From: Octopus vulgaris
Lineage: Eukaryota
Length of the DNA: 64,000 nt
Assembly (NCBI GenBank): GCA_951406725.2
Contig: OX597822.1
Coordinates: 61,008,001-61,072,000 of the forward strand
Reading direction: 5' to 3'
Positions 1 to 64,000 of this stretch are shown here, piece by piece. Numbering within the stretch: the stretch's first letter is position 1; each line of letters begins with the position of its first letter. Below the pieces are notes generated by a model. The model saw nothing but the letters and a program-made list of their open reading frames with translations. It was not told the origin of the DNA and searched no databases. Made by a program: the position numbers and the translations under genes.

Positions 1-2470
1 CTACCTCTTCCACGGGTTCCCTCCACTGCTAGGGATTGGCACTTTTTCACACACCTATCTTCATCCATTCTCGCCACATGACCGTACCAGCGCAATCGTC
101 TCTCTTGCACACCACAACTGATGCTCCTTAGGTACAACATTTCTCTCAGGGTACTAACGCTCTGTCGAGCATGCACACTGACATTACACATCCATCGGAG
201 CATACTGGCTTCATTTCTTGCGAGCTTATGCATGTCCTCAGCAGTCACGGCCCATGTTTCACTGCTATGTAGCATGGCTGTTCGTACACATGCATCATAC
301 AGTCTGCCTTTTACTCTGAGCGAGAGGCCTTTAGTCACCAGCAGAGGTAAGAGCTCCCTAAACTTTGCCCAGGCTATTCTTACTCTAGCCATTACACTTT
401 CAGCACACCCACCCCCACTACTGACTTGGTCACCAAGATAACGGAAGCAATCAACTACTTCTAGTTTTTCCCCCTGGAAAGTGACGGAAGTTGTTTTCTG
501 CAGATTTTCAGAGGTTAATGCTCCCGAGCATCTGCCGCATACAAAAACCATCTTCCTAGTTAGCCTTCCTTTGACATTGCTGCACCTCTTATGTGTCCAT
601 AGCTTACACTTGGTGCATCTTATAGAGTTTCTACCTACACCTTTTCTACAGATCGAGCAGGGCCATCTACCTGAAGGCGTTTGTGATTTGTCTACCTTCC
701 TACTTATTACGACTTTGGTTTTAGCTAGATTGACTCTAAGGCCCCTCGATTCTAAACCTTGCTTCCACACCTGAAACTTCTCCTCCAGTTCTGATAGTGA
801 CTCAGCAATTAGAGCAAGGTCATCAGCATAGAGGAGCTCCCAGGGGCATCCTGTCTTGAATTCCTCTGTTATTGCCTGGAGGACTATGATAAATAGGAGG
901 AGGCTGAGGACTGAGCCATGGTGGACCCCTACCTCTACCCGGAATTCTTCACTGTACTCGTTGCCAACCCTCACCTTACTAGCAGCGTCCCTGTACATGG
1001 CTCGCACAGCTCTCACTAACCATTCATCTATCCCTAGTTTCCTCATTGACCACCAGATGAGGGATCGGGGGACCCTGTTGAAGGCTTTCTCCATGTCAAC
1101 AAAAGGTACAGGGGCTTATCTTTGGCTAGGTATTTCTCCTGCAGCTGCCTTACCAGGAATATAGCATCAGTGGTACTTTTCCCTGGCACGAACCCAAACT
1201 GCATCTCATCTAAACTAACTCTCTCTCTAATTAGTTGGGCTATGACCCTCTCTGTAACCTTCATTACTTGATCCAACAGCTTGATACCTCTGTAATTATT
1301 TGTATCTAGGGCGTCACCTTTACCTTTGTAGCAGTTGACTATTATGCTGCTACACCAGTCATTGGGTATGACTCCTTCGTGTATCACCTGATTAACTATA
1401 CGGGTGACTAGGCTATAGCCGACACTACCAGATATTTTGAGCATCTCTGCAGTGATACCTGATGGGCCTGGGGCTTTCCCTGTCTTCATGCTTCTAATTG
1501 CCTTAACTACCAAGGAACTATCAACTCTGATAGCTGGTCCCTCTGTTGGGTCAACATTCGGCAGACTCTCTTTATCCCATTCATTTTCTTTATTCAGCAA
1601 CCTTTCATAGTGGCATCTCCAAACCTCTCTCTTTGCATCCTCATTTAGCGCAAGTGAACCATCTTCCATGCGAACACACTTCTCTCCTACCACATCACAA
1701 TTCTCTCTCACACACTGTCTTGCAACGCGAAACACCTCCAGTCTTTGGTCCTCACGGCGCAGAACATTGGCAAATTTTTTCTTATCTGCTTCCCCTCTGG
1801 CTAAATACACCAGTCTCCTAGCTTCCCTTTTAGCAGTCTGATACAATTCCCTGCTACCACCATTCTTCCAGTGTTTCCAAGTCTGTCTCTTTTCTCTAAT
1901 AGCCCTGTCTACAACACTGTTCCACCACCACGTAACCTTGGGATGAGAGGGGACTTTGCACCAGCCACAAATCTGGTCAGTGGCTCTCAGCAGGTTGTTC
2001 CTTAGAAACGTCCAGTTGCCCTCTACCCCATGTGATACTCTATCCCCTTCTACTTCGTCAAAGGCTTCAAGTAGCATGTCCCTAAATCTCTGTACATTCG
2101 CAGGATCTTTAAGCTTCCAGATCCTTCTTCTCCATGTTGGTCGTCTTCTGGTTGTCCTCCTAGTCCTGATCCTAAAGTCACTAACTACCAGTCTATGTTG
2201 TGGGGTACATTCTTCACCTGGGAAGGCTTTGGCATTTATAAGTAGCCATCTCTCCCTTTGCCTGGCAAGGATGTAGTCAATTTGGCTGGTATGTTGGCCC
2301 GATCGGTAGGTGACTAGGTGGCTGGTAGGTTTCCTGAAGTTAGTGTTGCAAATCATAAGATTATTTGCATCGCAGAACTCCAGCAGCCTGGCTCCCTCCT
2401 CATTGCGGGAACCATAGCCATAGCCTCCATGTACGCCATGGAAGCCCCCAGCATGTCGTCGAACGTGACC
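1..2470 (-). mobile_element. RTE-clade LINE, 5'-truncated inside the AP endonuclease; ORF2 with RT runs off the window start; frameshift near 1103
   Basis: ORF 1043..2815 gives GHV..HGGYGYGSRNEEG..LLEF, QIDYIL, KAPGPSGI, YRGIKLL, QFGFVPGKSTTDAIF. After the frameshift, manual translation gives VDMEKAFNRVP, ELLYADD (about 820-840), FRYLGDQ and RRLRWYGHV. Confidence 0.95.
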
Positions 2471-2517
2471 ATATAATGTGAGTGTGTATGTATGTATGTA
2501 TATATATATATACATAA

Positions 2518-2550
<33 letters not shown>

Positions 2551-2551
2551 T

Positions 2552-2595
<44 letters not shown>

Positions 2596-2656
2596 TTATA
2601 TTACATATACATAACATGTATATTAATGCATTTGTGTTCTTGTGAGAGTGTGTTAT

Positions 2657-2714
<58 letters not shown>

Positions 2715-2812
2715 ATATATATATATGTGTGTGTGTATGTAGATGTATCTGTGTATGTGTGTGCATGTACATGTGTATATAATGTATGTATGCATGTGCG
2801 TTTGCATACATA
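2471..2812. repeat. Compound (TA)n/(TG)n microsatellite at the 5' truncation point of the RTE
   Basis: Long tatata and tgtg runs. Confidence 0.9.
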
Positions 2813-3224
2813 CAAGCAATTGGTAACAGTAGCAGCAGCAGCTGAACCACTACCACCACTATCACTGCTCCATCACCACCATGACTACCATCACTTTTCT
2901 GTATTACATCAATATTAAAATTGCTGCACTCAATATTTTCTTGTCTATTAGAAACACCTAGAAAGACATCATTTTTCCTGACTCATGTCATTTTCTTTAA
3001 TAACACAACATGCTGTTTGTTCTACACTATAGTTCTGTCTATCTGTCTATCTATCTATCTATCTATAAAAATGGACCTAAGGGGAGGAGCCAAGAGGGCA
3101 CATGTCCCCCTCCAGAAAAGATGTGCGCCCTTCAAAATAATGTTATTACACCCTTTTCTCCTGGAATTGTATTCCCTTCTGACCTTGTGCCCTCCCTTCA
3201 AAAATTTCTGGGACTATACCTGAT

Positions 3225-3345
3225 CTGTCTGTCTGTCTATGTATGTATGTATGTATGTATGTATGTATGTATGTATGTATGTATGTATGTATGTATGTAT
3301 GTATGTATGTATGTATGTATGTATGTATGTATGTATGTGTGTATG
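3225..3345. repeat. (TCTG)n then (TATG)n tetranucleotide microsatellite
   Basis: Long uninterrupted gtat array. Confidence 0.95.
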
Positions 3346-3977
3346 TATTACTAGAAAACCATTAGTCCAACAACAGTTAAACTAAAATTTGAATTAATAC
3401 ACAAAAAGTGTTATTTATAGTTGAAAGAGAGCAAACATTATAACAATAGAATTTTTACCAAGCAGACAACTTGGTGCTTTATGTTGTGCTTATGATACAC
3501 TTGTGAGTTATATCCTGGAGCAAGTTTTGTATCTATAGGTTGCTTTTGTAAGACAATAACAATGTGCTCTTCTAATTATACATACGGGAACTAACATAAT
3601 AATTGTGAGAAATCAAACAATATCAACTCCTTAGTTAACTGGGTTAAAACCTATTTTGTCTTTCTCATATCATGTGTTTCTAACCCTTCTATGTAACCTT
3701 TTTATTTATTTATTTATTATTTCTGGACTGTGTTTATTTTTATAGAGCTGAATGTTTTAAAATCCTTTTCTAGCTTCAGAAAAGGAAAACTGTATTTGAT
3801 ACTGAAATTGTCAGCTGTTTACAATACAATAAGGTCTTACACACATAGGAGACCAGATAATTAGTTGAAAGGGATTACTTATTTAAATTCAACTCCATTA
3901 CTTGACTGTACTTTTGCTAATAACAATAATAATTTCTAATAGAGACGCAAGGCTAAGGATTGGTTCTGAGAAATTAT

Positions 3978-4227
3978 TTACTCTTTTACTCTTTTACATG
4001 TTTCAGTCATTTGAATGTGGCCATGCTGGAGCACCACCTTTAGTCAAGCAAATCTACCCCAGGACTTATTCTTTGTAAGCCTAGTACTTATTCAATCAGT
4101 CTCTTATGCCGAACTGCTAAGTTACGGCGATGTAAACACACTAGCATCGGTTGTCAAGTGATGTTGGGGGGACAAACACAGACACACAAACATATACACA
4201 CACATACACATATATACATATATATAT

Positions 4228-4288
<61 letters not shown>

Positions 4289-4448
4289 TACGACGAGCTT
4301 CTTTCAGTTTCCGTCTACCAAATCCACTCACAAGGCTTTGGTCGGCCCAAGGCTATAGTAGAAGACACTAGCCCAAGGTGCCACATAGTGGGACTGAACC
4401 TGGAACCATGTGGTTCGTAAGCAAGGTACTTACCACACAGCCACTCCT
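3978..4448 (-). mobile_element. tRNA-derived SINE, family A (internal CA/TA microsatellite, AAGAGTA-type tail)
   Basis: Minus-strand head aggagtggctgtgtggtaag (A box) and ggttcagtccc (B box); near-identical copies at 10.2, 13.1, 16.6, 27.1 and 40.7 kb. Confidence 0.9.
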
Positions 4449-4629
4449 AAGCTTATTTAATTAATTTGAGCCCAATACTTGACTGGTACTTTATTTTATT
4501 GACCAAAGAAGGATGAAAGGCAAAGTTGACCTTGGCTGTATTTGAACTGTGAACATAAAAATCAAAAAAAAGACAGTGCAAGACCTCTTTTCCAACACTT
4601 GAATGATTTTTCCAATCCAATGCTATTTT

Positions 4630-4930
4630 TTTAATAATAATGATGCTACTGCTACTACAACTACTACTGCTGATACTGCTGCTGCTGCTGCTGCTGTAGC
4701 CACTGTTTGCTGCCACTGCTGTCGCCACTGCTGCTGTGGGTACTGCTACCACCACCACAATTACCAATACCACAACCAACACCACCACCATTGCTGCTAC
4801 AGCTGCCGCCACCACCACTATAACCATCACCACTACCACAACTACCACAACCACCACAACCACCTCCACTATTGTAACCACCACCACCACTACTACTATT
4901 ACTACTATTGATGATGACAGTGATGGTGGT
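4630..4930. repeat. Cryptic trinucleotide repeat (CTG/CAC/TAC)
   Basis: Low-complexity tract that produces spurious poly-T/V/H ORFs. Confidence 0.85.
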
Positions 4931-5110
4931 TTCAAATATTGGCAGAAGGTCAGCAAGTTCAAGGGAAGGGGTGACCCCAGTGCTCAACTGGTACTTATTT
5001 TGTCAACTCCAAAAAGATGAAAGGCAAGTTGAACTCAAAACATAAAGACAGATGAAATACTGCAAAGCATTTTGCCTGGTGTGCTAATGATTCTACCAGA
5101 CTGCCACCTA
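4930..5110 (-). mobile_element. Degenerate tRNA-derived SINE, family B
   Basis: ctggtacttatttt..gatgaaaggcaagttgaactca..gcattttgcctggtgtgctaatgattct matches the family B copies at 32.3, 46.2, 54.9 and 56.2 kb. Confidence 0.75.
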
Positions 5111-5158
<48 letters not shown>

Positions 5159-5312
5159 GATGATGATGATGATGATGATGATAATGATGGTGATAAAGAT
5201 AGAGAAACTAAGGCCAATAGGCTGGATATAGAGTTAGATAAATTAAGGCCAATAAGCCAGATATAGAGATAGAGAAATTAAGGTTAAAAGCCTGGATATA
5301 GTTATTAGATCA

Positions 5313-5705
5313 TCAAGAAAAAAAATGCTTTCTAATCAATGTATCAATACCAACTGATGACAATGTTTCTCTAAAAGAAATGGAGAAACTTTCAAAATAC
5401 AAAGATCTGGAATTAGATGTAACTCGAATGTGGAGTCTAAAAACAGAAACATTTCCTATCATAGTAGGTGCATTAGGTATGATAAAAAGATATTCAAATA
5501 CATAGCAAAAACACCAGGACCAACAAGTATACATAACATACAGAAAACAGCACTAATAGGCACCACACACATCCTACATAAAACACTTTCAATACAGTAA
5601 AATTAACAGCATCACAAGAAACCACAGCACATATCCAAGGCACACAGAACTGTGCTCAGTAGTGCAATGAAAGCATGTAATAAAAACAAGGCTACTGAAT
5701 AACGA
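5313..5705 (+). mobile_element. R4/Dong-clade LINE 3' fragment (restriction-like endonuclease end plus 3' UTR)
   Basis: Translates KKCFLINVSIPTDDNVSLKEMEKLSKYKDLE..RMW..PIIVGALG..IQKTALIGTTHIL; ends actgaataa next to TAA-type repeats. Confidence 0.85.
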
Positions 5706-5708
5706 TAA

Positions 5709-6110
5709 TGATTTCTTTTATTGGTCACAAGGGCCCAAGACATGGAGGACAATATCGAAGGACAAGTTACAGTGCAAAAGATTACAGAAACACGTGGGGT
5801 TAACATCAATCAAGGGGAGATACTACTTCATTAAAGGATATAACAGAGGATATATGATAGAAAGTAGAGAAATGAATAATAATAAATAGAATCCCCAATA
5901 GTGGGGTAGTCCACTTAGAGTAATCTGGGGTAAACCCCATACAAAAATCCTGGATTACTCAGCCATCTCCAAGGCATGGTAAAGTGCCCTCTCCCAGTTT
6001 CTTCCCTCCTGCTTAGAAAAGTGTATTCAGAGTAGTAGATCCATTCAGTCTCACCAGTCTTGCCACTGTCCACCACCTTTTGATAAACATACTAGAAGGC
6101 AGCACCTCCC
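5709..6110 (-). mobile_element. 3' end of a Tx1/L1-clade LINE (ORF2 C-terminus plus 3' UTR)
   Basis: Minus strand EVLPSSMFIKRWWTVARLVRLNG..LF* (F..RW terminal motif); ends gtcctccatgtcttgggcccttgtgaccaataaaagaaa. Confidence 0.6.
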
Positions 6111-6119
6111 ATAATAAAA

Positions 6120-6151
<32 letters not shown>

Positions 6152-6200
6152 GATGATGATGGTGATGGTGATGGTGATGATGATGATGATGATGATGATG

Positions 6201-6744
6201 AATGCCCTGATGCAGTACCAGACAGTAGCTCTCATGGCTTCTGATCTTAACTGATTGGAAGCACTATCATGTACATTTTTTTTGTCTTGGTATAAAAGAT
6301 GGGCTACAGCAAATATTCTGCTCAATACCACAGATTTGCTTGTCAGTTGTTTGACCTTAACCAGTTGAACATGTCCTTTAGTGGCTGATGATATGTGCAT
6401 CTCTGATCATGAGCAGAAGTAGAGGGGGAGCATCATAGCCGTATGTTGAGAGGAATTCTTAGAGGTTTGGATAATTCACCTTTGGAAACATGGGTGTTTC
6501 GTTCAACATCATTAAACAATTCAGGGACCTTTTGAGCGGGATGGGCTACTTGACCAGAAGAAAATGCTAACTGGGCCCTACCTGCAAGGTCATGCATGCA
6601 CTGTTTATCTTGATATGAGATCACCATGTCATGCACATATGGTTTGTGATGCATGTGCCCGGTTTACCCTTATCAGATGGGTATACTGGGCTTCGTATAT
6701 TTTATCCCAGTGTCACTTTGATGGCATGCACTGCTCTCTCACTC
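6201..6744. repeat. Unclassified interspersed repeat bounded by GAT/TAA microsatellites
   Basis: Complex 540-bp block sharply flanked by (GAT)n and (TAA)n; no recognisable protein. Confidence 0.5.
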
Positions 6745-6808
6745 AATAATAATAATGATAACAACAACAACAACAACAACAACAATAATGATGATGATGA
6801 TGATGATG

Positions 6809-7384
6809 AAAGTATGTAAGCACTACAAAATCAGCACTCTTGCTTACTAGTATGAACATCATCCTGAGCCAGTCACTGAAGTTAAAAATGTCACTGTCCT
6901 CTGGGATTTTCCAGTCAACACCAACAGAACAATCCACATTATGGATAGGCCAATACACACAGATACAGATACTGTTGTTAGAGACCACTTAGAAAAAATG
7001 CCTTCTAATTCTCATATCAGTTCCAACAGATAACAATCTATCACTAAAAAACAAATAAAAATTCTTGAACAAAGATCTAGAAATTGAGGTAACCTGAATG
7101 TAAACCCTGAAGGCAGAAGTAATGCCTATAATAATAGGTGCATTAGGCAGGGTTAAAAAACATGCAGACAAATACATAACCAAAATATAAGGACTTATGA
7201 ATATATATAGCATACAGAAAATAGCACTACTAGGCACCACCCATTTCCTATGTATAGTACTTTCAATTCAGTAAAAATAACAACACTAATACAAGCTACA
7301 ACATAGAGCCAAGACATAGAGATGCACTTGGTAATACAGTGAGAGAACATAATAAAATTAAAACTACTGAATAATAATAATAAT
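6809..7384 (+). mobile_element. Second R4/Dong-clade LINE 3' fragment
   Basis: KVCKHY..YEHHPEPV..VTVLWDFPVNT..KKCLLI..KDLEIEV..PIIIGALG..IQKIALLGT; ends actgaataataataa; homologous to 5313-5705. Confidence 0.85.
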
Positions 7385-7636
7385 TCGAATTTTGGCCCAA
7401 GGCCAGCAATTTTGGGAAGGGATTAAGTTGATTACATTAACCCCAGTGTTCAACTGGTACTTATTTCATCCTTTTCTACTATAGGCACCAGATCCAGAAT
7501 TTTGAAGGCGGGAGCTAGTCAATTAGATTGACTCCAGTATGCAACTGGTACTTATTTTATCTACTCCAAAAGGATGAAAGGCAAAGTCGACTTTGGTGGA
7601 ACTTGAACACAGACATAAAGGCAGATGAAATGCCAT

Positions 7637-8632
7637 TAGGTGGCCAAGTCAGTAGTGGAGGTGGATGCTCCAAGAGCATAGCTGCTAAAATAAGAATAGT
7701 CTGGGCAAAGTTCAGAGAGCTTCTGCTTCTGTTGGTAACAAAAGGCCTCTCCCTTAGACAGAAATGTAGACAGTATGTTGCCTGTGTGTGAACAGCCATG
7801 CTCCACAGCAGTGAAGCATAGCTGTGACCACAGAGGATATGTGAAGGCTTGAAAGAAATGAGGCTAATAGTCTTCACTGGATGTGCAATGTCAATGTGCA
7901 TGTATGACAGAGTGTAAGTGTCTTCAGAGAAATGCTAAGCATAAGAAGCATCAAATATGGTGAGCAAGAAAGACAAATGTGCTGGTATGGTTATGTGATG
8001 TGTATGGATGAGAACAGCTGTGTAAAGTGCCAATCTCTAACTGTGGAAGGAACCTGTGGAAGAGGTAGACCCAAGAAGACATGGGACAAGCTGGTGAAAC
8101 ATGACCTTCAAATTTTGGGCTTCGTGGAGGTGATGACTAGTGACCAAGTCTTTTGGTGGTATGCTGTGCTTGAGAAAATCTGTCAGGTCAAGTGAAATCA
8201 TAGTTGTGGCTGTTGCTGGTGTCACACAAATGGCACATGTGAAATCATAATCATGGCCATTGCTGGTAGCATGATCTTTGAATGCTGGGCCTCACAGAGA
8301 CAAGGGACAAGGTGATGAAGCATGATCTTCGAATGTTGGAGCTCACAGAAGCAATGACAAGTAACCAAGACCATAGCAATATGCTGTGCTTGAGAAGACT
8401 CATCCAGCCAAGGGAAACTGCTGTCATGGATATTGCTAGTGTCATGTAAATAGCAGCCATGCTAGTCACATGTAAAAAGCACACATTACATTCTTGGAGT
8501 GGTTGGCATTAGGAAGAGCATCCAGCCATAGAAACCATGCCAAATCAGACTGGAACCTTGTACAGCTCTCCAGCTTACTAGTTCCAGTCAAACCAGCTAA
8601 CCCATGCCAGCATGGAAAGCAGATGTTAAATG
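7637..8632 (+). mobile_element. Degenerate RTE 3' fragment with 3' UTR/tail
   Basis: GQVSSGGGC..IRIVWAKFRELL, WYGYV..GRGRPKKTW, homologous to 1-440; followed by the ttggcattaggaag..catgccagcatggaa tail. Confidence 0.85.
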
Positions 8633-8645
8633 ATTATTATTATTG

Positions 8646-8676
<31 letters not shown>

Positions 8677-10403
8677 CATCAATATTTTTCTTTATTAACA
8701 GCTAGTCGCAATGTGGAATTGCATAAAAAGCCTACAAAAAGGAGAATAACAGTAACAAAGAAACGATAAATTATTAACAGCCAAGTGCAGTGTGATACTG
8801 TAAAAGAAAAATTCAATTTGTTTATATTAATTTTTAGTATATGCATTAGCATTGAGCTAAATCATCCACAAATTTTTAATGGTAAATACATATATGCTGG
8901 CAGAGGGAATTAGCTGATTATGCACCATTCAAGCAGTCCTCGGTGATGATGTCTACAGTCATAGACAAAACTAGATCTAGTCTGAGTGATCCTCAAAATG
9001 ACCATGGGGATGGGTACTTCCCCTGTCAGCATGTGTGTATACTCTATGCGCTCTTCCAACAGCATTAAGAGTATTTTAACTCTTATTTCTAGCAATGTAG
9101 GTGCTCTGGCACTGTTAGAAACACTTAGTGATGATTGAATTTTTCCTTCATGGTATCACATTGCGCCTGGCTGTTACTATTAAGTTTTAGTATATAAATA
9201 TATATGTGTGTTTGTGTGTGTGTGTGTGTGTGTGCATATACACACACACATACACACACACACTCTTCTTTTAATTTGTATCTACCAAATCAACTGATAA
9301 GACTTTGGCCAACCTGGGTCTATATTGAAGACACCAAAGGTTTTGTGCAGTGGGACTGAAATCAAGAAGCAAATTTCTTAACCACACATCCATGCCTGTG
9401 TCTCTACATAAAGGTAACACGACATCAAATGTTTGCTAACAATCTCAGAACAAATTTACTCTGATACTCTTATTGAAGAAGTTAAACAAATGAATCAGAT
9501 ACTTCAAAAGTTGCTTAAGTGCTAGTTTGAATTCATGATTTATACTTAGATTCTTAATTTGATTGATAGTCAGTGAACTCAAACTACATGTCTAATGCTG
9601 TTGCTGTTGGTAGGGGTTATGATGATTGTGGTGATGTTGATAGTTGAAGTAGAGTTGTACAGCTGTTGTTATTGTTTGCCCCTCTTCCCATCACCACTGA
9701 TAAGCTCTAACTAAATGGATCTAAGACTTTATATAACTGACTTAATCCATTGCTTTGTTTAACACCATCACCTGCTTTCTGAGTGTCTTCAACAAAATTC
9801 CCTGTTGTAAGTATTCAGACCAGGTCTCTTATTTACTTCATAGATAACTTCCTCCCTTCATGTTATCAGTCACAGAGGTCCTGTAAAAAGGTCACAGCTA
9901 TTGTCTTTCCTCTGACTATACCATATTAAAAGCCATTCCAACAGTGACCATGCTGGCATTTGCAGGGTATTTATGACCACAAAAGGATAAACATCAATGC
10001 TTATGCATAAACACATACATGTATATACATATATACGTTGATACATAAATACATATGAGAGGCTGCTGAAAAGTTCCTGGCTTTAAGAGTATCGTGAAAG
10101 GCCTGGTTGGAAGCCCAGCCTTCCAAGTTCTTTTACAGGGCTTAGAAAAACTGAAGGACCACTGCAATAAGTGTGTGAATCTGAGAGGAAAATATCTATA
10201 ATAATACTCTCTTTACTCTTTTACTTGTTTCAGTCATTTGACTGTGGCCATGCTGGAGCACCACCTTTAGTCGAGCAAATCAGCCTCAGGACTTATTCTT
10301 TGTAAGCCTAGTACTTATTCTATCGGTTTGTTTTGCCGAACCACTAAGTTATGGGGACGTAAGCACACCAGCATCGGTTGTCAAGTGATGTTGGGGGGGA
10401 CGA

Positions 10404-10434
<31 letters not shown>

Positions 10435-10694
10435 TATCTATATATGTATATATAAATTTACAATTGAGGATAAAATCTTTATAAGAAATTATCAGTAGTT
10501 AGCGTGAAAAACCTCGTAAGAGAAAAAATCCGTAAATTTTTCCACTTTGAAAATATTTATTTATATTACATTGAGGGTACTACTATTCATAGATACCGCA
10601 TGCTAAGAGGGACCAATGCGGTCAAAACTACTAAAATAAACAAAATTTTACCGAATGCAAAACTTCAAAGCAAGTCATTTAAAAAAAGTATTTA

Positions 10695-10758
10695 GTTACA
10701 TATCACCTGTGATTTCGCAATTAATGCAGAATATGCATTCTATGTTCATCAGTGCAAC
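10695..10758 (-). ncRNA. Type I hammerhead ribozyme motif with intact core
   Basis: GUUGCA-CUGAUGA-[aca uag aaugca uauuc ugcauu aau ugc]-GAAA-UCAC AG GUGA-UA-UGUAAC: 6-bp stem I, bulged stem II, very short-looped stem III; A10.1-C11.1 mismatch. Confidence 0.75.
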
Positions 10759-11050
10759 AAACTCAAGACATATAAGAAAAAACATAACGTTACAAACCCG
10801 ATAGCCAACCGTAGAATTCGTCGTAGCATGTACGAATGTTTATCTTTACATATCTATGAAAATGGCAGGCTTATTCGCAATAATATTGCAATAATATTGC
10901 AATATTATTCGCAATAATATTGCAATATTATTGCGAATAAGCCCGCCATTTTCATAGATATGTAAAGATAAACATTCGTACATGCTACGATGAATTCTAC
11001 GGTTGGCTATCGGTTTGTAATGTTATGTTTTTCTTATATGTCTTGAGTTT

Positions 11051-11114
11051 GTTGCACTAATGAACATAGAATGCATATTCTGCATTAATTGCGAAATCAC
11101 AGGTGATATGTAAC
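11051..11114 (+). ncRNA. Mirror hammerhead copy with a core mutation (CUAAUGA)
   Basis: gttgca ctaatga acatag..ttgc gaaa tcacaggtga ta tgtaac; G5 changed to A. Confidence 0.65.
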
Positions 11115-13106
11115 TAAATTCTTTTTTTAAATGACTTGCTTTGAAGTTTTGCATTCGGTAAAATTTTGTTTATTTTAGTAGTTTTGACCGCATTGGTCCC
11201 TCTTAGCGTGCGGTATCTATGAATAGTAGTACCCTCAATATAATATATGTATATATATATATACATATATACGATGGGCTTCTTCCAGTTTCCAACCACC
11301 AAATCCACTCACAAGGCTTTGGTCGGCCCAAGGCTATAGTAGAAGACACTTGCCTAAGGTGTCAAGCAGTGGGACTGAACCCAGAACCATGTGGTTCGTA
11401 AGCAAGCTACTTACCACACAGCCACTCCTATGCCTAATAAACATGAAATTCTGTCTATCCATCCATCTGGGACCCCTGTATTTCAGTTTACATTTGCTCT
11501 ACATAGACATATTATACCTTTTTGGAATAAGAGTGATTCTGGGATTGAATTTGGTTCTTGAACATCCAGCATTGGGATCAGGTCTTGATGAGGATTTGTT
11601 ATATGCTAACAGTTGAAAATTCAAATTTTAAAGGACTCCAAAAATTTGTGAACTTAAAGTTTTTCATTTAAACTGAATTTAAAGAAATACCATATTGGTG
11701 GGGTACCTATAAATGTTTTATTATTGTTGTTCCTTTTAGTTTTGGGTCACAGGCCCAATTAGCCCTCTGCAAGAGCCAGCTGAAAAGTCCAGTGTGGCTT
11801 TTAATTTAGTGTAGAATAAAATCATAATTAACTGATCTTTCTCTGTTTGCTTTTACTCAAAGCCAGGAACTTTTCAGTACCCCTTGTACATATTTACATA
11901 AATATATACATACATGCACATAAATTACTGGTGCACTAACAGTATTTTATTCCAATGTTAAACTGTACTACAGAATATGTCATTACATTTTTAGCCAACA
12001 CTATATGTACTAACACCATATGACAGATAGAAACACTGTCTTACTTATACTAGCCCAACAAATGTTGACTATATCCAGATCAACTGTTTAAAATCTTGCA
12101 TGTTTAAAATTTTACCTGATGATCATGGATTGTATATTATGATATAATCTTTTATGACTACATGAAACAAAATTGTACAGAAACAGCTATGGCATTGAAA
12201 AATTTTTAATACCATTCATGCTCATTATTTTATTCTTACACCACACCAAAGATCTATTGGTGAGTCAGATCAATGATTACAATCTGGATTTCATATTTTC
12301 ATATCTGTGGTATCCTGCCAGTATATGAAATCTACAATGTTGTTTATTTCGCTGTAAGCTCTGTATTTGTACCTAACCTTACATGTTGGTGTGCCTTGAT
12401 TCTTAAAGAATCCTTATAACTAATTCATATAATGTCTTATTTATACAATAGCTTTGTGAGTACAAAAAGAAGGACCAGCTAGACACGGTGCAATTTGGAT
12501 TTTGTGAGTCACTAATGTCCCTTTTAGCAGCTGATGGAGTCACTGCTCATAAACCGACTATTTTGAAGGGCTTAAGTAAATTTGACCGTAGTAGTAAAAA
12601 CAGAGAAAACTATTATAGTGAGGTAATGAATGAAGTATTTTAGCACAGTCTTGAATGTGTGTCATGAGTGCACCATCACAGAAATATGAAGTAGTGTGTA
12701 TATAAGTGTAGCCAGGCAACTGAGATTTGTGAGTAAGCAAGCCCCAGCTGATTTATAAATATTTATCATCTTCTAGTAACTATTTATCATATTTGATACA
12801 TAAATATTTATATTTAATATTTTTAAAAAATGATATGGTTATATATAGCTACATTGTATTTAACCTGTTAATTTTGTTGACATAGAATAATGAGTACAAT
12901 TTGCACAAGTATAATTACACATTAGGATTTATAATTTTATTTCAACATGTCAGTCTGTTGGTAAGTGTATATGTGTGGAGGGGTTGAGTGGGGAAGGGTA
13001 GAAGAATAGTTTTAAAAAAACAAAAGTTTCAGTGACAAAGATTTCAGAAAATATGTTACATGTAAAGGCAAGTATTTTCATTTGAATGACTGATATCGAC
13101 AGTCTA

Positions 13107-13497
13107 TTACTCTTTTACTCTTTTACTTGTTTTAGTCAAGTGACTGAGACCATGCTGGAGCACCGCCTTTAGTCGAGCAAATCAACCCCAGGACTTATTC
13201 TTTGTAAGCCTAGAACTTATTCGGTCTCTTTTGCCAAACCACTAAGTTACAAGGATGTAAACACACTAGCGTAGCTTGTCAAGCGATGTTGGGGGGACAA
13301 ACACAGATACACAAATACACACACACATATACATATATGTGATGGACTTCTTCCAGTTTCCGGCTACCAAATCCACTCACAAGGCTTTGGTCAGCCCGAG
13401 GCTATAGTAAAAGACACTTGCCCAAGGTGCCATGCAGTGGGACTGAACCCGGAACCATGTGGTTGGTAAGCAAGATACTTACCACACAGCCACTGCT
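13107..13497 (-). mobile_element. SINE family A
   Basis: Full-length match to 3978-4448. Confidence 0.9.
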
Positions 13498-14392
13498 ACA
13501 CCTATGTACAAATACAGCTACATGGTTAAGAATTTCACTATGCAATCATCTTGCCTGGATTCAATCCTATTGTATAACAAAAATCCTATTGCATAACAAA
13601 AATCTCATAACAGACACATCAGAGAAACACAAGCCTTGTAAGTGAAATTACATAGATGTAAATCATGCAGAGGCCTAACAGAACTGTAATCGTTTCTGGG
13701 GTGGTGACCCTAATTTATCATCCTGCTTAACAGATTTAACTAATATTTCTAACTGATTTGAGTAATTGTGTAGTGGTTCTGTTTTTAATTTGCTCTGTCA
13801 ATATTTTAAATTGTTTTGTTTCTGAGGAAATTGAAGAAAATGTAATCCTCTTTAACAGATAAGATTTAATGTCATGCAACTACTTAGTATCTGTTATTGT
13901 GTACTGTAGTATGGGTAAATACAACAAACAAATCTTCTTATTAGTAATCATGAAGACATAAGTTTTTGATACAATGACAAAGAATTTCTTAAGGTCATCA
14001 CTAATGTCTACCTAAACCTTTCTTTTAACACTTTTCAACTTCCTGTAGCTCTTATTGTCTATCATACTAAGCCATACACTAAGCCTTTTGCTTTATTTTA
14101 CCTCTCCACAATGGCATTTCTCTAAAATTTGCTTCCTCTATTTTCTCACTACATACATATGAGAGTTGATGACAGAGAACCTTAACAAGTTTTCTCAGAC
14201 TGAGGTATGCATGGAAAAGTAAATATTAAACAGACAACGATGACAACAACAACGATGATGATGATGACAATAAAGATGAGTTACTAATTGTCAAAGTAAT
14301 TTGATTCTATGAAATTCAGGAGTGATGAGTGTTGGCATTTTAATGCTAATATTGAGATAGGCAGGAAAAGATGGATAATTAATAAGAAAGAG

Positions 14393-14715
14393 TGAAGGTG
14401 CATGGCTCAGTGGTTAGAGCATCGAGCTTACAATTGTGAGGTTGTGAGTTCAAATCCCGGACCAGGCTGCATGTTGTGTTCTTGAGCAAGACACTTTATT
14501 TCACGTTGCTCCAGTTCACTCAGCTGTAGAAATAAGTTGTGACATCACAGGTGCCAAGCTGTATCCGCTGTTGCCTTTCCCTTGGATAACACTGGTGGCA
14601 TGGTGAGGGGAGGCCGGTATGCATGGTCTTCCATAAACAACATTGCCCGGACTTGTGCCTGGGAGGTTAACTTTCTAGGTGCAATCCCACAGTCAGTCAT
14701 GACTGAAGGGAGTCT
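14393..14715 (+). mobile_element. tRNA-derived SINE, family C
   Basis: tggctcagtggttagagc (A box), gagttcaaatccc (B box), then a gtgttcttgagcaagacacttt core-like segment. Confidence 0.8.
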
Positions 14716-15706
14716 CAATAATAAGAAAGAGTAGAAGAAGTAAAGAAAAAACTGTACAAGACTTGCACAGAGGGCCAAAGAATGAGAGACACATAAAAAC
14801 AAAAATCATATTATGTTTCAACAGTTTTCAGGACCCATTTTTTATATCCATCATGAAAGAACAATTGTCTCTTGTAAATTCAATATTTTCTACAAGAATC
14901 TTTCTTGCAATGACACATTGTAAAGACCAAAAGGCATTCCATTTTCAGCTAACTGTTACAATATCTAACAGTGCATCTAGGACACCATGTTTATTCAAAT
15001 CAAAGTATCTCTTAACTATAGTTAAAATATGAGTAAATGAGATATCCGTACTTACACTATTTATGATAGAGAACTTTTGCATACTGCCGATATCAGATAT
15101 CATTAGTTTTTCATGAAAGGCAATTTCATTCCGAATGACGTACCAAAATTTCGTCCTCGTTGATCATTTTTCACAAACTTACTGTTCTGGAAATATTTTC
15201 TGACATGCTGTTTGCAAAGGAAATTGTATGTTCAGTAAAATAACCAGCAATAAGCAATTCACTTTTGGTTGTTAGTTCACTTTCCAAAACTTCTTTCTCA
15301 CACTAGAGGAAGTATACATCAACACTAGATTTAATCATATCAAAACACTTGTTTTACAGAAGTTTTGTGTTTCAATGCCATGGATTTAAGTGCATTTCTC
15401 AGAATGCTATTGCAGCATTTAGAGTGACAAGCTTCATCATTCTTAGTTTGTTGAAGAAAATATTTCAATTCAGGATTTTGCAGAAATTTTTCTTTAGATG
15501 ACTAGAAGCTTTCACTTCATCCCTCAGTATGATAGAAGATAAATATTATACAAATTATCAGAAAATGGACTTCCTCATACATCATTCATGATACATGACC
15601 AAAACTATCACTGAATACTAGTTTCAACAGGCACAATACAACTACTGTGCTAAAACAGTACATGTGTAATATGAAATTCAAATGCATAACCATCTGATAT
15701 TTATGA

Positions 15707-15782
15707 GTGTGTATAGCTTGGTAATATGTACCAAGCTTTTGTTGGGTGTGTATAGCTTGGTAATATGTACCAAGCTTTTGTT
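15707..15782. repeat. Tandem duplication with 39-bp period; each unit contains a 9-bp hairpin
   Basis: gtgtgtatagcttggtaatatgtaccaagcttttgtt x2. Confidence 0.9.
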
Positions 15783-16489
15783 AATAGTTTAAAGTTTTTT
15801 TTTTTTTTTTTTTTTCTGCTGCAAGCTGACGTAGTCACTTCTTAGCCCCCTCACTCTTGATCCAGTTAAACATCAAGGATGTGACAGCTGGTGGAAGAGG
15901 GTGCTGTGCCAACAATCAGGCTGGTTTAATTTTAACTAACTAGACAGAAGCAATATGAAATGAAATGTTTTGCTCAAGGACGCAACAGTCTAAAAACTGA
16001 ACCCATAACCTTATATTCATAAGCAGTTTATCCTAATCACTAGGCCACGTGCCTTCATGCATTTAATTAATGACTAAACTAGCAACAGTATATTTGAAGA
16101 TATTAAAATGATTAATAGTTATTTAAAAGATAGACACACAAATACACACATAGGCACACAAACACATGCCACACACATATACACACTTACATACACACAT
16201 ATATAAACACACACATGCATGTACAAACACAAACACACATACACACCACACACATATACAACCCCCACACACCCAAACACTCACATACACATATACTTTC
16301 ACTTCCAACAAAAATTCTTGGAAATGAACAAAGTATCAGAATACACACTTTATTCAATACATTCGTTGCTGAGCAGTTAACTAACTACTCCCTAAATGGC
16401 ATGTAGAAAATGGAAGACTTTCATTTCTTTGAAATTGACAAAAACCATCCTCCCTCATATCTTACACTTCACAGTCTCAATGAGGAATA

Positions 16490-16534
<45 letters not shown>

Positions 16535-16594
16535 TGTGTGTGAGTGTGTGTATGTGTGTGTGTGTGTGAAAGAGAAAAATGATAGAATAGTATA

Positions 16595-16965
16595 TGTGTG
16601 GTAAATAGCTTGCTTACCAACCACATGGTTCCGGGTTCAGTTCCACTGTGTGGTACCTTGGGCAAGTGTCTTCTACTATAGCCTCGGGCCGACTAAAGCC
16701 ATGTGAGTGGATTTCGTAGACAGAAACTGAAAAGAAGCCCATTGTATATATGTATATACATGTATGTGTATGTGTTTGTGTCCCCAACATCGCTTGACAA
16801 CCGATGCTGGTGTGTTTATGTCCCTGTAACTTAGTGGTTCGGCAAAAGGAACTGATAGAATAAGTACTAGGCTTACAAAGAATAAGTCCTGGGGTCAATT
16901 TGTTCGACTAAAAGGCAGTGCCCCAGCATGGCCGCAGTCAAATGACTGAAACAAGTAAAAGAGTA
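16595..16965 (+). mobile_element. SINE family A
   Basis: tgtgtggtaaatagcttgcttacc..gactgaaacaagtaaaagagta. Confidence 0.9.
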
Positions 16966-17085
16966 GAAAATTTATGCAACGTTATCAGTTGAATGTTAAT
17001 CAGTAATTGATAAATATACATTTGATTTTGGAGAGACTACAATGCTTTATGACAATACTATCTTAAAAATAGTATTAGCACTACA

Positions 17086-17306
17086 TACAAGGTGATTGAA
17101 AAGTTACAACATATTTTAAAATACTTATAAATTATCTATTAATTGTAATTTTTTTCTCAAATTTTTTGTTTGTTTTTTGAAATATAAATAAAACCTTATA
17201 CTAAAAGCTTTCCTCTCAAATCCCATCTTTTTTTTTGGAAAAATTGCAATTAATAAATAATTTACAAGTATTTTAAAATAGGGAGTTACTTTTCAATCAC
17301 CCTGTA
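17086..17306. mobile_element. Tc1/mariner-type MITE with TIRs of about 67 bp and TA ends
   Basis: tacaaggtgattgaaaagttac..ttaattgtaatttt versus aaaattgcaattaa..gttacttttcaatcaccctgta. Confidence 0.85.
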
Positions 17307-17314
17307 TGTGTGTG

Positions 17315-17489
17315 TGTGTGTGGTAAGAAGTTTATTTACCATGCATAATGGTTCTGAGTTCAGTCCCACCGTATGGTACCTCAGGCAAGTGTCTTCTACA
17401 ATAACCTCAGGTTGACCAAAGCCTTGTGATTGGTAGACAGAAATGGAAAGAAGCCTGTTGGATATATATATATATATATATATATACAT

Positions 17490-17555
<66 letters not shown>

Positions 17556-17740
17556 GTATATATAAATGTACTTATGTATATGATGATCTTCTTTCAGTTT
17601 CCCTCAACAAATTCACTCACAAAGCTTTGATCAGCTTGGGGCTATAGTAGAAGACACTTGTCCAAGGTGCCATGCAGTGGGACTGAATGAGGAACCATGT
17701 GGTTAGAAAGCAAACTTCTTACCACTAACCCACATCTGTG
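17315..17740. mobile_element. Two SINE head fragments in opposite orientation around a (TA)n tract
   Basis: + head about 17315-17460 and - head about 17578-17740, both with gttcagtccca and caagtgtcttcta motifs. Confidence 0.75.
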
Positions 17741-18862
17741 CCTGCTGAATTCAAGTGTCTCTATTTGCAACAAAATCACTGTTAAAATACATTTTGGCTC
17801 AATATCAATTACTCCAATTATGACTTGATATAAATTATTACAATTATCACTACACTCTCAGAGTGGTTGGCATTAGGAAGGGCATCCAGCAGTAGAAACA
17901 CTGACTACCTTCTACGTATATTTCCTATTTAGTACTGGGGATATTTCATTTATGAGGATGTGCTCCTGTATTTGTCTGAGAGTGCTTGGATATAATATGC
18001 GTGTGTGTGTTTGTGACGCAACTGGTACATAAAAGCACCCATTACATTCTCGGAGTGCTTGACTTTGGGAAGGGCATCCAGCAATAGAAACCATGCCAAA
18101 TCAGAGTGGAGTCTAGTGCAGCCCCCACCAGCTTATCAGTCCTGGTCAAACCATCCAACCCATGCCAGCATGGACGATGGCTGTTAAATAATGATGATGA
18201 TACACACACACATACACACACACAAAGCACACCACCGACACACACAATAAAATTCAAGACCTCAATCCTGTAGTACAGTACAAGATCAACACAGCTACAT
18301 AGTCATAGTCTGTTAGCATGTTTTGTAAGTATTCAACTAATTTTTCTTCCTTTGCTATTGTGTCTTTGGTGACCAGCCTAGTATAACCCATAGGTATTAC
18401 AAATTTCACATGACAATTCACTATGTAACAATGAAATCACATGTTACTCACAAATGACGTTTATTTCCCTCGATTTTCAGCAAGATTGATTTATATTACA
18501 TTTTATAGTACTATTATTTATTACTTTTGTTCTAATTGTTCAATTATCTAATAATTTGGCACTCCTTACACTGACTCATCTACTCTTCTTTAACTTCCCC
18601 TCTCACTAACTTTTAATTTTCAATGTGATTCCTTCCCAAAAAAGACACTTAACCAGATAAACAGGATAAATAAATATATCTATATAAACATTTATGTCCT
18701 TTTAATTCACCCGCTGTGTAGGTGAATTCAAAAATTTCCTAGTTCTTGGTTACTTGCTATACACTGTTATACTGGGTGTTCAGGCTAAATTTGACGATTT
18801 TTTATTTCCTTTTTACAGGAACTGCTTGATGTAGTGGTGAACAGTTAAGGGCACTAGAGAGC

Positions 18863-19108
18863 ATAAAGATTGAAGTTGTAGTTGACAAAATTTAGTTGAC
18901 ATGGCAGACTAGAAGTCATCTGAATATTGGAAACGGGTTACCTGTATCATGGTAATTCACACCAGGTATCAAAATGCTGACATCATGACTACTGCTCAAT
19001 GCCCTATGAACATTATCAAGGCTGTAAGATGTGACATGTTCATCATGAATGCCTAATTCTAGTCTGCCATGTCAACTAAATTTTGTCAACTACAACTTCA
19101 ATCTTTAT
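18863..19108. repeat. Perfect 52-bp inverted repeat with a 142-bp spacer
   Basis: 18863-18914 is the exact reverse complement of 19057-19108. Confidence 0.9.
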
Positions 19109-19116
19109 ATATATGT

Positions 19117-19685
19117 CCCATCTTAAAAGTGTATGTTATGTTGAGACACAGAATACTGTGGTAGTTACCATGAGAGAACCTCTCATACAGGTTTTCGGTG
19201 CATGTAAACACTTTTGTTTACATCACTAGCAGATGATAAATTACTCCCCATTGCCACCACCAAGACCACCAGATCACATAATTTCAGCCTTCCTTGGTCT
19301 TATACTTGATCACTGGAAAAAGCAACAATATCTCTGTTTGTGATATACACAGATGCTCAGTGCCCAACCAGGCACTGGTGTCACAAATAACCAGTGAGCC
19401 TATTAAAAAATGATTATTAGTGACCAATACCAAAAGGTAATATTTATTTCCACTTAAAAGTGGATGTTATATTAGAACACAAAATACTGCAATAGTTACC
19501 ATAAGAGAACCATCCTCTAGGTTTTCGGTGCACATAAACACTATTGTTCACATCACTAGTGGAAGATAAATTAACAACTATTGACAATGCTGAGACTAAC
19601 AGATCAAGTGATTTCAACCTTCCTTGACCTTGTCAATGATAGACACTTGACTACTGCAAATAGCAGTGATATCTCTGCTAGTCAT

Positions 19686-19762
<77 letters not shown>

Positions 19763-19795
19763 CTCAGTAACTAATCAGATACTGGTGTCACGAAC
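19117..19795. repeat. Diverged tandem duplication, unit about 330 bp
   Basis: cttaaaagtg.atgttat..tagttaccat.agagaacc..ggttttcggtgca..acatcactag recurs at about 19121 and 19453; second copy has a TA expansion. Confidence 0.85.
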
Positions 19796-20555
19796 ATATT
19801 TGTGCATGTGTGTGTGTGTGTGTGATTGTGCCTGTTTGTCTTGACTTCACATGGTAGTTGTAAAGAGTGTTGATGTCATATGAAAGGCATCGTTCTTTTC
19901 CAAACTTCCATGTAAATATATTCAGTCATGGGATAATTATAACTGTGACTGGAAATAAGTGAGTGTCAGCAACAGGAAAGGCATCTGATTGTAGAAATCT
20001 GCCTCAATGAAGTCTACCTGACCCATGCAAGAATGGAAAAGTAGACATTTAACTGATGATAGCACAAACACACACATATATAACAATAAGAATTACTCAA
20101 TGTAAACATAAGGAGCAGCAATTTATTTAGGCCACTCAGTAGCCTGTTACTCTGGAGTTTCTGTAGATTGTAGACATTTCTTCAACCAAATCTGAAGGAA
20201 CAGCTACACACTATGGAAATTCCAGACAAACAGACCATTACGAAGGCCAGAATAATCTATACATGCGTGAGTGTGTGTGTATTTAACAGGGTAGTAGAAA
20301 TAGTAAGTTGATAGAATCTGATACTGCATATTTTACTGTATCTAGGTCAAAATTATATTCTTATGTTTCAAAATCCAACTGCTGTCAACTTTGCCTTCCA
20401 GCTTCACATCATCAATAAAATGAATATGTATTACATCAAATAGTATTCATCACGATCCTAGTGGATAAGAATATTATTATCCTTATTTAGTTATAATTTG
20501 ATCTGAATTAAAACACCTAGTGATAATTGAAAATCAAACCAATCAGGAAGTAGAG

Positions 20556-21810
20556 TATGAGGATGAGCTGAATAGTTCATAGGCTGACTATGAAGGAATG
20601 ACGCTAGAGCTATGAAATGTTGTGTGCATTTTTATTCTTCTTATTAATAGCTGCATTGTTTCTTTCCAGATAAACTGACAATTGACTATTCAAAGAAGAC
20701 TTCAAAAGTAACAGGTTGTGACTTCTCTTGCAAATGGACAAAATTTGGCATCATGGTGTTATCAAGAACCTGCAGAAGAATGGTTTAACCCCCAAGGACA
20801 TTCATGTTGACATGGTTGCTACATTAGGAGATGACACTCCAGATTTATTATCTGCAAAAGTGTGTAGTTGAAATTAGGAGAAGAAGGGATAGCCTTAAAG
20901 ATGACCCAAGGTCTGGACGTCCTGTAACTTCCACCACTGAGTAAAACATTGATCATGTTCACCACATGGTGATGGATGACTGGTGATTGTCTATAAATCA
21001 AACAGCCAATGCTGTTAGCATATCCCATGAGAGATATGAGAATATTCTGCACAATGAACTTGGCATGATGAAGGTTTCTGCTTGATAGCTGCCATGTCTT
21101 CTGACACCTGATCAAGAGTGGGCCAGGCTGATCTCATCACAGGTAAATCTCTCATTGTCTGAGGCTGATCCAGCTTGTTTCCTTGAACGTTTCCTAACCC
21201 AGGATGCGTGTTGAGCTGATCACCTTGAGACAGAGACAAAGAGACAATCCATGCAGTGGAAACACACCCTCCTGGCCTGCTTCAAAGAAGGCCAAGGTCA
21301 ATTCATCTGCAGGGAAAATGATGGTTTAACTGACTGTCTTCAAAAGAGCCCCACATCAATGGAGAGTACTATGCCAGCTTGCTGAAGCAGTTATGAATGG
21401 CTAAATAACCAAACAACTCAGGGAAACTAAATAAAGGGGTCTTGTTTCATTAGAACAATGCTCCAGTACACAAGCCCTTAGTTTCAATGGCTACTGTGCT
21501 CAACTAGCTTTCAACTGGTTCATTACTGTCCTTGTTCTCCTGATTTGGCCTCATCTGACTACCATCTGTTCCTCAACTTGAAGAAATACTTGGCTGGGAA
21601 CTAGTATCACAGTGAAGATGTCATATCTGCTGTTGATGACTTTTTTGATTAACAGGATGAAAGCTTCTTCACTAATGGGATCCAAGCACTGCAACACCAA
21701 TGGAACAAGTGTGGACCGCAAGGGAGGCTATGTCGAAAAATAAATCTCATTAGGTCACATTCCACGGGAATGTCTTGGTCAGCATATGAATTTTTCCGTC
21801 GACCCTTGTA
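20556..21810 (+). mobile_element. Full-length decayed mariner transposon (transposase pseudogene)
   Basis: Imperfect TIRs with TA ends; remnants MDKIW.., DDPRSGRP, ILHNELGMMKVSA, ETKRQSMQWKH, LFH*NNAPVH, SPDLASSDYHLF with stops and frameshifts. Confidence 0.92.
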
Positions 21811-23297
21811 TTACCTCTGTTGCTTACAAAAGTTTTCAGAGTGAAAGGCAGATTGTATGATGCATTTGTATGAACAGCAATGCTACATGGTAGTGAAACA
21901 GGGGTTATGAATGCAGAGTATATGTGAAGACTTGAAAGAAATAAAACTAGCATGCTCAGTGAGCATGTACAGCAAAGAGCAAATGTATTGGGAGAAAAAT
22001 TGGGCAGAAATGGTATCAAATGTAGTGTCAAGAAGGAAGACTGCACTGATATGATCATGTAATGCAGATGGATGAGTACAGAAGCAAGAAAAGCTAATCA
22101 TTAAATATGGATTGAACCTATGGAAGAGAGAGACCCAAGAAGCTGTGGAACAAAGAAGTGAAGACCAACCTCAGAATGTTGAGCCTCGTGGAGGAAATGA
22201 CAAAGGACCAAGATGATTGGTGATACACTGTGCTTGAAAAGATCAATTCATCTTAAGAAAAATGAAGTTCTGAAAATATATTGTTTATGTTTGTGGCTCC
22301 ACACTCAATCTGTCCTTGTTAAGCCTTCCCCCACAACTCACCTCCTTAATATCCATCCATCTATCACTCTCCTAACTATGGCACTAGCCACTCAAGTGCC
22401 ATAATTATATGACTCCACTGCAACAACTTTCTTTTGTTACCTATCCCACTTTCTCAATACCATCCCTTATCCCTTTATTTTCCACCAATGCTCCTTTCCT
22501 CTAAATACCCTCTTATATCTGTCACTGATGCCCTCCATCCATCTTTGTTCACCACTCACTATTTCTATTCCAAATTCCTTTGACCTCTGTATCTATCACT
22601 GTGTATCCCTCTCTCACCTTTCTCATCATCTCTTTATTTCTCATCTATCTAGTTTTATCATACTGTTACTCTCCACACACCCTTATTTTGGATTGTTTTT
22701 TATTATCTCCTATTCCTTGTTTCTGATCCACTCCACTTTTTTCTTTATTCCTCTCCTAACTGATAGTCACCATTAAACATGCCTCTACCCATGTTACATT
22801 CACTGCATTTGCCACTGTCCCCATTTTTAACCATTTGTTGCTCACCTTTCATTCTCTCATGAACTTATCTACCCACCCACCCTATCCTGTTATCTCTTAT
22901 ATTTGCCTTCTACCTTGGGGATATACCCTGACACCTTATCACCATCATTTTTTCTCTCTTTCCTGCTGGGGTAGCTATGTATCTTCTCTACAGTAGGACA
23001 CATGTTCCTGTCCCTCTATCATACATTAACCTCTCAGCAGCTGACATAAAGCTGCTTTCCTTGATACTACACACCCACTCAGCTGAGAAGGTATTGTCTT
23101 GTAAGATACTCTGTAATTTCAGTAGGGTTGTACCATGAAAAAAAAAAAGCACTGAGCACACTCTATAAAGTGGTTGGCATCAGGAAGAACATCCAGTCAT
23201 AGAAAGGAGACACTTGAGCCAAAACCAACCTCTGGCTCATCAGATCCCGTCAAGGTGTCCAACTTAGAAGGTAGATGTTAAACAATGCTGCTGAGAA

Positions 23298-23344
<47 letters not shown>

Positions 23345-23560
23345 CTCATATCAGCGCCACATTAAAAGCACTTGTGCTGGTGCCATGTACAAAGCACCCA
23401 GTACATTCTGTAAAGTGGTTGGTACTAGAAAGGGCATCCAGCCACAGAAACCATGCCAAAACAGACAGTTAGTGCCTGGACAGCTCCCTGGCTGACTAGT
23501 TCCTATCAAACCACCCAATCCATGCCAGCAAGGAAAATGGACATTAAATTATGATGATGA
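21811..23560 (+). mobile_element. Degenerate RTE 3' fragment, pyrimidine-rich UTR-like tract and tail copies
   Basis: KGRLYDAFV..AMLHGSET homologous to 240-340; C/T-rich tract 22320-23100; tail motifs 23150-23560. Confidence 0.7.
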
Positions 23561-23591
23561 CAGACATGCATGCGTATATATATATATATAT

Positions 23592-24363
23592 CAGCGGTGA
23601 CTCCAGGTCATCAGCGTCACTTGGGCTCATCACAGATTTCACATAAGACAAATGCCTGCTTGAATAATTTCATGTTTTTCCGCTTTATTTCTAGCCCCAA
23701 ATGGCTTATTTTTTTTATATCTAGCATGATGTCTTCCTCCATTTCTATGTTAAGGGTAAAAATAAAACAACCCTGCAAAACACAACTGATCTTTACACAG
23801 AATAACAGAATAACAACAATCAAATAACAACAGTGGAGTGCACAACAGACATCAGAAATCTGATTGTTGCCTGTATTCTTGTCAAGAGATGCCAGTTAAT
23901 CTTTTACACCTACCAGGCTCATTTGTATTAGGCCAAGCTGCTGGATAATTTTTAATTCTTTTAAGATTATTGTAGAACAGAATCTTTTCATAGATTGGAA
24001 TTTAAATCCTAATCTCTATAGAGATTTATTGTTTCAAGAAAACATTGAATTTGAATTACTTTTAATTTTTACGATTATGGATAACAACTCGGGCTGTAAC
24101 TTCTGAGACTGAGTCAGATGCGTGTGAACAATGTTGAGAGAACATCTGCTACAAATACTATTTTTTGATACAGGGCACCTCTAAGATGACCGCCAGATGC
24201 TGACCAAAAATAAATGAACTCAATAAAAGGAGCCTGAGTTATTGGCTGCAATTGCATACTTGAAGTGTTGGTAGAAATTAAATCAGCTTGCAAATCCAAG
24301 TTCACTTTACTAAATTTATACTTGGGTTAAGCCCGAACAGCCTGATTGCCGGAGTTGCCACTG
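23592..24363. mobile_element. Non-autonomous hAT-like DNA transposon inserted in (TA)n
   Basis: Ends cagcggtgactccagg..atcag..tgggct and agcccga..ctgattgccggagttgccactg; imperfect 8-bp flanks atatatat/atataaat. Confidence 0.6.
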
Positions 24364-24372
24364 ATATAAATA

Positions 24373-24403
<31 letters not shown>

Positions 24404-24507
24404 GGCGGTTCCCCAGCATGGCCACAGCTCATGAGGTGAAACTAGATGAAATTAAAATATATATATATGTATATATATATATTTATATATGTGTGTGTAT
24501 GTATGTT

Positions 24508-24810
24508 ATCATCATCATCATCATCGCTTAATATCCATTTTCCATGCTAGCATGGGTTGGACGGTTTGACCGGGGTCTGATAAGCCAGGAGGCTATGCCA
24601 AGCTCCTGTCTGATCTGGCAGTGTTTCTACAGCTGGATGCCCTTCCTAACACCAACCACTCCGAAAGTGTAATGGGTGCTTTTTATGTGCCACCAGCACG
24701 GGCCAGAGGAGGCTGGCAAACGGCCACGATCAGTTGGTGCTTTTTACGTGCCACAGACATGGACGCCAGTCAGGCAGTGCTGGCATCAACCACGTTTGGA
24801 TGGTGCTTTA
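24508..24810 (-). mobile_element. RTE-type tail repeat ending in (GAT)n
   Basis: catcatcat..ttccatgctagcatgggttggacggtttgac..ggatgcccttcctaa; related copies at 8.5, 18.1, 27.8, 43.0, 55.8 and 62.2 kb. Confidence 0.8.
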
Positions 24811-24843
24811 TTTGATTTTATGTTGTAATAAAAACTGTCTATA

Positions 24844-25097
24844 TAGTAAAGATTGTTTGCCAACATAACATGGCAGTCCTGGTTTAGGACAAATGTTGCT
24901 ATAATTTAGCCCCTGGAGACATCATCTCCAGCTGGCTATAAAACACGATCTGTGTCTTTATATTTCCTTGTTCGAAAATATAAGGACACAGATTGTGTCA
25001 TATAGCCAGCTGGAGATGATGTTTCCTGGGGTTAAATTACAGCAACATTCTTCCTAAACCAGGACTGCCATGTTATGTTGGCAAACAATCTTTACTA
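24844..25097. repeat. Fold-back palindrome, arms about 122 bp, loop under 10 nt
   Basis: tagtaaagattgtttgccaacataacatggcagtcctgg.. versus ..ccaggactgccatgttatgttggcaaacaatctttacta. Confidence 0.92.
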
Positions 25098-25651
25098 CAA
25101 AGTACTGTTGGTGAATATCTCATGTTGTGAGATTTAAAAATAGTAATTTTCTAAAAACTACATTAAATTGAAGGATTACTCAATACATTTGTTAGAGTAC
25201 AAATTTAACCTACATATACTCTCAAAGTAAATAAGTGTCCCATTAATATCTAGACAAAACCAACAGCAACCAAAACAAGTGGCAGATCTGCTGTCCAACA
25301 ACCTAACTACATTCTTTTGTAAACACCTATGAGCTGAAGATGACACACCTTGAAGTACACAACTAATTAAAAAACTTTACATGCATGAATACATTCTAGC
25401 AATTAGCACTTGCCCATATTTAATCAACAAAAATTCTCCATACCCTCTGGCCACTAATACCAACCATACATCTTAATTACCATTCAACAGAACTCAGGTT
25501 GTTCCAGAAAATTTTTAACTCAACAGAGACTATATAAAGCCAAGATGAACTTCAATGATGGTTTAGCTGGCTGAAACTTTAAAGTCACTTTCAATACCAT
25601 TCTTGTTAAAGAATTATCTATAGGAGTGGCTGTGTGGTAAGTAGCTTGCTT

Positions 25652-27090
25652 CCGGTTACCCAGAGTGCAATTGGTTTGTCGTTAGTGTGCGAGTCAGACG
25701 TTTTTCTTTTTGCTGCTTTGAGGTTAGTAATGTACTCGGACCTTAGCGGGTCAGAGCTGTCTTCTTCAGAGGAGGAGCTGCTGAGAGCAGTAGAAGGCAT
25801 GGATGAATATTTGAAGAAAACGAAGAGTTTCGCAGAGGCTGTGGAGGTGAAGAGAAAAGAGGTGGATTTATCAAGTATGAAGGAGCATGGAAAAATGGTG
25901 CAGAAAGTGGGCGGCAACGTGACGTTGTCACTGCCACAAAGAATAATGGATGGCATAAAAAGAAGAACGGTCATATACAAAGTTTACTCGATAAAGAGTA
26001 AGAAGGTCGACCTAATAGAAATAGAGAAAATAGAAAAGGCAGTAAAGGAGGAATCCAACGGAGTAATATACATGAGAAGAGGATGCCAATATGGGACAAT
26101 GGTAGTCCAGTTTAGAACAGAGGAGGAGGCAAGGAGGCTGGCGGGTAAAAGAGTAAAGACGAAGGAAATGGTCCTTCTACCCATGTATCTTGGAAAAAGG
26201 ACTTCCAAGATAAGGGTAGAAGCAATTCCAACTGATATAAATGTGGCTTGGGTAGTGACAGCTGTCCTTGTTGGAAGCGAGGAAAAGGTGGCTGTCTTCC
26301 AAGCCACAGAAACAGAGAGGGAGGGTGGAAAGGAAGGACGCTTGAGTTAATTATTCAGACGGAGGAGGGACAACTCGAGAACTTGGCAGAGACTGTGACG
26401 CTGGGGGAAATCGTGCTGAGTGTGTGGGTAGAGGGCAGAGTACCACGTTGTTTTAAATGTGGCCAAAAGGGCCACATTAGAGCATACTGCCCTCTACGAA
26501 GGACTATGGCTGAGGATATAGTTGCAGAGACAGAAGAGAAAAGAGAGGAAGACAAAATAGACGAAGGAAACGATAAAAAAGAGGAAGAATGGAAAATTGC
26601 AGAGCGCAAAAGGAGAAAGAGGAAAAAAAGAAAAGACACTGAGTATGATGTGGCAACCCAGTCCAACCCCATCCCATCCAAGACCACTCAGACCCACCCT
26701 CCCCATACAGACACCAAACCCACCCACCCCATTTCCCCTCAAGAAAAAAAGAAAAAGAAAGAACAGACACTACGGTGAAAAAGGTTATGAATGCATGATG
26801 GAGAGAATGTTATCATTAAGTGACAGTGAAAAGGGAAAAAGGATTGGACGAAAAGAGAAAAAGGACTCAGGACCCAGAGACAGCGAGTTGTGTTACTCAG
26901 TGTGGGGTGAGTAGCAAACTCTTCATATCATTTTCAGATATCATTCATATTATCATATTTTAATTTGTTCTTCATGTGCATTTTCATGTTCATTCATTAC
27001 ATCATATTTTATTTTTAATTGTAATATGTCCCCCACATGTGTTGTAGTGTCCCCTCTGTGTATTGCCTTTATGGCAAATTTAATAAAATA
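25652..27090 (+). mobile_element. ORF1-only non-autonomous L1/Tx1-type retroelement (HAL1-like)
   Basis: 13-bp TSD aagtagcttgctt (25639-51 and 27091-103); gag-like ORF; 3' hairpin ttgcc-tttat-ggcaa plus aataaaata; no EN or RT. Confidence 0.8.
25730..26914 (+). pseudogene. Gag-like ORF1 with CCHC zinc knuckle, frameshifted
   Basis: ATG 25730 (MYSDLSGSE..); RRM-like VVQFRTEEEARRL; frameshift near 26320 into ..VWVEGRVPRCFKCGQKGHIRAYCP (knuckle 26449-26490); K/E-rich tail; stop at 26778, or 26914 if there is a second frameshift. Confidence 0.8.
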
Positions 27091-28290
27091 AAGTAGCTTG
27101 CTTACGAACCACATGGTTCTGGGTTCAGTCCCACTGTGTGACACCTTGGGCAAGTGTCTTCTACTGTAGCCTCGGGCTGACCAAAGCCTGGATTTGGTAG
27201 ACGGAAACTGAAAGAAGCTCGTTGTATATATATATATATATGTATGTATGTATGTATGTGTGTGTGTGTGTATATGTTTGTGTGTCTGTATTTGTCCCCC
27301 CAACATCGCTTGACAACCGATGCTGGGGTGTTTACGTCCCTGTAACTTAGCAGTTCAGCAAAAGAGACCGATAGAATAAGTACTAGGCTTACAACCTGGG
27401 GGTTGATTTGCTTGACTAAAAGCGGTGCTCCAGCATGGCCACAGTCAAATGACTGAAACAAGTAAAAGAATAAAAGAGATATATACACACACATAATGTG
27501 GATGGATGCTGATTGCTCCATAAATAAGTGTCAATCTCTCAAAGTGGATGAAACTTGTGGATGAAGGAGACCAAGAAAGACATGGGACAAGACACTGAAC
27601 GATGACCTCAGGATGTTGAACCTTTCAGACAAGATGACAAAGGACCGCAATATCTGGTGCCTTGCTGTACTCAAGAAATCCTGTCCTCCACAGCAGAAGT
27701 GTTAAGGCCAATTCCCCCTGGTGACAGAGAAAGTCCTGTGCCGGTGCCACATAGAAAGCATTGTACCCAGCACACACACTGTAAAGTGGTTGGCATTAGG
27801 AAGGGCATCCAGCAGTAAAAGCTAAGCCAAATCAAACTGGAACCTGGTGTAGCTCTCCAGTTTACCAGCTTTGGTCAAACCGTCCAACCCATGCCAGCAT
27901 GAAAAACGTACGTTAAAGGATGATGATGATGAAGGAATATGATGTATATAACAGGCTTCCACACAGCTACTCACAGTTTCTGTCCTAATTTATTTACAAG
28001 GTATTGGACAGCCTGGGGCTATATTAGAAGATACTTACCCAAGGTGTCGCACAGGGGGACTGAACCCAAAACCATGTGGTTGCAAAGCTAACTTCTTAAC
28101 CACACAGCCATACCTATGTATGTATACTAATATGATACCATTTTGCTCCAAACTTATAACCAATCTCATTATAACGTTAGCCATCTCCACTCCCTCTTTT
28201 TTCTTTATTTTTTTTTAGATATTATTCATCCTTCCATATCTTTCAAAACATTTCCCGGGTACAAGCCTGACCTGTGAGCTGTAGCAAATA

Positions 28291-28420
28291 AACGGAAGTG
28301 CGTCTGTAAGCACTGAACGATCATCTCGTGACTAGTGACGTCATCAACCAATATATATATAAAACACTGTTATCTTCCATCCAAATTCTTTTATAGTTTC
28401 GTAGGTAAGTCGGCCATTTG
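28291..28420. promoter_or_regulatory. Probable core promoter of the syntenin gene
   Basis: ETS CGGAAGT 28293-99, CRE TGACGTCA 28336-43, CCAAT 28348-52, TATATAAAA 28356-64, donor AG|GTAAGT at 28404/5, YY1-like GCCATTT at 28413; start of a locally CpG-richer region. Confidence 0.6.
28385..28404 (+). other. SDCBP: Putative non-coding first exon of syntenin (start uncertain)
   Basis: The ATG exon at 43586 has a splice acceptor, so an upstream exon is required; this is a consensus donor just after promoter motifs. Confidence 0.5.
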
Positions 28421-29725
28421 TTTACGTTTTTCTTTTTCTTCATTTTACTGTTCAGAACTTGTATTTAATTCATGCCCCCAATTGGATTAATAAATAGTTC
28501 GGTGTATTTTGTAACTTAAACAAATGCTATTTTATTGTCTATATCCTTCTCCCCCATTTCATCAACGCTCATTTATGATGTTGCAAATGATAACTCCTCT
28601 CTTTTGTTTCTCTATACAAAAAATTATATATATATATATATATCAGTCTATACTATTATTACACGCTGAATTTAGTTTCACACAAACATAATAAGCATAA
28701 TATTTTACAGAAATAGAGCAGTAACTGTTTATTTTACCTACTGTTTTGATGTTTCTATTTCTTGTTGCTACGCTCAATGGCTAATGGTTAGCTTGTATTT
28801 GTACATCACACACACACAAAGATATATATACATATACACACACACATATATGTATATATATAATATTGTTTACGTCTGTATTACTAACCCTCAATGGCTA
28901 CTGCTTAGCGTGTTTATGTCTCTCCTCTTTCTTTGTACATCACGTTCACACACATACACTGTTGAACCAACGAGGGAGCCTCGATGTAGTCACTCACATA
29001 TCTTATCCTGCTATTTCAAATAAAGGACTATTCGGACAACTTAGTCTTGGGTATCTATTTGGACCAGATTGGCACGGCTATAATTGTCTTTTCTTGTAGG
29101 TTTGTTCGCGCTGGCGTTGGCTGGGCAGCTAAAAACACCCATCAATGTTGACGTCTGCTGCTGCTGCTTCTTGTTTCCAATGTTATTGTCATAGGGCTTC
29201 ATTTGCTATCTACTATGGAGTTGTGTGCTTAATGCCATTAAATGATTACATTCTATTCTGCCTTTTCTGTTTCTACAATTTCTATTTTTCATTATCTTGT
29301 CGCAGATATGAAAATGAATTTTTTTATTACCCTACATGGTTTCATCATAGCCAGACATCTATTTCACATCCGCAAGCACACGCGCGCGCGCGCACCAATT
29401 GAAAGGTTTTGTTGTCAGTGTATGTCAGTGTTGTATATCTGTCTCTTTCTCTTAGTGAAATGGGTGTAGTGTTATATTTTTATATTACACTCGCACACTC
29501 TCATATTAAAATGAGTCAGAAACACACAGATGATTTTTGTTTGTGATCTCTGTTCACACACCCTTATCAATCTTTGTTTGCTTTCCCCCCAATATTTCAT
29601 AATCACACTCCTGATAAACAACGCCATGTATTTTCTCACATTTCTTCATCTCCCCGGAAAAAAAAAATCTTCCTCCCTGTGATGTCAAACATTTGTTGTT
29701 AGCGATGCTGCTGGAATAATATATA

Positions 29726-29767
<42 letters not shown>

Positions 29768-32083
29768 GTATATATATATGTAAACAGTAAATATATATAT
29801 ATATATGTATATATATATGTAAACAGTAAATATATATATATGTGTATATATATATATGTTTTTTTTTCTCGTTTCTACTGTAACCTCGTCATGAAGGGAC
29901 ACCAACTAAGCATCTCGCCTGTATGTTTGTGTATATAGGACAAGTTTCATCAAATATTTATATATACAGAAGTACTAGCATTTAAATACAAGCCAGTCGT
30001 TTATATAGACCATCTACCATACTGAGACCAGTATAGCGAAACACCTTCCTAACACTACCCAATAGCACCATACATTTGCTTACGTAATAACATCCTTGTT
30101 TCTATACACACGTACTATATGCGTGTGTGTGTGTGTGTGTGTAACTAAACATAATCGTTCTGAGATCTGTGTTAACGTCGTAAAAATGTTTTAAGTTTCA
30201 CTTTGTCGACCATCCTTTCATTATTTCTTTTTAAACATTTTTATTGGTGGCCATAGACACATGGGACTTTGACGTAATGGACACACACACACACACGTAT
30301 ATATCTATATATATGTATGTCTGTGTGTGTGTGTGTGTATGTGTGTGTGTATTGTTGGTTGTCACACTCAACACGGCCAAGCCACAGGTGTTAATGTATA
30401 TTAATCAGGAACAAGAGGCACTTAATTAAACTGGAATAATATTTTTGTCTGACTTAAATGAATAGTTAGAGAAAGCTGGTTCAATATCTGTCGATAATTA
30501 TAAGCGGTCAAATGACGTCAAACCGATTGACGAGGTGGGTAGGGATGGGACAGAATTCTTTCAAATAGTAGTAATGTTGAAAGAGATAACGTGTCTGTGA
30601 ATGGGCGTTATTATAGTTTCCAGTATCAACAATAACCATGACGACATCAAATCTTTTTTCCCATTGCTAATGTTGTCATCTTGGCTTTCTTATCTAAGGT
30701 GACATTTTTCTATTCACATCGTTCTCTCTTCGATTTTTTTTTTTCATTTTGTTTTTTGGCTTTTTATTACAAGGCCACATTTGCAAACACAGCGCTTTAA
30801 TTGATTGAATCGACCTCAGTATACTGCTGCTATTTGTTTTATCGATCCTTGGGGATGAGCGGCGAAATCAGCATTGTGGGTATTTAAATTCAAAGGTATC
30901 GAGATAACATGAAATGCTGTTGGATATTTATTTAATCAAGCGATCTAATTTTTATCTTATTACACTTTCCCAACAAATACATGGTCATTCAATCTTAGTA
31001 AAAGAATACAACTAATTGAATTGACCCTGTTATTTGACTGGTGCTTGCTTTGTCGACCGTGGAGGGATAAATGGAAAGCCGATAAGTTTTAAATCAAGGC
31101 AGAAGGATGAAGCTAAATCATCGAGGTTTTAATCAGCTGCTGTGTGGTTTATGTCTACAGTTTTTAAAGAACAATTTCGTACATTGGCGCAAGGCCACAA
31201 ATTTGTAGTAGATTTAATTGATGGAGTTTGAAAAACCACCTCGTCCTGAGTTTATTATTTTACCAATCCTGAAGGTTAATAACAGTCAATCCCTATTTTA
31301 TTTGAACTCAAAATGTAAAAGAATGTAACTAAATACTGCAAGGCACTCAGCAACTACTGCCTTCTATGTCACTGCTCTTATCCCAGCAGACAGTGTGGGA
31401 TTACAAAAATAGGGAAATAAATCTGAAAAACTGCAAGTGGGGAACAGTGTGAACAAAGGAAATATATTTTTAGTTATTCGAAAAGCCATTATTGGCAACT
31501 GATTTGATACTGTGGATTAATTTCAGAGATCTCGGCTATCTTTATCGTGCTCATCTTCGATGTCAGTGAACAGTGTCTTTAAGTTTGTTTGCTAGGTACA
31601 GTGTTTTTGGCATGTAATGATATAGCCAATGCTAAACTGAGAAGTAGCAGTCTATTATTATATACACTAACAAGTATGTTCAATAAATAACTAATTAAAG
31701 TGGGAAAAGAACAATCGGTAATAATTGCTTATTGCCCCTTTTTTTTCCCATATTTGTTCTTTCTCTTCACCTACATCTTAATTATTCAGGTACATGACAC
31801 TCACACCTTCACCACCACCATAACTGAAGTGAAATTGAATCACATCTGGATGAGTGTATTCTTATCAGCATCCACAAATGTTGGGCTGTTGGTTTCTAAA
31901 CCTGCAAACCCACTGAATTTGCTCTGTGAGGAAGGTGATTTTCTTGCTATTTGGTCTCTCTGCAGAATGAAAATCAAGACCTGCCTAAGGGTGGATGAAC
32001 TCTGAGGAGTCAACAGCCATCCAAATAGTATTTCTTTATTAGTTGTACTGCCAACACAAGGACAGCAGTAATAATAACAATAA

Positions 32084-32467
32084 CCCTTTCTACTAAAGGT
32101 ACACAGTCTGAAATTTGGAGGGAGGAAACTAGTCAATTACATCAACCCTAGTGTTTACTGGTACTTAATTGAACCTGAAAGGTTGAAAGGTAAAGTCAAC
32201 CTTGGTAGAATTTGAACTCACAACATAATGACAGACGAAATACCTATTTCTTTACTACCCACAAGGGGCTAAACACAGAGAGGACAGACAAACGGATTAA
32301 GTCGATTATATCGACCCCAGTGCATAACTGGTACTTATTTAATCAACCCCGAAAGGATGAAAGGCAAAATCGACCTCAGTGGAATTTGAACTCAGAATAT
32401 AGCGGCAGACGAAATACTGCTCAGCATTTTGCCCGGTGTGCTAATGATTCTGCCAGCTTGCTGCCTT
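32084..32467 (-). mobile_element. SINE family B dimer/nest with two different tails
   Basis: Head at 32467; Tx1-like tail at about 32245-32290; second body ending in an agtagaaaggg+(TTA) tail at 32084; direct repeat cagacgaaatac at 32232 and 32406. Confidence 0.8.
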
Positions 32468-32699
32468 AATAGTAATAACAATAATGAATACCTTGAGGAC
32501 AAAAATGACACAGAACATCTTGATGGGGTTAAATCTACAAAGGAAGATAGTCTCTTTAACCTTGTTTGGCAACCCTCTAGAGATGGTGTCTTGATAAAAA
32601 TACTGCAACACAATCCTCTTTATAAGTATAATGTCAAATAATCCTCACAACTGCATCTGTGACAGCCAAACTCAGAGTGAAGGCCTCTTGTCTGGCAAG

Positions 32700-35015
32700 T
32701 GTTCCTAAATACTGCTACAAAGATGAGGAGAAAATGAACCCAAAATGACAATAGAACTGTAATGGAATGCCATTACAGAAGTGGGCCTACCAAAATAGGA
32801 TACAGGAAAAGAATGCATAAAATTTGGACAGAGTAATCGTGAAAAAGAAGTGGCTGTCCCAGATAGAGCAAAAGAGTGAGCATGACTACACTGAACACGA
32901 TGAACAAAAAGCAGAACAAGAACAGTGTAGTAGAGGGACCTATAAATATCCACAAAAGAAACAGCTGTCCAGATGAAGGTAAATTTTACTTTAAGAAAAA
33001 GGCTTACTGAGGAAGAAAGAAGCCTACTATTACACTTGAATGAAGCACAAAAAAGGGAAAGAAAGAGGCTACCAGCTCTGAGAGGAATCAAAAGAAGAAA
33101 ACTGTATAAAAGATGGATGAACTGTCAACAAAAATCTACTTTGCAAACCTAATAGATCTAAACGACTTTATATACTGCACCACCTCTGTCGCTGTGCAAA
33201 ATTTGGGGGTTAAAAGTAAAAAAAAAACAAAGGACAAAGCACCATGTGAGAAATGCAAGCTTGAGAACCAAATTGAACAACTTGAGAAATCTTGGATGGA
33301 TAAATGCAATCATAGAAAAGAAGAGGATGAGAAAAAGACACAGGAACAAATTGCATAAGATGTACGATGTAAGACACAAAAGACTGCTGTTAGTTACAGA
33401 GGAACTAAGACCAGAAAAAATCAAATCAATGTTGGGTAAAAAGAAGATACCAACAGAGATCAAATCAGTACCTGCGGAATAGACTCTTCAAGAACAATAA
33501 AAGAAAATTCTATAAACAACTAAGGTGTTGAGTCAGTAACTATAGACCTTTTACTGGTTTACCATTACTCAAGAAACTGTTAATTGACCTCATAGCAGAT
33601 AATTTTCTGGAAAAGGAGAATCTATAGCCAGAAGAACAAAAAAGATATTGGAAGAAATCAAGGGTCCTTGCTGATGTGTACATGTAAGAAAGAAGAATTT
33701 AGCTGTTGGTGGATAGGTTATGGGAAGGCTTACGACAATGTCCCATACATCTGGCTCTTGGAGTGTCTAAGGACTCTCTGAGTCAATGAGAAGATAAACA
33801 AATTTTTGGAAAATTCAATGAGAGTGTTGGAATTAGAACTGACATGCAAATGAATGGCTAGGTAACATGAACGTACATGGACATTTTCCTGGGAGACTCA
33901 CTCTCTCTGTTAGGCCTGCTTATAAGTGTACCAAAATGAAAACCACCTACTTTATATGGATGACCTTAAGCTATATACATAAAATGTAATAAACCTGGAT
34001 TTTTAAAATCCAAATTGTGAAAGTATTCAGTAAAGATATTGGAATGCAGTTTGGAGTAAATAAGTGTGCAGTGCTAATTTGAAGAGAAGCTGGAGGGTAA
34101 ACTCTAATAGCATAAAATTACAAGACAATATTAGATTGCTGTGGAATAATGAGAGATACAAATGCCTAGGGGTACTGCACAATGATTGGATAATAGGAGA
34201 AATGAAAGAGAAAATCACTGAAGAGAACAGAAGGAAAATTAGGAAGGTACTTGAAACAAAATTAAATGGAAGGAACATCATTAAAGCCTTGGGCTATGCC
34301 AGTATTGCGATACTCTTCTCCCTTTTCTAAAATAGACAAAGGGCAAGCTACAGAACTTGGATAGAAGAACTAGAACGTTCCTCACAATGCATTCTGCCCT
34401 AAAAGTAAAACCAATGACTCTATCTATCAAGAAAGGAAAGTGGCAGAGGACATTTTAATATTGTAATACTGGGTCTGAAAAATTATGTTGTGCAGAGTAA
34501 AGAAAGAATACTATTGGCAGCCAGAGATACCCATAAAATAACTGAGGCAATAGAATTCAAAGAGAAAAAGAACTGAACAAACAAATAAAAAGAAGTGGAA
34601 CTACACGACCAATTTGTGCAACAAACTGAAAATGTTGGAAGTAAAGAATGCTGGCTCTAGTTGACAGATGGGAGCTTGAAACAAGAGACTGAAACACTGC
34701 TCAGGAACAAGCGATTAGAACAAATCTGATAAGGACAAAGATCAAGGAAACTCAGTCAGGCAGCAAATGTAGAATCTGTAGGAAAGGAGACAAAAGTATC
34801 AGTTACCTTTTGAGTGAGTCCTGTATAATAACATGAAAAGAGTATAAGCGTAGGCATGACTGTGTAGGCAAAAAAGTGCATTGGAGTATTAGCTATGTGG
34901 CTTCAAAATAACAGGTGGTGTGAACATGAACCAGAGGTTGTGATAAAAAATAAGAATTACAGGCTCTTGTAGAACTTCCCCATACTGACTGACCATACTA
35001 ATGAAGAAAGGAGAG
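32700..35015 (+). mobile_element. Long, heavily decayed R4/Dong-clade LINE in syntenin intron 1
   Basis: VMECHYRSGP..GYRKRMHKIW (32760), RLPALRG, KAYDNVP (33725), GDSLS (33890), LYMDDLKLY (33952), YKCLG, KCRIC and YKRRHD (34765-34860); many stops. Confidence 0.85.
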
Positions 35016-37965
35016 CACTGGGATTGAAATAATTGTTTGACCTCTCCACTCCAACCCCAGAATGTCATGCCTTGTTCCTATAGTAGAAAGGATTGTTATA
35101 ATTATTAAAGGAAGCTGACAGAATCATTACTATTCCAGACAAAATACTTGATGGCATTTCTTCCGGCTCGTTACATTCTGCTGAGATGCATTTTGCTTTG
35201 CAATCTTTTTGGATCAATAAGTACCAGTTGATCACGGGTGTCAATGTAATTAACTATCCCATACCCCTAAATTTCAAACCCTGTGCCTATAGTAGAACAA
35301 GTTTCTATTATTATTTTTAGAATGACACACTGAGCAAAATATTTTGTTAAAAGAAAGTTATTTGGATATTTGCTGAACAGGCTACAAGCTCTGATAAAGT
35401 GAAATCTAGTCACTTGAAAAACAATATAGCAGAAATGAGTTATCTAAAAATGTAATCAGTTACATGAAAATCAATAGAAATACATTCACACTTGTATTTA
35501 CATAACACAGTTTCTTTCAGATATTGCTGGCTATACAATAATCATAAAGAAAACACATTTGTGTGCAGAAAAAACAATTTTCTTTTGTTTGTATTCATTA
35601 ATTTTTTAATATTGAATCAAATATTTGTTTGTGAAATAAAATGTTTGCAGATATATCCCTGTTTAGTGCATGTTTATAAATTGCTGACAAGGACACTGTA
35701 TTTCATTTTGCAACTATTATATATACTACCAAGTATATTAAAGGTTTACAAGTCAACAAGTGTCTTACTTCTGTCTTAGCAGTGCATGTTATCTCTTATA
35801 GATTTCCTATAGAATTCAGAGCCAGCACTGCAAATTAAAATGTTTCATGTTTGTGTGTGTCCATATATCCAGTTAACATCATGTTAGAATATCTTGCTTA
35901 CCTCTTCTGTTATTCAATACCAACCTGTTTTAAGGTAAATTTTGGTAACTTAACATTTCATATATATCTGTAGTTCCACAAATTTAGAGGTATTGTGTGT
36001 GTGTGTGTGTCTGTTTGTCTGTCTGTCTGTCAACTTGTGTCAGAATACAACCACTTCTTGGAAAGTTGTAAATTTCATGGATGTTACCTTGAAACCTGTG
36101 AAGGGAAAACAGCTGCTAGTTGTAGGATGCAGGCCAGTTTATTAGGCTAGGTCCTTCCTGATTAACAAGTGGGCAGCGCTATTCTTGGAAAGGCCTACTC
36201 AATCACCCAAGGTGCTGTCAAATCTTTCCATACCATGGATTAGAAAAGAAGTTACGAATATCCCAAGCTGCCTTTGTGTAGGCTTCCAATTACATACCGC
36301 CGACTGGTCAAGCCTATATATTCTACTATTCCCCATTGCTGTATGGCTTTCTTCCAAAGTATGTTTTCCAAGAAGCTGATTATATAATGAGTGAAGCATG
36401 CACTGAGCTGCACTTGCTCTTCAAATAGATTGGCTTTCTTTCCAGTGGCCTAGGAGTAACTTGTTCAACCAGAAGCTGAATGACCCTCAGGCTTTACATA
36501 ATATCTTCTTGACAGATTAACTATCATGAGTATTCCTATGTCCCTGCTCATTTGCTAGGTAGCTGTTGACTCTACATTGGGTTCATCCATCCTTTTGACA
36601 AGTAGTACTTTTTTCTTTTTGCTCTACTGGATTTCTAGCAACCCTCTTCACCAGTTGCCAATGATCCGACTATACAAGAAATTGTTCCAGACTACATGTT
36701 ACCAGATCACAAGTGGAGTTACAAATAAGAAAAAGTACTTGATATATGTAGAGTTATTTATCCAAAAGAAGCTGATTAACTTCAATTTCTCTCTGAGATT
36801 CTTTAGCCAACAAAAATTGAATGAGTAGAAATTGATGTAAACTAATAACCCTGATCAGATAAATTTTTGCTGTACAGTAGCAGTCATGTTAGGGGGCTCA
36901 GCATGTCCTGACAGAAGCATGTTGTTATGAATGCTCTTATCTAACTGTTGTCAGCCAAAGTAAATCAGTCCAACCACTGTTCTTATTTGCCTACACCAAG
37001 TTATCGTTTATTGTGTTGTTACTTAAATGATTGCATCCATCAATGGAGTGAACCATCAGCTTCTAGAAATTTCTAAGTGATTCTTTTTCACATTTTAGGT
37101 AATTCTTAAAGGTATCTATTTACTCTTCTTGCTGGCAAGAAGCCATAGAACTTGCTAAATTAGTAAGATACAGTCATCTACACATGCACATTTCCATATA
37201 TCCACATAAGGGTTAAATGCTAAGAGCTCAGCTGAGTATTAAAAACCTCAGCTATTGTATGTAGGAGAGCTCCCTGCACTAGTATTGTAAAAGTGACGCA
37301 GATGAATGAAAATGTGCTGCCTAATGATAGCCAGCCAAGGAAAGAATGGTGAGGTTAGATGTAAAGATGTTGAACTTCACAAATGCAATGTCACAGAATT
37401 GGGCAGAGTAGAACAATGCTGTACTGTAAGCTTATCATTAAAGTTATGTATAATGTATTTATTTATTTTAGTTTATTTATTTATGCATACATGCAATACA
37501 CGGATGTTTACTGTGTACTCAAGGTCTGCTGAACTAAACTTGATAATACAGGGAAATAGATCTGCTACGAGAAAGCTGATGCTTTTATGAGAGGACGAGT
37601 AGTAGTAGCAATAATAATAATAATGTCTCTCAACCTTGGCATTGGTCCAGTGTTATAGGGATGAGATGTAATTGATTCAATAGACACCAATAATAATGAT
37701 ACCGATATTTTAGTTAACTGTTGATTTTGTTTTGTTTTCTTAAATCTTGCATTATATATTACACTAGCCTGTTTTCACTATTCTGAAAATCATTTTTTTT
37801 TTACAGTACTTCATTTCACTTACCAAACTGTATGAATAATCAAGCTGATTGATTCAAGGCAAATGTTGTACTTGATTGTGATAGAAAAATATTCTTTTTA
37901 TATCATTCTAACCTCTGCTGATTTAATAGAAACTTTTCCCTTCTATTATCCTCTTGAAGTTTGTG

Positions 37966-38024
37966 GTTGTAAACACTAATATTTCGACATGATCTAGTTA
38001 GAGAATAGTCATAATCAGAACAAC
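37966..38024 (-). ncRNA. Degenerate type I hammerhead relic
   Basis: guuguu-CUGAUUA-u-gac..guc-GAAA-uauuagug-UU-uacaac: stems I-III recognisable, G8 changed to U. Confidence 0.4.
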
Positions 38025-38491
38025 TAAGCACTTGTATTGTTTACTATCTGGTAATCTATAAAATATGGTTTAGAGTTGTGTAATTGACAGTTTTCTGCCT
38101 TAATAGACATCTGGTTTCTAATCTTACTGAAGTAGCTCCATCCTTGTTCAAGAGACAGTAAAAATAGATGCTTGCCAACAGGCTGAATTGTGTGTGGTCT
38201 CTACGCTGCAGTTATTGGCTAACTGTAACCAGAGCTGCTCAGCAATAACAATTTAGGCCACTGTGGAAAAATAAACATGTGAATTTAAGTCAACAAGGGA
38301 ACACGTCTTTAGTTATATATGATGCTTATATATATTGGTTAGTTGAAAATGCTGTCATCTATTTTGATGGCATTCCTCCTGTTTTTACCCTCTGAGGTTA
38401 GTTGCAGTTAAAGGAAGATTTGAAAGGAGATGCTATTACCAGTAATCTGGAACAAGCGATCCAAAAGATGTCTTTAGCAACATCATTGTAG

Positions 38492-38653
38492 TAGTATAGG
38501 AGAGGGAATCATAGCCATTATCTAAGCATGGGTATTTCCAGCTGAAAATTAGTCTTTATAGTAGCAGCAACACTACCACTACATATAATAACATAATTTT
38601 CAGCTGAAAATACCCATACTCAAATACTGGCTATGATTCCCTTTCCTATAGTA
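38492..38653. repeat. Imperfect inverted repeat, arms about 57-60 bp (MITE or fold-back)
   Basis: tataggagagggaatcatagcca..cagctgaaaatta versus taattttcagctg..tggctatgattccctttcctata. Confidence 0.85.
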
Positions 38654-40724
38654 ATAATTTTGCAACTAGAGCATGTATATTTTTAGTTATTTTTACAATC
38701 AAATAAACACTAGTTGTTTATTAGACTTAAAGAAAGCTTTCTTTAAAATACCACTCGCTGTCTCTTGTAACTGGTTTCCTACACTGTAAGCTGATAACTG
38801 ATTCTACAGTTGTTATAATGTAACTTTGGAACTTGTGGTAATGGGTTTTAGTAAGCAGAAAGTCCACCACTATCTGAAAGAACTTTGTCTGAACTGTGAT
38901 AATAAAACTCAGAATGCTTTTCTTTCTTTCTTTCTTTCTTTCTTTGTACTTTTTCTTCTAAGATGCTATGGTCTGAAGCAAATATTTTCTTCTTTTTACT
39001 CAACAGCTTTCCAAAAGATGTTTCCTTTCTTTTTTTCTTTATCTCAAGATTTTTCAGATTCCTTTTTCAATTATTTTCTTTTCTTTTATGTTTTTAGTTA
39101 TCTTTAAAGACTTCAAATATTTTCCATATCTAGTTGTCTGTTGTAAACAGTTGTCAGTATTAGGATTTTTTTTTTCTTTCCTACAAGGCTGGATGTTTGG
39201 AATACATTAGGACTTTAAAGACTTTATATAACCTAAAAGTACACTAATTTCCTCTACCTCATATTTAATGAATAGCATTCATTTTTACTTTTAGGTTATA
39301 TCATAGGTTATTGACTGAACTGATGTCTGAATTATACTGAAAGGCTCCTGAGCATTACACAATTCAACATGTTCGTGTTATTCATGTTTAAAACTGAATA
39401 TATGGAATCATGAATAGGAAATTTCATTCAATTTTGGGTTGCTAAATGCATTAGATAAAATTCAATTTCTATATATTACATTTTCCTTTCAGCAGACAGT
39501 TTTCTTGAAAAACATGAAATGTAATTATTGGCATGACTAGCTAGCTAAATGGGATTTTATTTCTTGTTCCATTAAAGTTCGTCTTTCATCTTGTTAGCTG
39601 GCATGAGCGCATTAAAATTTAATGCTACTTTTAACAAAGCATATCTTGAAGATAAACACATAGAATGTTCTGTTTCATATTGAGATATTATTGATTATTA
39701 CACATACTCTTTAACTATCTGCTTTTAATAAACTCAGTAATTAAGCCAACTAGATTATATACAAGCCAATGCAGAAGCCTCCACTTGTTATACTGACCTA
39801 TTATAAATCAGCATCTTACAGGAAAGGCATATCGGACAATGTAAACCTAAGATATCTTTGATCATGGATTGTTAGTCCTGGGGCTAAACAACAAGGTAGC
39901 CAAAAATAAATAAAATAAAAATGTCTATGTAAAAGCAAGCACTGTAGAAGAGTAAGCAGTTAAGTTGTTGATAGCAATCCTGTTTTAATCTCCAGTTGTT
40001 GTCATTTCGCATTTATGTGCCAGTGAGAAATGGCATATACCTCACATGGATTTAAATAGGACTGATCACCAAAATAAACTGACTTTATCATAAAATGCAT
40101 GGGATAAATACTTTCAAACTTTACTGTAAATCTTGTATTGTTCTCTTAGGCAATGTGGTACTTAACTGAAGTGACCTTCATTTGCTTGACTGACAGGTTC
40201 CACTTTTATTTGATAATTAATGGGTTTTGCCTGTAGGAAGTGCATCCAACTGTAAGCAGTTGTTTCAATAAACACCATTCCACTCCTCTCCTTCTACTGT
40301 AAGAAAAAAAAAATCATTGAAACTAGTGATTGCTAAAGTGTTTATATAAGAACTTGTTTCTGTCCAGTGAACTATTTCATTTTCCTCTGTTTTTTGTCCT
40401 ATAAATAATTTTACCAATTTGACTAGTGCTTAAAATTTTAGAAAACTAAGACTTGAAATAAATATTTTAGGGGTTGGTGGGGAAGGCATGCAAATATAAG
40501 GATGTTAATATAAGTATATTTATTGGAATAGTGAGTAAATTGATAAATTTATTGGAATAGTGCATAAATCATATCTTCCTTGTCTTCATATACTTTTCAA
40601 ATATGACTTGACTTTATTTAAACAAAAAGATGCATTCACCATTTGATTTGAAGTGAAACAATTAGTTAATTTTATTGCTGAACATATTAGATTATAAATA
40701 AACAACACATACATTTAATAAGCA

Positions 40725-41049
40725 CAGGCATAGCTGTGTGGTAAGAAGCTTGCTTCCCAACCACATGGTTGCAGGTTCAGACCCACTGCATGGCACCTTG
40801 AGCAAGTGTCTTCTGCTATAACCTTGGACTGGCCAAAGCCTTGTGAGTAGATTTGGTAGATGGAAACTGAAAGAAGCTCCTATATATGTATATGTTTGTG
40901 TGTCTGTGTTTATGTCCCCGTAAGTTAGCAGTTGGGCAAAAAGCAACTGATAGAATAAGTACTAGGCTTACTGGGGTTGATTTGTTTGACTAAAGGTGGT
41001 GCTCCAGCATGGCTGCAATCAAATGACTGAAACAAGTAAAAGAATAAAA
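40725..41049 (+). mobile_element. SINE family A with internal deletions
   Basis: gctgtgtggtaagaagcttgcttccc..gactgaaacaagtaaaagaataaaa. Confidence 0.85.
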
Positions 41050-43621
41050 TAAATTTTTTAATATGACTTAGATAACATAATTTGTCAATATCCTTTAGTT
41101 TCATCATCATCATTTAACATCCGTTTTCCTTGCTAGTGTCAAATTATAATGAAAGAATTACATAAAAATTGATGCACACAGTTAAGTAAGGTACAGGTAT
41201 AAAACTAAATATAAAGAATGGGAGAAGATTAATGTGTGCTACTTGAAATTCTATTTTTATTGCTAGTTTATGATCTAAGATAATATTGTGGCACAAGGTT
41301 TTATTTAATTTCAAATGAAAATATCTGTTTTCAAGATTGAATTTCAGTTTATGGAGCAGTTTTATTTGTAACTTTAGATCAGTATAGTCCACATAATTAG
41401 CTGGGTATTGATTGAAGTAGTCGTGTTATGCAAAATATTTATAAGCTGAGACAAAGAACTTTTTATATTTGATAAATATGAAACGATGATGATGATGATG
41501 ATGAAAATTAAATGAATGAGACAGCATGCATTTAATTTGAAAAAAGCTTAAAGCTTTTATAATCCATAATATCTGTAAATGTGTAAAGTGTTTGAAATCC
41601 TAGCCATTGCTAAGCTGTTTTCATTCAGAAGTGGGTCAAGAAAAGAACAGTCCTATAGATAACTTAGTACAATGTGTTGTATTTTTTGGAAATGAGGTCA
41701 AAAGTTAGGTTTCCATATCAGTTGTTGATTCTTGTTTATATTTTGTTGTTGAGTGAATAGTTTTGTGTTTAGACATGGGAGCATGTGATTTTGTGGCAAT
41801 GATGTCTTTCTAGGAGCATTAATGATTGTAAACAGAGTTAAGTGCTCTTAATGGAAATCACATTGAGTACTTAACAAATATCAAATGGTCTTATTTAGCC
41901 AAACTGCTAAGTTAGTTAAACTACAGATTCAAACATTTTATGGGCCAAGTGTTTACCATTAACCACAAATATTAGAAAGAAATACATTTTTGCTAATATA
42001 TATTTGGTAAAGAAAGACGTGAATGTCATTAAATTTTAATTTTCATCTTCCATCCTATGCTCCTGTGTAAAACCCACACACATATTCACATATACACACA
42101 TGCAGCCTTTAGATCTAAGAAAGGCAGTGTATTAATCCAATAGCTGTGTCTGGTTTTAAAAGCATGAGTTTTTAATCTCATAACTGATGCTTTATTATAA
42201 ATACTTTTTTTTTTTCACTAAGTAGTGTTTACTTCTAGTAGTTGTATTTCTACTCTGAACATTAATTAATGGCAATATTTGCTTGTGTCTTCTGATGATA
42301 CATCTGAAGCAACAATGGGATTAAGGATTAAATCTGCCCTAGATAAACCTCATTCATGAAGCAGCAAATTAAGTCTGTGTCAGGGATCTAGCAGTGAGTG
42401 GATGATATTCATTAGCAGACAAAAACGCCATATAAAAAATATGTATGTTGTGCTTTCCTGACAGAATGATACACAAAGCAGTAGTTATTTGTTGTACTGC
42501 AGTCACATTTCATTCTTAGCTGCTTTAGGATGAGTCATTATTCTGATGGTTTCTTTTAAGAAAGTTTTCATAATTTAACAACTAACTTTTGAGTTATTTT
42601 TATTTTGTATGGCCATTGTTAACAAGTTTGGTTCGCAATCACATACATAATTCTTTGTTAGATTGCATGGCACTTTAAACAACCACCATCCGCCAACCCA
42701 TATGAGTGAATTTAAGCAAATGGAATGTCATTAGGAATGGCATCCAGCCATAAAAACCATGCCAAAGCAGACATTGGAGCTAGCTTGTTGGATGGTCTAA
42801 ACCTGTTCTTGGAAGGCAGACAATCCATCACCATTTCCTTTTCCTTCCTCATGCTATCTGCTTTCATTTTTCCTTTTAACTTCTACATACTTCTTATCTT
42901 TTACTTTCTCTGTTAACTGCTTTTCAGTAGCATTTTCATTATCATCATTTAGCATCCATGTTCCATGCTGGCATGAGTTTGATGGTTTGACAGGATTTGT
43001 TTGATGAGCTAAGGACTGCATCATGTCTGCTTTGGCATAGTTTCTAAAGCCAGATGCCCTTCCTCATTTACTGGATGCTTTTTGTCATGCCATCAGCACT
43101 AGTAAGTTTGCCATGGAGCTTAGAAGACTACAAATCTTGATCATGGTGGTAGTAGAGAGGGTTAAAGCATAAGGGCTGAAATAGAATAAGTTTCTTGCTG
43201 TAGAGGAACATAACTACTCAAATTTTAGAAGAGAAGGTGGGGATGATCAGATGGATCTGGAAAGTGATAAAAATAGTGGTTATGTAATGTTAGTGAACCT
43301 TCAAGGTACGAGTGGGAATGAGGTGCCAGGAGTGAGAAGAGTTAAGGATCTCTGGTTGTGCAGAGTAGTAGAATAGAAATGGTGATACTGTAAATTGGAG
43401 GAGGACAAAAGAGAGATATCATACTTTTGAATAGGTTATGGGAGAACCTATCACAGTCCCTTTCCCTTTCTACTGTCTGCTGCTTGCTTCCATTGCATCA
43501 CATAAGTATGCATGTGCAACTGATTTTGTATATCATTGTCTTCAGCTGTTGGTATTTAGTATTAGATTTTTTTCTCTCATTGCAGATACTTTGCTGTTAA
43601 AAGTTAACTGAAGTTGTAATC

Positions 43622-43672
43622 ATGGCATTGTATCCGTCACTGGAAGATATGAAAGTTGACCAAATGGTCAAA
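43622..43672 (+). CDS. SDCBP: Syntenin coding exon 1 (exon begins 43586), [17 protein letters not shown]
   Basis: Acceptor ttgcag ending 43585; in-frame upstream TAA 43598-600; atcATGG; donor gtaagt at 43673. Confidence 0.95.
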
Positions 43673-46600
43673 GTAAGTACAATTTTCTACTCGTTTGTCT
43701 TTATTATCCAAACTTCTATACATTTGGCTGCTGCTTCTGTACTAACGAAATGGTTCTCGCTTATTGACATTCTATCATAGCTTAAACAGGTATTTCCTTA
43801 GTTCATCCATCTTGTCAGACAGCTCAGTCAGTTACTTGAACGTTCCTATAGCCATGATTGGCTCTGTTAATCTCAATATGGGGATTAATGATTGGCTCTG
43901 TTAATCCCAATATGGGGATTAATGATTGGCTTTATTATTAACTTCTATATGGAAGTTAGAGGAATCTTAGCATCTATGGGTGCTTAGCTATTGGACACAA
44001 TACTGTTGACAACAGGATATAACTCATTGACCTCTTAGCTTATTGTTTTGTCTATTATCCACTTTGTAAATGTTACCAAAAAGAAGAGGTGGTGGTGATG
44101 GGTATACACAGAAACTTGACCTGTTGGAAATACCAGCGGAATCTCAAACAAGTCATGTTCTATTTGTGAAAAAAGAGCCACAATGAATAATGTAGTGTTT
44201 GTAACATTAACTGAAAAGTAAGACACATTGGTGGCTGGAGTATCATTTAATCAGAGTTGACTAGAGGTCGAACAGTATGAAATCAGTGAGAGAACCTCTC
44301 TCTGATTATTCAATTTATTACAAATAAAAACCAAATCTCCAAATCCCATCCTACTGTCTTTATAAAAGGACTCTTTTAAAAATGTAGCCCTAAATAAACT
44401 CTGAAAACTATAAACAGGATTGTCATCTGGAATGCCATTATTCAAACACCTTTTTGGTCAAGGCTGATCTGAAGTTAAATAACTGTTTGTTTTTACTGTC
44501 AAGGGACCATATGTAGAGCAATATCCATTTGCCTAGGAAATAAAAATGAATTTTATTCAATGCCAGCTGTAAATTATTGCTTCATGACTGAAGAGATGAT
44601 TGTGTTCTCAGAAAGTAGATACATGGTAATCTTCTTGTAGATTTCAGCAAATCAAACAGCTAATGCTTGCCTCCGCATTCTCTGTAAGCAGTAGTTCAGA
44701 AATCTTCTCTTGGCTAAGATGATTGACTTATTGTAAGTAATGTTTGTCAGTTCTGTCGCCTGTTTTTAACTGCTAGATAAGATATTGCAGGATCAAGTGT
44801 TCCAGGCTATCAACACAATGAAACATCTGCAATGAATACAAACTAGAAAACCTTCAGCTAAACAATTCAATATTTTAGCCATTCAGCCATGTATAAGCCT
44901 AGAATAACTGTAAAAAAAAAATACATGAGAATTTGCCAAATGAGCTTTGTTCTCTATGAACTGCCTTTATGGCCAGCAGAAACCAAGTCATTTGACAACA
45001 TTTTTTTTTTCACATAGTATAGGTTCAGTTGGTAAAGATTAGCAGATTTGTTATTAATAATAGAATTCATTAAGTCTTATCATTTAAATGGCTAGAAATA
45101 GCACCCAAATCAATAATCAGAACACACCACACAATATTTTGTCTGAGATACATGGCCTGAAAAGATAGGATGGTCATGAAATGAATGTCTTTGATCATAA
45201 ATCTGGTCAGTTAGAGTTGTCTAACTGGGATTTTTATTTTCTTTTATTTGTATTGCTGTGAATTTTTTTTTTTTTAGATCGATAACTTCATCTTTTATGA
45301 TTTTCTGTAAAATGTTTAGAATGGTTAACTGCTCATCATTAGTTGCCATGTGTATCTATAATAAATACAAATATGCTCAAGCTGGAATTGAACTGGTGAA
45401 CAGCTGAAGACAAATGACAACTAAATGATTTAAAACATTTTACAAAACTAGAAAATATGTTAATGAAGTTTGTTTGTTTTTCTCAACTATACTAATAATT
45501 CATTTTGTATATTTAGTCATAATTGCTTATTATTTTGTTTTAACATTCTCTTAAAGAAAAATAAATGAATAAATAAATGTGATTGTATTGTAATCTTGTG
45601 ATGTGACTTTAATCTGTTGTTATTGTTTATATATGTGCCTGTCTCATTCATCTAAGATATGAAATGTTCATTATATTTATAGATGATTATTATAGATTTG
45701 TAAAGAACAAACCATTTTTTTTATTAAATAATAATAAATGGCTGTTGGTTAAAACTTCAAGCACTTGTACCATCAACTTGTTCAATGAATTAGCCTGAAA
45801 GTAGTGGAGCATTCCACAGATGCTTAGAACCTTAATGTAATTTTCAGCAGAGTCAGCATGACACTGTATCTGATTAAGCTGTTTCTCTGAATTACAATCC
45901 ATATTTCCAAACAGTTTCCTTCAACCCACAAGACTTTGATCTACCCAAGGTTATCATAAGTCACTTGTCCAAGATAACATACAGTTGAATCAAACCCCAA
46001 ACCTTGTGATTGTGAAGTGAACTACTTAACCATTTAGCATTATTATTATCATTATTATCCCGTCGCTATGTTCTAAGTTCAAATTCCGCCAAGGTCAACT
46101 TTGCCTTTCATCCTTTCGGGGTCGATAAATTAAGTACCAGTGAAATTCTGGAGTCAATGTAATCGACTAATCCCCTACCGCAAAGTTTCGGGCCTTGTTC
46201 CTATAATAGAAAGGATTATTATTATTATCATCATAAAGGCGGCAAACTGGCTGAACCGTTAGCAGCCTGGGTAAAATGCTTGGCAGCATTTCATCCCTTA
46301 CATTCTGAGTTCAAATTCTGCCGCGGTTGACTTTACCTTTCATCCTTTTAGCGTCAATGAAATAAGTACCAGTTCTGCACTGTGGTCAATATGATCAACT
46401 AGCCCCCTCCCTCCAAATTTCAGGCCTTGTGCCTAGAGTAGAAAGGATTATTATCATTATCTAAGGCTGCAAGCTGACAGAATTGTTAGGATGCCAAATA
46501 AAATGCTTAGTGGAATTTTAGTTTTACATTCTGAGTTCAAATGCCACTGAGATCAACTCCACTTTTCATTCCATTGGAGTCAATAAAATAAGTACCAGTC

Positions 46601-49600
46601 AAGCACTCAAATTACTGATATTGACTTACTCCTTCCTCTAAAATTGCTGGCCTTGTGCTAAAATTTTATTGTCATTATTATTATTATTGCTATTTCTAAT
46701 ATAGTCAGTTGATTGGCAGAATTGTTAGTGTCAGAAAAATTACCTTGTGATATTCCTTCCAGCTCTTTTGTGTTGAGTTCAAATCCCACTTAGGTCATCT
46801 TTGCCTTTTATCCTTTCAGGGTCAATTAAATAAAGCTCCATTCAAGCACTGTGGTCAATTTGACTCACTCCCATTTCTAAATTTCAGGCTTTGTAAATTT
46901 CAGTTATAATTATATAGGTTAATATAGGTACTTAAGTGTATTAAAGTTTTAATTTTTTTTTTATTTGTACTTGTCTTAAAAAATACACACCCCTACTTTG
47001 TTGCACTCCTAGTTGGGTCCAGCTGAGCAGACCTATTATCAAAAGTGTTTTACCTTGACTACCTTGTCTTAGAATTTTTGGATTGGGTTTGGAAATGTTT
47101 ACCAAAGGATTTTGATGTCAGAATCCTTGAATCCCTCCTCCTTTTTAGAATTTCCTCTACTACAATGATGCAATTTTCTTAGTGATGTTCTTTATATGCA
47201 TAAATTTTAAGCTGTTGAATATTATCATTATTTGTACATGACACTCATATAAGTGACGGAGCTACATCAGATTAACATGGTGTGGGCAAATGCTTGCAAC
47301 ATAAATTGGTTCTTGCAAATAAGTTGATAAAATGTCACCATCAGTCACTAACAGGAAATGATAAGTGTAGGAGTTGAGACTTTTTAATGAACCTTGGATT
47401 CAAGATTCAATGATTTAAGATGGCATGATAAAACAAAATGGATTGCATCTGTATAACCTTTACCAGCAAGGTAAATAAGAATAATGTTAAGATAATTTTT
47501 AGTGCTATTAATTGTAAAATTGTAATCTTAATATCTCATTTTAGACATGTGCAGAAACTGTTGTATAATAATTGAAAAGTGATGTTAAGCAAACAAATCT
47601 ATTATGCTACCTTCTTCAGCCATAAATATTTTTGTTATTTAATTGTGAAAACTCTAACAATTTATCAAATATTCAGATTTTCAAAACTGCCCCATCTGTC
47701 TGACAAGAAAAATATCTTGAAATGTTTAAAATTGCAAATGTTTTCAATCTTAACACCATCACACAAATTTATTTATTTTCATCTATTGTTTAATCAGCAG
47801 AAAAGGTTAAATTAGAGCTGAAGTAGGATATTAAACACACTTTGTAATGTGGTAATAATGTGTTGTAATTTCTGATGGCCTTATTGATATAAATCTTTTG
47901 TTTATTATAATTTCCAGGGAAAATTTCAGTTATCTGAAATGTTACATTAAGTATAGCTCTCTTTTTGTTGTCTACAGATGCAAAAAGGTGGTTAGTTGAT
48001 TGAGTCATTAGAGTAATTGTAGTATTTTTTGACTCCTTATGCCAGGATTATCTTTGCTTTTCTTGCTTTTAAAGTTGATTAAAAACAAAAAAAAGTATCA
48101 ATCAAGGTCAGTAGGTTGATAGAAATGTTAGACAGGTAAAATGCTCTGTGGCATCTGTTCTGGCTCTATTGTTAAGACAGCAATGCTTGTAATGCCACTT
48201 GTGCTAAGCTGTATCAGCACAAGTTGTATAAACATTGGTGGCATGAAGAATGAAGGCTTGTGTGCATAAGCAACTGCTAGTCTTCCTCAAAAAAGATCTT
48301 GCTTAGGTCTCCATGTACATGTGCAGATATATTACCAATATTGAACAACAGAGGCCCTACAGACTCAAACTTATTAATTAATGTTTTCAAGGTGATATAA
48401 GTAATTTCTTTACAAACTCATTGATATATGTATGCATACTATTTTTCTCAGGTTTAATTTTATCATTATTTGCCTTTTGCAATATTCAGATTATTGCTGA
48501 GAAATCATATTATATAATCTGTAGAATGCTATTCAATTGATTAGTGTGCATATGATTATTAAGTCAATGAAATACATTTTTATTTTACTTTTAAATAACT
48601 ATATTTCCATGTTTGTAATACCTCATTAAGAAAGGATACTGAGGAATCTGAGTTTTTATTGATTGTTATTTAGCCCCAAGTCGGCCCTGATTGATTAGAT
48701 ATATAATCAAAGGCATTTATTTTACTTGTGTACTCCAGACCATATTATTCATATTTTTTTTCTTGCTAAGATGGTATAGTGAGGGTTAAGGAAGATTTAG
48801 TTGCTAGCAAAACAAGGAAAGAATTCTTTTGGAATGTTTTCTTAACCCAAATTACTGTGACAGTAATTAGTTGGATGTATTTTCAGATTTGTTCAAAATC
48901 AGCATTGTTTCTCTTACAGTTTTGTACAGACCACTAGTACAGATGGTAGTGAATTGTATACTTAGCAAGTTGTTCATAAACTTAGTTCACCGAGTAACTT
49001 TTGCATATTAGTTTAATATTGAGTTGTGTTCAAGTGATGAACATTTAAGGCATCCTTATCATGCTTGTAACTGAACAAACTATTTTGTAAAATTATTTTT
49101 TCTTTTTACCATTAGATTGTCTTGTGCAGACAATTCTTTTAAATGGCAGTGACCATGAAGACAAACTCTGTCTTTTTTTTGCTGTTAGCTGATATTTTTT
49201 TCTGCACTTTGATTTGGTTATTAAAATATTTACTCTGAAATAAACATGTTTAGTGTAATTAAGGTTTTAAAAAAATACAGTAGGGCCAGAAAATGCATAG
49301 AATCTGAATTGTTGCTGACAGTCCATATGGTTCCAGTACATCCGTTATTGGAGTTCTTACCTGAGGTGGCAGATACACACACTATATCTTCTTATTTTTC
49401 TGAAGCAACAGATATACTTTTACTTGCCACTATTATACTTCCTATATCCTCCCACAGTTTATTTTACATTCTCCAGAAAGGTTCTTGCTTTTCTGAAAAT
49501 AACTAGTTGTGTATCATCTATAGCCAAATCTTGTAGTCACACATCCTACCCTCACAGATCCTATACTAAATGCTCTTCCCAATCCTTCCTCAGATCAGTA

Positions 49601-52600
49601 AATCTTAAAAGCCCCTTCCTACCCACATCTTCTGTACATATATGAGATATAGAGATTCAAGTTGAACAATAATTGTAGTAACCTGCTAGGATGATTACCA
49701 CTCAGACTAAATTGAAATAAAACAAAATAGATAAGTGAAGTTAAAATAAAACATGTCATGGTAAAAAAAAAATAGATAAAAGGTTCATTATCATGACTAA
49801 ACATTCATAATATTGCCCTAGTTAGCTGCAGCAGCTGATGTCTAACCAGTTAATTTGTTTGCCTACTTGAAAGAGCTATGTTGTTGGAAGTGAGCTGATT
49901 TTCTCTTTCATCATTAGAGATAAATTCGACTCAATGTTAATATACCTTCCTCCTTCTTTACATTTAAAAATTTTTAGACTTATTTTCCAGCTTAACAATG
50001 ATCATCCTTATTCATTTTCAATGGGCTATGACAAAAGTCAGCATAGAAATATTTTTAGTTCTGTAGCTTTTAATATTACTTAGGCGAGTCTGCAAAGAAA
50101 AATATGAGATCATTAATTATTTCTAACACAGACATAAGGCTGCTGATATTGTAGGAGGGAACTATTGATTTTTATTAATGCCACTAATTACCTGGTACTT
50201 TTATTGGCCTTATAGGAGGGAAAGTAAAAGTTGACCCAGACTAGATTTGAACTCCTAATGAAAGGACTATAACTAAATATCACAAAGCACTTTGTCCAAT
50301 GTCAAATGACTTCAGTCTTTCTGAAATCAATAATAAAATAAATCTTGTTATATTTGTAAATGTGATGTGGATGTTAGAGATGGAGGTGCAAATTTAACTG
50401 TTTTTGTCTGGTGATCAAATACTTTAACTCCTTTACAATTAGTATAAAAGATTCTTTTAAATCGGTTAACTTCAGTGAATTTCCCTTCCTTATTGTATCT
50501 AATTTTAAGTTGTTTATAATTTTGATATTTAGTATTTAAATGCTCTAGAGTTCAAATCCCATTGATGTCAGCTTAGTCTTTCATCCCTCCAAGATTAATG
50601 GAATAAAGTACCAGTAAAGTACTGGAGCTAATGGTATCAACTAACTTCCCCTTCCTCAAAGTTGCAGGCCTTGTACCTACATTAGAAACAGTTATTTAAA
50701 CATACTTTTGATATGAACTTTTAACAACAAAACTTCTAAGAAAATAATAATATATATAAAACTAGAACAGTAGTTATATTCTCTTTACAGTATGCCTTCA
50801 CAAATAAGTAAACTCTATCATTTCGTATTAAAACTATTGATGCTTTAAAATAGTGAATGAATCTCCAAACCTCACTTGATGTGTGTTTGTGTGTACATAC
50901 TAATCTATCTAATGTTTGTATTGGGTTGTCCGGAAAGTTCATGCCAATTTTTAAAGGAAAGAAAGAAGTCAATAAATACTTGCCATTACATTTTTAAACA
51001 ACCAAATATGAACCATTTTGTTGCACAATGCATCTCCATCTTTCCTTTAACTTGAAAATACCCTCTTCCCAGAATTGAGGTGCCCGGGAGGGTAAGTCAA
51101 AAGGTAAGCTACTATAAGTCGGCACAAACTTTCCAGACAACCCAATATATATGTATAATTATAGGGTTGTTCACTTATAAGATTGTTTCTCATTAACTAA
51201 TTTGTATTCTCATTTTATAATTCTAGGCTCAACAAACTGCTTATGCCAGCAATCATGCTATACAATACCCTGCACAGTCTGAACATGGTCACTTGTATCC
51301 AACTCTGGGAGATTATATGGGTCTACCATTGACTCCTGAATTGGTTCAGGATATGGCACCACCAGCAAATACACAAATTGCTTTAAGTCATGGACATAGT
51401 GATCAGATGCAAGTAGCTCCAATAACTGGTGCCAATAAAGGTTTGGTAAGAGCTGAGATAAAACAAGGTATTCGAGAAGTGTTGCTGTGCAAAGACGAAC
51501 ATGGAAAGATTGGATTGCGTCTCCGACATGTGAACAATGTAAGTTGTTTAAGCAAGTGTTGTTTAGTACTTCAGTATCTTGTGTGTTTCTGTGTAATGCA
51601 GTTGATCTCCAACTTAGCTTAATTTCCAAGATTTGATTATACTTTTGAAAAATAATTCTTGTTTATCCTTCATGCTACATGAATAGAAGCTGTTAATTTT
51701 CAATGATTTTTCCTCTTATTTTTTGTGATGTTTACATGTGAATCACTGGAATATAATGTCTTTGAGCAATCTTCTTACATATGTAGAGTTTTGTTGCCCT
51801 GTATAGAGATTAGATGCTTTGAAGTGAGCCATAATTTCAGTATACTTTGTATGCTATATTGCACATTTTGTAATACAATATTTTGTAACATTATGTACAG
51901 TGCAGAATCTTAAATATTTCATTAAGCTTGATGTCCATCTAGTTTTGATGTGTTCATATATGTAACAATGTTTTGTTTGCAGGCATAGTAGAACATCGTC
52001 ATCAATGTGTGGTAAACTAGATTCTTCATAGCTAAATGAAGGTAGTTAGTAATTCAGCATTGGGTTTGAGCTGAGATAGGAAGTTCAGTTCAATTGTTTT
52101 TAGTGTTTATATGTTTCATCTGGATTGGATAAGAGATTGACTTTCAAAATCCTGATGTTCTGATGATTTGGTGTGTTTTAATGTTGAGGATAATGCTCCC
52201 TACCTTTGGATGTGGTGCTCTTCCTTGCCAGAGAACAGTATTTTCATGCCATCTGTCTACTCACTCTTGATCTGTCTTCCTCATTTCACTGATCTACATC
52301 AGATAATAGTCTTTCATCACTCTTAGTGTGTGGACATTCCAGGTGCCCAGGTGCCTACTCTTGTGTTGGCATTGGTGTTGAAGATACAATTTATTGTTGG
52401 TTGGGCTTCCTCGTGGCTTTGATCCAGCTTGATTATAACATCCAAGGATGTATCTTCTCTCCTGCATATATGTACCATAATGGTCACTTTTCATCATTCA
52501 TGTAGCAATATGTGAACTTCAGAAAGTTGAATTTTTAGCCCCATACCCCAACCCATCTTTTGCAACCAGCTTGGAACCATTTTTGATGGAGTTATGACCA

Positions 52601-55600
52601 GCTTAGTCTAACGCCATCACTCAATATTCTACAGAACAATTACTTATAGTTTTAATGACATTCTGGTATGCTTTATCAACCTTACTGTCATTATGTGGAA
52701 AACATTGACCCAACAATTCTATTTGGTTATATTTTATAACTGCTACATTAATTGTATTTAGGCACAACTCATTGCTCAGTTTTCCCACTTAGGTGTCATT
52801 CTTTTTTCATGTTTGAGTGTTGAACATTAGAAGGAGCATTCAGCTATAGAAGTCACAATCTCCAACAGCTCATATTGAACAAAAATTTTAACAAAATCCA
52901 TCCAACCATTCTGTCAGAGGCACATTACCGATAGTTATATTTTAAAATTTATTCACTAAATGACTTTGTATCACATTCAGATATTTTTGATTATGTTTTT
53001 GTCATATCATTTTATATTATTTTCAGGGTGTGTTTGTAGCTTTGGTGCAGAGTGGTTCTCCAGCAGCTATGGCTGGTTTAAGATTTGGAGATCAAATTCT
53101 TCAAATTGACAACCAGTCAGTTGCTGGTTGGGACAACGATAAAGTTCATAAATATTTGAAGTCTGCCAATCCTCAGAAGATTTGTATGGCTGTTAGAGAC
53201 AGGTAAGTTAATAGTATATTATAAGTATTTTGTATTTAAACCAATATACTATACACATTGCCTAAAATGAAATGGGGTTTTTTTGTGTTTTTTTCTTGTA
53301 GGCCATTTGAGAGAACTGTCACCATGCAAAAAGACAGCAGTGGCTATGTTGGTTTTGTTTACAAGGATGGCAAGATTAAGTCTCTGGTGAAAGATTCTTC
53401 TGCTGCTAGAAATGGTCTTCTTACTGACCATCAACTTATTGAAGTGAATGGACAGAATGTTGTTGGGTTAAAGGTTGGATATTCTAAAATATTTTTTTAA
53501 TCATAATTTTGTTAATTGAAGAATAATACAAGATTTCATTAACAGGTCATGGCTCATTTATTTCTCTATGTGCCTTGTTCTGTTTAAAATGAAACATCAA
53601 CCTCAATTCTATTCATCCAAGTTTCAAATATTTCCTTTAACATTTGTACAAAATCATATTGGTAGAAATTTCAATACCTTTTATAATGGAAGAAATAATT
53701 GTAAACAATTCACATATAGTAATATTCTGATACAAATTAAATTTAATACTTACAATAAAAATCTATTATAATTGGAATAGCTAATAGCACCTTATCAAAA
53801 ACAAGGCAAAAAAAATAACTTCTATTGTGAAATTTATCCATTTAATTTTAATAAACTCTGATTCTCATGAAATTCTAATTCATCAGTAAATATGACATTT
53901 CCATTATATTATGGAATAGATTTATTTTTATGATGCAAGACAGTTGATAAATGTTCCTTACATATTGTATGTTTTCTCCTGTAGTGTTCTATCACTACAA
54001 CAGCTATGATTTTTCTCTGTTAATAGCATTCCTTTCATTTTTTTGTCAGCCTCTATCCTTACCTGACTCTCTCAAATCAACATTTGCTTATTCTTGGCCT
54101 GCTTCTGACTCTCTTATCTCTTATCTAACTTTAAGAATTTGTTCACAAAGATTTCCATCTTTCTCACTGCATAATAATTCCATTTAAGTAGTAGAAATTG
54201 TAGCCAAATCAATACTATTTGAAGGCAATGTTCCAGTTTGACATCAGCTATGATGCCTGCAATAAATTAAATAACTATATATAATGATTTGATTTTTGAT
54301 TAGTTATAATAATTTCTAAGAAATCTTTTAGCTGTTAGTTAATTTGCCAAAAGTCCTGTTTTGAAAATCATGTGATAGTTTTACTTTTTAAAGTTTACGT
54401 AACTGCATAAAGTTGTTTAGTCAGGCAGCAGCTGTGAGGAAATACATTCCATTCAAAGGTGTGACTACAGCTAAATTCTGAAATAAATTGTCTTTGTTAT
54501 TGTTTCTTACACTTTCCTCATGAGAATTTTCACAGCCAAGCTTCTGTTTGCTTTGTACAAAAATACTGACACCTCCGTGAGTAATTTACTATACATAGCA
54601 CTTTTAATCTCATTTTGACCAGGTAGACCAGCGGAGTAGATATGAATAGTTAAACAATAAAGGTCTGATCGTTTACAGTAAAGAAGGAGAGGGGTAAATA
54701 GATAACAAAGAAACAAAAATAAAAGAAAAATACTACTGTATGTTTTGGTTATAATAGCAGTAGATAAATAGCACTTATTTGAAGTGTGCTAGAATATGTG
54801 TGAAAATGTCAGATCGAAAGCTTTGACAGTATTTATTTGACAGAGCACTACTGAGTTAATAGAACTTCCAATAAATGTCTGTATAGGGCGGTGAGCTAGC
54901 CGAATCATTAGTATACCAGGCAAAATGTTTAGTGGTATTTCGTCTGCGTTACGCTCTGAGTTCAAATTCCGCTGAGGTTGACTTTGCCTTTCATCCTTTC
55001 AGGGTCGATTAAATAAGTACCAGTTACACACTGGGGTCAATGTAATTGACTTAATCCTTTTGTCCTTGTTTGTCCCCTCTATTTAGCCCACTGTGGGCAA
55101 TAAAGAAATAAATAAATGTCTGTATATCTAATCTTAGCATGTTCAAGCAATTTTGCTTTTATCAGTTGTTTTCCTGTGGTCATGCTGGGGCACTATCATC
55201 ATTCAACATCTATTTTCCATGCTGGCATAGGTTGGATGGCTTGGTATATGTGTGTGTGTGTATGTATATATATATATATATATATACACACACTTTTGCC
55301 TCTTAAAATGTCTACTGAAGCGGAAAACTTTGACTTCATTAAAAAAATTTTTTTATGAAGTGATTAAACGAGTAAAATATTGAACAAGTTGCTAACAGGC
55401 TATAAATCCAATCTTTGCCACAGGCATTTGTATTTCTTTTACCACACCTTTTGTTTTTTAAAGCCATACCTGTCTTAAAAATATGTAACCCTTCCATTTT
55501 AAGATTGGACTAATAACAGATCAAAGATTATAGTTTATTAATTCAATTGTAAAACCTGATTTAACAATCTGTGTGTTTATCAAGGCTGGTCAGTATGAAA

Positions 55601-56026
55601 AATAACATTAAAAAAAAAAAAATCTGTTTAAATAGAAATGATTTCCAAGAAACATTTAAGCATTAATTTTATGTTTGAAAGTCATCATCATAAGCTTCCA
55701 GGACTCCAGTTACATTTAAATCTAGCTTCTCCAGATTATTTATTGACAATATTAAGGATGAGAGGACTCTCTTATTTTGAGTAGCTAATATAATTCCTGC
55801 TTAGTATATCATCATCATCATTTAATATCTGTTTTAACATGCTGGCATGGGTTGAACAGTTTGATTGAGAACTGGCAAGCCAGTAGGCTGTACCAGGCTC
55901 CAATCTGATCTGGCAAGGTTTCTACAGCTGGATGCTCTTCCTAATGCCAACCACTCTGAGAGTGTAGTAGGTGCTTTTTTACATGCTACCAGCATGGGAG
56001 CCAGTCAGGTAGCACTGGCATCATAT

Positions 56027-56064
<38 letters not shown>

Positions 56065-59000
56065 ACTGAAATAATGCTGTGAGTGGCTATTATTGCTGGA
56101 ACATTTGTTGATGGTTGCTTCTGACAGGATCCTTTGGAGGGTGTGTATGAGGACTCTTTCTCCACCATTCTCACAGGAATAGTAGAATAGTAGGTTATGA
56201 AGGCAGCGAGCTGGCAGAAATGTTAGCACGTCAGGCGAAATGCTTAGTGGTATATCATCTATCTTTATGTTCTGAGTTCAAACCCCGCTAAGGTCGACTT
56301 CGCCTTTCATCCTTTCAGGGTCAATAAATTAAGTACCAGTTGTGTACTGGGGTTGATCTCCCCCAAAATTTCAGGCCTTGTGCCTCGAGTAGAAAAGAGT
56401 ATAGTAGCCTATGAAGATAAATGGATATTTGTTTGTTGGTCATTTCACCATCAAGCTGATTTTGTGAATTACAGACTCTTATGTATAATCATTGATGTCA
56501 TTATTAGCAGGAGCCTATGTGTAAACTATAATATAATGCATTTTGCATTAAAATTTCCAATTTTGCGGGTATTGATTTGACTACTTAATGCACTGAAACT
56601 AATTAAATTAGGTTAAGAATTTCTATGAAGGATTATTTTGTAAAAGCATTCTCTTTCTTAGAACAAGATATTAAATTCGGATTTGGGTTTTTTTAATGTT
56701 TAATCTTCATATAGATAACGTTTCTATCCTAAATTGCGTATGGTTAAATTTTTCAGTCTTTTGCCATATAATTCTTATTCCATTTAATGTAATCTTTCAT
56801 ATTATGACCATGAGGTTTTAAGTTTGGTCTCACTGCATATTACTTTGAGCAAGTGTCTTCTACAGCAACTTAAGTTGATCACTGTTTTGTGGATGGAAAC
56901 TGTACAGAAGCCTGTCACATGTTTATATTTTAAGCCTTTGCATTGACACCATTTTGGCAGTGGTGATATTGTTTCCTATAACCAAAATGTCTGGCACTGG
57001 TTTGATATGTGAAGAGGTGGAACGAAGTTCCAAATTTGAAAAACAACGGTTAGCATCAGATCATAGAATACTGTCTCAAGAAGCCTCATCTAACCCATGC
57101 CAATATAGAAAAAGCTGTCAGAAGACCAGAATGCAGTAAACAACTGGGGGTCAATGTAATTGATAGGCAGTGTCCCAGCATGTAAAAAAAAAAAAAAAAT
57201 CTTATTCACACTAGGGTTTTTATTGGAAAAATTGTTTTCATAACTGGATGTCATTTTTATCGCTTACTATATTCAGTGATGATGTAGGAAGGTCTTTTTT
57301 TTTTTCTGTTTATTGTCAGTTTGGTTGTTGTCATGTGGTCAGTAGCTCAACTCCTCAATTATTGCACTTAGATATGTGTGTAGCAGTAGCTTATATAGAT
57401 GATTGTAATCCTTTTAACTAAGAAATTCATAAAAGAATAAATTCTTGTAAAATAAGATCATGTCTTTAATCACACCCATACAATCACATATACGTATGTA
57501 TGTAATTTAAGACATTATTTTATAGTAATTATACATGCAAGATTAAAAATTCTATCTTATTTTACAGACTCTGTGTGTGTGCGTTATTTTTGGTTGTAAA
57601 CTTTATAGAACATTGTTGTTTAATTACAGGACGCTGACATAGGAGCTATTATTGATGCTGGTGGTCGAACTATTACAGTTACTGTGATGCCTAGTGTCAT
57701 CTATGAGCATGTTGTTAAATGGTGAGTATACAATTTCCTTTGCTTTCTGACAATTTTATGTTAAGTTTATTTCTAAAATAATTATTCAGTGTGTTGTTGC
57801 CAATTTCAGATATTCATTGTATTACTAGTGTATGTCACTTATCCACTGCAAAACAGTGCAGTTATAATAGCCAAAAGTTTTAGTGTCATAGACATAGTGT
57901 AATATATTGTGCAAAAATATGTCAATGATCTTCTGTACCCAGATGTATGTAGGTGCTATTGGGAGTAGAATTCACTAGCATAAGCAGTAGGAGTACTGTA
58001 TAATTGTTGATTTTGTTAGCTTGTTTTGCTGAACCTAAATCATTCCTCAAGTATAGATTAGAGTGGATTGAGCTCCTTCTGTGAAAACAAGTCTTTAATT
58101 GTTTGGCTACAAACTATAGGCTTTTAAAATAATTTTATACTTTTAACACTATTTGCCATGAAAGTTTAGTTAATCTAACCTTGTCTGTGTTTAAATTGTC
58201 TTTTAACATGGAATGTTGTGTGTTGCCTCAGACAAAAAAAAATGTTTGGAAATATTGTCTCCTTGTCTCTGGTCATGTTTGTATTTCTTCTGATGTCTGT
58301 TGCTATTGTGTGTCATTTTTATGTGACAGACAAGCAAGTCATGAATTATTTTAAATATTCCTTTTTAAAATCCTTCCTATGCTGTAAATATAAGTTGTTA
58401 AATTACTGATGTTTTGCTTGTAATAAGCTAAAAAATCACCAAAAACTGACCATTTATGCAGCAAGGATTTAAGCTATTTGTTGGAGAGGACTTTTTTCTA
58501 ATTTGTTTTTAAAATATATTATAATTGTCCTTTCATCTGATCAATTAATCATTCAGTCCAATAGAATTTATAGTGATTTTACAACAAGCCTTTCTTTGTA
58601 TTGTATTGCAAGTTACAATAATTTATGCAAGCATGTTCAACAAACAAATGTCATAAAATATGTATACAGTGTAATAGTTGCAATAGAAAATAACCAATTT
58701 CAAGAGATAAACCTAGCATGATACTCTTGCATTGATGATATATATAATAGTAATAAAACTATTGCAGTAGTTTTGAATTTATAATTTGTTAGGTAGTTGC
58801 CCGATATCATTCACTTTCATGTCTATGATAATACTGGCACTCTATTTTATATGAGTGTAATGGTAGTGTATAGTAGTGATGTGAGCATATAATTCTAGCA
58901 TATAACAATAAGGTATGTAAGGCAGTGCATAGTGATAAAGATATATAATGATAGCATATGGCTTTATGGATTATAATGGTGTTTAGCAATAACATGTAAT

Positions 59001-59309
59001 AGAAAGTAGTGTGTGGCAGAGTATGAAGGGTGTAGGAGAAAATACTTTGTGTTATTTGATCATGTCTCTTTACAAACCTACCGGAGTCTACTTTCCCTTT
59101 CATTCTTTATTGGGTTGATAGAATAAATTCTTATGGTAATACTATAGAAAATAGTGCTCCAACATAGTCACAGTCCAATGTCTGAAACCAGTAAAAGTGT
59201 AAAGAGATTAAATGTAAACTTCTATTTATTCTGTTTAATTTGTTTCTTCTACAGCATGGGTAACAGTTTGATGAAGAAATTAATGGATCATTCAATTCCT
59301 GACCTGTGA
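43622..59309 (+). CDS. SDCBP: Syntenin (syndecan-binding protein, tandem PDZ), spliced CDS 858 nt / 285 aa: join(43622..43672,51227..51538,53027..53202,53302..53473,57630..57721,59255..59309)
   Basis: All introns GT-AG with consistent phases (0,0,2,0,2). Protein starts [13 protein letters not shown], contains [11 protein letters not shown] and two PDZ domains, and ends LMDHSIPDL*. Confidence 0.97.
43854..43931. repeat. 34-bp tandem repeat (2.3 copies)
   Basis: atgattggctctgttaatcycaatatggggatta repeated. Confidence 0.9.
46059..46895 (+). mobile_element. Head-to-tail cluster of four SINE family B copies separated by (TTA)n
   Basis: gttcaaat..tttcatcctt..ggtc.at..aagtaccag..ggccttgt motif four times (about 46059, 46237, 46463, 46710). 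Confidence 0.85.
50919..51147. mobile_element. Mariner-type MITE 80 bp upstream of a syntenin exon
   Basis: TA-ttgggttgtccggaaagttcatgcc and ggcacaaactttccagacaacccaa-TA. Confidence 0.88.
51227..51538 (+). CDS. SDCBP: Syntenin coding exon 2 (N-terminal domain and start of PDZ1)
   Basis: ttctag|GCT; [47 protein letters not shown]|gtaagt. Confidence 0.97.
52260..52600 (-). mobile_element. Relic of a LINE 5' end (AP endonuclease start)
   Basis: [10 protein letters not shown] in ORF 52294..52497 resembles the GTWNVRTL endonuclease motif I. Confidence 0.55.
53027..53202 (+). CDS. SDCBP: Syntenin coding exon 3 (PDZ1)
   Basis: tttcag|[33 protein letters not shown]|gtaagt. Confidence 0.97.
53302..53473 (+). 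CDS. SDCBP: Syntenin coding exon 4 (PDZ2)
   Basis: ttgtag|[57 protein letters not shown]|gttgga. Confidence 0.97.
54886..55110 (+). mobile_element. Full-length SINE family B with Tx1-like tail and perfect 16-bp TSD
   Basis: TSD aataaatgtctgtata at 54870-85 and 55111-26; head gggcggtgagctagccgaatc, B box gagttcaaattcc; tail gtcccctctatttagcccactgtgggcaataaagaaata. Confidence 0.92.
56200..56398 (+). mobile_element. SINE family B (agtagaaaag-type tail)
   Basis: aaggcagcgagctggcagaaatgttagc..gagttcaaacccc..ggccttgtgcctcgagtagaaaag. Confidence 0.88.
57630..57721 (+). CDS. SDCBP: Syntenin coding exon 5 (end of PDZ2)
   Basis: ttacag|[30 protein letters not shown]|gtgagt. Confidence 0.95.
59255..59309 (+). 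CDS. SDCBP: Syntenin last coding exon
   Basis: ctacag|(C)[17 protein letters not shown]. Confidence 0.95.
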
Positions 59310-60103
59310 AGTCCAGCCTCTATCTAATGCTCAAATAATCAGCTGTCAATGGTTACATTAACAAAACTTGTGAGACCTACTGTTAATTCAGTTTTAGGTT
59401 GCACATTATACCATTAAACACTGAATGCTTTGACGTATGCTATGAAAAATGTGTGTATGAGTGTGTCCATGATGAAGAATGGCTGTGTTGAGTGTTTCTG
59501 ATAGCTGCTTGTCTTCAACAATATATCAATCGAAAAATAATATAATTACACTATAACACCACTTAAACATTTGAGCCAATTTATAACAATTTGGCTAATG
59601 AATCATTCTGGTCAATTAGCAAAGTTGTTTGTTTTTCTTTTTAACTTAGAAATTTGTTATGGAGGGTGCATATGATTATTATCATAATTATCATTATTTT
59701 TTTTTGTCTACTTTTTTTCTTTTAGATTGCCAAAGATTTTAGATTTTACAGAATTTATTTCAATTACCTCTACAATTTGTCTATTAAAGACTGACCACTT
59801 CATCAAAATAACCTAAATAATAATAATCATATTTAGTTCAAATATATAAAACAATTCGTTTGAAAGAAATTTGAAAATCAGTTTTAGATACAATATTTTG
59901 TCTAGTATTATATTTATGTAATCTTATCTATATGCATCCTTTATATGTATTTCTCTGTATGTGCATATGCATACATATATTAAAACTGTATGGAATAGGT
60001 GTGCATATATATCTAATATACACACATACTCATACACACATATATACATATACATGCAAGTGATAAATTTTTTTTAAATATATATTTACTCAAAACTATT
60101 TTC

Positions 60104-60280
60104 AATAAATATTTTGTACCATCTATGAATTAGTTGTTGCTTTTTTTTCCTCTAAATAAATAGTTTATCAAGTGTTTGCCTCATAACAAAAACGCCATGT
60201 AATTTGGTAGTAATGCTAAATTTTATCCTGATATTGTATACAACTCACTGAAACTTTCCTGTATATAGACTTTGAATAAA
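60104..60280 (+). terminator. Candidate polyadenylation signals of the syntenin 3' UTR
   Basis: AATAAA at 60104, 60155 and 60275 with T/GT-rich downstream sequence; which one is used cannot be determined. Confidence 0.4.
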
Positions 60281-61719
60281 TGTATTATTACCAAATGGAA
60301 CATGATTTGAATCTGTTTTTAATTCTTTAAAAATATTAGTGCACATGTCTGCATAAAAGTTGCCAGTTTTGTGAAGAAGTCAATGGCTCAAGAATCTCAA
60401 TGTTCTTAAGTTGGTTATCAAAGAAATGAGTTTCAAAATGACATTTGACTTCACAGTTCTGGTTGCATGTACATACTTCTTATACTTCATATGTATATCG
60501 TTCATGTAAGATATAGTTTTCCCTTTTAAACATGTTATTTAATCCTTTCAGTGTTAACCTTCCCAAAACTTTCTGATTCTAAGATAAAACTTGGTTTTAA
60601 AGTGTGTGTTTAAATTAAAACCTTCCATCATAACTATATATAAAAACCTTATTAACACCAGCTTAATAATGATAGCTTCTTGTGCTAAAATTCCTCAATG
60701 CTTATCTTTAAAATTAAATAAAGCACAGATCAAGTTCATAACAAATATAACCATGAAAGGATTGGTAGACAGTCTGGCACTATGTTCCTGTTTTAACTTC
60801 TTTGAAAGAATTTTCTTATTTCCCTTTAATAGTCTTTTATCTTCAACTGAGAAAAATAAACTTACAAAATCTAGCAATATGACTGTTCTGATGTTACCTT
60901 CTGAATGCAATTAGTAGTGCCAGTTATTGTTTAATTATTTTAAAATTTTAGGTTGAATGTTGCTTATTTTTCATTTGTTATCAATGGACTTTAGCCTTTG
61001 TAATTATTGATATAGTCTGTCCTACTAACAAACAAATATCTTGCCACCAATAAACTATTTCCTGATCATTGGATATATCATCAACAATAAAGTTTCAAAT
61101 TCAGTGATAACAAATGACAAGTGGTAGTGTTCACATTAATCTTATCTAAAAGAAAAGAAAAAAAAAATACCTGTGCATAATAGAGAAAATAGTTTAATAT
61201 AAGGGTTCCCAAGCTAAGTGTCTGTCAGGGTCAACTTTGCCTTTTGTGGGTTTTTTTTCTGTTGATAAAGGAAGTAACAATCATCAATATTGTTCATACA
61301 ATATAAGAAGGATCAATATAAATTCTTCTTTTCCACTAATTTGTAGCCTTGTGCATTTGCTAGAAATTATTTTTATCTAAAATTGATTTCAAATAGACAA
61401 CAGCTGCCACTGCAAACATCTCTTATTCAAGATAAGACAAATGTTGTCTTGGAAATATAAAGAAGAAACTGTTTAAACTGGAGCTGGTCACACATGCACA
61501 TTCACTTGTTTAATCCAAGTCCTATGATCAAAGACATTCCAGTTGTACCATCTCAATTTTTATTTGCGTGCAGTATACCTAAGACTGCATAGAACTGGTT
61601 GTCATTCTTTGTGATTTCAAGGTGTACTGAAGAACAAATTAAAAATTGCTGGTGCACTTTGTATGGAAAATATTTTTTTAAATGCTTTAAAGTTAAAAAC
61701 TAAAAAGTATTGATCACCT

Positions 61720-62115
61720 CATCATTCGTTTTTAATGTCCACTTCTTCTTGCTTGCAAGAGTTGGACAGAATTAATTGAAGCAGATTTTCTATGGCCAGC
61801 TGTCCTTTCTGTCACCAACTCTTATGTTTCCAAGCAAGGTAATATTTCCCCATGACCAGTTATGTTTTCACAGAGTATTGGAAACGAATGACACCACTTG
61901 TATGATAGTGACTCATAACTATTGTGCAATGTGAAGTCAAGGACATGCAAATACAAGAGGTTTCTTTCAGTTCCCATCCACTAGATCTACTCACAAAGCT
62001 TGATTGGCCCAGGGGTTTTAGTAGAAGACTCTTGCCCAAGGTGCTACACAGTGGGACTGAATCCAAAACTATGTGGCTGGAAAGAAAACTTACTTAACCA
62101 TAAAGCCATGCCTGC
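61720..62115 (-). mobile_element. Degenerate tRNA-head SINE with RTE-type tail
   Basis: Head 61960-62115 (cagtccca, caagagtcttcta); body related to 19840-20060 and 56810-57130. Confidence 0.65.
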
Positions 62116-62145
62116 ACCCCATAATTATACTTACCATCAACATTA

Positions 62146-63880
62146 TCATTTAACATCTGTTAACAATGCAGGCATGGGTTGGATGTCTTGACAGGATCCC
62201 AAAAGACTGAGGACTGCTGAGTTACAATGTCTGCTTTGGCATAGTTTTAATGGTTGGTTGCCTTTCTTAACCGTTTTACAAAGTTTAATGGATGCTTTTT
62301 GTTTTGTTTTGTTTTTTTTTTGTTTTTTTTTGTGATACCAGCACCTGTGCAATTGTCCCCCTTGACTGAGTGTCAGTGTGGCAGAAGGGTGGCTGGCTTT
62401 ATGCCAGTTGTTGAAAGGCTAAAGTATGATAGACGGACAGGAACAGGTATCTTGCTGTAGAGGAGATACGTAGCTACCCTCTACTACATAATGATGGGTA
62501 GAAATAGCCAGAAAAAGAGATAAGTGGTGGTGTCAGGGTACTCTCAATGTGCAATCAGGATTGAGGAAGGATGGGTGAGCAGGTGAGTTCACAAGAGTGA
62601 AAGGAGAGTGGTGGATGGTTAGTGCTGAATGCAGAGAATGATGAGTAAGGGTGGCAGTGTGGTTGATGATGAATATCAATGGGCAGGGTGTAGGGAATAG
62701 TAATGGGTCAGCATGGGAGGTGATAAGAGGTAGTACAGAAAGGGTGGAGAGCAGCTGTATAATAAAACTGTGGGTAGATGAGAAATAGGGAGCTGTTGTG
62801 GGGAGGGCAAGGATGAATCAGATAGGGAGATCAGAGGTATATAGGGGTGGATATAGTGAGTGATGAAAAAGGTGGAAAGAGTTATCAATGGCAGATATGA
62901 AAGAGTGTTACAGATGAGCTATGGCAGTCATAAGATGTAGTTCAAGGGAACAGATTAATCAATGGAAAAACAAAGTGGGAGAGGATATTTCAAGGAGAGA
63001 TAACTGGCATCACAAAAAGGGATGAAATGAATGCAGTTCTCACATAATTTCAATACTTGAATGAATTGTGCTGTATGTAAGTAGAAGAGGAATTGGTGTT
63101 AAAAAAGATGAGAGGTAGGAGAGGCTCAATAAAGACAGATTGGTTGCAAGGACAGAGATATAAACATAATGCTTTGGGATCCCATATTTATCATGACAAA
63201 GAGACCTTCTCAAGCACAGCAAATTACCAAATTATCATTGTCTTTTGTCATTTCCATAAAGCTCAACATCATGAGGTCAATCTTCACTACATCCTATGTC
63301 TTCCTGGATCTCCCTCTTCCACAAGTTCCATCTACATTTAGTGATTGACACTTCTTTATGTAGCCACATCACATGGCTAAACCATCACAGTCTTCTCTCT
63401 TGTACACTAAGCCTGCTTCTCTTATGCCTAATTCTTCTTTCAATACTCTTGCACCTTGTCATACATGAACTCTAATGTTGCACATCCACCAGAGCATGCT
63501 TACTTCATTTCCTTCTCTCCTTCACATGTCCTCTGCTTTTAGGATCCACATTTCACTACCATGAATCATTGCTGGTCATACACATTCATCATACAATTGG
63601 CCCTTTAACTCTAAGACAGAAACATTTTGTTACTAACAGAGGTATATAGCTCTCTGAACTTTCTCCAGCTCATTTTTAGTTTAGTGACTATACTTTCAGA
63701 ATATCCACGTTCACTGCTAATTAACTCACTTAGGTAAGAAAAACTATCTACTATAACTGAGGATTCTCTCAGGCATTTGAGAAAACCAATTTCCTGTGTA
63801 TTCTTAACATTTATTTGCTCCTGCACCTCTGACACACACTTTTCTCTGTTAACTTTCCTGTGATTCCACTGCACCTTTTG
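62146..63880 (-). mobile_element. Degenerate RTE 3' fragment with purine-rich (plus strand) UTR tract and tail
   Basis: IVDSFSYLSELISSERGYSESI..SWRKFREL in ORF 63611..63874 matches the RT C-terminus of the element at 1-2470. Confidence 0.7.
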
Positions 63881-64000
63881 TGAATCTATAGATTACACTG
63901 TAAGTTACTTGGTGACTTTGCTAGTGCTGGTGGTACAAAACAAGTACCCAATACATTACTGTAAAGTAGTTGGCATTAGGAAAGGCATCCAGCTATAGAA

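What the first reader, a model, noticed from the sequence alone, without database searches (positions are those of the whole stretch)
10695..11114. Pair of type I hammerhead ribozymes inside a giant palindrome
Seen: each arm folds into stem I (GUUGCA/UGUAAC), CUGAUGA core, bulged stem II, GAAA, a near-palindromic stem III (UCAC-AG-GUGA) and a UA cleavage site. The minus copy keeps the core; the plus copy has G5 changed to A. Both have an A10.1-C11.1 mismatch. Established: Penelope-like elements carry type I hammerheads with very short stem III that cleave mainly as dimers; G5 is essential. Inference: a self-cleaving RNA module, possibly functional on only one strand, predicted to cut between 10701 and 10700 on the minus strand.
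Basis: partly seen in the sequence, partly recalled or inferred. Interest (0 to 1): 0.78.

Follow-up and report, generated by a model that had tools for sequence, protein, structure and literature searches.

The report
Folded-back Penelope-type insertion with hammerheads
This is one decayed copy of a very abundant animal repeat that carries a hammerhead ribozyme motif, duplicated head-to-head, likely while it was inserting, in an arrangement already described for Penelope-like retrotransposons, and both ribozymes are predicted to be silent in any RNA read through the palindrome.

Summary
They are not a purpose-built pair. They belong to a single insertion (10455-11242) of a very high-copy repeat. 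It lies in the TA/CA microsatellite of another repeat and is flanked by a 15-bp direct repeat. The family continues past 10881; only this locus folds back there, through 50 bp of non-family filler. Head-to-head arms, a palindromic junction, a one-sided tail and opposite-strand hammerheads 100-700 bp apart are described for Penelope-like elements (PMC3846280, PMC4209133, PMC8557442). Among family copies, all 7 variable hammerhead sites shown avoid the core and paired stems (20 of 60 rows hidden); position 7 varies and G10.1 exists. A10.1 is the majority DNA allele, whereas G10.1 dominates one putative RNA run. Each ribozyme lies downstream of its own complement, so a read-through RNA is predicted to trap it, and opposite strands cannot form a cis dimer. 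No RT/endonuclease partner was found and cleavage is untested. Verdict: new member of a known kind, modest interest.

The parts
10200..10398 (+). Left half of the host repeat into which the element inserted
   Evidence: 86-90% identical to four other window copies whose two halves are joined by a plain microsatellite
10440..10454 (+). Left copy of the putative 15-bp target-site duplication, in the TA microsatellite
   Evidence: Only direct repeat of 10 bp or more across the two junctions; low complexity, the same word occurs at 6 other places in the window
10455..10562 (-). One-sided 3' extension ('tail') of the family, present only on the long arm
   Evidence: High family depth, and family contigs end into (TA)n near 10467 (tables 2, 7); no counterpart in the right arm
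10563..10880 (-). Long (left) arm: family sequence, hammerhead-sense on the minus strand
10695..10758 (-). Type I hammerhead motif, intact core, A10.1.C11.1 mismatch, predicted cut 10701/10700
10881..10930 (.). Non-family filler at the fold-back centre: 11-bp self-complementary repeats, first 13 nt mirrored on both arms
   Evidence: family contigs leave the window sequence behind 10881; centre depth 0 in X1 and X8, low-copy level in X4 and X5
10931..11246 (+). Short (right) arm: inverted copy of 10563-10880; its last 4 nt overlap the right direct repeat
11051..11114 (+). Type I hammerhead motif with G5A (11059), predicted dead
   Evidence: G5A inactive per PMC4075628 and PMC4027429
11243..11257 (+). 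Right copy of the putative 15-bp target-site duplication
11268..11445 (+). Right half of the host repeat

Best explanation
The palindrome is a single decaying copy of a high-copy hammerhead-bearing repeat, likely the 3' end (pLTR plus tail) of a Penelope-like element or of a non-autonomous derivative, that was likely duplicated head-to-head while it inserted into a TA microsatellite. Inferred steps: (1) a PLE RT-endonuclease cut the AT-rich target and primed reverse transcription at the family's 3' end (10455). (2) The cDNA stopped after about 425 nt (10880). (3) Its 3' end snapped back on itself several times, laying the 11-bp filler, and a last snap-back copied the new strand back to about 10563 and joined the other target end through a 4-nt microhomology, leaving a 15-bp duplication. 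(4) The arms then decayed separately, G5A hitting the right arm. In the parent family the hammerhead likely cuts the element's own RNA, probably helped by dimerisation of the palindromic stem III or by the element's protein. At this locus both motifs are predicted to be inactive unless a transcript starts between about 10760 and 11050.
For: Family: 1582, 985, 701 and 89 contigs laid in X1, X4, X5 and X8. Summed depth over the hammerhead is about 1,800-3,400 times that of low-copy contigs in the three runs not labelled RNA (X1, X4, X5); this is a rough ratio, not a copy number. Locus-specific fold-back: family contigs continue behind 10881 with one unrelated-looking consensus (agreement 0.95-0.99), and the centre is covered only in X4 and X5 at low-copy depth; single contigs show strand-switch joints at other points, 10537/10597 and 10591/10743 (table 5). 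One template: 13 nt of non-family filler are mirrored; both arms share the same alleles at family-variable sites 10686, 10720, 10722, 10740, 10741 and 10745, while at 10601, 10689 and 10789 the left arm alone departs from the family. Target: internal microsatellite of a host repeat with four empty copies printed, 15-bp direct repeat; family contigs also end into (TA)n near 10467 and 10553. Selection on the ribozyme: 8 variant rows at 7 sites in 10695-10758, none in the 46 of 64 core or paired positions (P about 5e-5 if placed uniformly); N7 takes two other letters, H17 A>C, A.C>G-C and U.U>U-A. Literature: inverted 5'-truncated copy, one-sided tail and microsatellite bias (PMC8557442 passages); head-to-head inverted pLTRs with junction palindromes and 8-10-bp TSDs (PMC3846280 passages); dual opposite-strand hammerheads 100-700 bp apart (PMC4209133 part 1); both-strand cutting of AT-rich DNA and protein-assisted HHR (PMC11167929 parts 1-2).
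Against: No PLE RT or GIY-YIG sequence is linked: no frame of the arm is homologous to one, and the family beyond 10881 is known for only 30 letters. The tail (about 108 nt) and the duplication (15 bp) are longer than the 30-40 nt and 8-10 bp in the papers read. The duplication is low-complexity. 20 of 60 variant rows are hidden, variant sites reflect a few subfamily splits and are not independent, and for the 11 core bases alone P = 0.25. 10759 A>G (8-41%) would break a pair in the distal stem I. The majority DNA allele lacks G10.1-C11.1, which PMC4209133 calls highly conserved. No cleavage or true RNA evidence was obtained.
Confidence: 0.7

Rival explanations
1. The family is a tandem non-LTR retrozyme (circular-RNA, rolling-circle type) and this locus is a partial monomer with an inversion.
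For: The hammerhead has a 6-bp stem I with a bulged extension and a palindromic stem III, closer to canonical type I than to minimal PLE motifs (PMC4209133); no ORF on the hammerhead strand; mussel retrozymes reach about 5000 copies (PMC7229834 section 14); 9 rows labelled 'RNA?' hold 0.23-0.37 of the words. Retrozymes are themselves proposed PLE derivatives (bioRxiv 10.64898/2026.07.22.740005), so this rival is close to the best reading.
Against: None of the 4 joints listed goes back, so a monomer would exceed about 425 nt against 170-400 nt described. The arm RNA is not strongly self-paired (z -0.83). Fixed ends into (TA)n fit a linear 3' end.
Confidence: 0.17
2. The insertion was simple, and the inversion arose later through replication template switching or break repair.
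For: The filler looks like iterative snap-back synthesis, as in end-joining repair (own knowledge); the window holds five other fold-backs without hammerheads.
Against: The 15-bp duplication encloses both arms, which a later event would not be expected to recreate; PLEs are described as making such structures on insertion (PMC3846280).
Confidence: 0.08
3. A MITE or foldback DNA transposon whose long terminal inverted repeats carry a captured hammerhead.
For: A 97% inverted repeat of about 330 bp in a high-copy family.
Against: The centre is unique to this locus, the family runs on past 10881, the ends are asymmetric, and inversions occur at other points in other copies.
Confidence: 0.03
4. A functional, locus-specific strand-selective self-cleaving module.
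For: The left core is intact and only the right carries G5A.
Against: One substitution among 10 arm differences is what neutral decay gives; read-through RNA buries the motif; even alone the left arm prefers a misfold; no cis dimer is possible.
Confidence: 0.02

Closest known systems
Penelope-like elements with inverted pLTRs (Penelope/Poseidon, Neptune, Nematis; A. vaga Pen2; S. mansoni Cercyon fragments)
   Same: Type I hammerhead near the 3' end, head-to-head inverted 5'-truncated copy, palindromic junction, one-sided tail, TSD, AT-rich or microsatellite target, opposite-strand hammerhead pairs 100-700 bp apart (PMC8557442, PMC3846280, PMC4209133)
   Different: No RT/GIY-YIG ORF found; no ORF start overlapping the hammerhead as in Anolis Poseidon (PMC11167929); tail about 108 nt; stem III longer (4-5 bp) than the minimal motifs; no extra base between A9 and 10.1 in the G10.1 form; A10.1.C11.1 common
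Metazoan non-LTR retrozymes (coral, mussel, axolotl)
   Same: Non-coding, low GC, type I hammerhead with palindromic stem III, thousands of copies (PMC7229834)
   Different: No tandem arrangement here, no monomer junction within 425 nt, inverted rather than head-to-tail, circles not tested
Naiad PLEs
   Same: (TA)n insertion bias, inverted structures, very high copy numbers in invertebrates (PMC8557442)
   Different: Naiads lack canonical hammerheads; this family has one

Membership tests
Type I hammerhead ribozyme | Core C3 U4 G5 A6 N7 G8 A9, G12 A13 A14 A15.1, U16.1 H17 | tested here: met
   Left arm complete; right arm fails at G5
Type I hammerhead ribozyme | Three helices, helix I open-ended | tested here: met
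   marginal stability in the left arm
Type I hammerhead ribozyme | G10.1-C11.1 pair | tested here: not met
   A.C in both arms; G10.1 in 18, 26 and 20% of depth in X1, X4, X5 and 93% in X8
Type I hammerhead ribozyme | Core conservation and stem covariation across copies | tested here: inconclusive
   No core or stem change in the 40 of 60 rows shown; only one-sided pair restorations; variants unphased
Type I hammerhead ribozyme | Match to an Rfam hammerhead model | tested here: not met
   long helix II may explain the miss (inference)
Type I hammerhead ribozyme | Site-specific self-cleavage | not testable with these tools
   Needs a bench assay; only contigs could be laid
Penelope-like element | Telomerase-like RT plus GIY-YIG endonuclease ORF in the family | tested here: inconclusive
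   None in the 426 nt present; upstream family sequence unavailable, no genome held
Penelope-like element | Inverted 5'-truncated copy next to the 5' end, with junction palindrome | tested here: met
Penelope-like element | One-sided tail | tested here: met
   10455-10562, longer than the 30-40 bp described
Penelope-like element | Hammerhead in the pLTR | tested here: met
   pLTR status itself is inferred
Penelope-like element | Partial tandem (direct pLTRs) in other copies | not testable with these tools
   Only short contigs; no genome
Non-LTR retrozyme | Head-to-tail repeats of about 170-400 nt, each with a hammerhead | tested here: not met
   No tandem at this locus; no go-back joint among the 4 listed for 476 nt
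Non-LTR retrozyme | Abundant circular RNA | not testable with these tools
   Only contigs from runs guessed to be RNA
MITE / foldback DNA transposon | Family-wide terminal inverted repeats with fixed ends | tested here: not met
   Centre unique, family runs on past 10881, asymmetric ends

The most novel reading that the evidence does not exclude
The family is an undescribed, longer-than-retrozyme non-autonomous Penelope-type element whose dominant genomic subfamily amplified with a non-canonical A10.1.C11.1 hammerhead that still cleaves, helped by a two-part helix II and a dimerising stem III, while a G10.1 subfamily is the expressed one. Its fold-back insertions, with mirrored non-templated filler, would record a DNA-level snap-back step of PLE integration and convert the ribozyme region into long dsRNA able to silence the family.
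Probability: 0.15. Interest if true: 0.55.

Novelty: new member of a known kind. Interest (0 to 1): 0.3.

Why it matters
It adds a high-copy hammerhead family that Rfam's models miss, and it gives a clean junction for the open question of how Penelope-like elements make head-to-head inversions: the mirrored non-family filler says the second arm was copied from the first. The A10.1/G10.1 split between DNA copies and a putative RNA run is a cheap test of whether cleavage matters for expression or amplification, a point left open by PMC11167929, where HHR cleavage was dispensable in vitro. The locus itself is probably a dead insertion.

Tried and rejected
No whole genome is held, so no copy alignment, covariance model or orthologous-site test was possible. 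Rfam gave 0 hits at gathering score; the 48 hits at E <= 10 are generic hairpin matches below threshold, none a hammerhead. Pattern scans found 1 locus in metagenome contigs, 2 in viral contigs and 0 in prokaryote genomes; L001-L003 lack stem I and are chance matches. The strand opposite the hammerhead is open for 135 codons with one stop (5 of 2000 shuffles reach this). It has no Pfam family (best E 0.07) and no homologs at near or longer lengths. Its single phmmer hit (E 7.6e-6) is a repetitive bacterial secretin-N protein whose score is summed over repeats; I rejected it as chance, and the openness remains unexplained. The RT ORF at 3-2872 looks like an RTE-type LINE by my reading, not a PLE partner. 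The sigma-70 promoter scan is irrelevant to an animal genome. Earlier findings of the scan: nothing in 4 look-ups. Assembly artefact was rejected: the centre is in short-read contigs of X4 and X5 (an 86-nt contig over 10852-10937 with 1 difference), and the arm differences sort by family allele; X4 may be the source sample. Absence of the centre in X1 and X8 is not taken as proof of an empty site. The paper on dimeric cleavage of PLE hammerheads by Lunse et al. (recalled) is not held. Ten literature searches showed no description of this particular family; repeat databases and subscription journals were not searchable, so it may be catalogued there.

Full report
Observation. The window holds a near-perfect inverted repeat whose arms differ at 10 of 333 aligned columns. 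Each arm encodes a type I hammerhead motif pointing outward: minus strand 10758-10695 with an intact core and a predicted cut at 10701/10700 (AUA), and plus strand 11051-11114 with G5A at 11059. A descriptor scan found only these in 64 kb; the strict motif never appeared in 40 block-wise dinucleotide shuffles. Rfam models did not detect it. Both arms have A10.1.C11.1. Stem I extends by 6 pairs past a bulged U. Helix II is 2 canonical pairs, an internal loop and a 6-bp hairpin. Stem III alone is unstable as a monomer (+0.4 kcal/mol) but forms a -11.2 kcal/mol duplex with a second copy. Folding energy gives no support by itself (z near 0), and the core-intact arm prefers a misfold by 3 kcal/mol.

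Boundaries and target. The flanks are the two halves of another dispersed repeat. Four other copies in the window have those halves joined by a plain CA/TA microsatellite, so the insertion is 10455-11242. It is enclosed by a 15-bp direct repeat (10440-10454, 11243-11257), compatible with a target-site duplication but low in complexity: the word occurs at 6 other places. The left arm runs about 108 nt further (10455-10562) than the right, whose end overlaps the right direct repeat by 4 nt.

Family. No genome is held. 20 of 24 listed runs hold part of the arm, under four organism labels. I laid 4 of them on 10465-10940: 1582, 985, 701 and 89 contigs. Summed depth over the hammerhead is about 3,400, 2,200 and 1,800 times that of low-copy contigs in X1, X4 and X5. 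The tool warns that this is no copy number, but it shows a very abundant family. The family covers the tail and the whole arm, ends into (TA)n near 10467 and in some contigs near 10553, and behind 10881 continues with one consensus that is not the window's centre. The centre has depth 0 in X1 and X8 and low-copy depth in X4 and X5, where one 86-nt contig spans it with 1 difference. So the palindrome is real, belongs to this locus, and is not the family's normal shape. Single contigs show strand switches at two other points.

How the inversion formed. The 50-bp centre is built from the last family letters and their complement (11-bp self-complementary units), and its first 13 non-family letters are mirrored on both arms. 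Both arms share alleles at six family-variable sites, while three of their differences are left-arm departures from the family and G5A is a right-arm change not seen among the family rows shown. I infer one template, fold-back copying after the filler was laid, and later independent decay.

Is the ribozyme under selection? In 10695-10758 one search shows 8 variant rows at 7 sites. Position 7 takes two other letters (the free core position, PMC4075628 part 1), H17 changes A to C, three sites lie in the internal loop, and two restore pairs (A.C to G-C at 10.1; U.U to U-A). None falls on the 46 of 64 positions that are core or paired in this copy (P about 5e-5 under uniform placement). Caveats: 20 of 60 rows are hidden, sites are not independent, the 11 core bases alone give P = 0.25, one variant just outside (10759) weakens distal stem I, and unphased data cannot show two-sided covariation. 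A10.1 is 74-82% of depth in X1, X4 and X5, so it is a subfamily trait; G10.1 is 93% in X8 (3 contigs, one run only guessed to be RNA), a weak hint that the canonical form is the expressed one.

Function at this locus. On either strand the sense ribozyme lies in the arm transcribed second, after its own complement. In the 788-nt read-through RNA every hammerhead helix has probability 0.00, and forcing the fold costs 103 kcal/mol. The two motifs are on opposite strands and cannot form the cis dimer described for tandem copies (PMC6155905 passages, PMC4209133). G5A is an established inactive control (PMC4075628 part 1; PMC4027429 passages). Cleavage would need a transcript starting between about 10760 and 11050 and probably a partner in trans; nothing here shows one.

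Comparison with what is known. PMC8557442 (passages) describes an inverted 5'-truncated copy next to the 5' end, a 30-40-bp one-sided tail, hammerheads in pLTRs and microsatellite bias for PLEs. PMC3846280 (passages) describes head-to-head inverted pLTRs with junction palindromes and 8-10-bp TSDs, attributed to self-priming. PMC4209133 (parts 1-2 of 4) reports dual hammerheads 100-700 bp apart on opposite strands in S. mansoni, palindromic helix III, low in vitro activity and conserved G10.1-C11.1. PMC11167929 (parts 1-2 of 4) shows both-strand cutting of AT-rich DNA, internal RT starts that explain tails, and a protein-assisted, dispensable HHR. PMC7229834 (passages, section 14) and bioRxiv 10.64898/2026.07.22.740005 (part 1 of 5, passages; supplements not seen) describe tandem retrozymes as PLE derivatives. 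PMC8969392 (passages) restates the PLE structure. The locus works like an inverted PLE pLTR pair. Membership is not fully shown because no RT-endonuclease ORF is linked: the hammerhead strand is non-coding over 426 nt, and the near-open opposite frame has no credible homolog.

Verdict. Observation confirmed; interpretation partly supported. This is a new member of a known kind: a hammerhead-bearing Penelope-type repeat, here as a probably dead fold-back insertion. Shown: motifs, boundaries, high-copy family, locus-specific inversion, allele pattern. Inferred: PLE identity, integration mechanism, cleavage in the parent family, silence at this locus. Interest 0.3.

Noticed in passing
window 10474-10878 (+): The strand opposite the hammerhead is open for 135 codons with a single stop; 5 of 2000 dinucleotide shuffles reach this. 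No credible homolog.
   Followed up: yes
table 7, loose end behind 10881: The family's continuation resembles the reverse complement of 10641-10659 (seen by eye): a possible long-range helix enclosing the hammerhead, or an old inversion.
   Followed up: no
window 10760-10866 (-) and 10945-11050 (+): The RNA just upstream of the hammerhead folds into a roughly 100-nt imperfect hairpin (z about -2, 9 of 200 shuffles as good).
   Followed up: partly
window 10745: G10.1 is 18-26% of depth in X1, X4 and X5 but 93% (3 contigs) in X8, which is only guessed to be RNA; X8 also differs at 10720, 10722, 10740, 10741 and 10748, suggesting a distinct expressed subfamily.
   Followed up: partly
window 24844-25097, 17311-17734, 38489-38656, 17083-17309, 18863-19108: Five further local fold-backs (70-89% identical arms), none with a hammerhead by the descriptor scan.
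   Followed up: partly
window 3979-4455, 13105-13504, 16595-16965, 27091-27479, 40714-41048: A dispersed repeat of two conserved halves joined by a variable CA/TA microsatellite; it is the host of this insertion.
   Followed up: partly
window 3-2440 (-): Frameshifted LINE remnant with RT (RVT_1 start, YADD motif), RTE-like by my reading.
   Followed up: partly
window 26236-26778 (+): ORF with a CCHC zinc knuckle, probably a gag-like or LINE ORF1 remnant.
   Followed up: no
whole window: AT-rich and dense in TA, CA, TATG and AAT/GAT microsatellites and SINE-like repeats: an animal genome; it recalls coleoid cephalopods (from memory, untested).
   Followed up: no

What the first reader, a model, noticed from the sequence alone, without database searches (positions are those of the whole stretch)
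25639..27103. ORF1-only (HAL1-like) Tx1-type retroelement inserted into a SINE tRNA head
Seen: a 1439-bp insert bounded by a perfect 13-bp TSD (aagtagcttgctt). It has a 78-nt leader, a gag-like ORF with RRM-like and CCHC-knuckle segments, a short 3' UTR with a hairpin and aataaaata, and no endonuclease or RT between intact ends. Established: V.V.G.P.CxxCxxxxHxxxxC is typical of L1/Tx1 ORF1; ORF1-only parasites (HAL1, HeT-A) exist; many Tx1 families target specific small-RNA sequences. Inference: a non-autonomous half-Tx1 family that supplies its own RNA chaperone, borrows ORF2 in trans, and may use the abundant SINE head as a landing site.
Basis: partly seen in the sequence, partly recalled or inferred. 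Interest (0 to 1): 0.8.

Follow-up and report, generated by a model that had tools for sequence, protein, structure and literature searches.

The report
Octopus half-LINE copy inside a SINE
This is a real but already broken copy of a small octopus jumping gene that carries only an RNA-binding protein gene and no copying enzyme, so it probably borrows the enzyme from a larger element; the kind is known, and whether it aims at the short repeat it landed in is still untested.

Summary
The insert is real: 1,439 bp between exact 13-bp target-site duplications, splitting the head of an abundant SINE. It encodes a type I LINE ORF1: two RRM-like domains and one CCHC knuckle (fold shown on a homolog). 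All 19 relatives named to an organism are Octopus or Argonauta. No endonuclease or RT lies in the insert or in 150 relatives scanned.

Corrections: the ORF is frameshifted inside RRM2, and this copy has drifted from the family residue at 8 of 11 core sites, so it is a decayed copy. The main 3' hairpin is at 26885-26921 and shows a pair-preserving double change.

Contigs of three runs cover the whole insert as a repeat, with 3'UTR and 5' depth similar (ratio 1.3-1.9). The last bases seem shared with a far larger family, a candidate partner. This favours an ORF1-only family (about 0.6) over a one-off deletion (about 0.22). No other copy was seen end to end.

Tx1 membership cannot be tested without an RT. 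SINE targeting rests on one event and was not tested. Verdict: new member of a known kind (HAL1-like).

The parts
25620..25651 (+). 5' part of the host SINE head, with an A-box-like motif at 25627-25637
   Evidence: aligns with 9 other heads in the window; box assignment by eye, from recalled consensus
25639..25651 (+). left target-site duplication (13 bp); the site reads T|AAG
   Evidence: exact repeat
25652..25729 (+). 78-nt 5' leader; the 5' end is probably the family's own
   Evidence: three diverged contigs from three runs begin or end at 25651, 25655 and 25658 (table 8); no significant fold (42 of 200 shuffles as good)
25730..26350 (+). ORF1, first frame (206 aa): N-terminal part, RRM-like domain 1 (about 25960-26195) and first half of RRM-like domain 2
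   Evidence: (222 relatives at E<=1e-3); domains mapped from the model of homolog P0025
26310..26320 (+). one-base frameshift inside RRM-like domain 2
   Evidence: frames change here against homologs; other contigs show a one-base length difference at 26315 in 395 of 804 depth (X1), 726 of 2507 (X3), 47 of 156 (X7)
26236..26778 (+). ORF1, second frame: rest of RRM-like domain 2, CCHC knuckle, acidic/basic low-complexity tail, stop at 26776-26778
   Evidence: 42% identity over 140 aa to P0106, E 1e-26
26449..26490 (+). single C-x2-C-x4-H-x4-C zinc knuckle
   Evidence: Pfam PF00098; 16 of 150 relatives carry the pattern, each once
26779..27090 (+). 3' untranslated region (312 nt): purine-rich, then hairpin, then T-rich with a 49-nt tandem duplication at 26920-27015
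26885..26921 (+). conserved 3' hairpin, candidate recognition signal
   Evidence: -16.2 kcal/mol; pair 26889-26917 is U-A here and G-C in 94-97% and 95-99% of depth in X1 and X3; depth peak of about 200 locus-equivalents
27055..27090 (+). 3' tail: weak hairpin 27063-27077 and aataaaata; shared with many elements that have other upstream sequence
   Evidence: loose ends before 27055 in 20 (X1) and 25 (X7) contigs; about 2,900-3,300 locus-equivalents at 27085
27091..27103 (+). right target-site duplication (13 bp)
27104..27440 (+). rest of the host SINE: B-box-like motif 27122-27131, central body, (TA/TG)n tract, 3' body
   Evidence: 77-79% identical over about 370 nt to copies at 4449-4019, 13498-13150 and 16595-16933

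Best explanation
A full-length but decayed copy of an octopod non-autonomous LINE family of the HAL1 type: leader, type I ORF1 (two RRM-like domains, one CCHC knuckle), 3'UTR, no ORF2.

Steps. (1) An ancestor lost ORF2 while keeping both ends (inferred). (2) Master copies are transcribed and their ORF1p coats the RNA (inferred from the fold; RNA binding not tested). (3) The 3' hairpin and tail are recognised by the EN/RT of an autonomous L1/Tx1-like partner that shares the tail (inferred; partner not identified). (4) Target-primed reverse transcription at a T|AAG site made the 13-bp duplication (duplication shown, mechanism from established knowledge). (5) This copy landed between the A-box-like and B-box-like motifs of a SINE, most likely by chance, and has since decayed or came from an already broken master (break and drift shown).
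For: Exact TSD around a complete unit with no room for ORF2.

The whole insert is covered in three runs at many times single-locus depth: 8-44 locus-equivalents over the 5' bins, 15-41 over 26724-26879, 16-30 at 26984-27035. 3'UTR/5' ratio 1.3, 1.8, 1.9. A 5-6 kb parent with the usual 5' truncation would be expected to give a steeper ratio (inference). Family-wide, knuckle depth (300-390) is not lower than hairpin depth (170-280).

Near-identical contigs at 4-8 times single-locus depth show a young multi-copy subfamily. Contigs carrying other copies' letters reach over 26616-26738 and 26801-26970, read from the from_end column.

0 of 150 relatives carry an EN or RT Pfam family, while 4 are gene-model fusions to unrelated host domains. 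All 12 unnamed contigs with these ORFs are 1.3-2.45 kb, four of one cluster 1.85-1.93 kb.

Two-RRM fold: pLDDT 82.8, top Foldseek hits are tandem RRMs, E 1e-5. Pair-preserving change in the hairpin.
Against: No contig spans the insert, and no second copy was seen end to end. 26738-26801, exactly where ORF1 stops, is not shown bridged by another copy; the tool notes contigs seem cut there.

The tool warns that summed depth is no copy number, and I chose the single-locus baseline myself. An 80% identity filter shapes the profile. Annotation pipelines mask known ORF2s, which by itself lowers ORF1-ORF2 fusions (inference). Short contigs are the norm in repeats.

One X13 contig joins the hairpin to unlike sequence upstream of 26859 (record 16), so some relatives have other DNA, possibly ORF2, before the hairpin. 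No clear purifying signal: 11 of 27 listed coding differences are synonymous against 22-28% expected, p 0.03-0.19. Six longer relatives carry a C-terminal region that this copy lacks, which could mean truncation.
Confidence: 0.6

Rival explanations
1. A one-off (or few-copy) internal deletion: an ordinary autonomous L1/Tx1-like element lost ORF2 during or after insertion, by template jump, splicing or recombination near the A-rich stretch at 26738-26801.
For: The junction window 26738-26801 is unbridged. Active L1-Tx1 families of about 5.4 kb mean length exist in O. vulgaris (421 insertions, 2,288,644 bp; PMC13282606 Table 1). The tail is shared with a much larger family. This copy lacks the C-terminal region of six longer relatives.
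Against: Flat depth from 5' end to mid-3'UTR and knuckle depth at or above hairpin depth. No EN/RT on 150 relatives. Other relatives also end in a basic tail without the C-terminal region, for example all four members of the P0082 cluster.
Confidence: 0.22
2. A processed retrocopy: an mRNA of an ORF1-derived host gene, or a spliced or early-polyadenylated LINE RNA, was copied passively, with no dedicated non-autonomous family.
For: Intronless ORF with leader, AATAAA-like signal and TSD. Several relatives are annotated as genes. Contigs of a run guessed to be RNA cover 28 of 30 bins (not shown to be transcribed).
Against: No poly(A) tract. The relatives form many deep lineages of fragments and fusions, as repeats do. 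The tail and hairpin are shared with hundreds to thousands of locus-equivalents.
Confidence: 0.1
3. Add-on to the best explanation, not exclusive: the partner endonuclease prefers this site in the SINE head (or the tRNA gene it derives from), as Tx1 families prefer U2 snRNA genes, microsatellites or other transposons.
For: The SINE head and body matches cover only 3.1% of the window. Tx1 targeting of multicopy sequences is established (PMC4494074 passages). One X3 contig with other letters ends about 32 bases upstream of the 5' end, as it would on meeting a high-copy repeat. About 100 high-depth contigs carry position 27085 away from their ends, so shared sequence may follow the tail.
Against: n = 1. 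0 of 9 other heads in the window carry an insert here. SINEs are 11.6% of the O. vulgaris genome. Several contigs break at 25650-25658, as they would if different flanks met a shared 5' end. What follows the tail could simply be an A-rich tail.
Confidence: 0.2

Closest known systems
HAL1 (half-L1) of mammals
   Same: Non-autonomous LINE derivative that encodes only ORF1p and arose several times (PMC5753468, PMC5786205; passages).
   Different: ORF1 here is type I (two RRM-like domains plus CCHC), not the mammalian type II. There is no poly(A) tract. The parent LINE is unidentified and family status is indirect. The defining paper (Bao and Jurka 2010) was not held.
HeT-A (Jockey clade) and Ag-Sponge (CR1 clade)
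   Same: The other two ORF1-bearing bipartite non-autonomous LINEs listed in PMC5786205; their ORF1p is proposed to multimerise with the partner's.
   Different: No telomeric array or telomeric role here; dispersed copy with a 13-bp TSD; a single knuckle.
Tx1-clade LINEs (Tx1L, Keno, Kibi, Koshi, Tx1-Mar)
   Same: Type I ORF1 variants in non-mammalian animals are described as consistent with Tx1 (PMC5203782). An ESM Atlas lead points to ZCCHC3-type RBD1+RBD2+CCHC clusters (score 0.90, rank 6); the link of that architecture to Tx1 ORF1 is recalled. L1-Tx1 is active in O. vulgaris.
   Different: No ORF2, so no RT phylogeny. 0 of 26 aligned members hit the ZCCHC3 RBD or DUF4283 families among the 25 of 28 families shown at E<=1. 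No SINE target appeared in the passages read.
Octopus tRNA-derived SINEs (OK, OR1, OR2; Ohshima and Okada 1994)
   Same: The host repeat is an abundant SINE-like element with A-box-like and B-box-like motifs; OR2 is cited as a CORE SINE (PMC4758252).
   Different: Which family this is could not be tested: no SINE library here.

Membership tests
ORF1-only non-autonomous LINE (HAL1-like) | Encodes an ORF1p homolog | tested here: met
   CCHC knuckle; two RRM-like domains in homolog P0025; single-sequence model of the window's own protein was unusable, pLDDT 35.6
ORF1-only non-autonomous LINE (HAL1-like) | No ORF2 (EN/RT) between intact ends | tested here: met
   only 312 nt follow the ORF1 stop
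ORF1-only non-autonomous LINE (HAL1-like) | Inserted by retrotransposition (TSD, LINE-like 3' end) | tested here: met
   exact 13-bp TSD; aataaaata end, no poly(A) tract
ORF1-only non-autonomous LINE (HAL1-like) | Several independent copies share the ORF2-less structure | tested here: inconclusive
   multi-copy cover and flat profile, but no spanning contig and 26738-26801 unbridged
ORF1-only non-autonomous LINE (HAL1-like) | Ends shared with an identified autonomous partner | tested here: inconclusive
   tail shared with about 3,000 locus-equivalents; partner not retrieved; the RT-bearing LINE in the window shows no match to the tail
Tx1 clade | RT phylogeny places the element or its partner in Tx1 | not testable with these tools
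   no ORF2; no genome held
Tx1 clade | ORF1 closer to Tx1 ORF1 than to other type I ORF1s | tested here: inconclusive
   Atlas leads at 0.87-0.92 mix ZCCHC3-type, PRE_C2HC and DUF4780 clusters; no Pfam RBD hit
Target-specific Tx1 families | More than 20% of copies flanked by one target sequence | not testable with these tools
   loose-end and joint tables showed SINE empty sites and cut off over 1,000 further rows
tRNA-derived SINE (host repeat) | tRNA-like head with A and B boxes, high copy number | tested here: inconclusive
   10 heads in 64 kb and box-like motifs by eye; ARAGORN 0 genes; no tRNA among 3 weak Rfam hits

The most novel reading that the evidence does not exclude
Octopods carry an old, many-lineage radiation of ORF1-only LINE parasites, several hundred loci, the first derived from Tx1. 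They share a conserved 3' hairpin and a tail with a partner of about 3,000 copies. The partner's endonuclease cuts the genome's commonest SINE between its A and B boxes, so these elements use a rival retroposon as a safe, ever-renewed landing site and silence it as they land.
Probability: 0.13. Interest if true: 0.72.

Novelty: new member of a known kind. Interest (0 to 1): 0.4.

Why it matters
ORF1-only LINE derivatives are a short list: HAL1, HeT-A and Ag-Sponge in PMC5786205. A mollusc family with a type I ORF1 would add an independent origin and a test of why such parasites keep ORF1. The protein family has 222 relatives and no Pfam family beyond the knuckle, and it already contaminates octopus gene models (4 of 150 are fusions to host domains). 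The conserved hairpin is a concrete candidate for the partner's recognition signal. SINE targeting would be the surprising part, but nothing here shows it. If the junction is unique to this locus, the finding is an ordinary deleted LINE.

Tried and rejected
No data: no whole genome held. Word-indexed protein searches found nothing: near lengths, longer with the knuckle region, and alignment against 1,092-3,115 aa proteins (weak evidence by the tool's own note). No related loci in metagenome, prokaryote-genome or viral contigs, as expected for octopus DNA. No look-alikes among earlier findings. No RNA holder is on record, so expression was not tested.

Read laying with SINE flanks included: the SINE filled the joint and loose-end tables, so flanks of other copies were not seen.

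Third frame 26561-26914 as a continuation of ORF1: a by-eye likeness to P0107 was not significant (best E 0.29; shuffles); rejected as unsupported.

C-terminal region of longer relatives: leave-one-out recovered 4 of 6 clearly, 1 marginally, 1 not; best hit in the insert's six frames E 0.38; boundaries were set by eye.

Single-sequence fold of the window's protein: pLDDT 35.6, discarded. PDB sequence search matched only the knuckle and low-complexity stretches. No LINE ORF1 structure appeared among the listed fold hits, which excludes nothing.

Programmed frameshift: no canonical slippery heptamer by eye, and many other contigs differ in length there; not pursued. Assembly artefact or chance repeat: rejected by the exact TSD in a restorable SINE and by cover in four runs. 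LTR or DNA transposon: no terminal direct or inverted repeats at the insert's ends. The tree is the quick version, 13 of 25 inner branches open; used only to show depth of the family.

Full report
Observation. The 13-bp repeat is exact and cannot be extended; it bounds 1,439 bp. The restored empty site is the head of a roughly 370-nt repeat with 9 further heads in the window, all uninterrupted at this position. The insert separates the A-box-like motif (25627-25637) from the B-box-like motif (27122-27131), both read by eye; ARAGORN and Rfam give no tRNA. The insert has no second copy in the window and no terminal repeats.

Protein. The coding region lies in two frames, 25730-26350 and 26236-26778. 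HMMER over 1.84 billion proteins found 222 relatives at E<=1e-3, of which the best 150 were listed. I looked up 30 of the 150: 19 name an organism (18 Octopus, 1 Argonauta) and 11 do not, so the window is almost certainly octopod. Homologs align across both frames, which places a one-base shift at about 26310-26320. An AlphaFold model of homolog P0025 with 145 sequences (pLDDT 82.8) has two alpha/beta domains; Foldseek's top hits are tandem RRM proteins (E 1e-5), and VIA-align gives Z 9.0, rmsd 2.7 over 82 residues for the first domain and about Z 8 for the second against ferredoxin-like folds. RRM plus CCHC is type I ORF1p (PMC5203782, passages). The break falls inside the second domain, so this copy would make a protein without the knuckle.

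State of this copy. Other contigs differ by one base in length at 26315 in 49%, 29% and 30% of depth (X1, X3, X7); whether the rest share the break is not shown. Of 28 listed coding rows I classed 27 (a second letter at 26151 was dropped); the table showed 40 of 333 rows. Eleven are synonymous, against 22-28% expected (p 0.03-0.19). At 8 of 11 amino-acid differences in the core, the other copies' residue is the commoner one in the family. The copy, or its subfamily, has decayed.

Family or one-off. Four runs were laid on the insert. Depth was scaled by the median of low-depth long contigs that I picked (7, 7 and 6 contigs); the tool warns that summed depth is no copy number, so these are rough. 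Three runs agree: 8-44 over the 5' bins, 300-390 at the knuckle, 15-41 over 26724-26879, 170-280 at the hairpin, 16-30 in mid-3'UTR, about 2,900-3,300 at 27085. The flat body profile and knuckle depth at or above hairpin depth fit short elements better than 5'-truncated long ones (inference). Contigs at 97-99% identity stand at 4-8 times single-locus depth. From the from_end column, contigs with other copies' letters span 26616-26738 and 26801-26970, if their ends are aligned. No EN or RT family was found on 150 of 150 relatives, while 4 are fused to unrelated host domains. Twelve unnamed contigs with these ORFs are 1,301-2,446 bases.

Against this. No contig spans the insert. The gap 26738-26801 holds the ORF1 stop and is where a one-off junction would sit. 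One X13 contig has unlike sequence upstream of 26859. Masking of ORF2 in annotation and short contigs in repeats can produce the last two signs without any ORF1-only family. Six longer relatives have a C-terminal region absent here, though the four-member P0082 cluster also ends without it.

3' signals. The hairpin 26885-26921 folds at -16.2 kcal/mol. Its pair 26889-26917 is U-A here; most other depth shows G at the first place (4,234 of 4,372 in X1) and C at the second (1,958 of 1,982), so pairing is kept through a change on both sides. Phase is not shown directly, and in X1 more depth keeps this copy's letter at the first place (138) than at the second (24). The tail from 27055 is shared by contigs with other upstream sequence (20 in X1, 25 in X7). 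The high depth at 27085 scales with the element peaks across runs and not with SINE depth (1.8%, 1.8%, 0.9%, 0.14%), which argues against spill from the SINE but does not exclude it. This is the best lead to a partner.

Targeting. One event. SINE matches cover 3.1% of the window and SINEs 11.6% of O. vulgaris. Contig ends near the 5' boundary point both ways. The site T|AAG is a common motif. I give targeting about 0.2.

Known kinds. PMC5786205 names HAL1, HeT-A and Ag-Sponge as the ORF1-bearing non-autonomous LINEs, from the L1, Jockey and CR1 clades. This element works like them. Membership meets three features and leaves two open. Tx1 membership cannot be tested without an RT. Nine literature searches listed no ORF1-only element in cephalopods and no SINE-targeting Tx1; I judged from listings and passages, and Repbase, Dfam and subscription papers were not searched. 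Earlier AI notes report ORF1-only elements in fungi and protists; unchecked, they suggest the kind recurs.

What I saw of each paper. Passages: PMC5786205, PMC5753468, PMC4494074, PMC5203782, PMC4758252, PMC8967140, PMC9115989. PMC13282606: part 1 of 3 and a term search of its one supplement, which holds no repeat sequences that I saw; its library may already contain this family. Bao and Jurka 2010 and Ohshima and Okada 1994: nothing, cited through others.

Verdict. Observation confirmed with corrections. Most likely a decayed copy of an octopod ORF1-only LINE family (0.6), rival one-off deletion (0.22). New member of a known kind; interest 0.4.

Noticed in passing
window 3-2872 (-): LINE ORF in two frames with RVT_1 hits (E 1.5e-17 and 4.5e-4) and a PHD-like finger; RTE-like by recall. 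It shows no match to the insert's tail.
   Followed up: partly
window about 51227-51540 (+): Probable exon of a syntenin-1 gene (PDB match E 2.6e-8); whether the insert lies in this gene was not checked.
   Followed up: partly
proteins P0007, P0019, P0044, P0151: Gene models in which this ORF1 family is fused to C2H2 zinc-finger, LDL-receptor A, WD40 or astacin domains; probably annotation fusions, though exaptation is not excluded.
   Followed up: no
proteins P0014, P0049, P0055, P0080, P0101, P0107: A C-terminal region of about 80-100 aa without a Pfam family, shared by longer relatives; leave-one-out recovers 4 of 6 clearly.
   Followed up: partly
window 26561-26914 (+): A third frame is open for 117 codons and stops inside the hairpin; no significant likeness to relatives.
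   Followed up: yes
window 24500-24800 and 27730-27935: Two pieces that look like another dispersed repeat with (CAT/ATG)n ends, in opposite orientation on either side of the SINE; seen by eye.
   Followed up: no
window 10460-10246 (-): A copy of the host SINE with the 3' body only, starting at the microsatellite tract.
   Followed up: partly
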